A stretch of DNA of 64,000 nt, from positions 384,001-448,000 of the forward strand of contig OZ241996.1 of the NCBI GenBank assembly GCA_965204535.1, given 5' to 3'. Of the stretch, positions 1-64,000 are shown piece after piece. The stretch comes from a bacterium (GTDB lineage Bacteria > UBA8248). Numbering within the stretch: position 1 is the first letter of the stretch; every line of letters starts with the position of its first letter. A program made the position numbers and the translations under genes. A model generated the notes under the pieces. That model had not been told where the DNA came from and did no database searches. It saw nothing but the letters and a program-made list of their open reading frames with translations.

Positions 1-21
1 AAATCTGAAGAGGAAGCATGA
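1..21 (+). CDS. 3' end of the upstream gene (KSEEEA*), probably acyl carrier protein
   Basis: Frame 1 reads AAA TCT GAA GAG GAA GCA TGA, with an ATGA overlap onto the fabF start. acpP-fabF-rnc is a common order, so the identity rests on context only. Confidence 0.3.
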   Translation, partial: KSEEEA

Positions 22-1295
22 ATAATCAAGATTTGGTGAAGTCGGATGTTCGGGTCGTCGTCACCGGGCTCGGATTGCTTACGCCGCTGGGCTTGTCGGT
101 GGAGGAAAACTGGGAAGCCTTGATGCAGGGCCGCTCGGGCATCGGAAAAGTGTCGCGCTTTTCTCCGGATCGGATCGCCTCGCGGATTTGCGGCGAAATA
201 AAAGGTTTCGAGCCCGAAAATTATATTTCCCGCAAAGAACTCAAGAAGATGGATACTTTCATCCAGTACGCTCTTGCGGCCTCTCAAATGGCCTTCGATG
301 ATGCTGGACTGGAAGCGCCGGACGAGGAAACGGCGCCGCGATACGGCACCATCATCGGTGTGGGTTTGGGCGGTTTGCCCGCCATCGAGGCCAACAAGGA
401 ATTAATACAAACCAGAGAGCCGACGCGCATCAGTCCCTTCTTCATCCCCATGTTGGTGGGGAACTTGGCCGCCGGCCAGATTTCGATACGCTGGGGACTG
501 AAGGGGCCGAACATTTGCACGACCACGGCGTGCGCATCCGGGAATCACGCCATCGGGGACGCGATGAAGTGCATTCAGCGCGGCCTGGTGGATGTCATGG
601 TGGCCGGTGGCAGTGAGTCTTGTATCACGGAGTTGGCCATGGCGGGATTTTGCGCGATGCGAGCGCTCAGCACGCGTAACGACGACCCCGAGGGGGCGAG
701 TCGCCCTTTTGATACGGGCAGGGATGGATTCGTGATGGCGGAGGGGGCGGGCGTCATGATCTTGGAGCGCTATGAGCGCGCCGTGGCGCGGGGCGCGAAG
801 ATTTACGCCGAACTCAGTGGTTATGGCCTCACTTCCGACGCCCATCACATCACCTCTCCGGACCCCGGCGGTGACGGGGCGGCCCGCTGCATGGACATGG
901 CGCTGAATGATGCGGGACTCAAGCCCGAGGAGGTGGATTACATCAACGCGCATGGCACATCCACCGGTGCGGGAGACAGACTCGAAACGACAGCCATCAA
1001 AAGAACATTCGGCGAGCATGCCTACAAACTGAGTGTCAGTTCCACGAAATCCATGACCGGACATCTTCTGGGTGCGGCGGGAGGCGTGGAATCGGTTTAC
1101 ACCATCCTGGCGCTCAAGAACCAGTGTATTCCTCCCACGATTAACCTGGACACTCCAGATCCGGAATGCGACCTCGACTATGTGCCCAACTCTGCCCGGA
1201 AAGCGGACATCGGCTGTGCCATCACAAACTCGTTCGGCTTCGGGGGAACCAACGCGTCGCTCTTATTCAGGAAAGCGGAAAGCAACGCAGCTTAG
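18..1295 (+). CDS. fabF: 3-oxoacyl-ACP synthase II
   Basis: VVVTGLG N-terminus, TTACASG catalytic Cys, INAHGTST and GHLLGAAG His motifs, NSFGFGG C-terminus. Confidence 0.97.
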   Translation: MNNQDLVKSDVRVVVTGLGLLTPLGLSVEENWEALMQGRSGIGKVSRFSPDRIASRICGEIKGFEPENYISRKELKKMDTFIQYALAASQMAFDDAGLEAPDEETAPRYGTIIGVGLGGLPAIEANKELIQTREPTRISPFFIPMLVGNLAAGQISIRWGLKGPNICTTTACASGNHAIGDAMKCIQRGLVDVMVAGGSESCITELAMAGFCAMRALSTRNDDPEGASRPFDTGRDGFVMAEGAGVMILERYERAVARGAKIYAELSGYGLTSDAHHITSPDPGGDGAARCMDMALNDAGLKPEEVDYINAHGTSTGAGDRLETTAIKRTFGEHAYKLSVSSTKSMTGHLLGAAGGVESVYTILALKNQCIPPTINLDTPDPECDLDYVPNSARKADIGCAITNSFGFGGTNASLLFRKAESNAA

Positions 1296-1359
1296 CAAGA
1301 GAGGCTCCCCCATCCACAGAAACGGGAAAGTCTCCGGTTTCGGTGCCAGGGGTGTTACC

Positions 1360-2046
1360 TTGGCCGAAATCGAAGCCGAGATCGGTTATTCGTTTTCGAA
1401 CAGGGAACTTCTCGTCCGGGCCCTGACGCACCGCTCTTTTTCGCAAGAAAGTTCAATTCCCACTCTGGATAATGAGCGGCTGGAATTTTTGGGCGATGCC
1501 GTCTTGCAACTTATCGTGACGGAAAAGCTCTGGAAGGATTTTCCGACGGATGATGAGGGTGTTTTGACCCATATGCGTTCAGAACGGGTGAATGGCCGCT
1601 CTTTGGCGGGAATTTTCAGGCGCCGGGGGTTGGGCAATTTCCTTCGTTTGGGTAAGGGGGAGGAGAAAACGGGTGGCCGGCAAAAGCCCTCCATCCAGGC
1701 GGGAGCAGTCGAGGCGCTGGTCGGCGCCATATATCTCGATGCCGGTTACACCCGTTGCGTTCAGTGGGCGGAATCATGGTTCTGGGCTGCGGGCTTGAAT
1801 GAAAAAGATGTCCTGTCCCAGGATTTCAAGAGCCAACTCCAGCGATTGGCTCAAAGAAATGGAAATAAGCCCCCCGGTTATCGTCTGGTTCGAGAGAGTG
1901 GTCCCGAGCACGAAAAAGAATTCGAAGTGGAAGTCCGCCTTGGTCGGAAGGTGCTGGGACGGGGGCAGGGCACGACCAAAAAGGCGGCCGAGCAAGTAGC
2001 TGCGAAAGAAGCGGTTCATAAGATTGAGGAAGCCTGGCAACCGTGA
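1360..2046 (+). CDS. rnc: Ribonuclease III (start probably TTG 1360; the track ORF from 1072 overlaps fabF)
   Basis: ALTHRS, signature NERLEFLGDAVL, EALVGAIYLDAG, C-terminal dsRBD (DFKSQLQ...GPEHEKEF...KKAAEQ). Confidence 0.95.
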   Translation: MAEIEAEIGYSFSNRELLVRALTHRSFSQESSIPTLDNERLEFLGDAVLQLIVTEKLWKDFPTDDEGVLTHMRSERVNGRSLAGIFRRRGLGNFLRLGKGEEKTGGRQKPSIQAGAVEALVGAIYLDAGYTRCVQWAESWFWAAGLNEKDVLSQDFKSQLQRLAQRNGNKPPGYRLVRESGPEHEKEFEVEVRLGRKVLGRGQGTTKKAAEQVAAKEAVHKIEEAWQP

Positions 2047-2176
2047 GTTTCCGGAATGCGATATTTTGCTTTACGAATGCAGGGGAATTCTGGTAAGTTA
2101 TTGATTCCTGCCGCCCTGGTAGTGTCCTACACCGCCCCCTGATAATGAAAGTTCATCCGCCCGCCGAGGTGTTGAA

Positions 2177-5100
2177 TTGCGATTCCAACGCTTGGAGATG
2201 CAGGGGTTCAAGTCTTTCGTTGAAAAGACCGTAATCGAAATTGGCGAGGGCCTTACGGCTGTGGTCGGGCCCAACGGGTGCGGCAAAAGCAATGTGTGTG
2301 ACGCCGTCAGGTGGGTTCTGGGTGAGCAGGCTCCCAAGAACATGCGCTCGAAGAAGATGGAGGATGTCATCTTCAACGGCAGCGCCGAGCGCAAACAGCA
2401 CGGGATGTCCGAGGTCTCGCTTACCGTCACCGATCTCAAGGGCGTGGTGACCTCTCCCGCGTTCAGGGATTTTGACGAGGTGGTGGTCACCCGCCGCCTG
2501 TATCGCTCGGGAGAAAGTGAATATCTCATCAATCGCAATCCTTGCCGCCTCAAGGACATCGTCGATTTGTTTCTCGATACCGGTGTTTCTCTCGATACTT
2601 TCTCCATCGTGGAGCAGGGCAAGATAGAAACCCTCGTGAACGCGAGACCCATGGACAGGCGCGTTCTGATTGAAGAAGCCGCCGGCATCATGAAATACAA
2701 GAGCAGGCGAAACGAAGCGTTGCGCAAACTGGAGCTTGCGCAGGCGAATCTGCTCCGTGTGGCCGACATCATGCGCGAGAAGGAATCCCGTCTCCGCTCC
2801 TTGCGACGCCAGGCGAGAAAGGCGACTTTTCATAAGGAATATCAAACCGAGGTTGCCGATCTTTCTCAAAGAATCATGGCGCTCGACTACCTGAAACATG
2901 TGGAAAAACTTGTTCCGGCGGAAAAAGCGTATGCTCGCGTCAAAGAAGAAGAGCAAACGGTGTCGGCGAAATTGTCTTCTCTCGAAGCCGAAAGGGAGAG
3001 CGGGCGTATTTTGCTGAGGGAGCGTTCAGAGGCTTTGGTGGAATCCCGCCAACGTGCGACGAAGTTGGAGGGGAGCCTGGAGCGTCTGGAGACTCGAATC
3101 GAGATGCTGAAGAACCATCTCGCGGAACTCGACGTGGACGATGAGCGCCGCGCGGAGGAAATCCGGACGCTCGACGTTGAAATCGCGGCCTTTGAAAATG
3201 AAAGAGTCGAGCTTGCCGCAACCCTCGAGATGCTCACGGAACAATCGCGCGTTGCGCGCCAGGAATATGACGTCAGCGCGGCGGAGTTGGCCGCCGTTCG
3301 CGAGAACCTGAAAGAATTCGAACGGGCGCTTGATGAGGCCAGGCGCGCCCAAGAGGAGGAAAGAGAGCGCTTGAGCGCGGCGCGTCAGCAAATCGCCTCG
3401 GTGGAATCGAGGCGCGAAGGACTGGCTGAATCCATGGAAAAAACCGGCGACGAGATCAAGGAGGTCAAGCGCCAACTCGAATCGACCCGAACCGACGCAG
3501 GTGGTGCGAGAAGCCGGCTGGAATCGCTGGTTGCATCTGAAGGCCAGGCGAAACTGGAACTTGAGCAGGCCATGTCTGAGTGTGCGCGGACTTCCGAGTT
3601 GGCGGCCCGCCATGAAGAATCCGTGGCTGGTGCGAAAGAATCGTTGATGGAGGCGCGCTCCGCCCTCTCCGCCTTGGAGGGTGTTTTGGGTTCCGGGGAG
3701 AGCGGAATCTCGGATGCGGAAGCGTTCAGAGCTTGTGGTGCTCAAGTTCTGGCGTCTTTCTCCGAAGTCATTCGTGTAGATCCGAAATTCGAAAAAGCCA
3801 TCGAAACCGCCCTTGGGGACAAGTTGTTGGGCGTGGTCGTGAATACCCCCGGCGACGCGGTGGACGCGGTTCGCGCGCTGATGGGTTCGGAAGCCGGGCG
3901 AGGTGTAGCCCTGCCGATTGGAGTCGATGCCCAGCCGGGCGCCGTCGTCCCGTTGGGAGAGGGCGTTCTGGGCGCGGCGACGGATTTTGTTCGTTGTGAC
4001 ATGCGTTATCGCCATCTCGCTCAGTCGCTGCTCGGCAATGTTGTCGTGGTGGAAGACATCGATGCCGCGCAGGCGGCATGGTGCAACGGGCCCCAAGGCA
4101 TCGTTTGCGTGACTTTGAATGGAGAAATTATCCATGCGAATGGTGTGGTGGAAGGCGGTTTGACCCGGAACGAGGGCCTTTTGGAGCGTTCGAGAAGGTG
4201 TGAGGAAATGCGCCTGAAGGTTGAGCATTTTGAGGCGCAACTTCGTGAATTGGAGCCGATTTCCCGGAAATTGAGCGGGCAACTCGCGAAAGCGGAGCAA
4301 AGAAGCCGCCATGCGACCGAGGCGTATCAGCGGGCTGAGGTGATGCGCGTGGAGGCGGAGGGAGCCCTCCGGGCAGCGGAAGGCAGGCACGAAGAGTTGA
4401 ATACACGGCTGGCCACGCTCGAAGCTGCGCAAAAGCAAATACGCGATGAGCAGACGCGTCTCATGGAGGCTCTCCAAACGGTCAAGGACGAAAGCCTTGG
4501 TTTGGAAGAAACAATTCGGGAATTCAGCTTGCGTATCCACGAAATCGAGAAAAAGGTGAGCGGCGCCGGCCTGCGGTACTCGGAGGTGGAAGCGCGTGTG
4601 ACGGACAAGAAAGTCGCCTTGACGGAAATCAACGGGCAGGTGGCCGGCGGCCAGGCCGAAGTCCAGCGGATAGAAGACGGGATATCCCAGAATGCGGCTC
4701 GCAAGACTCGCAGGGAAGAAGAGCAGCGCGAATCGAGAGAAAAAAGAGAGCGTCTTCAGGAGAGCGTTGCGCAGAGCGAAGAGGGAATACTCGCTCTTCA
4801 GGATGAAAAAGCGGATGTTACAGCCGAATTGGCGGAGCGTGATCGCGTTTTACAGGAGATGCAATCGCGCGATGAGGAACTGGCGGATTCGATTCGCGAT
4901 ATGAAAACCAGAGCCTCTCTTCTGAGCGATGAAGTTCGAGCGGCGGCGGAGCGGCGGACGACGCTTCGCGTGCAACGGGAAACTATGAAGGAATCCGCCG
5001 AAGCGGAATATCAGGTGAATCTCGAGGAGACGGCGGAGAACTGGCGGGAAGAACTTCCCCGGTACCAAGAGATTGTGAATCGCCTGGAGATGCTGAACCA

Positions 5101-5764
5101 AAGGCTTTGCAAGATGGGTGAGGTGAACCCTCTGGCCGCGCAGGAATACGATGAAATCAACCAGGAATATGTGTTTTTGCAGGAACAACAGCAGGATCTC
5201 GAAAACTCCATCGCCGACCTCCACGCTACGATCGAGAAGTTGAACAAGACGACGAAATCCCGCTTCCTGGCGGCGTTCGAGGAGGTGGGTAGCGCCTTTT
5301 CGGACATTTTCGGACGTCTTTTCCAGGGAGGGGAGGCGCGCATGTTCCTGCTTGATCCGGATGACCCGCTGGAGACGGGCGTCGACATCGAGGTGAGACC
5401 ACCGGGCAAGCGTCCTTCGAACATCATGCTCCTCTCCGCCGGGGAGAAAGCGCTCACCGCCATTTCTCTTTTGTTCGCGGTCTTCAGCGTCCGGCCGAGT
5501 CCGTTTTGTATCCTCGACGAGGTGGACGCCACCCTCGATGACGCCAACGTCGGACGTTTTCGCGAAGTACTGGCCGAACTCGAGGATAGAAGCCAGTTCA
5601 TCATCATCACCCATAACAAAAAGACCATGTCGTACGCGAATCACCTCTACGGCGTTACGCAAAGAGAAAAAGGCGTTTCAGAAATCGTCTCGGTAAAGTT
5701 GAGCCGCGAGGATGAGAGGGTAAACGGCGTAGGAGAAGCGGTGCTGGAAACGAGTGTGTCGTAG
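2177..5764 (+). CDS. smc: Chromosome segregation protein SMC
   Basis: GFKSF, Walker A GPNGCGKSN, long coiled coils, hinge, LSAGEK signature, Walker B ILDEVDA, QFIIITH. Confidence 0.96.
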   Translation: MRFQRLEMQGFKSFVEKTVIEIGEGLTAVVGPNGCGKSNVCDAVRWVLGEQAPKNMRSKKMEDVIFNGSAERKQHGMSEVSLTVTDLKGVVTSPAFRDFDEVVVTRRLYRSGESEYLINRNPCRLKDIVDLFLDTGVSLDTFSIVEQGKIETLVNARPMDRRVLIEEAAGIMKYKSRRNEALRKLELAQANLLRVADIMREKESRLRSLRRQARKATFHKEYQTEVADLSQRIMALDYLKHVEKLVPAEKAYARVKEEEQTVSAKLSSLEAERESGRILLRERSEALVESRQRATKLEGSLERLETRIEMLKNHLAELDVDDERRAEEIRTLDVEIAAFENERVELAATLEMLTEQSRVARQEYDVSAAELAAVRENLKEFERALDEARRAQEEERERLSAARQQIASVESRREGLAESMEKTGDEIKEVKRQLESTRTDAGGARSRLESLVASEGQAKLELEQAMSECARTSELAARHEESVAGAKESLMEARSALSALEGVLGSGESGISDAEAFRACGAQVLASFSEVIRVDPKFEKAIETALGDKLLGVVVNTPGDAVDAVRALMGSEAGRGVALPIGVDAQPGAVVPLGEGVLGAATDFVRCDMRYRHLAQSLLGNVVVVEDIDAAQAAWCNGPQGIVCVTLNGEIIHANGVVEGGLTRNEGLLERSRRCEEMRLKVEHFEAQLRELEPISRKLSGQLAKAEQRSRHATEAYQRAEVMRVEAEGALRAAEGRHEELNTRLATLEAAQKQIRDEQTRLMEALQTVKDESLGLEETIREFSLRIHEIEKKVSGAGLRYSEVEARVTDKKVALTEINGQVAGGQAEVQRIEDGISQNAARKTRREEEQRESREKRERLQESVAQSEEGILALQDEKADVTAELAERDRVLQEMQSRDEELADSIRDMKTRASLLSDEVRAAAERRTTLRVQRETMKESAEAEYQVNLEETAENWREELPRYQEIVNRLEMLNQRLCKMGEVNPLAAQEYDEINQEYVFLQEQQQDLENSIADLHATIEKLNKTTKSRFLAAFEEVGSAFSDIFGRLFQGGEARMFLLDPDDPLETGVDIEVRPPGKRPSNIMLLSAGEKALTAISLLFAVFSVRPSPFCILDEVDATLDDANVGRFREVLAELEDRSQFIIITHNKKTMSYANHLYGVTQREKGVSEIVSVKLSREDERVNGVGEAVLETSVS

Positions 5765-5802
5765 CATCGTCCCGTACATTCACGAAAGGTCTCGTTGAAG
5801 AT

Positions 5803-5837
5803 GACCCCGGCGCACTGTCGCCGGGGTTCGTTTGTTT
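5803..5837 (+). terminator. Hairpin with T-rich tail between smc and ftsY
   Basis: GACCCCGGCG-cactgt-CGCCGGGGTT followed by cgtttgttt. Confidence 0.55.
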
Positions 5838-5862
5838 GGCGCAGGTCGAGGAAAGCCCTTTG

Positions 5863-6819
5863 ATGTCTGGTTCCGGGCAGCAGAAAAATTCAGAGAGAGA
5901 TAGCGGCGCAAAAGGCTGGTTCGGCAGATTGCGTGACGGCCTCTCGAAGACGAGAGGTGGTTTTCTCGCGCAAGTGAAGGGTTTGGTCGCGGGACGCATC
6001 GATGAGGATACGCTCGAGGAGTTGGAAGAAGTTCTCTACATGGCGGATTTGGGTCCCTCTCTCGTCGAGTCGCTGCTGGGGAAATTGAAAGCGGGGCAGG
6101 GCGCGGGGTCGGACCCGCAGACGCGCGTTCAGGAAATCATGCGCTCTTGTCTTGAAAACCCTGAATCCCCGCCTGCGTTTGCGCCGAAGGAGCCTGCGGC
6201 GGACGAGCCCAGAATCATTTTTCTGGTGGGCGTCAACGGCGTGGGCAAGACGACGACGGCCGGCAAGCTCGCATCGCGGTATTCCGCCGAAAAACTTAAA
6301 GTTATGCTCGCGGCGGGGGATACGTTCCGGGCCGCAGCCGGTGAGCAGTTGACGGCATGGGCCGAGCGGAGCGGATGCGAAATCATCCGCCACAAAGAGG
6401 GAGCGGATTCGTCCGCCGTGGTGTACGACGCCGTTCAGGCGGCGAAGGCGCGCGGCGCCGATGTGTTGCTCGTGGATACGGCGGGGCGCTTGCACACGAA
6501 ACACAATCTCATGGAGGAACTCAAAAAGCTCAGGCGCGTCACGGGGCGCCTCGTTGACACGGCGCCCCATGAGGTGCTGCTCGTATTGGACGCGACATCC
6601 GGGCAGAACGTCCTCTCCCAGGTGCGGGAATTCGCCCCGGCCCTGGGCGTGACGGGCCTGGTGCTCACCAAGCTCGACGGCACGGCCAAGGGCGGCGTGG
6701 CGCTGGGCGCCACTTACGAGAGCGGCATACCGATAAGGTACGTCGGCGTGGGTGAGGCGGCGGAAGACCTCATCGATTTCGACGCGGATGCCTTCATCGA
6801 GGCGATCTTCGGCGGGTAG
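5863..6819 (+). CDS. ftsY: Signal recognition particle receptor FtsY (alternative start TTG 5836)
   Basis: GVNGVGKTTT, AGDTFRAAA, DTAGRLH, TKLDGTAKGG, GVGE. Confidence 0.96.
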   Translation: MSGSGQQKNSERDSGAKGWFGRLRDGLSKTRGGFLAQVKGLVAGRIDEDTLEELEEVLYMADLGPSLVESLLGKLKAGQGAGSDPQTRVQEIMRSCLENPESPPAFAPKEPAADEPRIIFLVGVNGVGKTTTAGKLASRYSAEKLKVMLAAGDTFRAAAGEQLTAWAERSGCEIIRHKEGADSSAVVYDAVQAAKARGADVLLVDTAGRLHTKHNLMEELKKLRRVTGRLVDTAPHEVLLVLDATSGQNVLSQVREFAPALGVTGLVLTKLDGTAKGGVALGATYESGIPIRYVGVGEAAEDLIDFDADAFIEAIFGG

Positions 6820-6852
6820 CGCCTCCGAACGCCCGCCCGGGGGATTATCATC

Positions 6853-7289
6853 CCCGCAAATCCCCCGCATTTGCCCGCATTTGGCGTTACCGGGCTTGGA
6901 CCCGTGCGGGGCAGAATCGGGCGCGCGAACGGGAGGAGTTCCGATGGACCTGGGCAGGAAGGATTTGGAAAAAGCAAAGCGAACGGACCCGGCGTTTTCC
7001 GCGCGATGGGAATTCCTGAAAAATACGATAAATATCGATAAATTGACGGGGTTTTCCTGTAAATTTCTGACTATGCAAATGACTGTAATCAAAAGGGTTA
7101 TCATATAAATCTTAGCGCCGCGCACTCAGATCCGGCGGTGAAAAAAGTTTTTCAGGCGCCACCGCATTTGCCCGCAACTGCCCGCATCTGCGCGCCGAAC
7201 GAGCCGGTCGGCTTCCCGAGCATACCGGAGTCCGCTCAATCCGCGCAGGCGGGGAATGCGGGACAAATACGCGCCTCGCATGATGCGGG
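6853..7289. repeat. Two clusters of ~10-bp-periodic CCCGCA repeats with inverted TGCGGG copies, flanking an AT-rich core
   Basis: CCCGCA at 6853, 6864, 6874; (A/C)CCGCA at 7161, 7171, 7181; exact 15-mer CCGCATTTGCCCGCA at 6865-6879 and 7162-7176; TGCGGG at 6905, 7257, 7284. Confidence 0.7.
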
Positions 7290-7322
7290 TGGGGCGGTCG
7301 TTTTTCGGGATGCGCCGGCGCG

Positions 7323-10300
7323 TCAGGCGTCGCCGACGACGACGAGGAGGTCCTTGGTGTCGACCGTGGTGCCGACCGGCGCGACGACCTTCTCGATAAC
7401 GCCGCCGCGTTCGGCGCGGATGACGGTTTCCATCTTCATCGCCTCGATCGCCACCAGCACGTCGCCCTCATCGACCGCCTCGCCCTCATGGAAGAACACC
7501 TTGGTCACCATCCCCGGCATCGGCGCGCCGAGGTGGCCGGGGTCGCCTTCCTCGGCCTTGGGCAGCGCCGTGGCTGCCGCGGCGGCGCTGCGGTCGGCGA
7601 TGCGCACCGTCCGGGGCTGCCCGTTCAGCTCGAAGAAGACCGTGCATTCGCCCTTGCTGTCGGTCTCGCTGCGCGCGAGATAGCGGATGAACAGGGTGCG
7701 CCCGCGCTCGATGTCGACGGCGACCTCCTCGCCCGGCTCCATGCCGTAGAAATACACCGGCGTGGGCAGAACGCTGACGTCGCCGTATTGGCGCCGCGCG
7801 GCCGCGTAGTCGGTGAAAACCTGCGGGTACATGAGCCAGGAGGCGAACTCGGCGTCGCTGATCGGGCGCCGGGCGTCCTTTTCGGCCTCCTCGCGGGAGG
7901 CCTCGAGATCGGCGTCGGGCAGCACCGAACCGGGCCGCACGGTGATCGGCTCTCTGTCTTTGAGTATCTTCTCCTGCAGGGCGCGCGGGAAGCCGCCGTG
8001 CGGCTGCCCCAGTTCGCCCGCGAACAGCGAGACCACCGATTCGGGGAAGGCGATCTCGCGCTCGGGGTCGGCCACGTCCTCGGGCGTCAACCCGCCCGTC
8101 ACCATCATCAGCGCCATGTCGCCGACCACCTTCGAAGACGGCGTGACCTTCACGATGTCGCCGAACATCCGGTTGACCTCGGCGAAGGCCCGCGAGACCT
8201 CCGGCCAGCGCTGGTTGTCGATGCCCAGCGCGCGCGCCTGCTCGCGCAGGTTGGTGTACTGGCCGCCCGGGATTCCGTGGTTGTAGACGTCCGACGTGCC
8301 CGCGCGGAACTCGCTCTCGAAGGCGCGGTATTGGTTGCGCACCTGCTCCCAGTAGGTGGACATCGTCATCACCGTATCGGCGTCGATTCCGGGGTCGCGC
8401 TCGGAGTGGCGCAAGGCCGCGGTGATCGAGCCGAAGCTCGGCTGCGATGTGAGCCCGCTCATCGAATCCATCGCCGCATCCACCGCGTCGACCCCGGCCT
8501 CGGCGGCGGCGAGCACGCTGGCCGCTGAAATCCCGCTGGTGTCGTGGGTGTGGAAGTGGATGGGGATGCCGATCTCCCCCTTTAAGGTCTCGACGAGGAG
8601 TCGGGCCGCCGCGGGCTTGCACAGGCCCGCCATGTCCTTGAGCCCCAGGATGTGGGCGCCCGCGTCCTCGAGCTCGCGGGCGAGCGCGACGTAGTATTTG
8701 AGGTCGTACTTGGTGAGGCCCGGGTCGGTGATGTCGCCGGTGTAGCAGATCGCCGCCTCGCAGAGCTTGCCGGTCTCCAGCACGGCGTCCATCGCCGGGC
8801 GCATGTTCTCGACCCAGTTGAGCGAATCGAAGATGCGGAAGATGTCGACCCCGTTCTCGGCCGACTGCTGTACGAAATAGCGCACCACGTTGTCGGGATA
8901 GGTGGTGTAGCCGACGCCGTTCGACGCGCGCAGCAGCATCTGGGTCAGGAGGTTGGGCATCGCGGCGCGCAGCCGCTCCAGCCACGCCCAGGGGCATTCG
9001 TTCAGAAAGCGCATCGCCACGTCGAAGGTCGCGCCGCCCCAGCATTCGACCGAGAAAAGCTGCGGCAGCAGCCGCGCATAGGCCGGCGCGACCGCGATGA
9101 GGTCGTAGCTCCGGACCCGCGTCGCCAGCAAGGATTGGTGCGCGTCCCGGAACGTGGTGTCGGTCATCAGCACCCGATCCTGATCGAGCATCCACCGGGC
9201 GAAAGCCTCAGGGCCGAGCTCATCGAGCAACTGGCGCGAACCGTCCGGAATATCGACGCCGACCGCTTCGGGCGCGCTCGGAATCAGGCGCGTCGGCGGT
9301 TCGGGCCGTCCCTCGACGGCGGCGTTGCCGTTCACGATCACCTCTCCCAGATAGCGCAGCAGCCGGGTCGCGCGGTCGCGTCTGTAGGCGAAGGTGAACA
9401 GCTCGGGCGTCTCGTCGACGAAGCGCGTCGTGCAGGCGCCCTCGAGGAACTGCGGATGACCGATGACGTTCTCCAGAAAGGCGAGATTGGTGGCGACGCC
9501 GCGGATGCGGAATTCGACAATCGCCCGCCTCATCCGCCGGATCGCCTCTTCGAACGTCGGCGCCCAGGCTGTCACCTTCTCGAGCAGCGAGTCGTAATAC
9601 GGCGTGATCCGCGCGCCCGAATAGGCGGTGCCGCCGTCCAGCCGCACGCCGAACCCGGTGGCGCCGCGGTAGGCGGTGAGCACGCCGTAATCGGGGATGA
9701 AATTGTTCTCTGGGTCCTCGGTGGTCACCCGGCATTGCATGGCGTGGCCGTTCACCCGAATCTCGTCCTGGTTCGGGATGCCGCTCTCGGGCGCGCCGAT
9801 GGCAGCTCCGCCTGCGATGCGGATCTGCGCCTGCACGAGGTCGACGCCGGTCACCACCTCGGTGACCGTGTGCTCGACCTGGATGCGGGGATTGACTTCG
9901 ATGAAGTGGAACGAGCCCGTGTCGTCGTCGACCAGGAACTCGACGGTGCCGGCGTTGTTGTAGCCCACCGCGCGGCCGATCTTGAGTGCGCTCTCGTGGA
10001 TCGCCGAGCGAGTCGCCGCATCGAGATAGTGCGCCGGCGCTTGCTCGACGATCTTCTGGTTGCGCCGCTGCACCGAGCAGTCCCGCTCGTGAAGGTGCAC
10101 CAGATTGCCGTGATTGTCGCCGAGAATCTGGACCTCGACGTGGCGCGCGCGGCGAATCAGTTTTTCGAGATAGACCTCGTCGTTGCCGAACGCCGCCAGG
10201 CACTCGCGCCGCGCGGCCTCGACCTCGTCGGCGAACTCGGCTTCGCTCTCGATCGTGCGCATGCCGCGTCCGCCGCCGCCCCAGCTCGCCTTGAGCATGA

Positions 10301-10790
10301 CGGGGAAACCGACTTCGCGGGCGAGGCGCGCGGCCTCCTCGGGGTCGCGGGGGAGCGGGCCGGTCGCCGGAACCACCGGAACGCCCGCCGACACCGCAAG
10401 CTCGCGCGCCGCCACCTTGTTGCCGAGTGCGCGCAGGATATCGGGACTCGGGCCGACGAAGGCGACGCCCGCGTTCGCGCAGGCCTCGGCGAAGTCGGGG
10501 TTTTCGGCCATGAAACCGTAGCCGGGGTGGATTGCGTCGGCGGCGTTCTCGCGCGCGACGCGTATCACCTCCTCGATGCTGAGATAGGCCTCGATCGGGC
10601 CCATCCCCCGGCCCACCAGGTAGGCCTCATCCGCCTTGAAGCGGTGCAGGGCGAAGCGGTCTTCTTGTGAATAGATAGCGATCGTCTCGATCCCGAGCTC
10701 GACCGAGGCGCGAAACACGCGGATGGCGATTTCGCTCCGGTTGGCGACCAGGATCCGTCGGAAATTGGTTTGCGGCTGGTTAATCATCAC
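7323..10790 (-). CDS. pyc: Pyruvate carboxylase (single chain BC-CT-BCCP)
   Basis: ILVANRSEIAIR, HPGYGF, RDCSVQRRNQK, EVNPRIQVEH, RDAHQS, WGGATFD, KDMAG, HTHDT, biotin motif EAMKM. Confidence 0.97.
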   Translation of the reverse strand: MMINQPQTNFRRILVANRSEIAIRVFRASVELGIETIAIYSQEDRFALHRFKADEAYLVGRGMGPIEAYLSIEEVIRVARENAADAIHPGYGFMAENPDFAEACANAGVAFVGPSPDILRALGNKVAARELAVSAGVPVVPATGPLPRDPEEAARLAREVGFPVMLKASWGGGGRGMRTIESEAEFADEVEAARRECLAAFGNDEVYLEKLIRRARHVEVQILGDNHGNLVHLHERDCSVQRRNQKIVEQAPAHYLDAATRSAIHESALKIGRAVGYNNAGTVEFLVDDDTGSFHFIEVNPRIQVEHTVTEVVTGVDLVQAQIRIAGGAAIGAPESGIPNQDEIRVNGHAMQCRVTTEDPENNFIPDYGVLTAYRGATGFGVRLDGGTAYSGARITPYYDSLLEKVTAWAPTFEEAIRRMRRAIVEFRIRGVATNLAFLENVIGHPQFLEGACTTRFVDETPELFTFAYRRDRATRLLRYLGEVIVNGNAAVEGRPEPPTRLIPSAPEAVGVDIPDGSRQLLDELGPEAFARWMLDQDRVLMTDTTFRDAHQSLLATRVRSYDLIAVAPAYARLLPQLFSVECWGGATFDVAMRFLNECPWAWLERLRAAMPNLLTQMLLRASNGVGYTTYPDNVVRYFVQQSAENGVDIFRIFDSLNWVENMRPAMDAVLETGKLCEAAICYTGDITDPGLTKYDLKYYVALARELEDAGAHILGLKDMAGLCKPAAARLLVETLKGEIGIPIHFHTHDTSGISAASVLAAAEAGVDAVDAAMDSMSGLTSQPSFGSITAALRHSERDPGIDADTVMTMSTYWEQVRNQYRAFESEFRAGTSDVYNHGIPGGQYTNLREQARALGIDNQRWPEVSRAFAEVNRMFGDIVKVTPSSKVVGDMALMMVTGGLTPEDVADPEREIAFPESVVSLFAGELGQPHGGFPRALQEKILKDREPITVRPGSVLPDADLEASREEAEKDARRPISDAEFASWLMYPQVFTDYAAARRQYGDVSVLPTPVYFYGMEPGEEVAVDIERGRTLFIRYLARSETDSKGECTVFFELNGQPRTVRIADRSAAAAATALPKAEEGDPGHLGAPMPGMVTKVFFHEGEAVDEGDVLVAIEAMKMETVIRAERGGVIEKVVAPVGTTVDTKDLLVVVGDA

Positions 10791-10929
10791 GCTCCTCGTG
10801 CGTTCTCGCGGAACTTCCGTCCACAGGGTGAAAGGCCATGTCGTCGATATGTTTCAATTTTCATGATACGGGGTTGTTGAAAAACCCCCTTCTCACTCGG
10901 AATTCACACCCCACCGGCGCGTCTGCGTC

Positions 10930-13218
10930 TTAACCGCCGCTCAGTATCGCCGGGAGGCGGGATTTTCGGGCGCAAGGCTCCGAAGGTTCCGTCCCCTCCA
11001 CGAAGGCTTCCGTTATCGGCTCCCCCTCGCACCAGGCCGAGGGCAGTTGACCGGAGCGCGAATCCACCTGCACCAGGGTGATGCCCGGCGGCGGTTCGGG
11101 AGTGCGAACTTCCGATTCCCTGCCTTCGAGCCAGCCTTTCATCGCCTCGACCCAGATGGGCAAGGCCGCGCCTCCGCCCGAAGCCCGGTAGCCCATGTGC
11201 TTGTTGTCGTCACGGCCCACCCATACGCCCAGCACGAGGTCTTCGGAGAAGCCGATGAACCATGCGTCGCGGTACTCGTTCGTGGTGCCTGTTTTCCCGG
11301 CGAGAAACGCGCCGATCTTCTTGGCCTTTTTTCCCGTCCCGTTCGTGATGACGCCGCGCAGCAGCATTTTCATTTGATAGGCCGTCTCGGGCGCGATGGC
11401 GAGGTGCGTCGTGGGAACGTTCTCCTCCAGCACCCGGTTTCTCCCGTCGGTGACTTTCGTGATCTCGTAGGGCCGCGCATACACGCCCCGCGCCGCGAAC
11501 GGAATGTAGGAAGCCGTGAACTGGTATGGCGTCACCTCGATGGAGCCGAGCGCGAGCGAAAGATACGGGTTCATTTTCGAGCGGATGCCGAGTCGATGCG
11601 CGAACGTGATCGCCTTTTGCGGGCCCATCTGGTCGAGAAGCTTGATGGTGGCCAGGTTGAGGGACGACTCCAGGGCTCTTCTCATGGTGACGGGGCCGTA
11701 GAACTTGTTGGTGTAGTTTCTGGGTTTCCAGTCCTTGCGCGTCCCCGGCATCCGGCGGACGAAGGGGGTATCCATGAGAATGTGCGTGGGCGCGTAGCCC
11801 TGGGACAGGGCCGTCCCCATGACGATGGGCTTGAAAGCCGAACCCGGCTGGCGCCGCGCCTGCGTGGCGCGGTTGAACGGGAAGCGGCGGAAGTTGGTTC
11901 CACCCGTCAGGGCGCGGAGCGCTCCGCTCCTGGCGTCGAACGCGATGACGGCGCCTTGCACGGTCTCCTGCCATTCCAGAAAGAGTTTTTTCGCGGCGCG
12001 ATCCACCTTGACCACGCGCCCCAGAAGCAGGTCGCCTTCCCGGAGCCTTTTGGGGTCGATGTGTCCGGGCACGGGCATCTCCGCCTCGTAATCCCCGATG
12101 ATTCCGCTCACCATGTTGCCCGCGATGTCCAGAATGTGGAACTGGAATCCATTCCCCAATCGCGGCGGCCTCTTGATTTCCTCTCCGGGACTCTTGAATC
12201 CGCGTCTCTTGTTAATCTTCTCGATCCCGTTCAAGAGCGCTTCGTGAGCAATCTTCTGCAAGTCGATATCGACCGTCGTATGGATTTGAAGACCGCTTTT
12301 GTAGAGGGATTGCCCGAATCTGCGGCTCAGGCCCAAGCGTGTTTTTTCGATGAAGTAGGCGGCCTCCGGTACGATATTGGCTACCCGGGGGATCACTTCG
12401 ACCGGCGCTTCGCGGGCGGATTTCGCCTGCTCTTCGGTGATGAAGCCCGAAGCACGCATTCTCTTGATGACCAGGTTGCGTCGATTCAGCGCTTTCTCGG
12501 GATTGGTTTTGGGATTGAATCGCGTGGGCGCCTTGGGCAGCCCCGCAATCATGGCGGATTCGGCCAGGGTGAGTTGAGCGACCGTTTTTCCGAAATAGAT
12601 CCGGGCCGCCGCCTGCACCCCGTACGCCCCGCTGCCGAGATATATTTGATTCATGTAGAATTCGAGTATTTCATCCTTCGTGAAGCGCCGCTCGATCTCC
12701 AGGGCCAGGAGGGCTTCCCGGATTTTCCGCTTGAGTTTTCTCTCGGGCGTCAGGAAGAGGACTTTCGCCAACTGCTGGGTAATGGTGCTGCCGCCCTGCA
12801 CGAATTGGCCCGCGCTCAGGTTTTTGATGAACGCCCGGAAAATATCGGGATAGCTGACGCCCGGGTGGTCATAGAAGCGGCTGTCTTCTATCGCCAGGAA
12901 CGCCTGGCGCAGCGTGGTGGGGATTTGCCTCAAAGGGATGGGCTTTCTTCTCTCTTGGTACAGTTCCGCGAGCAATTCGCCTCCGCGGGCGTAAATGCGC
13001 GTGATGGTGTTGGGTTTGTAGTTGTGGAGACGCTCGAGTTCGGGAAAATCGTATAGATAGGTGAAGCTCGCGCCGACACCCATGCCGCATACAATAGCCA
13101 AGGCGCATAGTATCAGCAGGGTTGTTTTTCCGCGTCCGGAACGGGGCAACAACGGGGCGATCCTCTTGGGGAAGGCGAATTTTCGAAGCGTCTCTCCGCA
13201 TTTTGCGGAGATCATCAA
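10930..13218 (-). CDS. mrcA: Class A penicillin-binding protein (PBP1A family); start uncertain
   Basis: N-terminal TM; transglycosylase EDSRFYDH, GGSTITQQL, RKIRE; transpeptidase SAFK, SLN, KTG. Confidence 0.9.
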   Translation of the reverse strand: MMISAKCGETLRKFAFPKRIAPLLPRSGRGKTTLLILCALAIVCGMGVGASFTYLYDFPELERLHNYKPNTITRIYARGGELLAELYQERRKPIPLRQIPTTLRQAFLAIEDSRFYDHPGVSYPDIFRAFIKNLSAGQFVQGGSTITQQLAKVLFLTPERKLKRKIREALLALEIERRFTKDEILEFYMNQIYLGSGAYGVQAAARIYFGKTVAQLTLAESAMIAGLPKAPTRFNPKTNPEKALNRRNLVIKRMRASGFITEEQAKSAREAPVEVIPRVANIVPEAAYFIEKTRLGLSRRFGQSLYKSGLQIHTTVDIDLQKIAHEALLNGIEKINKRRGFKSPGEEIKRPPRLGNGFQFHILDIAGNMVSGIIGDYEAEMPVPGHIDPKRLREGDLLLGRVVKVDRAAKKLFLEWQETVQGAVIAFDARSGALRALTGGTNFRRFPFNRATQARRQPGSAFKPIVMGTALSQGYAPTHILMDTPFVRRMPGTRKDWKPRNYTNKFYGPVTMRRALESSLNLATIKLLDQMGPQKAITFAHRLGIRSKMNPYLSLALGSIEVTPYQFTASYIPFAARGVYARPYEITKVTDGRNRVLEENVPTTHLAIAPETAYQMKMLLRGVITNGTGKKAKKIGAFLAGKTGTTNEYRDAWFIGFSEDLVLGVWVGRDDNKHMGYRASGGGAALPIWVEAMKGWLEGRESEVRTPEPPPGITLVQVDSRSGQLPSAWCEGEPITEAFVEGTEPSEPCARKSRLPAILSGG

Positions 13219-13269
13219 TTATAAGTTTGCCGTGCCGTTTTCGCAATATCCGAAAAAAGCGATCGCTCG

Positions 13270-13298
13270 TTGACAAGGACAGGCGGGGTCGACATAAA
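13270..13298 (+). promoter_or_regulatory. Putative sigma70 promoter for HNH-uvrBC
   Basis: TTGACA (13270-13275), 17-nt spacer, CATAAA (13293-13298). Confidence 0.45.
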
Positions 13299-13357
13299 GG
13301 GATACGCAAATCGTGTTTGTATCCCGTCGCCCACTTGTCTCAAGGGGAGCGCATAGG

Positions 13358-13885
13358 GTGTTCGAACAATCGCGTGTTTTGGTGCTCAATCAGACGTATG
13401 AGCCGATAAACGTCTGCAACGCTCGTCGTGCGATCCGCATGATGATCAACGGAAAAGCGGATACAGTGGAAACGAACGGCCTGCTCGTCCGCAGCGAGGC
13501 GATGGAGTTTCACCTGCCCGCCGTCATACGGCTGAGAACGTATGTTTACGTCCCGCGGCGAAGCCAGGTTCCGTTCAGCAAAAAGAACGTGATGCGCCGC
13601 GACGAGAATACCTGTCAGTATTGCGGGGCGAAAGGCGGGTATTTGACGGTGGATCACGTTTTGCCGCGCTCGCGCGGCGGCCGTTCCACGTGGGAGAACG
13701 TGGTTTGCAGTTGCCGGAAATGCAATGCGAAAAAAGGGGACCGCACGCCGGACGAGGCCAGACTGAAACTGAAAAAGCAGCCCCATAAACCGAAATCCTT
13801 CATATTCCATCACCTGAATTATCGGTTTCCCCGTGCAGTGCAGCAAGTATGGGAAAAATACCTTCAACCCACGCCTCTCGCCTGA
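13358..13885 (+). CDS. HNH endonuclease (McrA/HNH_5-like)
   Basis: VLVLNQTYEP N-terminus; RDENTCQYCG...TVDHVLPRSRGG...WENVVCSCRKCNAKKG. Confidence 0.9.
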   Translation: MFEQSRVLVLNQTYEPINVCNARRAIRMMINGKADTVETNGLLVRSEAMEFHLPAVIRLRTYVYVPRRSQVPFSKKNVMRRDENTCQYCGAKGGYLTVDHVLPRSRGGRSTWENVVCSCRKCNAKKGDRTPDEARLKLKKQPHKPKSFIFHHLNYRFPRAVQQVWEKYLQPTPLA

Positions 13886-13974
13886 CCCGCAAGGTTTATT
13901 GGTCTTCCTTTATCCGCTAAAATTTCATCCGCTCGTTGTTTCGAGACGCCTGACTCGGGAGCAGAGGACCCTTC

Positions 13975-15980
<2,006 letters not shown>

Positions 15981-15984
<4 letters not shown>

Positions 15985-17894
15985 GCGATTCCGTCCTTTC
16001 CCCAAGCTCCGTTTCCGTGGAAGAGGACCGCTCGTTTTTGAAATCCTTGCCCGAAAAACCGGGGATTTACATTTTCAGGAACCGCGCGGGGGACGTGCTC
16101 TACGTCGGCAAGGCCTTGCGCCTGAGAAGCCGGGTGCGCAGCTACTTCGCCAAGAGGACCGGCCGAGGCCCCTGGATTCAGAAGATGGTGGAGGAATCCT
16201 CCACGCTAGAGCACATCGTGACGGCCAATGAAATCGAGGCGCTCATCCTGGAGAGCAACTATGTCAAGAAGCACAAGCCCCGCCACAACGTCCTTTTGCG
16301 CGACGACAAGCATTTTCCCTACATGAAGCTGAGCACGGGTGAGGACTACCCGCGCCTGAGCATCGTCCGCCGCCCCGCGGGAGACGGCGATTCCTACCTG
16401 GGACCCTTCCCCTCGGCGAGCAGCCTGCGGCGCACGATCCGCTTCTTGCAGAAGACGTTTCACATCAGGCCCTGCACGGGTGGGCTTGAGGACAAGACGG
16501 CGAAGCGGTGCATCTATTTCCAGATGGGCCAGTGCCTGGGGCCCTGCGACGATCTTCAAAGCAAAGATGCGTACAGGGGCGGCGTCGACGACGCGCTTGA
16601 TTTCCTCAAGGGGAAGAACCAGGAACTGGTTCGGAGGCTCAGGAAGCAGATGAAGGAATACTCCGAAGATTTGCAATACGAGGCCGCCGCGAAGGTGCGG
16701 GATCAGATACAGGGCATCGAGCACGTCACCGAGCGGCAGACCATGCTTTCGGTGAAGGGGGGCGATCAGGACGTGCTCGGCTGCCACCGCGAGGAAGAGA
16801 AGGCGACGTTCCGCCTGTTTTTCATCAGGGGCGGCAGGCTGCTGGGCGACCAGGGGTTCCAGGTGGCCGCCCGCGAAGGCGTTCCCGACGGAGAGGTCGT
16901 CTCCGCGTTCGTGAAGCAGTATTACGGGGACAAGACGTTTTTCCCCGATGAAGTGCTCCTGCCCTCCGCCGTGGGCGACGCTTCGCTCATCGGGGAGTGG
17001 CTGTCCGGAAAGCGGGGCAAAAAGGTGTCCGTTTTTCATCCCCGCCGGGGAAACAAGCGCCGGCTGGTGGAGATGGCGAGCGAAAACGCATCGCACGCCC
17101 GGGAGCAGGAAAACGCCTTGCTCAGCAAGGAGCAGCAGACGCTCGAGGAAATCCGCCGGGCGCTGGGACTCGAAGAGTTGCCGGTGCGGATTGAGGCGTT
17201 CGACGTGTCGAACCTGCAGGGGAGCAATATCGTCGGCGCGAGCGTCATGTTCCAGGACGGGCGCCCGCTCAAGGACGGCTACCGCCGCTACAAGATCAGA
17301 AGCGTGGCGGAATCGCCGGATGATTATTCCTCCATGCGCGAGATCGTGTTCAGGCGTCTGGAGCGTCTGGTGAACGAGGGAGGCGAGATGCCCGACCTTC
17401 TGCTGATAGACGGCGGGAAGGGGCAGCTCTCATCGGCCGCTTCGGCTTTGGAAGAACTCGGGCTTGCGGATGTGGCGCTCTGCGCGATCGCGAAGGGCAG
17501 GAGTTCCGAGAACCCCGAAGCGCAGGACGTGGTTTTCCTGCCGGGCCAGTCGGACCCCGTTCAATTGAAAGAGGGAAGCGCGCCCAAGCTCATGCTCCAG
17601 AAAATCCGCGACGAGGTGCACCGCTTCGTCCTGACGTTCCACCGGACGCGCCGCAGGCGCACCGGGATCAGGAGCGGCCTCGATGACGTGCCGGGTCTCG
17701 GCCCCAAGCGCAGGCGTGCGCTCCTGAGAACCTTCGGGAGCCTGCGGGGCGTTCTGGAGGCGAGCGATCTCAAGCTCCTCGAAGTGGAGGGCATCACGCC
17801 GAACCTCGTCGCCGCCTTGCGGGAAAAACTCGGAGGCGAGGGCGCGTTGGTCGAAGAACCCGGGAAGAGTGCTCCCCGGAGGAGCGAATCTTGA
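15981..17894 (+). CDS. uvrC: Excinuclease ABC subunit C (ATG 15981 overlaps the uvrB stop)
   Basis: GIY-YIG domain (PGIYIF...YVGKA), [31 protein letters not shown]-terminal HhH. Confidence 0.96.
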
Positions 17895-19426
17895 AAGCGA
17901 AAGACATCGGCTATTCCATATTCTCGGGCCTTTTGGTGGCGTCCCTGTTCCCGCCGTTTCGCTTCGAGATGCTGGCCTGGATCGCGCTCGTTCCCCTTTT
18001 ATGGGTGCTCGAAGGGAAGAAACCGCACGAAGCGTTCACCCTGGGGCTGGTGAGCGGTCTGGTTTCCTTCGGGATCATCATCTGGTGGGTCAAGATTTCC
18101 ATGGCCACCTACGGGGGGCTTCCGGCGTCGCTCGCATGGCTGATCACCGCCGTCCTCGCGCTCTATCTGGCGCTCTACCCGGCGCTGTTCGCATTTTGCA
18201 TGGTGCGCATCCATGCGGGCGGCTCCGTTCTCACTTTCCTCCTCGCGCCGCCGCTGTGGGTCTCCCTGGAGCTTTTGCGCGCCTATTTCATGACCGGCTT
18301 CCCGTGGGCGCTGCTGGGATACAGTCAGTACCGTCATCTGCATATCATCCAAATCGCCGATCTGGCGGGCGTATACGGCGTGTCGTTCTTCATCGTGTTC
18401 GTGAACGCGGCGATCTGGCATTTCTTCCGTTTTCCCCGGAAAGCGCCCTTCGCCCTCGTCATCAGCGTCTCGCTCGCCGCGGCGTTCGTGTGGGGCTATG
18501 GATACCTGCGGCTCCATGAGGTGCCGCTTGAGACGCGAGGCGAGTCGCGCGCGATGGGCATCGTACAAGGCAACGTCGATCAGTCCGTGAAATGGTCTCC
18601 CAAGTGGCGGAAGGGTATTCTCGAGAAGATGGGAAGGCTGACGAAGGATTTGAGAGGGCGTTTCCCGGAAGATGAATCGACCGCTCCCCCCCTCATCGTC
18701 TGGCCGGAGGCGGCGGCGCCCCTTGTTTACGGAAGACACGCATCCGAACAAAAGTATCTCCGCGACATCGCGAAGGACGCGAACTCCCACTTGCTCTTCG
18801 GCGTCCTCGGGAGGCGTGAGGTGAAACAAGGCCCCAAATTGACGAATTCGGCCTATCTCTTAAACCCGGAGGGCACCGAATCCGGCCGCTACGACAAGAT
18901 GCACCTGCTGCCCTTCGGCGAATATGTCCCGCTTGGCAAGTTACTGTTTTTCGTGAAAAAACTCGTGCCGGTCATCGGCGCGTTCAGACCCGGGGATCGG
19001 CCCGAGATATTCGACGCCGCGCAGGGGAAATTTGGCGTCTTGATTTGTTTCGAGGTGATTTTCCCCCGCGTGGTGCGGCGGATGAAAGATGCGCAGTTTC
19101 TCGTCAACATCACGAACGATGCGTGGTTCGGAAAGACGGCGGCTTCCGAGCAGCATCTCTCGATGGTGGCGTTTCGGGCGGTGGAATTCCGGATGCCGAT
19201 CGTCCGCTCGGCCAACACGGGAATCAGCGCGCTCATCGACCCCACCGGAGCGATTCGGGTCAGAAGCCCCCTGTTTGAGGAGTGGGTGCACGCCGATGTC
19301 ATATCGCTGAAAAAAGATCGTCCCAGCTTATACGCCCGGGTGGGGGATATGTTCGCCTATATCTGTGTTTTCTTCTCCTTGGCGGCGGTTTTGTTGTTTC
19401 GCTCCAGACGGGGCTCTCGGATGTGA
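17891..19426 (+). CDS. lnt: Apolipoprotein N-acyltransferase
   Basis: TM N-half with TGFPW; VQGN, WPEAA, YDKMHLLPFGEY, LICFE, TNDAWFG, RSANTGIS. Confidence 0.96.
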   Translation: MKAKDIGYSIFSGLLVASLFPPFRFEMLAWIALVPLLWVLEGKKPHEAFTLGLVSGLVSFGIIIWWVKISMATYGGLPASLAWLITAVLALYLALYPALFAFCMVRIHAGGSVLTFLLAPPLWVSLELLRAYFMTGFPWALLGYSQYRHLHIIQIADLAGVYGVSFFIVFVNAAIWHFFRFPRKAPFALVISVSLAAAFVWGYGYLRLHEVPLETRGESRAMGIVQGNVDQSVKWSPKWRKGILEKMGRLTKDLRGRFPEDESTAPPLIVWPEAAAPLVYGRHASEQKYLRDIAKDANSHLLFGVLGRREVKQGPKLTNSAYLLNPEGTESGRYDKMHLLPFGEYVPLGKLLFFVKKLVPVIGAFRPGDRPEIFDAAQGKFGVLICFEVIFPRVVRRMKDAQFLVNITNDAWFGKTAASEQHLSMVAFRAVEFRMPIVRSANTGISALIDPTGAIRVRSPLFEEWVHADVISLKKDRPSLYARVGDMFAYICVFFSLAAVLLFRSRRGSRM

Positions 19427-19503
19427 TATGATGACTGGAACCGCCCGGTTGGACTCCGTGCCGAGGGGTCATGAAGTTCGAATTCGAAAGATTGGAGATG
19501 TAG

Positions 19504-20626
19504 ATGGAAGAGTTATGCAGGAAATGTGAGCAACTGGAGGCGCGCCTCCTTGAACTGCGAGGGCGGCTTTGACCTCGATCGATTGGAGGCGGAGTGCGCC
19601 AGGCTCGATAAAATCGCCGGTGAAGAGGATTTCTGGAACGACCCCGAAGCCGCCCAGAACACGCTGAGAAAGCGCGCTTCGCTTGAAAAGACGATCCGCA
19701 ACTGGGAAAACCTCAGCGGGAGACTCAACGAGCAGAAAGAGCTTCTCCAGCTTCTCCAGATGGAAGAAACGTCCGAATCGGAACTCCTGAGCGATATCGA
19801 AAAAGCGCTTTCCTCCCTTTTCCGGGAGATCGAACGCCTGGAGTTCCACCTGGTCATGGATTCCGAGGAGGACAGGGCCAACGCCATTTTCTCCGTGAAC
19901 GCAGGCGCAGGCGGCGTGGAGAGCCAGGATTGGGCCGAAATGCTCTTGCGCATGTACACGAGATGGGCGGAGGAGAAGGGGTATCAGGCGCGCCTCGTTT
20001 CCATACTCGGAGGGGAGGAGGCGGGCATCAAGAACGCTACCCTGATCATCCAGGGGGATTATGCTTACGGGTATCTTCGGGCGGAAGTCGGCGTGCATCG
20101 TCTCATCAGGATTTCACCTTTCGACGCCAGCGCGAAGAGGCACACCTCTTTCGCTTCCGTGGACGTCGTTCCCGAAGTGTCGGATGACGTGGAAGTCGAA
20201 ATAGACGAGAACGATTTGCGGGTCGACGTGTTCAGGAGTTCGGGCGCCGGCGGTCAGCACGTGAACACCACGGACTCCGCGGTGCGGATTACGCACTTGC
20301 CCACGGGCATCGTGGTCTCATGCCAGAACGAGAGAAGCCAGCACAAGAATCGCGCGACGGCCATGAAGCTGCTGCGCGGCCAGTTGTACGAGATGGAGAA
20401 AAGAAAGCGCGACGAGGAGAAAGAGGCGCAACACGCCATGAAAAAGACCATCGGGTTCGGGAGCCAGATTCGTTCTTACACCCTGCACCCCTACCGGATG
20501 GTGAAGGATCATCGAACGGACGTGGAGCGCTCGGACGTGAACGCCGTATTGGACGGGAATATCGACGCGTTCATTGACGCCTATCTCCTCTCGTTGATAC
20601 AGGAGAAGGCGGACACGCGCGATTAA
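19504..20626 (+). CDS. prfB: Peptide chain release factor 2 with programmed +1 frameshift
   Basis: ORF1 ATG 19504 reads [22 protein letters not shown] and ends CTT TGA C (19567-19573); the +1 frame continues DLDRLE... with SPF and GGQ motifs. Confidence 0.95.
19559..19573 (+). other. prfB +1 frameshift site with internal SD-like element
   Basis: GAGGG CGG CTT TGA C matches the RF2 slippery-site architecture. Confidence 0.9.
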
Positions 20627-20664
20627 TCGCCGCCGGTCGAGGCGAATGGGGAAATCACGGTTTT

Positions 20665-22236
20665 ATGAACGCAGAAAGAGAGCATGGGAGGAACGCCCCC
20701 GTGGCGGATGAAGCGGCATCGTCGCCGGATGAGCGGGACGATGAAAACATATTGACCCAGCAGCGGAGGAAGAAGCTCGAGGGGATTCGGGCGTCGGGCG
20801 CCAACCCCTTCGTGAACCGGTTTTCGACGACGCACCAAATCGGCGTCATCGTCGGGGAATTTCGTGATGTGCCGGCGGATGGCTTCGATGAAGCGAAAGA
20901 GGCGAATTTTTCCGTTGCGGGAAGAATCATCGCCAAGCGGGTGCAGGGGAAAGTCGCCTTTATCGATCTGCGGGACGGTACGGGACAGATCCAGCTGTTC
21001 ATCCGGATGAATGAGATCGGCGAGGAGGCATTTCAATCCGCCAGGGATATCGACATCGGCGATATCGTCGGCGCGGAGGGCGGGGTGTTCCGAACGAGGA
21101 TGGGCGAACTCTCCATCTGGGTCCGCCGGATGAGCCTCCTGACGAAAAGCTTGCGTCCCCTGCCTGAAAAGTGGCATGGCCTGAGAAACGTGGAGGCCCG
21201 CTACAGGCAGCGGTATGTGGACTTGATCGCAAACCCCGAGGTGGTCGAAGTATTCCGGGTGCGCACCCGGATGATTCAGTCGATACGCCGCTTTCTGGAC
21301 GATTTGAATTTTATCGAGGTCGAGACCCCGATGATGCAGACCATCGCGGGCGGGGCGACGGCGAGACCGTTCACGACCTACCACAATACCCTGGAAATGC
21401 CCTTGTTTCTCCGCGTGGCGCCCGAACTTTACCTCAAGCGCCTGGTTGTCGGTGGAATGGATCGTGTCTACGAAATCAACCGCAATTTCAGGAATGAAGG
21501 CATATCCACGCAGCACAACCCCGAATTCACCATGCTGGAATTCTATATGGCGTATGCGGACTACAACGACTTGATGGAATTGACGGAAAAGATGCTGGCC
21601 TCGCTGGCCCGGGAGATTTTGGGGGATGACGTGTTGAAATACGGGGACGAGGAAATCTCGTTTCAGCCGCCCTGGGCGCGGTATAAATGGCGTCATTCCA
21701 TCGTCGAGGTGGGCGGAGCGCCGGACGATGTATTGGAGGATCAGGAAAAAGCCCGCCTTTTCGCGAGAAAAACCGCGGAACCCAAGGGGTATCCCATTCC
21801 GGATGATATGAGCCACGCGCACGTCCTGGAGTACCTGTTCGAGGAGTTGGTGGAGCCGAAGCTCAGGCAGCCCACTTTCGTCTATGATTTCCCAAAAGCC
21901 CTTTCACCGCTGTCCAAGAGCAGGGAAGACGACCCGGATATCGTAGAGCGGTTTGAACTCATCATTGCCGGGCGCGAGATCGCCAACGCCTACACGGAGT
22001 TGAACGATCCTGACGATCAGCGGGCGCGCTTCGAGCAACAGGAAGCGAAAAGAGAAGCCGGCGATGAGGAAGCCCATGAGATAGACTGGGATTACCTGAC
22101 GGCACTGGAATACGGCCTGCCGCCTACGGCCGGCGAGGGGATCGGGATCGACAGGCTCGCAATGCTGCTGACGAATACGCATTCGATTCGTGACGTCATC
22201 CTTTTCCCCCTGTTGCGCAAACACCAGGACGGATGA
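20665..22236 (+). CDS. lysS: Lysine--tRNA ligase (class II)
   Basis: [32 protein letters not shown]...[26 protein letters not shown]. Confidence 0.98.
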
Positions 22237-23498
22237 TGTCTTTTTCCACGGAACTGTTCATCGGCTTCAGGCATTTGCGCTCGCGGAGCAAACTCGCCTT
22301 TGTCTCGCTCACGACCTGGATATCCGTGCTGGGCATCGCGCTGGGCGTCGCCACCCTCATCGTCGTTGTGGGAGTGATGACCGGGTTTCAGCGGGAATTC
22401 CGCGACAAGATACTGGGCACGCAGAGTCATATCGTCATCACGAGATCGGGCGCTAAATTGATGCGCAAATGGGAGGACGTCCTGGAAAAGGCACGCAAGC
22501 ATGAGGGCGTGGTGGCGGCGAGTCCGTTCGTGTATGGCCAGGCGATGTTCTCGTTCAAGAACCGTGTGCTGGGCGCGGTGGTGCGCGGGATTGTTCCGGA
22601 CCGGGAAATCGACGTGACGGACATCAGGAAATACTTGAAGGACGGTTCGCTGAACAAGATTCTGGGGAAAACCAGCGCGGGCAAGCCGGGCATTATCATA
22701 GGGGCCGAACTCGCGAAAAACCTCTTCCTCAAAGAGGGCGACACGGTGACGATGGTCAGCCCCGTGGGGGTGGTTACGCCCATGGGTCTGGTGCCCCGAA
22801 CGAAAAAATTCCAGATAGTGGGCATCTTCCGCAGCGGCTTTTATCAGTACGATGCCGGACTCTCGTTCGTCTCGATGAAAGAGAGCCAGGCATTCTTCGG
22901 GTTCGGCAAATCCGTGACGGGGGTGCATTTGCGCGTGAAGGACATTTTCTCGGCGGAGCGCATTTCCCGCAAGATTCAGGGCGCGCTCTCGGGGACGTAT
23001 TCTTCCCGCTCCTGGCAGGAAATGAACCGCAACCTGTTTTCCGCGCTGAAAACGGAAAAAACCACGCTCACCATCCTTCTCCTCCTCGTCGTCGTCGTGG
23101 CCGCCTTCAACATCATCGGCTCGCTCGTCATGGTGGTGATGGAGAAGGGGCGCGAAATCGCAATCCTGAAGTCGATGGGGGCTACAAGCGGCGCCATTTT
23201 GAGGATATTTTTCGTGCAAGGCGCTTTTATCGGTCTGGTAGGGGCTGTTTTGGGCACCGGTGGTGGCCTCGTTCTGGGATGGAATCTCCATGTGGTGGAG
23301 GATTTTTTAGAGCGCGTCTTTGGTCTGGACATACTGCCTCCCAGCGTTTACCATATAGAGAAATTACCGGTGCAGATGACGCCTTTTGATGTCTCTGTTA
23401 CGGCAGTGGTTGCTTTTATTATCTGTTTGGCGGCGACACTTTATCCAGCGTGGCGGGCTTCTCGCGTCGATCCGGTAGAAAATCTCCGTTATGGTTGA
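22233..23498 (+). CDS. lolE: Lipoprotein-releasing ABC transporter permease LolC/E
   Basis: [49 protein letters not shown]. Confidence 0.9.
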
Positions 23499-24225
23499 TT
23501 CGGGCACATTGGAGATGAGCGAATCTGCAGCACCAGAAGAGGTGTCGACGCAGGTCATCGTCACAAAGGGACTGGAAAAATCATACGCCATGGGCAGCGG
23601 CGAAGTGATGGCTCTGAGCGGAGTCGATCTCGAAGTTGCGCATGGCGAGATGGTGGCCGTCATGGGAGTCTCCGGAGCGGGGAAAACCACCTTGCTCCAT
23701 CTTTTGGGAGCGCTCGACAGGCCGACGAAAGGCGAAGTGATTCTGGAGGGAAAAAGCCTGTATGAGCGTTCCGAGGTCGAGTTGGCTCGACTGCGAAATC
23801 AGCATGTGGGCTTTGTATTCCAGTTTCATCATCTGTTGCCGGAGTTTTCCGGGCTGGAAAATGTTATGATACCCGGGCTGCTCCGCGGCGACCGGAAAAA
23901 AGAGGTGGAGGAGCAGGCGAAGGAATTGTTAAGCCGGATGGGCCTGGCCGACAGGTGGAATCATCGGCCTGGAGAACTTTCCGGGGGGGAGCAGCAAAGG
24001 GTTGCTATTGCACGCGCGTTAATTAACAATCCTTCTGTGGTACTCGCGGATGAACCAACGGGGAATCTGGATTCGTCAACCGCGGGAACGATATTTGAAT
24101 TGCTTCGAGAGATTAACGAGAGAAGCAGGCAAACGATTCTGGTGGCGACGCACAATGCTTCGATGGCGGAGAAAATGGATCGTGTGATCGCCGTGGTGGA
24201 TGGGAAAATAGCTCAAAAAAAGTAA
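23491..24225 (+). CDS. lolD: Lipoprotein-releasing ABC transporter ATPase
   Basis: GVSGAGKTT, GFVFQFHHLLPEF, LSGGEQQR, LADEPTGNLD. Confidence 0.93.
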   Translation: MVDSGTLEMSESAAPEEVSTQVIVTKGLEKSYAMGSGEVMALSGVDLEVAHGEMVAVMGVSGAGKTTLLHLLGALDRPTKGEVILEGKSLYERSEVELARLRNQHVGFVFQFHHLLPEFSGLENVMIPGLLRGDRKKEVEEQAKELLSRMGLADRWNHRPGELSGGEQQRVAIARALINNPSVVLADEPTGNLDSSTAGTIFELLREINERSRQTILVATHNASMAEKMDRVIAVVDGKIAQKK

Positions 24226-24235
24226 GGAGGGCCGT

Positions 24236-26680
24236 ATGTTCAAGCGATTCACCGAGCGCGCCCGAAAAGTCATTATCCTCGCCAGAGAAGAGGCTGAGCA
24301 CTATCGACACGAATACCTGGGCACCGAACATGTCTTGCTTGGCGTGCTGAAGGATGGGGGCGGGATCGCCATAGCCGTTTTGCAGAAGCTGGGTGTCGAC
24401 CCCAAACAGCTTCGGCTGGAGCTTGAACGTAATTTGCCCAAGAGTTTGAGCGGCCCCGTGGAAGGGGACATCCCGTTCACCCCGAAAGCGAAGAAAGTGC
24501 TTGAGTACGCCGTCGAAGAGGCCCGTCTGATGGGCCACAACTATATCGGCACCGAGCATCTGTTGTTGGGTATTGTCCGCGAGAAAGATGGATTGGCTGC
24601 GAAAATCCTGGCCAGTTTCGGCGTCAAGCTCCAGCAGACGCGGGAGCAGACCATCAACCTCTTGAGGGAGCCGGTGGCTGCGCGTTCTCGCGAGAAGAGC
24701 AAGACGCCCGCGCTCGATGAATTCGGGCGCGACCTCACGGAGTTTGCCGAGGAGGGGAAACTCGACCCGGTCATCGGGCGGGAGCAGGAAATAGAGCGCG
24801 TTATCCAGATTCTCGCGCGACGGACGAAAAACAATCCCGTCCTGATCGGCGAGCCCGGCGTCGGGAAAACGGCGATTGTCGAGGGCTTGGCTCAATCGAT
24901 TATCTCGAAGGAAGTTCCCCAGATTTTGTACAACAAGCGCGTGGTTCAGCTTGATCTGGGTGCTTTGGTCGCAGGGACGAAATACCGCGGACAATTCGAG
25001 GCGCGCCTGAAAGCCATCATGAAGGAGATCACGCAAAGCCAGGATGTGATTATCTTCATCGATGAACTGCATACCCTGGTGGGCGCGGGCGCGGCGGAAG
25101 GCTCCATTGATGCTTCGAACATGCTGAAACCTGCGCTCAGCCGCGGAGAAGTTCAGTGCATCGGCGCCACCACACTGGATGAATATCGAAAATATATCGA
25201 GAAAAACGGCGCTTTGGAGCGGCGCTTCCAAACCGTGATGGTGGACCCGCCGTCGGTGGATGACACGGTCAGCATTTTGAAGGGCCTCAGGGACAAATAT
25301 GAGAAACACCACCGCGCGCAGTTGACGGACGATGCACTGGTCTCCGCCGTTCGCCTGTCGTCCCAGTACGTGTCGGATCGCTTCCTGCCGGACAAAGCGA
25401 TAGACGTCATCGATGAGGCGTGCAGCAAGGTTCGCCTCGAGAAAGAAACGTTCCCCACCAACATCCGGGATCTTCAGCGCCAGATTGAAGATACGGTTCG
25501 CACCAAGAAAGACATGATCGAAAAGCAAGATTTTGAAAAGGCCGTCGAGTTGCGCGACCAGGAGGAGCAGGACAGAAGCAGGCTCGACGAGTTGAAGGCG
25601 GAGTGGGAAGCGGAGCAAACCGATGAGGAGCCGTATGTCACCGAAGATGATGTGGCTTACGTCGTCAGCCGGATGACCGGGATTCCGCTGCAGCGCATCG
25701 GAGAAGTAGAGAACGAGCGTCTTCTCCGGATGGAAGAGGAGTTGAACAGCCACATCATCGGGCAGGAAGAAGCCACGCGCGCCCTGACGAAGGCGGTTCG
25801 CCGGGCGCGTGCCGGCCTGAAAGGGCCGAAGCGCCCGATCGGCAGCTTCTTGTTCCTGGGTCCCACGGGCGTGGGCAAGACCGAAATGGCCAGAATGCTC
25901 GCCCAGTTCATGTTCGGCGACCCGAACGCCCTCATTCGCATCGACATGAGTGAATACATGGAGAGATTCAACGTCTCCCGCCTCACCGGAGCACCTCCTG
26001 GATATGTCGGCTATGAGGAGGGAGGACAACTCACCGAGCGTGTTCGCAGAAAGCCTTACTCCGTCGTGCTCCTCGATGAAATCGAGAAGGCGCATCCCGA
26101 TGTCTACCACGTTTTGCTCCAGGTGATGGACGACGGTTTGCTCACCGACAGCTATGGCCGCAATATCGACTTCAAGAATACCGTCATCATCATGACTTCG
26201 AATCTGGCGGCCCGATCCATCGAGAAAGGGACATCCCTCGGCTTCCAGAAGGTGGACACGGGCCTCGGCTTCGACAAGATGAGGGACAGCATTCGCGATG
26301 AACTGAAGCGCACCTTCAATCCTGAGTTTCTGAACCGGATTGATGATGTCATCATCTTCCGGCCGTTGACCCACGAGGACATCCTGAAAATCGTGGATAT
26401 CGAAATCTCCAAGGTCAATGAGACGCTGAATGAAAAGGAAATGACGATTGAACTGAGCGACGAGGCCAAAGACTGGATTGCCAGACAAGGGTTCGAACCG
26501 GCCTATGGGGCAAGGCCTCTGCGCCGCATCATCCAAAAGCACATCGAAGACACCCTCAGCGAAGAAGTTTTGCACGGTAAATTCCAGGACGGGGGAACGA
26601 TCCTGGCGAAGCTGGCTGGGGATGAATTGGTATTCGAACTGAAAGAAGACACGGAAGTGCTCAGTGTCCAGGACCTATAG
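24236..26680 (+). CDS. clpC: ATP-dependent Clp protease ATPase subunit, ClpC-type
   Basis: [12 protein letters not shown], two Clp-N repeats, [11 protein letters not shown] middle domain (FEKAVELRD), [22 protein letters not shown] ClpP-binding loop. Confidence 0.93.
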
Positions 26681-26732
26681 TTTCACTGCAAAATTGAAAC
26701 TTGTTTCCCCTTTTTTCTCGGGGGGTGGTCTT

Positions 26733-29048
26733 ATGCGTTGTGCGGCGAAGGTGTTGGCCTGCGCCGTGGTGGCCGTCGTGTTGCTTATTGCCGCTCCGCA
26801 TGAGGCGAAGGGGCAGTCGGACTCACCGGCCATCACGATACGGGCCATTGAAGTCAAGGGGAATCGCCGGGTCGACCGTTCCACCGTTCTTTTCTATGTC
26901 CGGCTGAAAGAGGGGCAAAACTACACCAACGTAGAATTGGTCAAGCAAATCCGCGCGGATGTCCGGGCCATATACAAACTGGGATTCTTCCGGGATGTGA
27001 GGGTTCAAGTGGAGTCTCTGGAAGGCGGGCTCCGCGTGATATATCAACTCAGCGAAAAGCCCACGATCAACCAGATCGAAATCATCGGAAACAGCAACCT
27101 GGACCTCGAGAAAATCCGCGAGCGCATGACGGTGAAGGTTCAGACCATCGTCAACGAATCCATCCTGAAAGAAAGTGTCCGTAATGTACGAAAACTCTAT
27201 CAGGAAAGCGGCTATTATTTCGCGCGCGTAGAAGCGGTTCTCAAGGAAAGCGGCCCGAATACGGTGGCCGTCACCCTGGTGATCGACGAGGGGGAAAGCG
27301 TCAGCATCGGCTCGATCAATTTCGAAGGCAACGAGAACGTCTCCAAAAGAGAATTGTTCAAGGTCATGGAAACCAGCGAGAAGGGTTTTTTCTCTTTCCT
27401 GACGAGTTCGGGGATATTCAACGAAGATGAACTGCAGAGGGACCTGGTGCGGATTCGCTTGCTGTACGAGAGCCGCGGCTACGCCAAGGTTCAGGTCAGC
27501 CAGCCCGTCATTCGCGAGGACCGGGGGAGGAACCGCATCGATATAACGATTCCCGTCCGCGAAGGCTTCCGGTACAGAGTCGCCAAAATCGAGGTTCGCG
27601 GCGGGGAGGACGTCATCCCCGTAGAAGAGATTCGGCGGAAAATGCTTGTTTTCGTCGGCGATATTTTCAACAAAACCCGCCTGCTCGCCGACGTGCGCAA
27701 GATAACGAATCAATTCTCCAACCGAGGCTATACGTTCGCGGACGTGAACAGTTTCACGAAAGCGGACGATAAGAAGAAAACGGTCGACATCACGGTGCGA
27801 ATCAACAAGGGGCGAAGGGTATACATCGGAAAGGTGGCGGTAAAAGGCAATACCCGCACTCGCGAGAACGTGATTCGCCGCAACGTTCGCGTTATCGAGG
27901 GGTCTCTGTACAGCGCGAGGGGACTGGAGTTGACGCGTCAGCGTCTGAGACGCAAGAACTATTTCGAAACGGTGAAGGTCGTTGAAAAACGGCGTCCCGG
28001 CAACGATGAAATCCTCGATATCGAAATCGAGGTGAAGGAGAAACCGACCGGCTCCATAACGGGCGGCCTCGGCGTCAATAGCGACGAGGGCCTTTACGGG
28101 CAAGGCGAATTGAGAGAAGCGAATTTGTTCGGCAAGGGTCTGGTTGGCTCCCTGTTCACCAGAATTTCTTCCGATCGCTTTGATTTGGTTGCGGAATACT
28201 TCGACCCCAGTTTCCGGGACTCCGGCTATTCGCTTGGGGGAAGTCTCTTTTTCGTCGATCAGGAGTACAGTACTTTCGACAACGAAAGGCAGGGCGCCCG
28301 GATAACGGTCGGCAAGGAATTTCAGGAGTTTTTGAGGGGTTTCCTCTCCTATGAGATCGCGGAATCGGAAATCAGCAATGTTTCCGCCAATGCGATATCC
28401 ACGATTCTCGCGCAGGAAGGGGAAACTTTCCTCGAAAGCAGCATCATTCCGAGGCTGGTCTACGATAGCCTGAACAGACCCATTTTCCCGACGGACGGCA
28501 CTTACTGGAGCATCGCCTCCACGATTTCTTCATCGGCGTTGGGTGGAAACGTCGACGTTCTCACCGCAGAAGCGGAATTCAGGCAATATCATAACATCGG
28601 GGAGCGTTTCCGAATCCGCCTTTTGCGGGATTTGGTCTTGAGTTTGCGGGGCAATGTTCGCTTCGCCGAAGCGCTCGATGGCGAAGCGCCCGCGTTCCGT
28701 CGTTTGTACGCCACGAGAAGGTACACCGTTCGAGGATTCACTTCCGACGACCTGGGGCCGAAGGATTCGCAGGGCGAAGCCATAGGCGGATTCTCCGCCG
28801 CTCTCGGCTCCGTTGAATTGACGCATCCTTTCATCGGCCCGACGCAGGTCGCGGTTTTCTTTGATATGGGAAACATCTGGGATGAGGATAATGCCTTCGA
28901 TTTCGGGGAATTGAGGTACGGCGCCGGAATCGGCTTGCGCATCGTGACGCCGATCGGCCCCATGCGGCTCGATATCGGATACAAGCTGGACAGAAAAGAC
29001 AACGAGCGCAGAAGGGAAGCGCATTTGGGAATCGGGGCCGCGTTCTAG
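26733..29048 (+). CDS. bamA: Outer membrane protein assembly factor BamA
   Basis: Signal peptide, POTRA repeats (GNRRV, GNTRTRENVIRR), VRGF loop motif, TPIGPMRLD, terminal Phe. Confidence 0.93.
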   Translation: MRCAAKVLACAVVAVVLLIAAPHEAKGQSDSPAITIRAIEVKGNRRVDRSTVLFYVRLKEGQNYTNVELVKQIRADVRAIYKLGFFRDVRVQVESLEGGLRVIYQLSEKPTINQIEIIGNSNLDLEKIRERMTVKVQTIVNESILKESVRNVRKLYQESGYYFARVEAVLKESGPNTVAVTLVIDEGESVSIGSINFEGNENVSKRELFKVMETSEKGFFSFLTSSGIFNEDELQRDLVRIRLLYESRGYAKVQVSQPVIREDRGRNRIDITIPVREGFRYRVAKIEVRGGEDVIPVEEIRRKMLVFVGDIFNKTRLLADVRKITNQFSNRGYTFADVNSFTKADDKKKTVDITVRINKGRRVYIGKVAVKGNTRTRENVIRRNVRVIEGSLYSARGLELTRQRLRRKNYFETVKVVEKRRPGNDEILDIEIEVKEKPTGSITGGLGVNSDEGLYGQGELREANLFGKGLVGSLFTRISSDRFDLVAEYFDPSFRDSGYSLGGSLFFVDQEYSTFDNERQGARITVGKEFQEFLRGFLSYEIAESEISNVSANAISTILAQEGETFLESSIIPRLVYDSLNRPIFPTDGTYWSIASTISSSALGGNVDVLTAEAEFRQYHNIGERFRIRLLRDLVLSLRGNVRFAEALDGEAPAFRRLYATRRYTVRGFTSDDLGPKDSQGEAIGGFSAALGSVELTHPFIGPTQVAVFFDMGNIWDEDNAFDFGELRYGAGIGLRIVTPIGPMRLDIGYKLDRKDNERRREAHLGIGAAF

Positions 29049-29071
29049 GATCGCGCGCGCCGATTTCGACT

Positions 29072-29662
29072 TTGATGAGGAGGATGTCTGAAGTGAGGCG
29101 GTATGGCCCATCTGTTTTGATCCTTTCAATGCTTCTCGCCTTCGGCTATGCGGGTCATGCGGAATCGGCGGGTGTGAAATACGGCGTCGTCAATATTCAG
29201 CGCGTATTGCGGGTTTCGAAAGGCGGCCGGGCCGCGAGTTCGTCTTTGGAGAGGGAGAGAAACAGGCTTCAAAGCGCGATTCGGAAAAGGCGCGACGAAT
29301 TGAGCATACTTGCGAACAAGGTGCGGGATTTGCAGGTGGAGATCGAGCAGAAAAGCGGGGTTTGGCGCCAGGAGGAAAAAGAGCGCAAGGCGTTCGACTT
29401 GCGTTCCCAAAGAAGGGAACTCGCACGTGAGCAGGACAATTTGAGGCGACTGGTGCGAGAGAGCGAACGAGACCTGCAAGACCGCCGAAGAATAGCCACC
29501 GAGAAGGTTTTGAAAGAAGTTCGCGTGATCGTTGAGGACATCGGAAAAAACGAAGGTTATGACGTCGTCGTAGACAATGCCTCAGGCGGTGTTTTGTTCG
29601 TCAACCCGAAAGTGGATCTTACGGAGAGGGTGATCAAGCTATACGACCAGAAGAAGAAATAA
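29072..29662 (+). CDS. skp: OmpH/Skp periplasmic chaperone
   Basis: Signal peptide, GVVNIQRVL, coiled coil, GYDVVVD...DLTERVI; lies between bamA and lpxD. Confidence 0.85.
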
Positions 29663-29663
29663 A

Positions 29664-30671
29664 ATGCTTCTCGCGGACATCGCTAATCTGCTTGGCGGGG
29701 AATTGATCGGTGACGGGAGCGTGGATATACACGACGTGGCCGAGTATGAAAGGGCTTCGCCGAAAGATTTGAGCTACGTGGAGTCGGCGAAAAAACTGAG
29801 TGCGCATTCTGACGCAGGCGCTCTCATCGTTCCTCAGGGGCTGGAAACCAACCGCCCCTCGATTTCAACCAAAAACCCCCGATTGTCTTTCGCCCGCGCG
29901 GTTTCACTGTTCCGGCCACCCCGGAAATTCCAGCCGGGAATTGATGCCCAGGCCAGTATCTCCGATACGGCCCGCATCGGAGACGGCGCATATGTCGGGC
30001 CATTTGCATCTCTAGCCGGCGGTGCAGCGGTAGGCGATGGTTCCTATATCGGGGCGGGTGTGCATGTCGGCGAGAACGTGAGCATAGGTTCCGGGTGTTT
30101 CATACACCCGAATTGTGTTTTGTATGCGGAAGTGGAAATCGGGGCGAGGGTCATTCTTCATGCGGGAGTCGTCGTCGGGGCGGACGGGTTTGGATACATT
30201 CCCGATGAGGGGGGCCGTATTTTCAAGTACCCGCAGACCGGGAGGGTCGTCATTGAAGAGGACGTGGAAATCGGGGCGAACACCACGATAGATCGCGCTA
30301 CGTTGAGGGAAACGAGAATCGGACGCGGCACGAAAATCGACAACCTAGTGCAAATTGCGCACAACGTCGTGATTGGGGAGGATTGCATATTAGCGAGCCA
30401 GGTGGGCATCTCAGGCAGTGTGAGAATCGGCCGGGGCGTCATGATGGGCGGCCGTGTCGGGGTGGTGGATCATGTCGAAATCGGTGACGGCGCGAAAATC
30501 GGAGCTGATACCGGTGTGCTGAAGAGCCTGGAGGGCGGGAAAGTGTATATGCACAACCCGGCCACGGAAGTTCGCGATGCGCGCAGGCGAATTGCGGTAT
30601 TGAGGAATTTGCCGAGGCTTTCGGATAGAGTGAATCAACTCGAAAGAAAGATCGGCGAACTGGAATCATGA
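29664..30671 (+). CDS. lpxD: UDP-3-O-acylglucosamine N-acyltransferase
   Basis: Hexapeptide repeats, [31 protein letters not shown]. Confidence 0.96.
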
Positions 30672-31105
30672 TTGATAGCCAGCGGATACAGGAATTAATC
30701 CCGCACAGGGATCCGTTTCTTTTCGTCGATCAGGTGACCTCACTCAATGCGGAAGAAAAATCTGTCGTAGCCCGGAAAACGATTTCGATTGATGAACCTT
30801 TCTTCAGGGGTCATTTCCCCGGTAATCCCATCATGCCAGGAGTTTTGATCATCGAGGCGTTGGCGCAGACCGGTTTGATTTGCCTGTTCGAGTTGAAAAT
30901 GGTCGAACCCGATGCCGATTTTTTCTTCACCGGCATCGAGCAGGTGAAATTCAGGCGTCCCGTCGTTCCCGGTGATTTGCTGGAGTTGCACGCAAAACTC
31001 CTGAAAAACAGAAGGACTTTGTGGAAGTTTGAAGGGCGGGCATTTGCAGGGGGTCAGATAGCCGCCGAAGGTGTTTTCTCCGCTTACGCCGTCCCCCGGT
31101 CCTGA
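30668..31105 (+). CDS. fabZ: 3-hydroxyacyl-ACP dehydratase
   Basis: [43 protein letters not shown]. Confidence 0.96.
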
Positions 31106-31111
31106 TAAACA

Positions 31112-31894
31112 TTGAACGATATAGCTCCCACTTCCCATATCCATCCGGAAGCACATCTCGGGCAGGGTTTGAAAATCGGCCCGGGCGCTTTTGTGGGCCC
31201 AAACGTGATTCTTCGGGACGGCTGCGAAATCGGACAAAACGCAACCATTCAGGGACCTGCCGTCGTAGGGGAGGGGTGCCGGATTTTTCCGAATGCCGTC
31301 ATCGGTTTGGAAGCGCAGGTTGTTGATTTGCAGTCGGATTCGGGAGGGGTTGAAATCGGGGCGGGTACGACTATCCGCGAAACGGCGACCATCCATCGTT
31401 CGATGCACCAGGGTCAAAATACAGTAATCGGCCGAAAATGCTACATCATGGTCGGAGCGCATGTAGGCCATGACTGCCGTGTCGGCGACGAGGTGATCCT
31501 GGTGAACCATTGCTCCCTGGGAGGTCATGCGGAAGTGGGGGACAATAGCTTCATCTCCAACTTCATCGGCGTTCATCAGCGTATGCGAATCGGGGAAGGG
31601 GTGATTCTGGTGGGTCCCATTGCGGTGAGGAAAGATGTGCCTCCTTTCGTCAAGATGGCGGGTGCTCCTTTTCGTGTGGTCGGACTGAATGTGGTCGGTT
31701 TGCGCAGAAGGGGCGTTTCGGCCGAAGTGAGAGCGGAAATCAAGCGTGCATATGGAATCCTTTTCAACGGGCCGGGTACGATGGCGCAAAAAATAGAGGA
31801 AATAGAAGCGCAGGCGCCGTTAGGAGCGGAAATTCAATCCGTGGTAGAATTCGTGCGGAATTCGAAGAATGGCATCTACCAAGGCCGCGTGTAA
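31112..31894 (+). CDS. lpxA: Acyl-ACP--UDP-GlcNAc acyltransferase (divergent)
   Basis: Hexapeptide repeats, IRETATIHR, HVGHDC catalytic His, HQ, DVPPF, GLNVVGLRRRG. Confidence 0.9.
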   Translation: MNDIAPTSHIHPEAHLGQGLKIGPGAFVGPNVILRDGCEIGQNATIQGPAVVGEGCRIFPNAVIGLEAQVVDLQSDSGGVEIGAGTTIRETATIHRSMHQGQNTVIGRKCYIMVGAHVGHDCRVGDEVILVNHCSLGGHAEVGDNSFISNFIGVHQRMRIGEGVILVGPIAVRKDVPPFVKMAGAPFRVVGLNVVGLRRRGVSAEVRAEIKRAYGILFNGPGTMAQKIEEIEAQAPLGAEIQSVVEFVRNSKNGIYQGRV

Positions 31895-31923
31895 GTGTAA
31901 GTTTTTTACGAGGTTAAGAGCCC

Positions 31924-32895
31924 ATGCTGGATTCTCTACGAGTTGGCGTCGTCGGCGTCGGCCACATGGGTAGTTATCATGTGGCTGCACTCTCCGAGCT
32001 TTCGGACGCAAATCTGGCGGCTGTTTGTGACTTGGTTCCCAGCCGCGCCCAAGAACTGGCCGACAGATATGGTGCGGAGGCGTTCTCCGATCCCGCTGAC
32101 CTGATCGGTCTGGTAGATGCGGTTACCATCGCCGTACCCACCTTGCAGCATTTTGCGGTGTCGCGGATCTTCCTTGAGAACGGCATCCATGTTCTGGTGG
32201 AAAAGCCCATTTGTACTACGATGGAAGATGCCTGGAAATTGTTCGACCTGGCCACCGAAAGCAATCTGGTTCTTCACATCGGCCACGTGGAGCGGTTCAA
32301 CGGAGCTGTTCAGGAATTGGGCAACATCGTTGATGCGCCCACCCTGGTGGAATGCCGCAGGCTGGGGCCCTTCTCGCCGAGAGTGAGAGAAGACGGCGTC
32401 GTGCTCGACTTGATGATTCATGATCTGGACATCGTTTTGCGGCTCGTGGATGAGGAAATTGATTTGCTCTCGGCTACCGGGTCGAGTGTTCTGTCCGATC
32501 GGGACGACGTGGCGAATGTGCAGATTTGCTTTGAGGGCGGGTGCGTGGCGAATCTGACCGCAAGCCGTGTGACGCAGAACAAGATCAGGACGCTTTCCGT
32601 ATCGCAACCGGACGCGTTCATCACACTCGATTATGCGGACCAGGAACTGAGGATTCATCGACAGGCCGTAAGCGAGCACCAATTGACCCGGGAGGAGCTC
32701 AAATACCGCGAGCAATTCCAGGTGGAGAGGGTTTTCGTCCACAAAGGCAATCCGCTCCAGTTGGAGTTGCGGCATTTCTTGCAATCGGTACGACTCCGGG
32801 ATGTTGTTTCCGATCCGGAGAAAGAATTGCGGTCTTTGGAGATTGCCCTGCGTATCGTAGAGATGCTGAAAAACACCATGCCCTCAACTCACTAA
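31924..32895 (+). CDS. Gfo/Idh/MocA oxidoreductase, GnnA-like (UDP-GlcNAc 3-dehydrogenase candidate)
   Basis: GVVGVGHMG, HVLVEKPI, GHVERFN, VVLDLMIHDLD, ANLTASR; located between lpxA and lpxI/lpxB. Confidence 0.8.
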   Translation: MLDSLRVGVVGVGHMGSYHVAALSELSDANLAAVCDLVPSRAQELADRYGAEAFSDPADLIGLVDAVTIAVPTLQHFAVSRIFLENGIHVLVEKPICTTMEDAWKLFDLATESNLVLHIGHVERFNGAVQELGNIVDAPTLVECRRLGPFSPRVREDGVVLDLMIHDLDIVLRLVDEEIDLLSATGSSVLSDRDDVANVQICFEGGCVANLTASRVTQNKIRTLSVSQPDAFITLDYADQELRIHRQAVSEHQLTREELKYREQFQVERVFVHKGNPLQLELRHFLQSVRLRDVVSDPEKELRSLEIALRIVEMLKNTMPSTH

Positions 32896-32903
32896 AATTC
32901 CCC

Positions 32904-33734
32904 ATGCCGGATTCCCTGGAAAGAATAGGCCTCGTTGCAGGTTCGGGCAGGTTGCCGTCCGAGTTTGTATCCAGTGCGAAAAAGCGGGGCAAGCGCGTAT
33001 CCGTGGTGGCTTTGTCCGCAGAAATCGAGGCGACGCTGTCAGGAGAGGCGGATTCCATCGTCCACATCCCTCCCACCCAGCCAAATAAAATCATCCGGTT
33101 CTTCAGCGATGAGAATGTTGGAGAAATAGGGCTCGTGGGGAAGGTGGAGAAAAGTGTCTTGTTCCAATCTTTGCGCTTCGATTTGACGGTTCTGCGCTTC
33201 ATGAAGAATGCCAGGAATACGGCCGATACAACGGTCATGGATGCCGTTATCGAGTTTGTGGAAGAGAACGGGATGAAAGTCGTGCCCCAAACGAAATATC
33301 TCGAGCATCTCATGACCCCGCGTGGGGGCATCACGAAAAAGAAGTTGCCCCGGAATCAGCGAAAAGGGGCGGAATATGCGTTCCGGATGGCCCGGAGCGT
33401 CGCGGCCTTGGACATCGGCCAGACTGTGGTGGTTCACAAGGGGACGGTAGTCGCAGTGGAGGGTATCGAGGGTACGAACGAGGCGATCCGAAGGGGATGC
33501 GCTCTCGCCGGGAAAGGGGCTGTTGTCTGCAAGGTGGCCCGTCCCGAGCAGGACATGCGCTACGATGTGCCTACGGTGGGACCCGAGACCTTGCAGGTGA
33601 TGCGCGAAGGCGGCGCTTCGGGGTTGATCCTGGAAGCTGAGCGAACTTTTCTCATCGATCGCGAGCGCTTGATACGGGAAGCCGACGCGAATGGAATCTG
33701 CGTAGTCGGCTGGTCGGAAAATGAGATCGGATGA
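32904..33734 (+). CDS. lpxI: UDP-2,3-diacylglucosamine pyrophosphatase LpxI
   Basis: IGLVAGSGRLP, LDIGQTVVV, AVEGIEGTNEAIRR, QDMRYDVPTVG; real start ATG 32904. Confidence 0.92.
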   Translation: MPDSLERIGLVAGSGRLPSEFVSSAKKRGKRVSVVALSAEIEATLSGEADSIVHIPPTQPNKIIRFFSDENVGEIGLVGKVEKSVLFQSLRFDLTVLRFMKNARNTADTTVMDAVIEFVEENGMKVVPQTKYLEHLMTPRGGITKKKLPRNQRKGAEYAFRMARSVAALDIGQTVVVHKGTVVAVEGIEGTNEAIRRGCALAGKGAVVCKVARPEQDMRYDVPTVGPETLQVMREGGASGLILEAERTFLIDRERLIREADANGICVVGWSENEIG

Positions 33735-34899
33735 GCGCTCGGCGAACGACGTCGTAGTGCTCGCCGGAGAGCCGTCCGGAGACGTTCACGCTGCGAATCT
33801 GGTGAAAGCGCTTGCCGCCAGGATACCCGACCTCCAGTTATCCGGGATGGGTGGGCAATTGATGGCCGAGGCGGGAGTCGATTTGATTCACGACATCGGC
33901 GACATATCCATCGTTGGTTTCGCAGGCATCCCCCGCATTTATCCCAAGCTGAGAAAGATCAAAAAAGATTTCTTGAGGAGGATCGCGGATCACAAGCCGA
34001 AGGCGGTGATTTTTGTGGATTATCCGGGCTTTAACCTTTCGTGCGCGCGCGCGGTGCGCAAACTGCCGCAACCGCCCAAATGTATATATTTCATCACGCC
34101 CCAGGTGTGGGCCTGGTGGAAAGGCCGCGCCCGCATCATTGCGGATGTTTTTGAGCTGGCCTTGAACATATTTCCGTTCGAGCCTCGGATTTTTAACGAA
34201 TTGGGCGGAAAAGCCGTGTTCATCGGCAATCCCGTCGCCTATGAACTTCGAGATGCGCCTTCCAGGGAGAGCGCCCGGTGCTCACTGGGCTTATCGATGA
34301 GCGACAAGGTGATTTCGCTTCTTCCGGGCAGTCGCCTCAAGGAAATCGATTCTCACGTGGATGCCATGGTGGATGCGCTGGAGATTATCCATGCGCAGAC
34401 GCCGGGGGTGCGCTTTTTGATTTCAGAGGCGATTTCGTTGCCGGAGGGGTACGTTGCGAACCGCTTGAAGTCGTCCGGCGTCGAGGTAAGGGTCGTGAGG
34501 GGTGATGCGAAACAAGTGATTCGCGCGGCCGACGCCGTAGTCGTGGCGAGCGGCACGGCATCTCTCGAGACGGCTCTGCTGGGTGTGCCGATGGTCGTTC
34601 TCTATGCCGCGGATATCTTCTCGTATGCGCTGGTCAAGTATTTTTTGCTTCAAGTGGATTTCATCAGCCTTGTGAATTTGTTATCCGGCCATGAGGCGGT
34701 TCCCGAGTTGTGGCAGAAGCAGGTGCGCGCGCAACCCATTGCAAATGCCTTGAGGGAAGTGCTGTTCGATGACGACGTGAGAGCCGGACAGGTCAGGGCA
34801 TTCGAGAGGATTCAAAACGCCCTGGAAGGGGTAAACCCCTATGAATGCGCCGCGGCGCACATCGCGGCGGAACTCGGTGTTGAAGCGCAGGACGCGTAG
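33721..34899 (+). CDS. lpxB: Lipid A disaccharide synthase
   Basis: AGEPSGD, VDYPGFN, PQVWAW, IFPFE, LLPGSRLKE, ASGTASLE. Confidence 0.96.
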   Translation: MRSDERSANDVVVLAGEPSGDVHAANLVKALAARIPDLQLSGMGGQLMAEAGVDLIHDIGDISIVGFAGIPRIYPKLRKIKKDFLRRIADHKPKAVIFVDYPGFNLSCARAVRKLPQPPKCIYFITPQVWAWWKGRARIIADVFELALNIFPFEPRIFNELGGKAVFIGNPVAYELRDAPSRESARCSLGLSMSDKVISLLPGSRLKEIDSHVDAMVDALEIIHAQTPGVRFLISEAISLPEGYVANRLKSSGVEVRVVRGDAKQVIRAADAVVVASGTASLETALLGVPMVVLYAADIFSYALVKYFLLQVDFISLVNLLSGHEAVPELWQKQVRAQPIANALREVLFDDDVRAGQVRAFERIQNALEGVNPYECAAAHIAAELGVEAQDA

Positions 34900-34900
34900 C

Positions 34901-35632
34901 ATGAATGGAGATTCCATCGCCTATGATGAATGGGGCCGGAATCCCGATGCGCCGCTTTCGGCGCGGCTGGGAGGCTTGGTCATCGCGGGTTACCTGAAAG
35001 CGGTCTATGCCACTTCGTCGATGATCGTGCCGAAAACGGAATCGAATGAAAAAATGGGCCGCAAGCGTGATGAACAATTTATCTGGGCGCTCTGGCATCG
35101 TCATTTGGGGCTGCCCTGCTTCTTTAATGCGTATCATTCTCACCGCACATGTATGGCGAGCAGAAGCCGGGACGGAGAACTACTCGCTCAGGTGATGGCC
35201 CGGCTCGATACCCATTGCGTGAGAGGCTCTTCCTCTGTGTTGGACGGGAGCGATAAAGGCGGAACCTCTGCGGTTCGGCAGATGGTCAGGGTGGCGAAAC
35301 AAGGGAAGCATCAACTCGTCATCACGCCGGATGGTCCAAAGGGCCCGCCTCAGAAGGTAAAAATGGGCGTCATCACTTTGGCGAGCCTCACGGGATATCG
35401 AATTTGCCCGGTCGCTTTTGCGGCATCGCGCTTTTTCACCATCCCCACTTGGGACAAGACGATTTTGCCCCTGCCGTTCGGGAGAATCGCCTTTTGTTGC
35501 GGGGAACCTCTGGAAGTACCGCGAACCCGGGACAAGGGGGTGTTGGAGGCGAAGCGGGCAGAAGTCGAAAGGCGGCTCATTCATGCGAATGAAGAGGCGC
35601 AGCACCACCTGAAGAACACGGCGGGGAAGTGA
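34901..35632 (+). CDS. DUF374 lysophospholipid acyltransferase family (LpxJ-like secondary acyltransferase candidate)
   Basis: ALWH, SRSRDGEL, VRGSS, ITPDGPKGP, WDKTILPLPFGR. Confidence 0.8.
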   Translation: MNGDSIAYDEWGRNPDAPLSARLGGLVIAGYLKAVYATSSMIVPKTESNEKMGRKRDEQFIWALWHRHLGLPCFFNAYHSHRTCMASRSRDGELLAQVMARLDTHCVRGSSSVLDGSDKGGTSAVRQMVRVAKQGKHQLVITPDGPKGPPQKVKMGVITLASLTGYRICPVAFAASRFFTIPTWDKTILPLPFGRIAFCCGEPLEVPRTRDKGVLEAKRAEVERRLIHANEEAQHHLKNTAGK

Positions 35633-35639
35633 GCCGCTC

Positions 35640-36911
35640 ATGTTGTTTCTCTACAACCTCGTTCTTCTTCTCGTCTCGCCCGTATTGCTCGTTTATTTTC
35701 TGGTTCGCCTGTGGCTTCGGGGGTTCGACTTGCGAGCCGTTCGTGAAAGGTTCGGGTTTCCGCCCGGGTTGCCCGATGCGGAGGGGGGGCGTCTTTGGCT
35801 GCACGCCGTCTCCGTGGGGGAAGTGGGCGTGGCGGCTATTTTGATACCCGTGCTTTTGAAAAAGAAACCGGAACTCAAAATCGTTCTTTCCACGGTGACG
35901 CGAACGGGAAGAAAAGAGGCCGGAAAAATATCGGGAGTCGAGCAGCTCATCTACCTCCCCCTGGATTTTCCTGTGATTGTCCGTTCCGCCTTGAAGCGCA
36001 TCCGGCCGTCCATGGTCGCGCTCATCGAGACGGAGATATGGCCGAATCTCGTGGCGGAGGCGGCAAGGCGGAATATCCCCGTATCCATCGTCAACGGGAG
36101 GCTTTCCGAGCGTTCGTATCGTCGATACAAGCGCTTTCGATTTTTCTTCTCTTCAGTCCTCAAGCGCTTCAGAGACGTACTGGTGCGCGGGGAAGGGGAC
36201 GCCGGGCGGTTCTCGGATTTGGGCGCGCCTTCCGTGCGGGTCTCCGGGAACGTCAAGTTCGACGCGCCCGCGCCGCTTCAGGATCCCCCGCATGGAGCGT
36301 ATGGCTTGGGCGCGTGCCGGCACGTCATCGTAGCCGGCAGCACGCACCCGGGAGAAGAGAAACTGATTGGAGAGGTATTGTCGTCGGTTTACCGGAAAAC
36401 GCCGGGAGTGGGCCTGCTCGTCGCGCCTCGGCACCTGGAAAGAGTGGCTCAGGTGGAGGTAGACCTGCAGAATGCGGGAATTTCTCCCGTACGCTGGAGC
36501 CGGATGAAAGATACGGGCGGTGATCATCAGGCAGTCATCCTGGACGTGATGGGCGAACTGGCGGATGCGTACGGATGGGCAACGATGGCGATCATCGGTG
36601 GAAGTTTTATTCCCCATGGCGGCCAGAACCCGATAGAAGCGGCGCGCTGGGCGGTGCCGTGCCTGTGCGGCCCCCACATGGAGAATTTCGCCGAGGTGAC
36701 GCGTGAGATGGTGAAGCAAGGCGGCGCGATTCAACTGAGCGGGCGTGAGAATTTGGAGACGGCCGTCATGAAATGGCTGGACGACACGCAGTCTCGGAAT
36801 CGAGCAGGTGAAGCGGCCCGCCGGGTAGTGCAGAACAACCAGGGTGCTTGCGAGCGAACCGCGGAATATATCGTTCAAGTCCTGGCGGAATCGAATGAGG
36901 GCGCCGCATGA
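35640..36911 (+). CDS. waaA: Kdo transferase
   Basis: WLHAVSVGE, STVTRTG, ETEIWPN, NGRLS, GNVKFD, AGSTHPGEE, APRHLER, GGQNPIE. Confidence 0.96.
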   Translation: MLFLYNLVLLLVSPVLLVYFLVRLWLRGFDLRAVRERFGFPPGLPDAEGGRLWLHAVSVGEVGVAAILIPVLLKKKPELKIVLSTVTRTGRKEAGKISGVEQLIYLPLDFPVIVRSALKRIRPSMVALIETEIWPNLVAEAARRNIPVSIVNGRLSERSYRRYKRFRFFFSSVLKRFRDVLVRGEGDAGRFSDLGAPSVRVSGNVKFDAPAPLQDPPHGAYGLGACRHVIVAGSTHPGEEKLIGEVLSSVYRKTPGVGLLVAPRHLERVAQVEVDLQNAGISPVRWSRMKDTGGDHQAVILDVMGELADAYGWATMAIIGGSFIPHGGQNPIEAARWAVPCLCGPHMENFAEVTREMVKQGGAIQLSGRENLETAVMKWLDDTQSRNRAGEAARRVVQNNQGACERTAEYIVQVLAESNEGAA

Positions 36912-37993
36912 GTTTTCGGCGCGCAGTCCTGCAGGCCTGGGAGGGCAATCCCTCGGCCCCGGCCTGGTCCCGCATGTTGGCGAAGAGCCTCGGCCCCCTG
37001 GGAAGTCTCTATGGCGCTGCGATGGCGAATCGACGCAGGCGTTATGAAGCCGAAAAAGCCAATGTCTCGAAAATTCCCGTACCTGTTGTTTCGATTGGAA
37101 ACCTCGCCCTGGGGGGGACGGGGAAAACGCCCACGGTCGCCTGGCTGGTGGAAAAACTAATCTTGAACGGTCGGAAGCCCGCCGTGGTGAGCAGGGGTTA
37201 TGGCGGAAGACCCAAGGATGTGATGGTTGTGGGCGATGGGAAGGGAAGCCTGATGGCCGCGCCACCGGCCGCGGATGAGGCGGCGATGCTTGCCTGCCGC
37301 TATCCCGACCTCCTCGTGTTGACGGGTGCGGAGCGTTCTTTTGTGGCGAAGAAGGCGGTCGAGGAATTCGGAGCGAACGTTGTCGTGCTCGACGATGGGT
37401 TTCAACACCTTGCGCTTCACCGGGATATGGACGTGGTGGTATTGCGCGGAGACTCTCCTTTTGGAAACGGCAAGGTGGTTCCCGCAGGTGTTCTCCGGGA
37501 GCCGGTTTCGGCCCTCATTTGCGCAGACGCCGTTTTGCTAACGGGCGAATGCGCCGGCCGTACGAGAGAGGAAATTCAGTCTCTTATACCGGATATCCCG
37601 GTGTTCACGGGCCACCTTGAGCCCGATGCGCTCCTGGATTCACGAGGCGAGAATACGGGTTCACCGGATGAATTGAAGGGCACCAGGGTCGTTGCCGTCA
37701 GCGGCCTGGGGAATCCGCATGGTTTCGAGAAAATGCTTGAATCGCTGGATGTCGAGGTGATGGTGCATCACGAATATCCGGATCATGCCCATTATGCTTT
37801 GGCGGATGGCGTGCGGCTCGTTTCGTCCATGCAGAAGACCGGGGCCGATTTCATTCTCACCACGGAGAAGGATGCGGTGAAGCTGTCTCCTCTATTGAGT
37901 AATGCGCCGCATCGCGTCCTTCGCGTGGTGATGAAGATTGATGAAGAGGTGAATTTATCCGCCTTGATTGAGAAAGAGCTATTTTCATCCTGA
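36908..37993 (+). CDS. lpxK: Tetraacyldisaccharide 4'-kinase
   Basis: PVVSIGNLALGGTGKTP, SRGYG, LDDGFQH, PAGVLREP, YPDH, TTEKDAVKL. Confidence 0.96.
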   Translation: MSFRRAVLQAWEGNPSAPAWSRMLAKSLGPLGSLYGAAMANRRRRYEAEKANVSKIPVPVVSIGNLALGGTGKTPTVAWLVEKLILNGRKPAVVSRGYGGRPKDVMVVGDGKGSLMAAPPAADEAAMLACRYPDLLVLTGAERSFVAKKAVEEFGANVVVLDDGFQHLALHRDMDVVVLRGDSPFGNGKVVPAGVLREPVSALICADAVLLTGECAGRTREEIQSLIPDIPVFTGHLEPDALLDSRGENTGSPDELKGTRVVAVSGLGNPHGFEKMLESLDVEVMVHHEYPDHAHYALADGVRLVSSMQKTGADFILTTEKDAVKLSPLLSNAPHRVLRVVMKIDEEVNLSALIEKELFSS

Positions 37994-38007
37994 AGGGAGT
38001 GGGCGCG

Positions 38008-39096
38008 TTATCCCCTGACGGAGGCGAGAAAATAAGCCCCTCCCGCAAGGAAAATCGCATTCGGCCCCCAGGCCGCCAGGACGGGTGGGAGGCGTCCGGC
38101 ATGTCCGAACGATAGGCTTGCATGGAAAAAAACGAGATAGATGGCGCCGATTCCGATGGCGATGGCGACCCCCAGGGCGACTCCTCCGCTTCTGCTGCTT
38201 CGAATGGAGAAAGGCACACCCACAATCGCCAATACGAAGCTGATGAACGGCGCAGAAATTTTAGCCCACATATCTACGACGTAGCGGGTGGGGTTCGCGC
38301 CGCTTTTGCGCAAGTTTTCGATGTAGCGGCCGAGTTCCTGGTAATTCATTGTCTCCGGGTTTCTGCCGGCTTTTTGGAAATCTTCCGGTTTTTCCGTAAG
38401 CCCCAAAATTTTCTTTTTGAAAGTTTGTTGTTTGATTTTCCCCTCGCCCGCAAAGTCGTGGATCACGCCTTTGTGGAATTCCCAATGTTCTTTTGCGGGA
38501 AGCCAAACCACCTCATCTGCATCAATGCGTTGCGTGAGGCGGTTTTGCCGGTCCATCCGGTACAGGGTAACGCCTCTCATTTTTTCCGAAGATGGATCAT
38601 AGTGCGTGATTTGCCAGATGGTGTTGTTTTCCGAGCGATACCAGATTTTGTTTCTCTGGGCATGCGTGCGTAAGCCGGTTTTTTGGATATTGACCCGCCG
38701 AATGTATTCTCCGCGTTTGTTGGCGAATGGAACGATGTATTCATTCGCCAAGAAGGTAAGGAGGCTGATTCCCAGACTGGCGATGAGAATGGGCGCGATG
38801 ATGCGGTAGAGACTCAGACCCCCTGCGCGCATGGCGAGAACCTCGTTTTCTCTGGAGAAAAGAATCAGCGTGAACGTGCTCGCCATCAGAACGGTGAGCG
38901 GAACGGAGAGGAAAACGAGATGGGGTATTTTGTATAGGAAATACAGGGTTGCGTCGGCCAGGGTCGCGTTCTCTTCGATAAAATCATCGATGCGCTCGAT
39001 AAACTCCGCGGTAAGGAAGAGGGTGATGGCTCCCGACTGACAAAGAAACACCATTCTCAAAAACTGCATCAGGATGTAGCGGCTCAATATGGTCAT
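38008..39096 (-). CDS. lptG: LPS export ABC transporter permease LptG
   Basis: MTILSRYI, NEVLAMRAGGLS, YjgP/YjgQ topology, LPPVLAAWGPN. Confidence 0.88.
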   Translation of the reverse strand: MTILSRYILMQFLRMVFLCQSGAITLFLTAEFIERIDDFIEENATLADATLYFLYKIPHLVFLSVPLTVLMASTFTLILFSRENEVLAMRAGGLSLYRIIAPILIASLGISLLTFLANEYIVPFANKRGEYIRRVNIQKTGLRTHAQRNKIWYRSENNTIWQITHYDPSSEKMRGVTLYRMDRQNRLTQRIDADEVVWLPAKEHWEFHKGVIHDFAGEGKIKQQTFKKKILGLTEKPEDFQKAGRNPETMNYQELGRYIENLRKSGANPTRYVVDMWAKISAPFISFVLAIVGVPFSIRSSRSGGVALGVAIAIGIGAIYLVFFHASLSFGHAGRLPPVLAAWGPNAIFLAGGAYFLASVRG

Positions 39097-39105
39097 GGCG
39101 GGAAT

Positions 39106-40323
39106 TTATGATTTGCTTCGGATGAAGGGGGAAAAAGGTTTGAGGAGCAGACCCCAAATGTCGACAGTGTTGCGCAGCCCTGCGGTTCGTATCGTGTATC
39201 CCGCAAGGAGAGCCAATAAGATGTTCGGACTCCAGACAGCGACGGCGGCGCTGATTTGCCCGCTTTCCGCCACGCCCTCGGCAAAGGTGACGAGCAAATA
39301 ATAGAGGATCAGAACCCCCATACTCAGGGCCAAGCCGCCGTGGCGTCCCGAACGTCTGTTCTGTAGGCCGAGCGGCGCTCCCAGCAAAGCCAGAATGAGG
39401 CAGGTCAAGGGCACCGAGAATTTCTTGTGCAACTCCACGAGAACGGCGTTGTACCTGCTCGTTCCGGGCTCGTGTTCTTTTAACCTGTTTCTGAGCTCAT
39501 CAAGAGGAAAAGCTCGCAGGCTTCTGCGAAGCGCTTTCGTTTTACCGATGGTTTTCGTGAGATCGAAATTGAGGTCGTGGCTCTCGAAGCGCGTGATTTG
39601 ATAGTTGTTTCCGGAGAGAGAAGAGCCGTCATTCGCGCTGATTTTCTTGCCGGAGGCCTTCTCCGTGGCGCTGACCGTATGGACGGTTCCCCTGACGAGG
39701 CGCAGCCATACTTTCGAAGATGATGAGGATTTGAACAACATGCCGCGGTCGGCAAAGATGACCCGGTTCGTCCCGGCCTCTGTGGTGTCTGAAATCATGA
39801 TGCCTTTCATCACCTTGCCCGACGATTCGATTTCTCGCACGTAGAACATGATTCCATCGAAACCGTCATGAAAAACCTGCTCTCGAAGATCGAATGTTGC
39901 GACTCGGCTGTGGAGCATCTGTTGGCGGACTTCCAAAGTGGTGTTTTGACTCCAGGGAAGTCCGAACATCATGAGGAATCCGCTCAGGAGAGCGGTGGCT
40001 GCCCCCACCACTCCCACGGGGATGAGCTGAGAGTAGAAGGTCATGCCGGAGGCTGTCATCGCCAGGGATTCGCTATCGCTCGAGAGGCGGCTGAACGCCA
40101 TGATGCTCGCGATAAGGGTGGACATGGGCAGGGTGATGAGGAGCAGGACGGGCAATGCGGCGAAAAGAAATTGCGCCACGATTGAAATTGGCACTCCGCG
40201 GTTCACCACCAAATCTGTGAATTGAAACATTCTGTGCAGCAGGAGCACGAATGTAAGGAAAAACAAAGAGATGAGCAGATAGGACACCAACTCGCCCAGG
40301 ATATATCGGTGCAATGTCTTCAA
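39106..40323 (-). CDS. lptF: LPS export ABC transporter permease LptF
   Basis: LHRYILGE, FSRLSSDSE, ELHKKFSVP, LLGAPLG, WSPN. Confidence 0.88.
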   Translation of the reverse strand: MKTLHRYILGELVSYLLISLFFLTFVLLLHRMFQFTDLVVNRGVPISIVAQFLFAALPVLLLITLPMSTLIASIMAFSRLSSDSESLAMTASGMTFYSQLIPVGVVGAATALLSGFLMMFGLPWSQNTTLEVRQQMLHSRVATFDLREQVFHDGFDGIMFYVREIESSGKVMKGIMISDTTEAGTNRVIFADRGMLFKSSSSSKVWLRLVRGTVHTVSATEKASGKKISANDGSSLSGNNYQITRFESHDLNFDLTKTIGKTKALRRSLRAFPLDELRNRLKEHEPGTSRYNAVLVELHKKFSVPLTCLILALLGAPLGLQNRRSGRHGGLALSMGVLILYYLLVTFAEGVAESGQISAAVAVWSPNILLALLAGYTIRTAGLRNTVDIWGLLLKPFSPFIRSKS

Positions 40324-40481
40324 AGGGAATCCTCTGGAAGTCGAGTGCTTGATACGCTTACATCACACTATATGAGCGTTTACCGGAATGCAAAACGTGT
40401 TTTTCTGCTCATTGACGCCCATCACATCGGTTGATAGCGTTGAAAAAAAGCGGTTTTTGTTGCATTTCCCCGTGACTCAAG

Positions 40482-41564
40482 GTGCGGAGACGCATCGGGG
40501 AGGAATCGAGTTTGTCCGGCGATGCCCATCGGGAGGAGTTGCACCTCGTAGTGACGCCCACATGGATAGGTGACACGGCCATGTCCGCTCCTTTCTTTTC
40601 GTCATTGAGGAGAGTGCATCCACGGGCGAAGCTGATGGCGGCGGCGGGTCCCTGGACTTTTGGGTTGCTCCGCAGTTTTCCCTGGATCGATAGGGTCTTG
40701 CCGCTCGGTGCGGGGAAATGGTCCGGTTTGTTTTCTTTAAGGAGATTGTTAAGGAACCAGACGGTGGATTATGCGTGGATTCTGCCCAACAGCTTTCGTG
40801 CGGCCCTGATGACGAAATGGATAGGAGCAAGGCGGCGAATCGGGTATGGAACCGACAGCCGGGGCTGGTTGTTGAGCGACCGGGTGGCTCCTCCGCGGGA
40901 TATTTCGCATTTGGTGGATCGATATCTCTATCTTCTCGAGGCGCAAGGACATGAAACCCGGGCGCAGGTCGATGATTTCTGCATTACACCGGAAGCGCAA
41001 CAATTCGCGGAGAATCTGCTGAACCCGTATCGCGCGATGAGCAGCACGCCTTCGGTAGGGATTCACCCCGGAGCCTTTTTCGGCGAGTCCAAGACGTGGC
41101 CGCTGGAACATTTCAAAACACTCATTCACCGGCTCGTGGATAGCGGGGTAGCGCAGATCTTCATATTGGGCGGGCCGGATGAGATCGAACTTACCGGGAA
41201 ATTGAACGCGATGTCCGGGAGGCGAGCGGTGAATCTGGCCGGAAAGGATACTCTGGAAACCCTGCCCGCCCTGCTGTCTCGTCTGGACGTGTTCATCTCC
41301 GGCGATACGGGTCCGCTGCATGTGGCCGCGCTCGTAAAAACCCCGACGATTGCGCTGTTCGGACCCACGGACTATCGTCGAACAGGCCCGAGAGGGCCTC
41401 GGAGCAGGGTCATCCACAAGGCTCTCGATTGCAGCCCGTGTTTCGCGAGAACGTGTCCTCTCGGCCATCACGACTGCATGAAACGGATTACGCCCGAGGA
41501 GGTGGCGAGTGAGGTCGTCGAGTTGTTGAACGAAAAATTGAGGATCGCAAAAGATGGAAACTGA
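40482..41564 (+). CDS. waaF: Lipopolysaccharide heptosyltransferase II (GT9); start uncertain
   Basis: PTWIGDTAM, LPNSFRAA, RRIGY, HPGAFFGESKTWP, DTGPLHVAA, FGPTD, CSPCFARTCPLGHHDCM. Confidence 0.9.
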   Translation: MRRRIGEESSLSGDAHREELHLVVTPTWIGDTAMSAPFFSSLRRVHPRAKLMAAAGPWTFGLLRSFPWIDRVLPLGAGKWSGLFSLRRLLRNQTVDYAWILPNSFRAALMTKWIGARRRIGYGTDSRGWLLSDRVAPPRDISHLVDRYLYLLEAQGHETRAQVDDFCITPEAQQFAENLLNPYRAMSSTPSVGIHPGAFFGESKTWPLEHFKTLIHRLVDSGVAQIFILGGPDEIELTGKLNAMSGRRAVNLAGKDTLETLPALLSRLDVFISGDTGPLHVAALVKTPTIALFGPTDYRRTGPRGPRSRVIHKALDCSPCFARTCPLGHHDCMKRITPEEVASEVVELLNEKLRIAKDGN

Positions 41565-42156
41565 GGCAGGCGCCGTAAAGAAACCAGCGGTATTTTTCGA
41601 CAGGGACGGAACCCTGAACCGGGACGTGGGCTATGTCACCCACCTCGACGTGTATGAACTGCTTCCCAGGGCGGCGGCGGCCGTGCGCAAGGTGAACGAG
41701 GCGGGGTGGCTCGCCATCCTGATCACGAATCAGGCCGGCGTGGCGCGGGGTTACTTCTCCGAATCCATGATCGAAAAGGTGCATCGCAAGCTCCGGGACG
41801 AACTGGGCGGCAAGGGCGCGCGTCTCGACGCCATCTACTATTGCCCATACGTCCCGAACGGGGACGTCCCCGCGTACGCGCTCGACTCCAAGATGCGGAA
41901 ACCCTATCCCGGCATGATTCTCAAGGCGGCGGAGGAGCACGGCGTCGATTTGGAAAAATCCGTCATGCTGGGGGATAAGTATTCCGATTTGGAGGCGGGC
42001 TGGCGCGCGGGTTGCAGGTCAGGCCTCGTGCTCACGGGGTATGGTCGGGGAGAAAGAGAGCTTCGAGGCGCGCAGTGGCCCCGCCGACCGGATTTCGTGG
42101 CGGAAGACGCCTATCACGCGGTGGAAATCATTTTGAACGAGGGCGGGAATCGCTGA
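41554..42156 (+). CDS. gmhB: D-glycero-manno-heptose-1,7-bisphosphate phosphatase
   Basis: FFDRDGTL, TNQAGVARG, YYCP, RKPYPGM, GDKYSD. Confidence 0.92.
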   Translation: METEAGAVKKPAVFFDRDGTLNRDVGYVTHLDVYELLPRAAAAVRKVNEAGWLAILITNQAGVARGYFSESMIEKVHRKLRDELGGKGARLDAIYYCPYVPNGDVPAYALDSKMRKPYPGMILKAAEEHGVDLEKSVMLGDKYSDLEAGWRAGCRSGLVLTGYGRGERELRGAQWPRRPDFVAEDAYHAVEIILNEGGNR

Positions 42157-42157
42157 C

Positions 42158-43150
42158 ATGAAGTCTCCACTCAAAGAATATATTAAAAGATTCCCGTCCA
42201 TCCGCATGGCCGTGCTGGGAGATTTCATCGCGGATGAATTCATCCATGGCGTCACCTCGCGCATCAGCCGGGAAGCGCCGGTTCTTGTTCTGGATTTCAT
42301 CCGCCGCGAGATCGCTCCCGGGGGCGGGGGCAATGCGGCGATGAACGCGGCGGCCCTGGGCGGGAAAGTGCGGGCCATCGGCGCGTTGGGGGCGGATGCA
42401 GCGGGCGAAAAACTCCGCCGGGTGATGGAGAGACGCCGAATCGAAACCGGACTTTTGTTGGCGGAGTCCGAGCGCCTCACCCCCACGAAGACGCGCATCA
42501 TGGCGGGGGGGCGAAACACCAAACGCCAGCAGGTGATCAGGGTGGATCACGAAAAGCAGTTGGACTTGGGTGAAAGGCTGGAATCTCAACTCGTTGGTGA
42601 ATTAGAGCGAATGACGGATGACGGTCTGGATGCACTTTTGATCTCGGACTACGGTTTGGGCGTCGTGACGAAAGGCGTGAAAGAGGCGATTCGGAAATTG
42701 CCCGCCGAAATCATCGTTACGGTGGACAGCCGCCATGCGGGGGATTCGTTTCTGGGAGTCACGGCCATCACGCCGAATGAGGAGGAGGTGGCGGGATTGC
42801 TCGGGTATTGGCCCGATGAAGAGCGTCTCGACGAGGCGGGGGCTTCTTTGCTTGAAACAACGGGCGCCCGGGCGGTCTTGCTCACGCGGGGAGACAAGGG
42901 GATGAGTCTCTTTGAGGGAGATTCTCCAAGAACGGATATCCCCATCTACGGGTCGGATCAGGTGCTCGACGTCACCGGGGCGGGGGATACGGTGATCGCC
43001 GCGTTCACGCTCTCACTGGCTGCGGGCGCTTCGATGCGCGAGGCGGCGGAGCTCGCGAATCGCGCGGCAGGCTTGGCGGTAATGAAGGCGGGAACGACGG
43101 TCGTGGAGCCCCATGAACTCCTGGCGGCGTTTGAAGGGGAGAGCGCGTGA
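42158..43150 (+). CDS. hldA: Heptose-7-phosphate kinase (HldE/RfaE domain I, stand-alone HldA)
   Basis: GDFIADEF...RISREAPV, GGGNAA, SDYGLG, TPNEEE, DVTGAGDTV. Confidence 0.88.
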   Translation: MKSPLKEYIKRFPSIRMAVLGDFIADEFIHGVTSRISREAPVLVLDFIRREIAPGGGGNAAMNAAALGGKVRAIGALGADAAGEKLRRVMERRRIETGLLLAESERLTPTKTRIMAGGRNTKRQQVIRVDHEKQLDLGERLESQLVGELERMTDDGLDALLISDYGLGVVTKGVKEAIRKLPAEIIVTVDSRHAGDSFLGVTAITPNEEEVAGLLGYWPDEERLDEAGASLLETTGARAVLLTRGDKGMSLFEGDSPRTDIPIYGSDQVLDVTGAGDTVIAAFTLSLAAGASMREAAELANRAAGLAVMKAGTTVVEPHELLAAFEGESA

Positions 43151-43266
43151 GCATCCAGGAAAAAGACTATCGGCGTAAATGGATGCGAGTGGATTCCCTG
43201 AGTCAGGGTCTGGAGAAATTGCGCGAAGACGGCAAGAACATCGGGAGAGCGGCCCCGGATGGGTGA
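43147..43266 (+). pseudogene. hldC: Remnant of the heptose-1-phosphate adenylyltransferase (HldC/RfaE domain II) with its catalytic core deleted
   Basis: GTG overlaps the kinase stop; reads VSIQEKDYRRKWMRVDSLSQGLEKLREDGKNIGRAAPDG*. This matches the HldC N-terminus up to GKxI, where VFxNGCFD should follow. The stop overlaps the waaC start. Confidence 0.6.
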
Positions 43267-44308
43267 GCGATTCCTCATCATCCGCCTGGGAGCGATAGGC
43301 GACGTCGTTCACACCCTCCCCCTGGCCGCCGCCATCAAGGATGCGCGGCCCGATTCCCATATCACCTGGGCGGTCGAGCCGGTCCCTCGAGAAGTGCTTC
43401 TTGGAAATCCCGATATTGATGAAATTTTGACCGTCGATACCAAGGCATGGCGGAAAAATGTGCTCTCCGGCGGTTTCACTGCTCTTAGGCGCGACTTGCT
43501 GGCGGTCAGGAACGTAGACGCCGACGTGGCGCTCGACGCCCAGGGGCTGATCAAGAGCGGCTTTCTTGCATGGGCGTCGGGAGCGCCTCTTCGCATCGGG
43601 TTCGAGCATCGTTTTTGCCGAGAGGGGATGAACGTACTCTTCACGACGCATCACGTACTGCCCCCGGAGAACCCCCACCACGTAGTGGAGAAGAATTTAT
43701 CTCTTCTCGAGCCGTTGGGTTTACCGGTTCCGCCTAAGGAGCAATACCGCTTTCCGCTTCATGAAACGCAAGGAGAGAGGGAGAAGGCGGAAGACTGTTT
43801 GGACAGCCTGGGGCGCCGAGACGGCCGCCCCTTGTTGGTGGTTCATCCTGGGGGCGGTTGGGTGACGAAACGCTGGGACACGGCCCGTTTCGCACAACTC
43901 GCCGATCACTGGCGGGAGAATGACATGGGGGACGCTCTCCTGATATGGGGTCCTGGAGAGGAAAAGATGGTGGATGAGGTGACGGACGCAATGAGAACAC
44001 AGCCTTTTGTCGCACCTGCGACGAGCGTCCGCGAAATGATGGCCTTGATTCGGCGTGGTTCTTGTTTTGTGGGCGGCGACTCGGGTCCCCTTCATCTCGC
44101 CGCCGCCATGGGGGTTAAGTGTCTGGCGATCATGGGACCCACGGAACCCGTGAGAAACGGCCCGTGGGGAGCGGGGAATCTGGTTTTGCACCGTCGTCTC
44201 GCCTGCAGCGGTTGTTACGCGAGAAGATGCCCGGATATCGAGTGTCTCGAGCGCGTGAGGGTCGAAGAAGCGATTGATGCGCTGAACCGGCTTCAGTCGG
44301 CCCCATGA
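43259..44308 (+). CDS. waaC: Lipopolysaccharide heptosyltransferase I (GT9)
   Basis: LIIRLGAIGDVVHTLP, DAQGLIKSG, HPGGGWVTKRW, GGDSGPLHLAAA, MGPT. Confidence 0.85.
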   Translation: MGERFLIIRLGAIGDVVHTLPLAAAIKDARPDSHITWAVEPVPREVLLGNPDIDEILTVDTKAWRKNVLSGGFTALRRDLLAVRNVDADVALDAQGLIKSGFLAWASGAPLRIGFEHRFCREGMNVLFTTHHVLPPENPHHVVEKNLSLLEPLGLPVPPKEQYRFPLHETQGEREKAEDCLDSLGRRDGRPLLVVHPGGGWVTKRWDTARFAQLADHWRENDMGDALLIWGPGEEKMVDEVTDAMRTQPFVAPATSVREMMALIRRGSCFVGGDSGPLHLAAAMGVKCLAIMGPTEPVRNGPWGAGNLVLHRRLACSGCYARRCPDIECLERVRVEEAIDALNRLQSAP

Positions 44309-44451
44309 AAAACATGGCGAAATATGCGAAACTAAAAGAGTTTCTCGTGAAAGAAGCGGGCACTGTTTCCGTTTTTGGCGAGATGTGATGAACGACCTGA
44401 TGGTTTCTGGTCAATTTATCGTTTTGACTGAAATTTGGAGATAAGCGGAAG

Positions 44452-44649
44452 ATGAGCGTCGACAAAGAATTGTTGGAGATATTGGCGTGTCCCGTCACCA
44501 AGACCCCCCTTGAGTTGAGCGGGGACGGGAATTATTTGATCGCCCGGGAATCGGGGCTGGTCTATAAAATCGAAGACGGCATCCCCATCATGCTCGTGGA
44601 CGAAGCCATCCCGCTCGATGAGTGGGAGAAAACCCAGGGGAAGGCCTAG
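44452..44649 (+). CDS. Trm112/YcaR family protein
   Basis: ELLEILACPVTKTPL...YKIEDGIPIMLVDEA. Confidence 0.92.
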   Translation: MSVDKELLEILACPVTKTPLELSGDGNYLIARESGLVYKIEDGIPIMLVDEAIPLDEWEKTQGKA

Positions 44650-44653
44650 AAAA

Positions 44654-45478
44654 ATGTCCGGCTTGGCGGAAGCGTCTGCCGAAGCCGATACGGGAAAGGA
44701 GCCGGTCTCCGAATCGGCAAGGGAACCGATTAGCGTCACGATTATCGCCCACAACGAGGCGGAACGCATCGGCGCGTGTATCGACAGCGTTTCCTGGGCG
44801 GATGAGATTATCGTCGTGGACGCCGGCAGTACGGATGATACGCAGGAAATATGCCGAAAACGCGGCGCACTGGTCATCCGGCATCCCTGGGAAGGATATG
44901 CGGCGCAAAAAAATTTCGCTCTATCGAAAGCGAGCCACTCCTGGATACTGAGTCTGGATGCGGATGAATGCGTAAGTTCTGAACTTGCCGAGGAAATTCT
45001 CTCCGTTTTGTCTGATGATGCTCCTGCAGAGGGGTATCGTGTGCCCCGAAAGAACATATTCTTCGGCCGCTGGCTCCGTCACGGCGACCTTTGGCCGGAT
45101 TACCAGCTTCGGTTGTTCCGGAGTGATGCCGGAGCGTTTAACGAGAAAAGCGTTCACGAATCCGTGGTGGTCGAAGGGCGGGTGGGTATATTTTCGTCTC
45201 CTTTGGAACACTACAGCTATGACTCGCTTTTCAATTTTTTCCAAAGACAGGTGAAATACGCCAGGTTATCGGCGGAGGATTTGTCTTCCAGGGGGGTGCA
45301 ACCCGGAATAGCCGATTTCGTCATCCGACCTCTTTGGCGTTTTTTCAAAAGCTACGTCTTGAAGATGGGCCTTCTGGATGGTGTGAATGGGTTATGGGTA
45401 TCTGCGGGCTCCGCTTATTATGTGTTCATGCGCACCGCCTTTTTGTGGGAGCTGTGTCGAAGACGTGAACGCCCCTAG
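44654..45478 (+). CDS. GT2 glycosyltransferase (WaaE/KdtX-like)
   Basis: IIAHNEA, ADEIIVVDAGSTD, GYAAQKN, LDADE, PDYQLRLF, VHE. Confidence 0.88.
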   Translation: MSGLAEASAEADTGKEPVSESAREPISVTIIAHNEAERIGACIDSVSWADEIIVVDAGSTDDTQEICRKRGALVIRHPWEGYAAQKNFALSKASHSWILSLDADECVSSELAEEILSVLSDDAPAEGYRVPRKNIFFGRWLRHGDLWPDYQLRLFRSDAGAFNEKSVHESVVVEGRVGIFSSPLEHYSYDSLFNFFQRQVKYARLSAEDLSSRGVQPGIADFVIRPLWRFFKSYVLKMGLLDGVNGLWVSAGSAYYVFMRTAFLWELCRRRERP

Positions 45479-45686
45479 CGTTGTTCATACGGAAGCATTC
45501 CCGGGCATGGGCGGACGGGAGAAGGGACTCCTCCCCGAGGCCGCCTCACTTGGTGGGCTCGGGCAAGAGATTCCGCTATTCGGGCGTCCGGACGGCGAAC
45601 CGAGGATCGGGGTGATCCGTGCAGGCGCGCCATTCGAGCTGGTTCAAATGACGCCTCATTCGATTTCACAAGAGAATGCCAGATGA
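45465..45686 (+). pseudogene. Truncated, degenerate GT4 glycosyltransferase N-terminus
   Basis: VNAPSVVHTEAFPGMGGREKGLLPEAASLGGLGQEIPLFGRPDG resembles the GT4 pattern (I/V)LHTExxxGxGGQExxxLxExxxLxxxGxxV; ends after 73 codons at the msbA start. Confidence 0.6.
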
Positions 45687-47470
45687 GCCGCACCCGGGTA
45701 TATCTCAGACTCCTGAAATACTTGCGTCCCTACCGGTTTCGCTTCGGCGTCGCCGTCGCCTGCACCATCGTTGTGGGCGGTCTGAATGCGTATCCCGCGT
45801 ACCTCGTTCAACATGTCATCAATGATATTTTGATCTCGAAGCGAGCCGACATCGTCCTTTTGATTTGCCTGTCCCTTGTCGTCGTCTATCTGGTGAAGGG
45901 CATCGCCGCTTATTGCCAGAACTATTTCATGCTCTGGGTCGGTCAGCATGTGGTGAAGGACGTCAGAAACGAGCTTCACGGGCATCTCCTGAATTTGCCG
46001 CTTCGGTTTTTCGAGGTGAAGACGACCGGTGAGCTGATGTCGAAAGTCATATACGACATCTCTTTGATGCAGCATGCGGCGACGGAGTCCGTGCGGGAAC
46101 TGCTCCGCCATGGGTTCACCTTCATCGCTTTGCTCGGCGTGGCGATTTACCAGAGCCCCAAAATGGCGCTGATATTCGTCGTACTTATTCCCCTGGTGGC
46201 GATTCTGGTCGTGACGATGGGAGAGAAGATTCGCCGGATCACGCGGAGGAGTCAGGAGCGCATGGGAGATATGAGCAACCTGATGAAGGAAACCTATGCG
46301 GGAGTCCGCGTCGTGAAGGCGTTTGGAACCGAAGTCGAGGAAGAAGGACGTTTCATGCGCGCCACACGTTCTTTTTTCGACACGATTATGCGGGCCATGC
46401 GGGTTCGCTCGCTGGCGCCGCCCATGGTGGAGATCATCGGTGGTCTGATGGGAGCGGGTATTCTGTGGTTCGGCGCCCAGGCGGTTATCTTCGGAAATAT
46501 GGATCCGGGAAAGCTGATAAGTTTCGCCGTCGCCCTCGGCATGGCCTACAACCCGCTGAAATCCTTCACACGGGTGTTTCATAGCCTGGTGGAAGGAATA
46601 GCGGGCGCCCAGTCGGTTTTCGAGGTCCTGGATGAGCATGCACCTGAGGACAAGAATCCCGATGGCGAAGAGATGGGGCGTTTAGCCCGGAATATAAGAT
46701 TCGAGGACGTGCATTTTTCCTATTCGGACGAAGCGACGCTCGAGGATATCAGCGTAGAAGTTCCGGCAGGCTGCACGCTGGCCGTCGTGGGGATGAGCGG
46801 CGCGGGGAAAAGTACGTTGCTGGACTTGATACCGCGTTTTTATCTGCCCGCCAGGGGGAGCATCTCTTTCGACGGGAAAGAGGCGTCGCGGTATTCACTG
46901 AGCAGCCTGCGCGCCCAGATCGGCGTGGTGACCCAGCAGGTGATTCTGTTCAATGATACGGCGGCGAACAACATCGCCTATGGGGAGAAAAGACCCGTCA
47001 GTCGTGACGAAATAATCTCGGCGGCGAAAGCGGCCAACGCCCATGATTTCATTATGGAGCTTGATAATGGGTATGAGACCATGCTGGGTGAGGAGGGAGT
47101 ACGCCTCTCCGGCGGCGAACGCCAGCGCATCGCCATTGCGCGCGCGATTTTGAGGGATCCTTCTATTTTGCTGCTCGATGAAGCCACGAGCGCGCTCGAC
47201 ACGGAGAGTGAGCAGTTGATTCAAGAAGCTCTGGAGCCTTTGATGAAGGGCCGCACCACGTTTGTGGTGGCTCACAGGCTCTCCACGGTCCGAAACGCCG
47301 ACTCGATCATCGTGCTCGACGGGGGGCGGATCGTGGAGAGGGGAACGCACGATGATTTGATGAAGCTGGGCGGCTTGTACCAGAGACTCTACGAAATGCA
47401 GTTTGTGAGCGAGGAATTATCTCTTTCCGAAGAAATCAAAAGCGCAACGAATGGGGAAACCATGTCGTAA
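45683..47470 (+). CDS. msbA: Lipid A export ABC transporter
   Basis: Six-TM domain plus NBD: GMSGAGKST, LSGGERQR, LLDEATSALD, AHRLST; LPS-locus context. Confidence 0.88.
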   Translation: MSRTRVYLRLLKYLRPYRFRFGVAVACTIVVGGLNAYPAYLVQHVINDILISKRADIVLLICLSLVVVYLVKGIAAYCQNYFMLWVGQHVVKDVRNELHGHLLNLPLRFFEVKTTGELMSKVIYDISLMQHAATESVRELLRHGFTFIALLGVAIYQSPKMALIFVVLIPLVAILVVTMGEKIRRITRRSQERMGDMSNLMKETYAGVRVVKAFGTEVEEEGRFMRATRSFFDTIMRAMRVRSLAPPMVEIIGGLMGAGILWFGAQAVIFGNMDPGKLISFAVALGMAYNPLKSFTRVFHSLVEGIAGAQSVFEVLDEHAPEDKNPDGEEMGRLARNIRFEDVHFSYSDEATLEDISVEVPAGCTLAVVGMSGAGKSTLLDLIPRFYLPARGSISFDGKEASRYSLSSLRAQIGVVTQQVILFNDTAANNIAYGEKRPVSRDEIISAAKAANAHDFIMELDNGYETMLGEEGVRLSGGERQRIAIARAILRDPSILLLDEATSALDTESEQLIQEALEPLMKGRTTFVVAHRLSTVRNADSIIVLDGGRIVERGTHDDLMKLGGLYQRLYEMQFVSEELSLSEEIKSATNGETMS

Positions 47471-47770
47471 GATTATTCGCTCGCGTAACAATACGACCGG
47501 ACGAAAAGGTGAATCTCGCGTCCTGAATTTGATGTCGGATAGTTAAGCGAAATCCCGGCGTTATCATACATTCATGGGGTTGAGTTTCCGCTTATTAATC
47601 CCGACTTCATTTTATTATCAGGAAAAAAGCGGAAATTTTCCGGGGATGCCGTCTCGCTGGAGGTATGCTCTCGTGAAGCTTGCCCTGATTCGCTCCACAT
47701 TGATGGATCGTAGACTGCGTTTGGAAAAATCAACCAGGTGCATTCGGCTCTGAGCTGAGAGAACAACTTC

Positions 47771-48991
47771 ATGCAAAAGCTAAGAGTCTATTTCCCGGAA
47801 CTGGGAGAGCGATTCAGGGGGCGTTCACCGGCGTCTCGGGTGGCGTTCGGCGGGCTTCTTGGTTTCGCCGTCACAGCCCCTTTTTCGATATCGCTCGCTC
47901 AAATATGCGTGTTCACCGCCGTGGTGGCTTGGCTGGCTTCCATGACCAAAGCGGCTCCCTTGCTGACCCAGAAATTTCCGTTGTGGATGCCTTGGCTTTT
48001 TTTCGCGCTATTTACACTTGCCAGCGCCTTTCATGCACCCGATTCGCTCAAAAGCCTTATCAAAACGCGAGAATTGACGCAGATCATGATTTTTTATTTG
48101 GCGATGAACGTCATCCAGGACGACCGGGAAGCGATTTGGTTGGTGAAAGTGCTCTTGGCGGCCACGAGCTTTATCGCCTTGTATGCCTTGGGCGTATCGC
48201 TGCCAGGGACATTGTCGCTGGCGAATCGCCCGTCGGGCTTTTTCAGCATATACATGACGCTAGGCGGTTTTCTGCTTGTAGCCGGTCTTTTGGCGTTCTC
48301 GTACCTCATGGTGCCGTCTCGGGAACGCAAGAGCGTATGGGTCTACACGTCGGTCCTCCTCATCCTCTCTGCGTTGATGACGACATTGAGTCGGAGCGCC
48401 TGGATCGGACTTGTCGTCGGGACGGCGGTTGTAGCTGTGGCGAGTGGGCGCAAGAAGGTGGGTTTGTGTTTGGCGCTGGTGGCGGTACTGGTGGTATTCA
48501 TCGCGCCGCATTCCATTCGCCAGCGCGTGAAGAGCATGGTGAACCTCCGGGATAAAACGGCCGTGGAACGGATTTACATGTGGAATAGCGGCTTGCAGAT
48601 GTTCATGGAGAAGAAATTCTTGGGTTTCGGACCTGGGCGAATCCAGGAGAATTACACCCGGTATGCAAACCCCGAAGTGACGCCGAAATCTCCCTCCCAT
48701 TTACATAACAATATGGTTCACTTGGCTGCCGAGCGGGGAATTCTTGCTCTGGGCGCCTGGATTTGGGTCTGGATCGGATATTTCGTCTTGGTTGTTCAGC
48801 GAATTCGGAATACAAGAGACGCGCCTTTTGGGACACGATTTCGCATGGTGGGTGGTTTGGCCGTGGCTGCGGGTTTTTTAAGCGCCGGGATGTTCGAGTA
48901 CAACTTCGGCGATTCCGAGGTGGTGATGCTCGTGTTCATGGCGATCGCCTTGCCTTTTATGGGCAGGGAGAGTGAGATTCAACAAGAGTAG
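47771..48991 (+). CDS. waaL: O-antigen ligase family protein
   Basis: Multi-TM; TLSRSAW, ERIYMW, GFGPG, HLHNN, GMFEYNFGDSEV. Confidence 0.85.
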   Translation: MQKLRVYFPELGERFRGRSPASRVAFGGLLGFAVTAPFSISLAQICVFTAVVAWLASMTKAAPLLTQKFPLWMPWLFFALFTLASAFHAPDSLKSLIKTRELTQIMIFYLAMNVIQDDREAIWLVKVLLAATSFIALYALGVSLPGTLSLANRPSGFFSIYMTLGGFLLVAGLLAFSYLMVPSRERKSVWVYTSVLLILSALMTTLSRSAWIGLVVGTAVVAVASGRKKVGLCLALVAVLVVFIAPHSIRQRVKSMVNLRDKTAVERIYMWNSGLQMFMEKKFLGFGPGRIQENYTRYANPEVTPKSPSHLHNNMVHLAAERGILALGAWIWVWIGYFVLVVQRIRNTRDAPFGTRFRMVGGLAVAAGFLSAGMFEYNFGDSEVVMLVFMAIALPFMGRESEIQQE

Positions 48992-49009
48992 TTGTTTGGA
49001 TACGTGCGT

Positions 49010-50194
49010 TTAGCGGAATCGGAACAAAGATTGGAAAAAACCTAATTTTTTGACCGGTTCAGCGGCCACGAGGTCGGTCCCGCCGATTTTGTTGCCTCCC
49101 AGTTCATACGTGACGCGGCCCACTTTTTGGCCGGCGCGGACGGGTGCGGTTACCTCTTCGGGCAACTCCAGTTTCATGGAGATACGTTTTTCTTCACCCC
49201 TTTTTACCAATGTCTCGACACTTTCCTTGAACTGGATGCGTACCGTCCGTTTCTGGCCCTTCAGCACCTTGATTTGCTGGCGTTTCGGTTTTTTCGTCTT
49301 GCCCAAATCGATCCAGCGGTATTGGTTGAAACCCCATGCGAGCAGACGCTTGGCCTCTTTGAATCGGCGTCTGGAGTGGCTCGACCCCATTACGACGGCG
49401 ATGAGTCTTAGGTTTTTGCGTTTGGCTGTGGCGGCGATGCTGAATCCCGCTTTGCGGTGATAGCCTGTTTTGAGGCCATCGACCCCGCGAAACCGCCCGA
49501 GGAGAGTGTTCGTGTTCGTAAGGATGAAGCTCCCCTTCCTGAAAGGAGCGTTCTTGGTGGCGCTCCACTTCATGATGAGCGGATATTTTATCAACTCGCG
49601 GGCAAGAATGCCGGCGTCGCGCGCGCTCATTTGATTGGTCGGTTTTTTTCCGCCCGGCGGAAGCCCGTTGACGTTAACGAAACGGGTGTTCGTCATGCCG
49701 AGTTCCTTGGCGCGCTGGTTCATCATATCGACGAAGGCTTCGGCGTCTCCGGCAATGTGTTCCGCCACGGCGTAGGATGAATCGTTTGCAGAACTGATGA
49801 TGATGGATTTCATCAAATCCCTCAGGGTAAATTTTTCCCCTTGCTTCAAATACACTTGCTGGCCCCCGATCCGGGAGGCGCTTCTGCTGGTTGTGATGAT
49901 ATCGTCGAGGTGGATGATGTTTCTTCTAATTTGTTCCATGGCGATTAACGCCGTCATCATTTTCACGATGGAAGCGGGCTTTGTAGGAAGCCGTTCATTG
50001 CGTGCTTTCAGGACCCGTCCCGTGTTCGCTTCAATCAGCAGGATCGAGCGATAGGGAATGGGTTTTTTGCGGGAACGTTTTCGGCGCGCGGAAGCCGAAT
50101 CGACGCCGAGAATTAGAGAAAATGTGAACAAGAAGACGCAGGCTGTGATGACGGTTAAACGGGATCGCCGATGGTGACCCAAAGCGAATAACAT
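49010..50194 (-). CDS. dacA: D-alanyl-D-alanine carboxypeptidase (peptidase S11)
   Basis: Signal peptide, PASIVKMMT (SxxK), SAN, DGLKTGY, PBP5 C-terminal domain. Confidence 0.9.
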   Translation of the reverse strand: MLFALGHHRRSRLTVITACVFLFTFSLILGVDSASARRKRSRKKPIPYRSILLIEANTGRVLKARNERLPTKPASIVKMMTALIAMEQIRRNIIHLDDIITTSRSASRIGGQQVYLKQGEKFTLRDLMKSIIISSANDSSYAVAEHIAGDAEAFVDMMNQRAKELGMTNTRFVNVNGLPPGGKKPTNQMSARDAGILARELIKYPLIMKWSATKNAPFRKGSFILTNTNTLLGRFRGVDGLKTGYHRKAGFSIAATAKRKNLRLIAVVMGSSHSRRRFKEAKRLLAWGFNQYRWIDLGKTKKPKRQQIKVLKGQKRTVRIQFKESVETLVKRGEEKRISMKLELPEEVTAPVRAGQKVGRVTYELGGNKIGGTDLVAAEPVKKLGFFQSLFRFR

Positions 50195-50441
50195 GCGCTT
50201 TCCTTAAATTGCTGTCGATACGGGCGGGTGGGCGAAGGAGCCAAGCGGATTATCTGTTCCCCTTGTACTTGAACCAATTAAAGACTTTTTCCATGTGCTT
50301 GTCAAAGCGGAAAATAATGGGTCGGTAGGAGCCCGCTCGTATGCTCATATCCCTACTTGTGACGGCGAGAAACTCTGTCTGCGCGACATCCTTAATTTCC
50401 ATTTCTTGCGTCTGCTTGGTTGCTCTGATAGGATTTGCGCT

Positions 50442-50471
50442 ACCAAAGGGGTATTGACCAAAGGGGTATTG
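50442..50471 (+). repeat. Perfect 15-bp tandem duplication ACCAAAGGGGTATTG x2
   Basis: Copies at 50442-50456 and 50457-50471 in the dacA/dapA divergent intergenic region. Confidence 0.85.
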
Positions 50472-50578
50472 ACGAAATTTCTGTACACAAAGGTGACGCA
50501 CGTCAAGCGTGCCCTGTCTGAAAATGGGGTATGACATTCTTTTTTGCCGCATGGGCGGAAGGAGAAGGAGGTCTTCTC

Positions 50579-51472
50579 ATGTTTAAGGGTTCTTATGTCG
50601 CGATGGTCACTCCGTTCCGCGACGGAAAGCTCGACGAAGAGGGCGTTCGCTCTCTGGTGGAATTTCATGTTGAAAATGGAACGCACGGGATTGTGGCGTG
50701 TGGGACCACGGGAGAGTCCGCCACGCTGAGCCATGAAGAACACGACCGGGTCGTGGAGTTGGTCATCGAGCAGGTGAATGGGAGGATTCCGGTCATCGCC
50801 GGCTCGGGTTCGAACAGCACCGCAGAGGCCGTTCAGCGCACCCAGTACGCCATGCGGGCCGGTGCGGATGGGGCGCTCCTGGTGGCGCCTTACTACAACA
50901 AGCCTACGCAGGAAGGCCTGTATCAACATTTCCGCGCAATCGCGGAATCAGCCGATATCCCGATCGTTCTCTACAACGTGCCGGGCCGCACGGTGGTGCA
51001 GATAGCCCCCGACACGGTGGCGCGCCTCTCGGAGATTCCCAACATTGTGGGCATCAAGGAGGCGACCGGGGATCTGGCGAATTGCTGCGACATCGTATCC
51101 CGCGTGCCGGACGATTTCATCGTGCTTTCGGGAGATGATTTCGTCACGCTGCCCATGATGGCGATGGGCGGTGTGGGCACGATTTCGGTGACGGCGAACG
51201 TGGCGCCTGCGGACGTGGCCCGGATGTGCCAGGCCCAACTCGATGGAGATACCGCCACGGCGAAAGCGCTGCATTACAAGATGTGGGAACTCAATCACAT
51301 GATGTTCTGCGAAACGAACCCGATTCCGGCGAAAGCGACTCTGGCGATTATGGGGCGCATCGCGCTGGAATACAGGCTGCCGCTTTGCGCGCCGTCTGAC
51401 GCCAATATGGCAAAGCTGGAAGCATTCGCCCGAGAATACGGTTTGGTCGAAGAAGCGGTGGCGGCATCGTAA
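50579..51472 (+). CDS. dapA: 4-hydroxy-tetrahydrodipicolinate synthase
   Basis: MFKGSYVAMVTPF, GTTGES, PYYNKP, LYNVPGRT, GIKEA, ETNPIP; SD AAGGAGG upstream. Confidence 0.96.
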   Translation: MFKGSYVAMVTPFRDGKLDEEGVRSLVEFHVENGTHGIVACGTTGESATLSHEEHDRVVELVIEQVNGRIPVIAGSGSNSTAEAVQRTQYAMRAGADGALLVAPYYNKPTQEGLYQHFRAIAESADIPIVLYNVPGRTVVQIAPDTVARLSEIPNIVGIKEATGDLANCCDIVSRVPDDFIVLSGDDFVTLPMMAMGGVGTISVTANVAPADVARMCQAQLDGDTATAKALHYKMWELNHMMFCETNPIPAKATLAIMGRIALEYRLPLCAPSDANMAKLEAFAREYGLVEEAVAAS

Positions 51473-51500
51473 ACATACGCTGAGCAGAGAATCAGAAAGA

Positions 51501-51539
51501 AAGAGCGGGAGCGATCAAAGCTCCCGCTTTTTTCGTTTT
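51501..51539 (+). terminator. Intrinsic terminator after dapA (possibly bidirectional)
   Basis: AGCGGGAGC-gatcaaa-GCTCCCGCT followed by a T-run; A-rich on the 5' side. Confidence 0.8.
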
Positions 51540-51546
51540 CTGATGA

Positions 51547-52425
51547 TTATTCTTCCAGTCCCAGGACCTTGAGAGCGTTTCCACCGAACCAAAGTTCTTT
51601 CACGTCATCTTTCAGTGGGAAATTATCGAATTCGACCAGACTTTCCTTGGGGCTGATCATCGGCCAGTTCGATGCCCAGAGAATTTTCTTCTTGAGCACC
51701 GAGTTCCCGTAGCGTGTCAATGGCTCCCAACCGGTGTCGGGCGTGGCGATGTATTTGGGCATCGTTCCGCTGACTTCGATGTACAGATTGGGGTGCCGCC
51801 AGCTCACGGCGATCATCTCGAGTATCCACGGCCAGCCTCCGTGCACCGCCACGATGCGTAGCTCGGGAAAATCTCTCGCCACCTCGTCCAGGTATATCGG
51901 GCGCCCGTAATCGAGCAGGTTCGAACTCGAGAGGTTCATCGAAGTGTGGAGCAAAACAGGTATCCCTAGTTCCACGCATTTGGCGTAAACGGGATAGAAC
52001 TTCTTGTCGTTCGCATGAAGCCCGAGCTCCCATGGTCCCATGTTGACGCCCCGCAGGCCGTATTCTTTCACGTCGCGCTCCAGATCGCGCAGCGCATCCA
52101 TGCCGCGGAAAGGATCGCACCCGGCCGTTCCGATGAGGCGGTCCGGGTAGTCCTTGATGTATTCGTGCAAAACGTCGGCGGGAAATTTCGTGCCCGAGAT
52201 CGTCGTCATGTCGGAAGTCTTGATAACGGCCTTGTCCACCCCTTGTTCATCCAAAAAGGCGACGAACTCCTCCGGCTTCATGTAGCGGTGCTCTTCCGTA
52301 TTGCCGAAAACCCTGTCCCCGTAATGTTTGGCGTAATCCGCTAAGCGGCCCGTCGGTTTCAGGTATCTGTCCAGACCCTCGGGAATCGGGCATGAGACCC
52401 TGAAGTCAATAATGGGTGTCGGCAT
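51547..52425 (-). CDS. Amidohydrolase_2 family protein with atypical active-site motifs
   Basis: YPVYAKCVELGIPVLLHT, VARDFPELRIVAVHGGWPW, PNLYIE, GGNALKVLGL. Confidence 0.85.
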   Translation of the reverse strand: MPTPIIDFRVSCPIPEGLDRYLKPTGRLADYAKHYGDRVFGNTEEHRYMKPEEFVAFLDEQGVDKAVIKTSDMTTISGTKFPADVLHEYIKDYPDRLIGTAGCDPFRGMDALRDLERDVKEYGLRGVNMGPWELGLHANDKKFYPVYAKCVELGIPVLLHTSMNLSSSNLLDYGRPIYLDEVARDFPELRIVAVHGGWPWILEMIAVSWRHPNLYIEVSGTMPKYIATPDTGWEPLTRYGNSVLKKKILWASNWPMISPKESLVEFDNFPLKDDVKELWFGGNALKVLGLEE

Positions 52426-52575
52426 CCGTAAACTCCGTGGAATTGGAATCTATTATGAACGCAGATTACATCAGGATGCTCGTTGCCGGATAGTCAGCGC
52501 AAGAAAATGCCCGCTTCCTCGCCAGAGAGCATCGAATCCATTATCCTCTTTTTCATTTTGAGGTCGGGGGATTTC

Positions 52576-53829
52576 ATGACGAAGCGCGGCGGGGCGTCAA
52601 CTCATTGGCTTTGGGCGATTTGCGCGGCCCAGGTGCCGATGATGTTCGTCTATGCGAATTATGTGGCGGCGCTTCCGCTGTTCAAGGCGGAATGGAACCT
52701 CACGAACGTGCAGGCCGGCACGATTTATACGGCGTTTTACGTGGGCTACATTCTCGCCGCGGCCGTGCTGGCGACCGCAACGGACTACATGAGCGCGAAA
52801 AAGATATATCTGGCCTCGAGCCTTTGGCTGACGCTCCTGAATTTCATGTTCCCGCTTCTTGCTGATGGCTTCATCAGCGCTTCGGTGTTTCGAGGTCTCA
52901 CTGGCGTAGGACTGGCCGGCACCTATGCGCCTGCGCTTCGGCTGGTGGCGGAGTACGCCCCGGAAGGGAGACGCGCCCGCATGGTGGGAATTTACACGTT
53001 TTTTTACACCGTGGGTGTCGCCACATCGATTTATGTGACGGGTGTGCTTGTCGCGAATTTCGAATGGCGCACGGCGTTCGCGTTGACGTCTCTGGGTCCC
53101 GCAATCGGTTTTCTTGCCATGATGTTTTTTCTCCCGCCTCTGCCCTCACCGAGAGGGGATGGAGACGCCGGGTTTGAGTTCCCCAGGCTGCCGGCTCCGG
53201 TGTGGGTGCTCATGGGCGTTGTGGGCGCGCACAGGTGGGAGGTATTCGCGTTCAGGGGCTGGATAGTCACCTTCCTGGCGGCTTCCCTTGTAATGTCGGG
53301 AGCGGAGACGCGCGAGAGCGCCCTGCAAGTCGCGTCCTCATCCGCCGCCATGATCATCGGGCTGAGCGCCGTCTCGAAGCTCATTGGCGGCTGGTTCGCC
53401 GACCGCATCGGCAGGCCGCCCACGATTACCGCGAGTCTTTTTCTGAGCGGCCTCATTTCGGTTTCCATCGGGCTCGCATTCGGAGCGCCTTTCTCCATAT
53501 TGCAGATTCTGTGCCTGGTCTGGGTGATCGTGATGCACGTGGACGCTCCCGTGCTGGTGGTGTTGACCACGGAACTCACGCCCAGACGCCACCTCGGCTC
53601 CGCATTGGGAATCCAGTCGGGCTTGGGCTTTCTGCTCGGCTCCCTCTCGCCCATGGTGGTGGGGAAATTCCTGGACATGAGCAACGACTCGGGCGATGGG
53701 GCACTTCCCGTGAATTGGGACTGGGCGTTCATCGGGCCGGGAGTCGCGGCGATCCTGGGAGGGATCGCCACCATTTTTGTCGCCCGGCGTTTTATCGCCA
53801 GAGGTAAACTTCAAGAGGGCGAAGCATAG
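52576..53829 (+). CDS. MFS transporter
   Basis: About 12 hydrophobic segments; RGLTGVGLAGTYAP, GGWFADRIGR. Confidence 0.85.
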   Translation: MTKRGGASTHWLWAICAAQVPMMFVYANYVAALPLFKAEWNLTNVQAGTIYTAFYVGYILAAAVLATATDYMSAKKIYLASSLWLTLLNFMFPLLADGFISASVFRGLTGVGLAGTYAPALRLVAEYAPEGRRARMVGIYTFFYTVGVATSIYVTGVLVANFEWRTAFALTSLGPAIGFLAMMFFLPPLPSPRGDGDAGFEFPRLPAPVWVLMGVVGAHRWEVFAFRGWIVTFLAASLVMSGAETRESALQVASSSAAMIIGLSAVSKLIGGWFADRIGRPPTITASLFLSGLISVSIGLAFGAPFSILQILCLVWVIVMHVDAPVLVVLTTELTPRRHLGSALGIQSGLGFLLGSLSPMVVGKFLDMSNDSGDGALPVNWDWAFIGPGVAAILGGIATIFVARRFIARGKLQEGEA

Positions 53830-53894
53830 GTTTCACAGACATGAATATCTCCAAGCGTTCTTTATGTGAAGCTCCAGGGCGCAATTGCGTCTGC

Positions 53895-53922
53895 TTGACG
53901 ATACGTGCAGTTTTGATATGAT
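53895..53922 (+). promoter_or_regulatory. Putative sigma70 promoter of the ABC operon
   Basis: TTGACG, 16-nt spacer, TATGAT. Confidence 0.5.
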
Positions 53923-54044
53923 TCGCCTTACCTTTTGAGACATCTTACATTTTAGCTTGTGGGTAGACAGAACGTACTCTGAAGATTCTTGAAATTGAGA
54001 CTCTTCGCACTCTTTTGGACTGCTAATTCAAAAAGCAGAGGAGA

Positions 54045-55064
54045 ATGAAAATGCTAAAAGGAATCATTGCTGGTCTGTTGGCGGTGGCTCTTCTGAGTGC
54101 ACCGGCGTTCGCCGCGGATGATGCGACCATGCGCGCTGCCAAGAAAGAGGGGAAAGTAACTTGGTATTCCTCTATCACGCTGAATATCGCGCAGCATATA
54201 TGCAACAACTTCAACAAGAAAAAGATGGGCGTTCAGTGCGTTCTTCACCGCGACGGCTCGGGCAAACTCTACCGTCGTTATCTGCAGGAGCGCAAAGGCG
54301 GAATTTACGTCGCCGACGTAGTGCACACGTCGAACCTGGGGCACTTCCTGAACCTGAAAGCCAAGAAGATCATCACGCCCTACAAGCCGGCCGGAACGGA
54401 CAACTTCAACGAGAAGTTTGTCACCAAGGACAATTACTGGACGATTCTCCGCGCGGGCGTGTTGATGCCTTTCTACAACACCAAGAAAATCAGCGCGAAG
54501 GATGCGCCGAAAACGTACAAGGATTTTCTCGACCCCAAATGGAAGGGCAAAATCGTTCACTCGCATCCGAGCTACAGCGGATTCGTCACGAACGGCATGA
54601 TCAACATCGTGAACAAATTCGGTTGGGATTATTATAAGGCAATGGCCAAGCAAAAGCCCAAAATCGTGCAATCGGCGGCCGGCGGCATTCCTCTCGTAGC
54701 GCGCGGGGAATCTTGGCTGGGAGCGGGCACGACATCATATTCGCTGCTCAAGCTGATCCAGAAAGGCGAGCCGCTCAAGCCCATCGTTCCGCCTGCGGGT
54801 CTGGCTTTGGTGACTTCGCCGAACGGCGTTTTCACGAAAGCGCCGAACCCCAACGCCGCGCGCGTGTTTACCGATTACCTGTTCACCTTGGAGAACATGC
54901 AGCTTCTGGCGGACTACTTCCTCTACGTGGGCAATCCCGATGTGAAGTATCCAAAGGCGTTGCCGGCGCTCAAGGACATCAACCTGATGGCCATCGGCGG
55001 TGCGGAACTGAAGAAGAAAAACAAGCCGACGCGCAAGATGTTCAAGAAGCTCTTCGGCGTGTAA
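54045..55064 (+). CDS. ABC transporter substrate-binding protein (Fe3+/AfuA-like, cluster D)
   Basis: Signal peptide (APAFA), AAKKEGKVTWYSS, DFLDPKWKGKI, APNPNAARVFTDYL. Confidence 0.85.
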   Translation: MKMLKGIIAGLLAVALLSAPAFAADDATMRAAKKEGKVTWYSSITLNIAQHICNNFNKKKMGVQCVLHRDGSGKLYRRYLQERKGGIYVADVVHTSNLGHFLNLKAKKIITPYKPAGTDNFNEKFVTKDNYWTILRAGVLMPFYNTKKISAKDAPKTYKDFLDPKWKGKIVHSHPSYSGFVTNGMINIVNKFGWDYYKAMAKQKPKIVQSAAGGIPLVARGESWLGAGTTSYSLLKLIQKGEPLKPIVPPAGLALVTSPNGVFTKAPNPNAARVFTDYLFTLENMQLLADYFLYVGNPDVKYPKALPALKDINLMAIGGAELKKKNKPTRKMFKKLFGV

Positions 55065-55075
55065 ATCAAGTATGA

Positions 55076-55118
55076 GCGGGAGCGGTTTCTTGCGTAATAT
55101 CGAGAAACCGCTCCCGTT
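55076..55118 (+). other. Long intercistronic hairpin after the binding-protein gene (mRNA stabiliser or partial terminator)
   Basis: GCGGGAGCGGTTTCT...AGAAACCGCTCCCGT. Confidence 0.6.
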
Positions 55119-55181
55119 TCGTTGCTTTGATGGTTGTATTGCTCTGAGAATCACTTAGCGCCTGGAAGGATACGTGCCCAT

Positions 55182-56927
55182 ATGACGCAAGATGCGCAAC
55201 AGCTTCCCGGAACGATATCGGGAGGCGAGCCCTCGGCCACCAGGAAATTCGACTATACCGTAATCGTCTGGGTAGTACTGCTTATCCTGCTAATTATCCT
55301 GGTGGCGAATCCCATCTTCCAGCTTTTTAAGGAAAGTTTCTTCGTTTCTGAAGATGAGGCCGGCGGTTTCACCTTCCAGAATTATATCGACGCTTTCGAG
55401 ACCGATGAATACTACAAGCCGATGTACATCACGATGATGCTCGCCGTCTCCGTGGGTAGCATATCCCTGGTGGTGGGAGCCGTGATGGCCTGGGTGGTCA
55501 GCCGAACGGACATCCCTTGTCCGAATCTGATCAGGAACGGCATCCTGGCTTCTTTTGTGACGCCTCCCTTCCTGGGCGCCATTGCCTGGATATTCCTGGC
55601 GGGGCAAAACGAGGGGTGGCTGAATAAATGGATTCGCGGGTTATTCGGCTTGAGTGATGAGTTTTACCTGTTCGACATCTTCACGATGAAGGGCGTCATA
55701 TTCGCCATGTCGCTCTACACGTTTCCACTCGTCTTTATCGTCGTTTTAGCGGGCCTGAACAATATCTCATCAGACGTCGAAGACGCGGCCAACGTGGCAG
55801 GCGGCGGCACGTTCCACACCATGTTCAGCATCACTTTGCCGCTCGTGGCGCCCTCTCTGTTCGCGGGTTTCATACTGGCGGCGCTCGAAGCGATGATTCT
55901 TTTCGGCATCCCGGCGGTATTGGCGATTCCGGCCGGCCAGCACACGATGACGACCCAGCTTCGTGCTTTCATGGTGTCGGAAGACGATCTGCTCGGATTG
56001 GCCTCGGCCTACGCAATGCCCATGCTGATTCTGGCGATCGGCATGGTCTGGACGCGGGGCATCGTATTGGGCCGCAGAGGCTACGCCACCGTCGGCGGCA
56101 AGGGAGGGCAGAGGCGGCCGCAAAAGCTGGGCGTTTGGCGGATCCCGATATTCATACTCTGCATGATTCCGCTCGTATGCGCGATTGTGCTGCCCGCTAT
56201 GGCTTTGCTGACCACGTCGTTCATGAAGAACCTGGGTGGCGGACTGGTATGGTCAAACCTCACCTTATGGAATTATCATTTCATCCTGACGAACGATGCG
56301 GTGAGAGTGTCGATATACAATACGATTCTCCTGGCCATCATGGCGGCGACCGGGGCCACGATCGTGGCTGCGATTTCCGCTTTCATCGCACAGCGCAAGC
56401 TCATCAAGGGCCATCAATATATGGGATTCATGGCGACCGCGCCCATCGGGATTCCCGGCATTGTCCTGGCGGTAGGTCTTTTCGCGGCTTATACCAAGCA
56501 GCCTTTTGTTCTGTATGGGACGCTTTGGATCATGTTCCTGGCGTATCTCACCAAGTACCTGCCCCTTGCGTATCAGACGTCGAACGCGGGTCTCTCGAGC
56601 ATTCATCCCGAACTCGAGGAGAGTTGCCGCATCATGGGGGCGAATCGGCTTCAGGTTTTCAAGGACGTGACGGTGCCGCTGTTCAAGACGGCCGTCATCG
56701 CCTCATGGATATTGGTGTTCATGCCCTCGCTCAGGGAATTGAGCGCCTCGGTTCTGCTTTGGACGACGAACACGAAGGTCATCTCGGTGGTCATCGTCGA
56801 TTTTTATGAAGAAACGCTGTTGGGGCCCATTTCGGCTTTAGGCGTTTTGCTCCTGCTCATCACTTTGGTGGCGATTGCCGTCGGTTTCCGTTTGGTGGGC
56901 AGGGACTTCATGCGTTCCGCGGGATAG
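55182..56927 (+). CDS. ABC transporter permease (FbpB-type, two fused TM domains)
   Basis: AWVVSRTD, TPPFLGAIAW, EAA-like loops VEDAANVAG and ELEESCRIMGA, LRELSASVLL. Confidence 0.88.
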   Translation: MTQDAQQLPGTISGGEPSATRKFDYTVIVWVVLLILLIILVANPIFQLFKESFFVSEDEAGGFTFQNYIDAFETDEYYKPMYITMMLAVSVGSISLVVGAVMAWVVSRTDIPCPNLIRNGILASFVTPPFLGAIAWIFLAGQNEGWLNKWIRGLFGLSDEFYLFDIFTMKGVIFAMSLYTFPLVFIVVLAGLNNISSDVEDAANVAGGGTFHTMFSITLPLVAPSLFAGFILAALEAMILFGIPAVLAIPAGQHTMTTQLRAFMVSEDDLLGLASAYAMPMLILAIGMVWTRGIVLGRRGYATVGGKGGQRRPQKLGVWRIPIFILCMIPLVCAIVLPAMALLTTSFMKNLGGGLVWSNLTLWNYHFILTNDAVRVSIYNTILLAIMAATGATIVAAISAFIAQRKLIKGHQYMGFMATAPIGIPGIVLAVGLFAAYTKQPFVLYGTLWIMFLAYLTKYLPLAYQTSNAGLSSIHPELEESCRIMGANRLQVFKDVTVPLFKTAVIASWILVFMPSLRELSASVLLWTTNTKVISVVIVDFYEETLLGPISALGVLLLLITLVAIAVGFRLVGRDFMRSAG

Positions 56928-56943
56928 AGAAGGGAGATTTGCG

Positions 56944-58023
<1,080 letters not shown>

Positions 58024-58033
58024 AGCCTCATCG

Positions 58034-58996
58034 ATGCAAATCGTTATTCCAGACGATTGCTTCCGCTTGTTTGAAGACTCCGAAGCCCTCGGGCGCCTGC
58101 GCACCTTGGGCGACGTGCATTACTACACCGAGAATGCTGAGAGCGAAGTATCGCTCCGCGAGCGCCTGAAAGAAGCGGAAATCATCCTCACGACCAGGTA
58201 CCAGACTGACTTCAAGACAACCGATTTACTGGATCACATTCCTCATCTCAAGATGATTTCCGTGATGGGCACGCGCCCGCGCATGATCGACATGGCTCGC
58301 GCGAACGAGCGCGGGATTGTGGTGAGCACCACGCCTGCCGCAAGCGCCTTTTCGGTGGCCGAGCACACGATGATGCTGATCCTGGCGTTGGCGAAAAGAA
58401 TGCCGCTCATGTTCCCCGCCATGAAGGGGGGTGGCTGGCCGCAGGATCCAGGAGTCGAACTTGCCGGGAAGACGCTGGGACTCATCGGTTTCGGTCACAT
58501 AGCTCGTCTGGTTTGCCGCATGGCCTTGGGTTTCGGTATGCGGGTTATCACATGTTCTCCTTCGATGACGCCGGAGCGCGCGCAGGCGGAGGGGGCGGAA
58601 GCGGCAACTGTGGAGGAATGCCTCGCGTCTGATGTGGTATCGCTCCAACTTCATTTGCCGGCGGGCGCAGCACCCTTCATGACGCGAGAGAAATTCGCCC
58701 GGATGAAAAAGACGGCGTTTTTCGTCAACACGGCGCGCGCTCAGTATGTGGATGAGGATGCGCTGCTGGATGCCCTGCAAAACAGACGCATCGCAGGAGC
58801 CGGTCTCGACGTTTTCGAGCCTTTCGAGCCGTTGCCGGAAGAATCTGTATATCGAACTCTCGATAACGTCGTCATCACGCCGCATTCGGCCTGGATTACC
58901 GATGGCACGTATGCGAGGTTCCGCGACGTGCCGGTAGCGAACATCGAAGCGTTCTTGAGGGGTGCACCCGTAAACGTTGTCAGAGAAGACGCGTAA
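58034..58996 (+). CDS. D-isomer-specific 2-hydroxyacid dehydrogenase
   Basis: SVAEHT, GKTLGLIGFGHIA, VNTAR, GLDVF-EP, TPHSA. Confidence 0.88.
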   Translation: MQIVIPDDCFRLFEDSEALGRLRTLGDVHYYTENAESEVSLRERLKEAEIILTTRYQTDFKTTDLLDHIPHLKMISVMGTRPRMIDMARANERGIVVSTTPAASAFSVAEHTMMLILALAKRMPLMFPAMKGGGWPQDPGVELAGKTLGLIGFGHIARLVCRMALGFGMRVITCSPSMTPERAQAEGAEAATVEECLASDVVSLQLHLPAGAAPFMTREKFARMKKTAFFVNTARAQYVDEDALLDALQNRRIAGAGLDVFEPFEPLPEESVYRTLDNVVITPHSAWITDGTYARFRDVPVANIEAFLRGAPVNVVREDA

Positions 58997-59010
58997 GAAA
59001 CCAGACGCAC

Positions 59011-59052
59011 CCGCCCCGGCAGTTGATAAGTGCCGGGGCGGTTTTTTCTTTT
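59011..59052 (+). terminator. Intrinsic terminator between convergent genes
   Basis: CCGCCCCGGCA-gttgataag-TGCCGGGGCGG followed by TTTTTTCTTTT. Confidence 0.85.
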
Positions 59053-59732
59053 TACTCTTTTTTGATCAATATGTTGTTGTAAACCAGCGCCGCCGCCACG
59101 CCGCCGATGATCGGCCCTATCCAGTAGACGAGGTGATTGATGCCGTCGAAGCCGCCTCCGGCCAGTGCGGGACCGAACGTGCGGGCCGGATTCATGGATG
59201 CGCCCGTGAGTGGGCCACCCATCAAAATGTCTGCGGCGATGGTGAGGCCGATCGCGAAACCGCCCACGTCGGGGTGTCTGTCGTCCACGGCGGAGCCCCA
59301 GATAGCGGTGACAAGGAAGAACGTGAGGATGATTTCGATCAGAATCCCCATGCCGAAGCTCACGTCACTTGCCAGCGTCGGTGTTCCCAGGTTCACCTTT
59401 TGCCAGACGTCGGCGGCAAAGATGATTCTCAACAGGATGCCGGCCACGGTTCCGCCCACGAGTTGGCTGATGATGTAGGAGATACCCGTGCCGCTGTCTG
59501 TTTTTTTGGTCACCATGAAGCCGATCGTGACTGCAGGATTGAAATGACCGCCCGAGACGTGCCCCATGGCGGAAATCATGACCGAGAGGATCAAACCATG
59601 GGCCAAGGCGATGCCGATTAAACCTACGGCTCCGCCCGTTTTCTGATTCAAGATGATGGAGCCCGCGCCGATGAAGCACAGTGCAAACGTGCCGATGGCT
59701 TCTGCTACGCAGGCCCTTCCTGTAGGACTCAT
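59052..59732 (-). CDS. Aquaporin (MIP family) with TIP-like selectivity filter
   Basis: AEAIGTF, SGGHFNPAVT, GASMNPARTFGPA, YWIGPIIG; SD AAGGAG before ATG 59732. Confidence 0.95.
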   Translation of the reverse strand: MSPTGRACVAEAIGTFALCFIGAGSIILNQKTGGAVGLIGIALAHGLILSVMISAMGHVSGGHFNPAVTIGFMVTKKTDSGTGISYIISQLVGGTVAGILLRIIFAADVWQKVNLGTPTLASDVSFGMGILIEIILTFFLVTAIWGSAVDDRHPDVGGFAIGLTIAADILMGGPLTGASMNPARTFGPALAGGGFDGINHLVYWIGPIIGGVAAALVYNNILIKKE

Positions 59733-59849
59733 TTTTTTCTCCTTGACCATTCGGGCGAAAAATTGAAGGAATCTTCATGCCGCTATTGACACAAGCAGAT
59801 GGTCTCCGGGTAAAGAAAATGGCCTATTCCAAAGTCTCATTATAGCAAA

Positions 59850-60809
59850 TCATGATGAATGCACCACGTTTTGCGGGTTGCCCGAGAGTGCGGCGGCAAT
59901 GTTTTCCACCGACATCAAAAGTCCCGCTTCGGTAACCTCAGGTGTGATGCCTGCATTGTGCGGGGAGAGAACCACGTTTTTCAGTTTCCCGATCGGATGG
60001 TTCGGGGGCAGAGGCTCCTGATCGAATACGTCAAGACCTGCCGCAGCCAAGGCCCCGCTTTCCAATGCCGCTATGAGCGCTTCTTCATCCACGATAGGCC
60101 CCCGCGCGGTGTTCACCAAAATGGTATCCGGCCCCATGCGGGAGAATGCCTCGGCGCCGATCATGCCGATGGTGTCCGCCGATTGCCGTACGTGAATCGA
60201 GACGACGTCGGCCTGCTCATACAAAGTGTTCAAATCGACGAACTCCAGCCCTGCTTCTGCGGCGAAATCATCGTCCGGATGAAACGTCCAGGCGATGAGC
60301 TTCATTCCGACCCCGGCGGCGATGCGGGCCGTCTGGCGGCCGATGGCGCCAAGGCCGATGAGGCCGAGCGTTTTTCCGTGCAATTGCGTCATCTGTCCCC
60401 GTGGCCACTCGCCCGTCCGTATGGCGGAATCATTGACGGGTATCTGGCGCGCGGCCGCCATCATCAGGGCCAGGGTGTGTTCCGCCACGGAAACGGCGGC
60501 CACTCCAGGTGTGTTCGATACGATGACGCCTGCGCTCTCGGCTGCCTTCAAATCGACGTGATCCGTGCCCGTGCCCCAGATCGAAAGTACCTTGAGACCG
60601 CCGCAATTCGAGAAAAAATCCGCGTCGAACTTGCAAAAAGCCCGGATGTTGATGATGCCATCCGCCCCGGTGACGCGTTTTAGCAGTTCTTCTGACGTCT
60701 GTGGGTTGGAGGTATGGATTTCCGCATCCCCGATCTCCCGCAGACGGGTCTCTGCGGAACTGCCGGTGAAAACGGAAGGGTAGTCATCCGGTACGACGAT
60801 TCGGTTCAC
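59850..60809 (-). CDS. D-isomer-specific 2-hydroxyacid dehydrogenase (SerA-like); true start about GTG 60809
   Basis: RIVVPDDYP, GTGTDHVD, SNTPG, GLIGLGAIG, VNTARGPIVDE, GLDVFDQEP, LSPHNAG. Confidence 0.9.
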   Translation of the reverse strand: MNRIVVPDDYPSVFTGSSAETRLREIGDAEIHTSNPQTSEELLKRVTGADGIINIRAFCKFDADFFSNCGGLKVLSIWGTGTDHVDLKAAESAGVIVSNTPGVAAVSVAEHTLALMMAAARQIPVNDSAIRTGEWPRGQMTQLHGKTLGLIGLGAIGRQTARIAAGVGMKLIAWTFHPDDDFAAEAGLEFVDLNTLYEQADVVSIHVRQSADTIGMIGAEAFSRMGPDTILVNTARGPIVDEEALIAALESGALAAAGLDVFDQEPLPPNHPIGKLKNVVLSPHNAGITPEVTEAGLLMSVENIAAALSGNPQNVVHSS

Positions 60810-60902
60810 GAAATAGCCCCTTATACGAAAGAAAATGTAAGCTTTGGAGGTTCTCTTACGTCGCCCTTGCGTGCATAATAACGTTTTTCTGCTGCCATTC
60901 TT

Positions 60903-61481
60903 ATGACACCGAAGGAGACAAGACAAGTGGAACCTCTCGATCCGCGTAAAGACAGCGCTGTTCCCGGTGAACGCGCCATCGACAAGCCCGAACTTCCCAC
61001 CCAGGGCTATGCTTTCACCATGTCCGCCGACACCGAAACGATAGAGGGTAAGGGCCAGCTCAAACTGGGGACACACAGACACTTCGAAGTGTATTGCGAT
61101 GAACCGCCCCGCATCGGCGGGGAAGACTCCTACCCCCAACCGCTTTGCTACATTGCCATGGGGGTGGGGTTCTGACTGCTCACCCAGCTTGCGCGGTACG
61201 CGCATATGATGAAAGTGTCCTTCACGCGCGCCAAGGTGCACGTGGATTTCGATTATTTCTTGCAGGGTTCCGTTCTCAAGGGAACGGTGAATGCCGGATG
61301 CAACGAGGTGCGTACGCACTTTGAAGTGGAATCCGATGAACCGGCGGAGAAAATACTGGCAGTCATCAAAAATGCGAAGCAGGGATGTTTCGCCGAGCAA
61401 ATGGTGACGGACGCCGTTCCTCTGAAAAGCACGATGAGCCTGAACGGCGAATCGATCTCTATGAGTGGTATTACGGCGTAA
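60903..61481 (+). CDS. OsmC-family protein with in-frame UGA (probable selenocysteine); alternative start GTG 60927
   Basis: Track ORFs 60903..61175 and 61206..61481 share a frame: CDEPPRIGGEDSYPQPLCYIAMGVGF-UGA-LLTQLARYAHMM...AKQGCFAEQ. The UGA is at the OsmC catalytic Cys position, with a hairpin downstream. Confidence 0.8.
61173..61204 (+). other. UGA codon plus bacterial SECIS-like stem-loop
   Basis: TGA (61173-61175), then TGCGCG (61190-61195) GTA CGCGCA (61199-61204); the loop begins with GU, 20 nt after the UGA. Confidence 0.65.
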
Positions 61482-61585
61482 AGCGCCTTGCTCATAACTT
61501 GAAACAGGCCGCAACCGCCGGGGTTTCTCGTCGCCCGTCACTTGAGCCGGGAGAGGAGCGCCTCGTCCCTTAAAGACAGGAAGAT

Positions 61586-63094
61586 TTACGCGGTGTCCGC
61601 GTTCGCCTCGGCGGCGCGCTGACCCGCTGCGGTGCCCGCCAGCCGACCGTATACGGAGCCCAGGGTCAGCCCTGCGCCTCCCGGGTAGTTGAAGTAGTAG
61701 ACGCCGCCCACGAGTTCGCCCGCGGCGAAGAGCCCGGGGATGATCTCGTTTTCGGTGTTCATGACCTCCGCTTTGGGTGTTACGCGGATACCGCCGAAGG
61801 TGAACGTGATGCCCGTGGTAACGGCGAAGCCGAGATAGGGCGGCTCATCGATGGGAAGCGCCCAGTTCGATTTCGGGGGATCGATACCCTGTGTGCATTT
61901 GCCGTCTTTGATCGTCGGGTTGTATTCGCCCGACTGAACGGCGGCGTTGTATTCCTGAACGGTTTTAACGAACTCATCGACATCGATCTCGAGTTGTCCG
62001 GCAAGTTCTTCCAGCGTGTCGGCTTCGGCCTTGGTGACTTCACGGATGCGATATTCGTCGCGCAGCATGTGAACCGTTTTCTGGTCGAAAATCTGAAAAG
62101 CGGCCCGCTGGGGCTGCTGGAGGATGTTTCGGCCGTATTTTGCGTAGGTATAGTTTCTGAAATCGGCCCCCTCATCCACGAAGCGTTTTCCCTCGATATT
62201 CACGATGATGCCGAACGGATAGGAGTGCTTCTGGTAGGACTCTCCTACCGTGAGATCACCGAAGGGCGGGGCGTTCAAATCCCAAGCGACCGCGTGACAG
62301 CCGCTCCAGTTGCCGTAAGGCTGCGCTCCGATATCGAGCGCCATCTTGATGCCGTCGCCCGTGTTGTAGGGAGTGCCGCGCACTTTTGCGAGCTCCCAGC
62401 CCGGCCCCAGGTAGCGGCAGCGCATCTCGGCGTTCGCCTCGAAACCACCCGACGCCAGCACCACACCGTGCGTCTCGATTTCGTAAGGCCCATCGGGGCC
62501 TTTTACTTCGACGCCCGTCACGCCGCCCATCGGGTCCGTGAGCAGGCGCATCGCCTTCGATGCGTAGCGAATCTCGACTCCGGCCTCGTTCGCAGAATCA
62601 AGCAGGGAATCGATGAGACCGCGTCCGCCGCCCACGATCTCGAGAACCAGACCGCCCCAGAAGCGCATCTTGCCGTCCACCTTGAATGCCTGCCGGCCGC
62701 TTGCGAGGATGAGCCGCAAGCCCTTTGATTGCATCCATTTCAGGGTCGGAAACGACTCGTGGATGAGGACGGAGGCAAGGTCGCCGTCAGTCTGGTATTC
62801 GGTCAACAGGGCGAGGTCTTCAAAGAATTTTTCCGATGTGTAGGGGTCGATCTCGATATTTTCTTTCTCGGCGTCGGAAAGGTCCGGTACGAGCGAGTAG
62901 ATGTCCTCGATGCTGTTAAAGGCGAACCGAAACAAGCCTCCCGAGAAAGCCGAATTGCCGCCGCGCCATGCCTCGGGCGCTTTTTCGAGCACCAATACCT
63001 TCGCGCCCTGGTCTCGCGCCGCAAGCGATGCGCAAAGTGCGGCATTGCCGCAACCCACGACGACGACGTCGTATTTCTCTGTAGCATTCGGCAT
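61586..63094 (-). CDS. tcuA: FAD-dependent tricarballylate dehydrogenase TcuA-like flavoprotein
   Basis: VVVVGCGNAA, RGGNS, LASGGFEAN, RGTPYNTG, GITFTFGG, GLFAAGE, NYPGGAGL; SD GAGGAGG upstream. Confidence 0.8.
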   Translation of the reverse strand: MPNATEKYDVVVVGCGNAALCASLAARDQGAKVLVLEKAPEAWRGGNSAFSGGLFRFAFNSIEDIYSLVPDLSDAEKENIEIDPYTSEKFFEDLALLTEYQTDGDLASVLIHESFPTLKWMQSKGLRLILASGRQAFKVDGKMRFWGGLVLEIVGGGRGLIDSLLDSANEAGVEIRYASKAMRLLTDPMGGVTGVEVKGPDGPYEIETHGVVLASGGFEANAEMRCRYLGPGWELAKVRGTPYNTGDGIKMALDIGAQPYGNWSGCHAVAWDLNAPPFGDLTVGESYQKHSYPFGIIVNIEGKRFVDEGADFRNYTYAKYGRNILQQPQRAAFQIFDQKTVHMLRDEYRIREVTKAEADTLEELAGQLEIDVDEFVKTVQEYNAAVQSGEYNPTIKDGKCTQGIDPPKSNWALPIDEPPYLGFAVTTGITFTFGGIRVTPKAEVMNTENEIIPGLFAAGELVGGVYYFNYPGGAGLTLGSVYGRLAGTAAGQRAAEANADTA

Positions 63095-63316
63095 TTTTCA
63101 AAACCTCCTCGAAGCTTTCCGTAAAAAGCAAATCATGTTTGCGCGGATGCAGGGATGAGACCGTTTCCATGAGGGTTTTCCGTCACTCAGGGAGTCAGGA
63201 AAACTGGCTCCTAACTAACATATTGGCGGAGCCGGGTCAAAAACTCCCGAGATGAGACGACTACTCAAGACATGACGCTATCTCAAGCAGCGTGGCACCA
63301 TCCATTATCTGTTTGC

Positions 63317-63345
63317 TTGACCACGCCGGTCGGCTCCCATAAAAT
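63317..63345 (+). promoter_or_regulatory. Putative sigma70 promoter for the Fe-S gene
   Basis: TTGACC, 17-nt spacer, TAAAAT. Confidence 0.55.
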
Positions 63346-63379
63346 TTCTGCTCAGTTTCCATCCTCATGAAGGAACGTC

Positions 63380-64000
63380 ATGGAAGCGACTGCCTACCGG
63401 AGTTTCATGGAAGAGCGAATCGCCCGAATTACCGAAGCCTGTACGCATTGCGGAAAATGTTACGAGGTCTGCCCGATGGTTTCGTATTCGGGAGCGAAAG
63501 GCGCAGACCCAGAGAGGGTGACGAAATCCGTGCTCAACATCATCAACGATCGTCCGCATGAACCGGAAGGGGCATTGTGGGCCAAGGCTTGCCAAAAAAG
63601 CGGAGTTTGCATCGAGGCCTGTCCGGAAGACGTCAATCCGCGGGAAATGCTCACCTACGCCAAGCTGAAGCTGCAGAATATCGAATCAGAGAAAGCGGAC
63701 ATCCAGGAAGTCGGCAGGTCTTATTTTCAGGACTTGAGCCGGAAGATTCGTTTCATGGCCGCTTTGCAATTAGAACCCGAGCAATTCAGACGCCTCACCG
63801 CCGTGCGGGGCTCGGAGGCGAACACAGTAGATGCGGTGTTTTACTTTGGATGCAATATCCTCCAGACGCCTCACATCCTGCTCTCCTGCATCGATGTTTT
63901 CGACCGGCTGGGACTGGACTATGAGGTGGCCGGCGGCGTGGGCCATTGCTGCGGCATCAACCACATCAGGCGCGGAGATCTGGAGGCGGGGGCGGCGATG
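63380..64000 (+). CDS. Fe-S oxidoreductase subunit (ferredoxin plus CCG domain, GlpC/HdrD-like); runs off the window and is absent from the ORF track
   Basis: Hand translation: MEATAYRSF...CTHCGKCYEVCP...CQKSGVCIEACP...VFYFGCN...HCCG; no stop up to 64000. Confidence 0.88.
   Translation, partial: MEATAYRSFMEERIARITEACTHCGKCYEVCPMVSYSGAKGADPERVTKSVLNIINDRPHEPEGALWAKACQKSGVCIEACPEDVNPREMLTYAKLKLQNIESEKADIQEVGRSYFQDLSRKIRFMAALQLEPEQFRRLTAVRGSEANTVDAVFYFGCNILQTPHILLSCIDVFDRLGLDYEVAGGVGHCCGINHIRRGDLEAGAAM

Follow-up and report, generated by a model that had tools for sequence, protein, structure and literature searches.

Ohr and OsmC thiol peroxidases carry a peroxidatic and a resolving cysteine together with an arginine and a glutamate, and are recycled by lipoyl groups, as outlined in PMC5384416 and PMC8945050. 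The same accounts set apart a third group, YhfA or "Ohr-like", that lacks the Arg and the Glu and is poorly characterized. OsmC-like selenoproteins with a UxxT motif were listed in 2005 (PMC1088965, Table 3), an "OsmC-like protein" selenoprotein family came out of the Sargasso Sea and GOS surveys (PMC1088965, PMC2398784), and the UxxT entry is tabulated again in PMC1976440, PMC9312934 and PMC13188914. The parts of the survey papers that concern this family give predictions only (PMC1088965, PMC2398784), and we found no biochemical study of a selenocysteine (Sec) form in the literature searched, a collection outside which most subscription journals lie.

Here, we analyze a gene of this kind in a 64,000-nucleotide stretch of a UBA8248 bacterial genome (the window; contig OZ241996.1, positions 384,001 to 448,000). 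The original prediction, made from the letters of the window, proposed an OsmC-family selenoprotein and held that such proteins had been predicted computationally before, which agrees with both the 2005 listing and a curated model, NCBIfam NF041052 "OsmC-related (seleno)protein". The gene is a further member of this known, curated family, a family catalogued since 2005. Its product reaches 182.7 bits on NF041052 (cut-off 95), covering profile positions 2-144 of 144 (174.5 bits when the genome is searched with read-through), matches the PF02566 domain with 47.4 bits (cut-off 27.5), and carries the UxxT motif as U-L-L-T. From motif and fold, we infer that it also corresponds to the exact subfamily listed in 2005.

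The split reading frame and its surroundings

The features of the locus are as follows, with residues numbered from ATG 60903.

60903..61481, + strand: predicted OsmC-related selenoprotein coding sequence (NF041052, PF02566, structure model, start-site comparison)
60912..60917, + strand: Shine-Dalgarno-like AAGGAG, 9 nt upstream of GTG 60927
60927..60929, + strand: likely start codon GTG, from which Sec would be residue 83 and the second Cys residue 154
61098..61103, + strand: Asp66-Glu67, acidic pair of the motif DE-x5-GG-x4-P-x-P (Asp in 64/65 and Glu in 64/65 aligned sequences)
61143..61145, + strand: Leu81, at the column of the Ohr catalytic Glu (NPEQ motif; alignment to 6mjn)
61173..61175, + strand: in-frame TGA, predicted Sec91, first position of the UxxT motif; TGA or Cys in homologues
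61190..61204, + strand: bacterial SECIS upper stem-loop TGCGCG-GTA-CGCGCA, assigned by covariation and the consensus criteria of PMC13188914
61386..61388, + strand: Cys162 (TGT), predicted resolving cysteine
59850..60809, - strand: D-2-hydroxyacid dehydrogenase, divergent neighbor, the real part of a long antisense ORF (Pfam match within 59859-60812)
61586..63094, - strand: TcuA-like FAD-dependent dehydrogenase, convergent neighbor (NF006130, 589.8 bits, cut-off 369)

A single plus-strand frame of 192 codons extends from ATG 60903 to a TAA stop, and its sole internal stop is TGA 61173-61175. Translation table 11 breaks it into ORFs 60903-61175 (90 residues) and 61206-61481 (91 residues); translation confirms the earlier reading of these two as one frame interrupted once, giving ...GVGF-U-LLTQLARYAHMMK... 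around the codon, with the second Cys within KQGCFAEQ. That gene callers would split such a gene is seen directly in a public protein collection, where both halves (90 and 91 aa) stand as separate entries; most fragments of this kind are nameless.

Translation more likely begins at GTG 60927 (184 aa) than at ATG 60903 (192 aa). The sequence AGGAG followed by GTG is kept at this position in 21 of 22 close loci, an in-frame TGA separates ATG from GTG in locus L128, and locus L130 has no ATG in frame, which together favor the 184-residue protein. An equivalent of ATG 60903 is present in 21 of the 22 close loci, and relatives from other genera start near GTG 60927. Thus, the original prediction was right about one frame with a single TGA and probably wrong about the ATG start. 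The additional TGA of L128 occurs in a record that is 91% identical; a match in locus L044 likewise holds two TGAs, and one gene copy elsewhere (G023:C381:615-1165) is seemingly frameshifted, giving two matches. A promoter and terminator scan at the OsmC-like gene returned no signal exceeding shuffles.

The long antisense ORF 59850..61541, under which the gene was expected to be masked, does contain a real 2-hydroxyacid dehydrogenase gene, but its extension over the OsmC-like gene is most likely spurious. Among 80 homologous loci, an aquaporin gene lies near the OsmC-like gene in 25 and a 2-hydroxyacid dehydrogenase in 25 (both in close kin only), a TcuA-like gene does so in 22, and no conserved redox-partner gene was found in these 80 loci beyond close kin. 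We rejected gene neighborhood as a functional clue, the arrangement being limited to close kin. Also present in the window are an aquaporin (MIP) gene (59052-59750, - strand), a second 2-hydroxyacid dehydrogenase (58034-58996, + strand) and a 4Fe-4S dicluster protein (63380-64000, + strand) that is cut by the window end.

Decoding of the UGA codon

Insertion of Sec at UGA 61173-61175 is, in our judgment, close to certain. If the codon is recoded, selA, selB, selC and selD should be found in the genome, as the original prediction pointed out. We detected selA (509 bits), selB (389 bits), a selD gene that itself contains an in-frame TGA, and a tRNA-Sec with anticodon TCA (reading as UCA). Of 51 genomes of the phylum, 49 have a selA match above the cut-off, and the other two genomes are 67% and 79% complete. 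Such a match is also present in four of the five genomes that hold distant, betaproteobacteria-labeled loci, the fifth having none above the cut-off.

The codon itself is strongly conserved. Matches to the gene occur in 31 of 41 genomes. At E<=1e-28 there are 101, of which 100 contain TGA; the remaining one spans residues 8-87 only. A search for a Cys-or-stop pattern in the 80 loci, which favors this clade because its seeds were peptides of the query, gave 83 sites, all 83 with TGA and each followed by a stem of at least 5 bp with a GTA loop. We also aligned 65 proteins, comprising three from this genome (U written as C), one further homologue, and 61 full-length single-domain sequences drawn from 150 matches listed, with fragments and two-domain proteins left aside. 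The column of the UGA holds Cys in 59 of the 62 database homologues, Gly in one and Ser in two, so that the Cys or TGA anticipated at this column is what homologues carry. Twelve of the 150 matches listed are N-terminal halves that stop at GF, right before the codon. A word-indexed homologue search returned only three matches because split forms lie outside the length range searched. Named relatives are labeled Nitrospinota, Nitrospinaceae or Ca. Tectomicrobia.

As public gene sets carry fragments, the distribution of the family is undercounted; yet NF041052 exceeds its cut-off in 48 of the 51 phylum genomes, and each of the matches listed contains one TGA (193 more matches exist). The original prediction named TGC or TGT, or a strain-specific nonsense mutation, as outcomes that would speak against it. 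Neither was seen: contigs spanning the stretch leave the codon unchanged, among the differences listed, although the two contigs without any difference may represent the source itself. Related-strain contigs from RNA libraries (X19 record 5, X20 record 9, X21 record 11) bridge the UGA as well, and were left out as evidence of expression because contigs cannot show transcription.

The hairpin proposed downstream of the codon is present as described, with a perfect 6-bp stem (TGCGCG 61190-61195, CGCGCA 61199-61204) and a GTA loop (61196-61198) that begins 20 nt past the UGA. Bacterial SECIS elements, according to the criteria given in PMC13188914, have a loop of 3-9 nt, a stem of 4-16 bp, a G at loop position 1 or 2, a distance of 16-37 nt from the UGA and an MFE of -7.5 kcal/mol or lower. 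The hairpin agrees with every one of these (3-nt loop GUA, 6 bp, 20 nt, -8.9 to -12.0 kcal/mol). Of 130,163 genomic TGA triplets, 1,450 (1.1%) are followed at 16-28 nt by a perfect stem of at least 6 bp whose loop begins with G, and 19 (0.015%) by the exact geometry. The folding energy of the 48-nt segment does not rise above chance (z -0.55; 55 of 200 shuffles are as stable) and was discarded as SECIS evidence. One hairpin alone therefore proves little, and the support comes from covariation.

Covariation was assessed in 50 distinct segments, each the UGA plus 45 nt, that had been chosen by a TGA-containing motif. Base pairing in the 6-bp stem is retained in 97.3% of 300 cells, and double-sided changes number 26 against 4.6 +/- 1.8 after shuffling (0 of 500 shuffles reach this count; slid controls give at most 7), although these cell counts are inflated by the relatedness of the sequences and are not a probability. 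Among the compensated changes, C-G is replaced by G-C and by A-U at one pair, and the following pair changes from G-C to A-U. Two further covariation measures, pair count and type count, are not above shuffles (230/500 and 198/500), with three pairs showing a double change. Codon choice in the hairpin is locked in: its Arg codon is CGG in 50 of 50 sequences (33% elsewhere in the OsmC-like genes), its Tyr codon is TAC in 49 of 49 (55% elsewhere), and the Ala codon has a third position that tracks its pairing partner. Covariation over the 50 sequences and the published criteria thus bear out the SECIS-like reading of the hairpin. Although knowledge of selenocysteine decoding is unchanged by this gene, covariation and codon lock-in together make for an unusually clean SECIS.

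It is extremely improbable that the TGA is a true stop, whether in a pseudogene, through an assembly error or between two cooperating half-genes. Public gene calls do contain the two halves, and ATG 61206 could re-initiate translation; nonetheless, the Cys column carries TGA and never TAA or TAG across families and Betaproteobacteria-labeled records, the hairpin covaries, and splitting would cost the protein its catalytic residue. Synonymous and non-synonymous codon differences stand at 446:31 before the UGA and 472:184 after it (22 related, non-independent loci), and these ratios indicate that both halves are under purifying selection. Read-through as Trp, Gly or Cys by an altered code or a suppressor tRNA is hardly credible, given that long ORFs end in TGA more often than in any other stop (312 of 654 ATG ORFs of at least 500 codons), that tRNA-Sec alone among 52 tRNAs has a TCA anticodon, that homologues carry Cys at this column and never Trp, the single Gly and two Ser aside, and that nothing favoring such read-through was found.

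Paralogues and other selenoprotein candidates

Two paralogues in the same genome, 69% and 53% identical to the gene, carry TGA at the same column and exceed the NF041052 cut-off of 95 (162.6 and 168.2 bits).

G000:C2:2519419-2519952: paralogue L026, same UGA, stem compensated to TGGGCG/CGCCCA
G000:C2:1924210-1924770: paralogue L027, same UGA

A fourth, divergent OsmC-like UGA gene (L062:1465-1959, - strand; G000:C2:987251-987745) has the motif AGHAG-U-GLYT and carries its second Cys within ENCP. Its hairpin differs, having a 7-bp stem with a GGG loop that lies 17 nt past the UGA. The NF041052 score of 61.5 bits falls short of the cut-off (95). All 12 loci compared retain the TGA, as do 32 of 33 matches from 30 of the 51 phylum genomes. 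Possibly, this gene represents a separate Sec-OsmC subfamily. A dispersed repeat of ~125 bp lies nearby (L062, ~1200-1325), with 42 matches in this genome and 24-37 in most genomes of the genus.

Other arrangements combine two domains or two genes. One ORF (L094:2941-4071, - strand), which starts at a contig edge, encodes two NF041052-like domains with two UGAs and a hairpin after each; its repeats have diverged (41-54 of 60 nt identical) and thus are not a simple assembly duplicate. Protein P0002 closely resembles the piece between the two UGAs. Loci L064, L066 and L093 hold tandem paralogue pairs, seemingly separate genes with their own starts, that may hint at heterodimers. Two-domain members of the Cys form (P0023, P0034, P0048, P0052 and P0008; 320-420 aa) also exist, and in the first three of these the first domain lacks the first Cys, resembling a single-chain pseudo-dimer.

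A genome-wide scan for a UGA plus hairpin yielded 81 candidates, most of which are noise. Among them were the gene and one paralogue, but selD and two other OsmC-like genes were missed, and the scan was therefore not used for counting the selenoproteome. Two of its other sites are likely candidates for selenoproteins: a putative thioredoxin-like W-U-GTC (UxxC) protein at G000:C2:1862440 (- strand) and a putative CoA-transferase-like frame with a UGA at G000:C2:147084 (+ strand). In BSepDB, as presented in PMC13326102, the source genome of locus L137 is assigned to UBA8248, which is placed among the most selenoprotein-rich bacteria.

One broader view, which we regard as doubtful, is that Sec-OsmC proteins have multiplied in this lineage to form a redox toolkit of several copies. 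The Sec-Cys site of three paralogues would be activated by Lys and Asp-Glu, unlike that of Ohr/OsmC, the tandem pairs and two-Sec fusion would point to heterodimers, and AGHAG-U-GLYT would mark a second, independently recoded family with its own SECIS, missed by the curated model.

The predicted active site and its known relatives

The structure model (mean pLDDT 90.4, pTM 0.81) has OsmC/Ohr-family proteins as its best structural matches, led by 2opl (Z 13.3, rmsd 3.1, 156 residues aligned), and places a Sec/Cys pair of the peroxidatic and resolving type on the OsmC fold. The Sec/Cys redox pair of the original prediction is supported by the second Cys, which is present in 63 of the 65 aligned sequences; its label "peroxidatic" was an assumption, and the Glu of Ohr/OsmC is absent. 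That Glu, which follows the P of NPE, is replaced by Leu81 according to alignment with NPEQ of 6mjn, and the column holds Leu, Ile or Met in the alignment, with Glu in none of the 65 sequences. Arg70, which lies in the OsmC-type loop (beta3-alpha1), is kept in 9 of 65 sequences and Lys54 in 51, and the extra cysteines Cys65 and Cys133 appear in 35 and 36, respectively.

By analogy with its relatives, the protein is, on balance, probably a thiol-dependent peroxide reductase that uses the pair Sec91/Cys162. The UGA would be decoded as selenocysteine by SelB, with the hairpin 20 nt further on as its binding site. Sec has a low pKa. Since the Arg-Glu pair of Ohr/OsmC is not conserved, activation would rest on this property, perhaps aided by the conserved Lys54, Asp66 and Glu67, which is speculation. 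Sec91 would attack a hydroperoxide, following Ohr/OsmC chemistry as outlined in PMC5384416, an Se-S bond would form with Cys162, and Sec91 would be re-reduced by a dithiol, for instance a lipoyl group, all in a homodimer. Cys forms of the family lack the Glu too; Sec is therefore not simply compensating for its loss.

It is quite possible that this true selenoprotein is not a peroxidase and that Sec and Cys instead assist another enzyme through thiol-disulfide exchange, by carrying sulfur or selenium, or by binding metal(loid)s. The missing Glu and unconserved Arg would fit such a role, as would the retention of a different set of residues (Lys54, Asp66, Glu67 and, in part, Cys65 and Cys133). 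The closest structures, 3cje, 2opl and 2onf, are structural genomics entries labeled only OsmC-like or hypothetical, and the third group is called uncharacterized where PMC5384416 and PMC8945050 discuss it. This genome has three copies and each of 22 same-genus genomes has three or more, which suggests several substrates. Conversely, the two-Cys spacing and the fold match those of peroxidases, and across taxa no neighboring gene points to sulfur or metal chemistry. For TvOsmC, an Ohr-like protein without Arg and Glu, PMC5384416 recounts activity in one assay and none in another.

Relative to NF041052 (OsmC_like_Se), no defining difference exists; the clade adds an N-terminal extension of ~30 residues (PGER.IDKPELP) that lies outside the profile. 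The protein shares with the OsmC-like selenoproteins of the surveys, as these are summarized there, the PF02566/COG1765 fold, the UxxT motif and a predicted bacterial SECIS. With the Ohr and OsmC thiol peroxidases (PMC5384416, PMC8945050) it has in common the fold, a pair of redox residues at a similar spacing (71 apart here, about 60 in Ohr/OsmC) and the position of the first of these on the helix after P-x-P, but Sec replaces the peroxidatic Cys, Leu replaces the catalytic Glu, and the Arg is not conserved. No Ohr or OsmC profile model exceeds its cut-off for this protein. With Leu at the Glu column and no conserved Arg, the sequence places the protein with the poorly known third group (YhfA/Ohr-like), to which it appears to belong, rather than with Ohr or OsmC proper, and the gene offers a small, well-modeled target for learning what that group does. 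The third-group structures 3cje, 2opl and 2onf are its best sequence and fold matches and likewise combine two Cys-type residues with the absence of the Arg/Glu pair, but they use Cys where this protein is predicted to use Sec, at an identity of only 17-26% in structural alignments.
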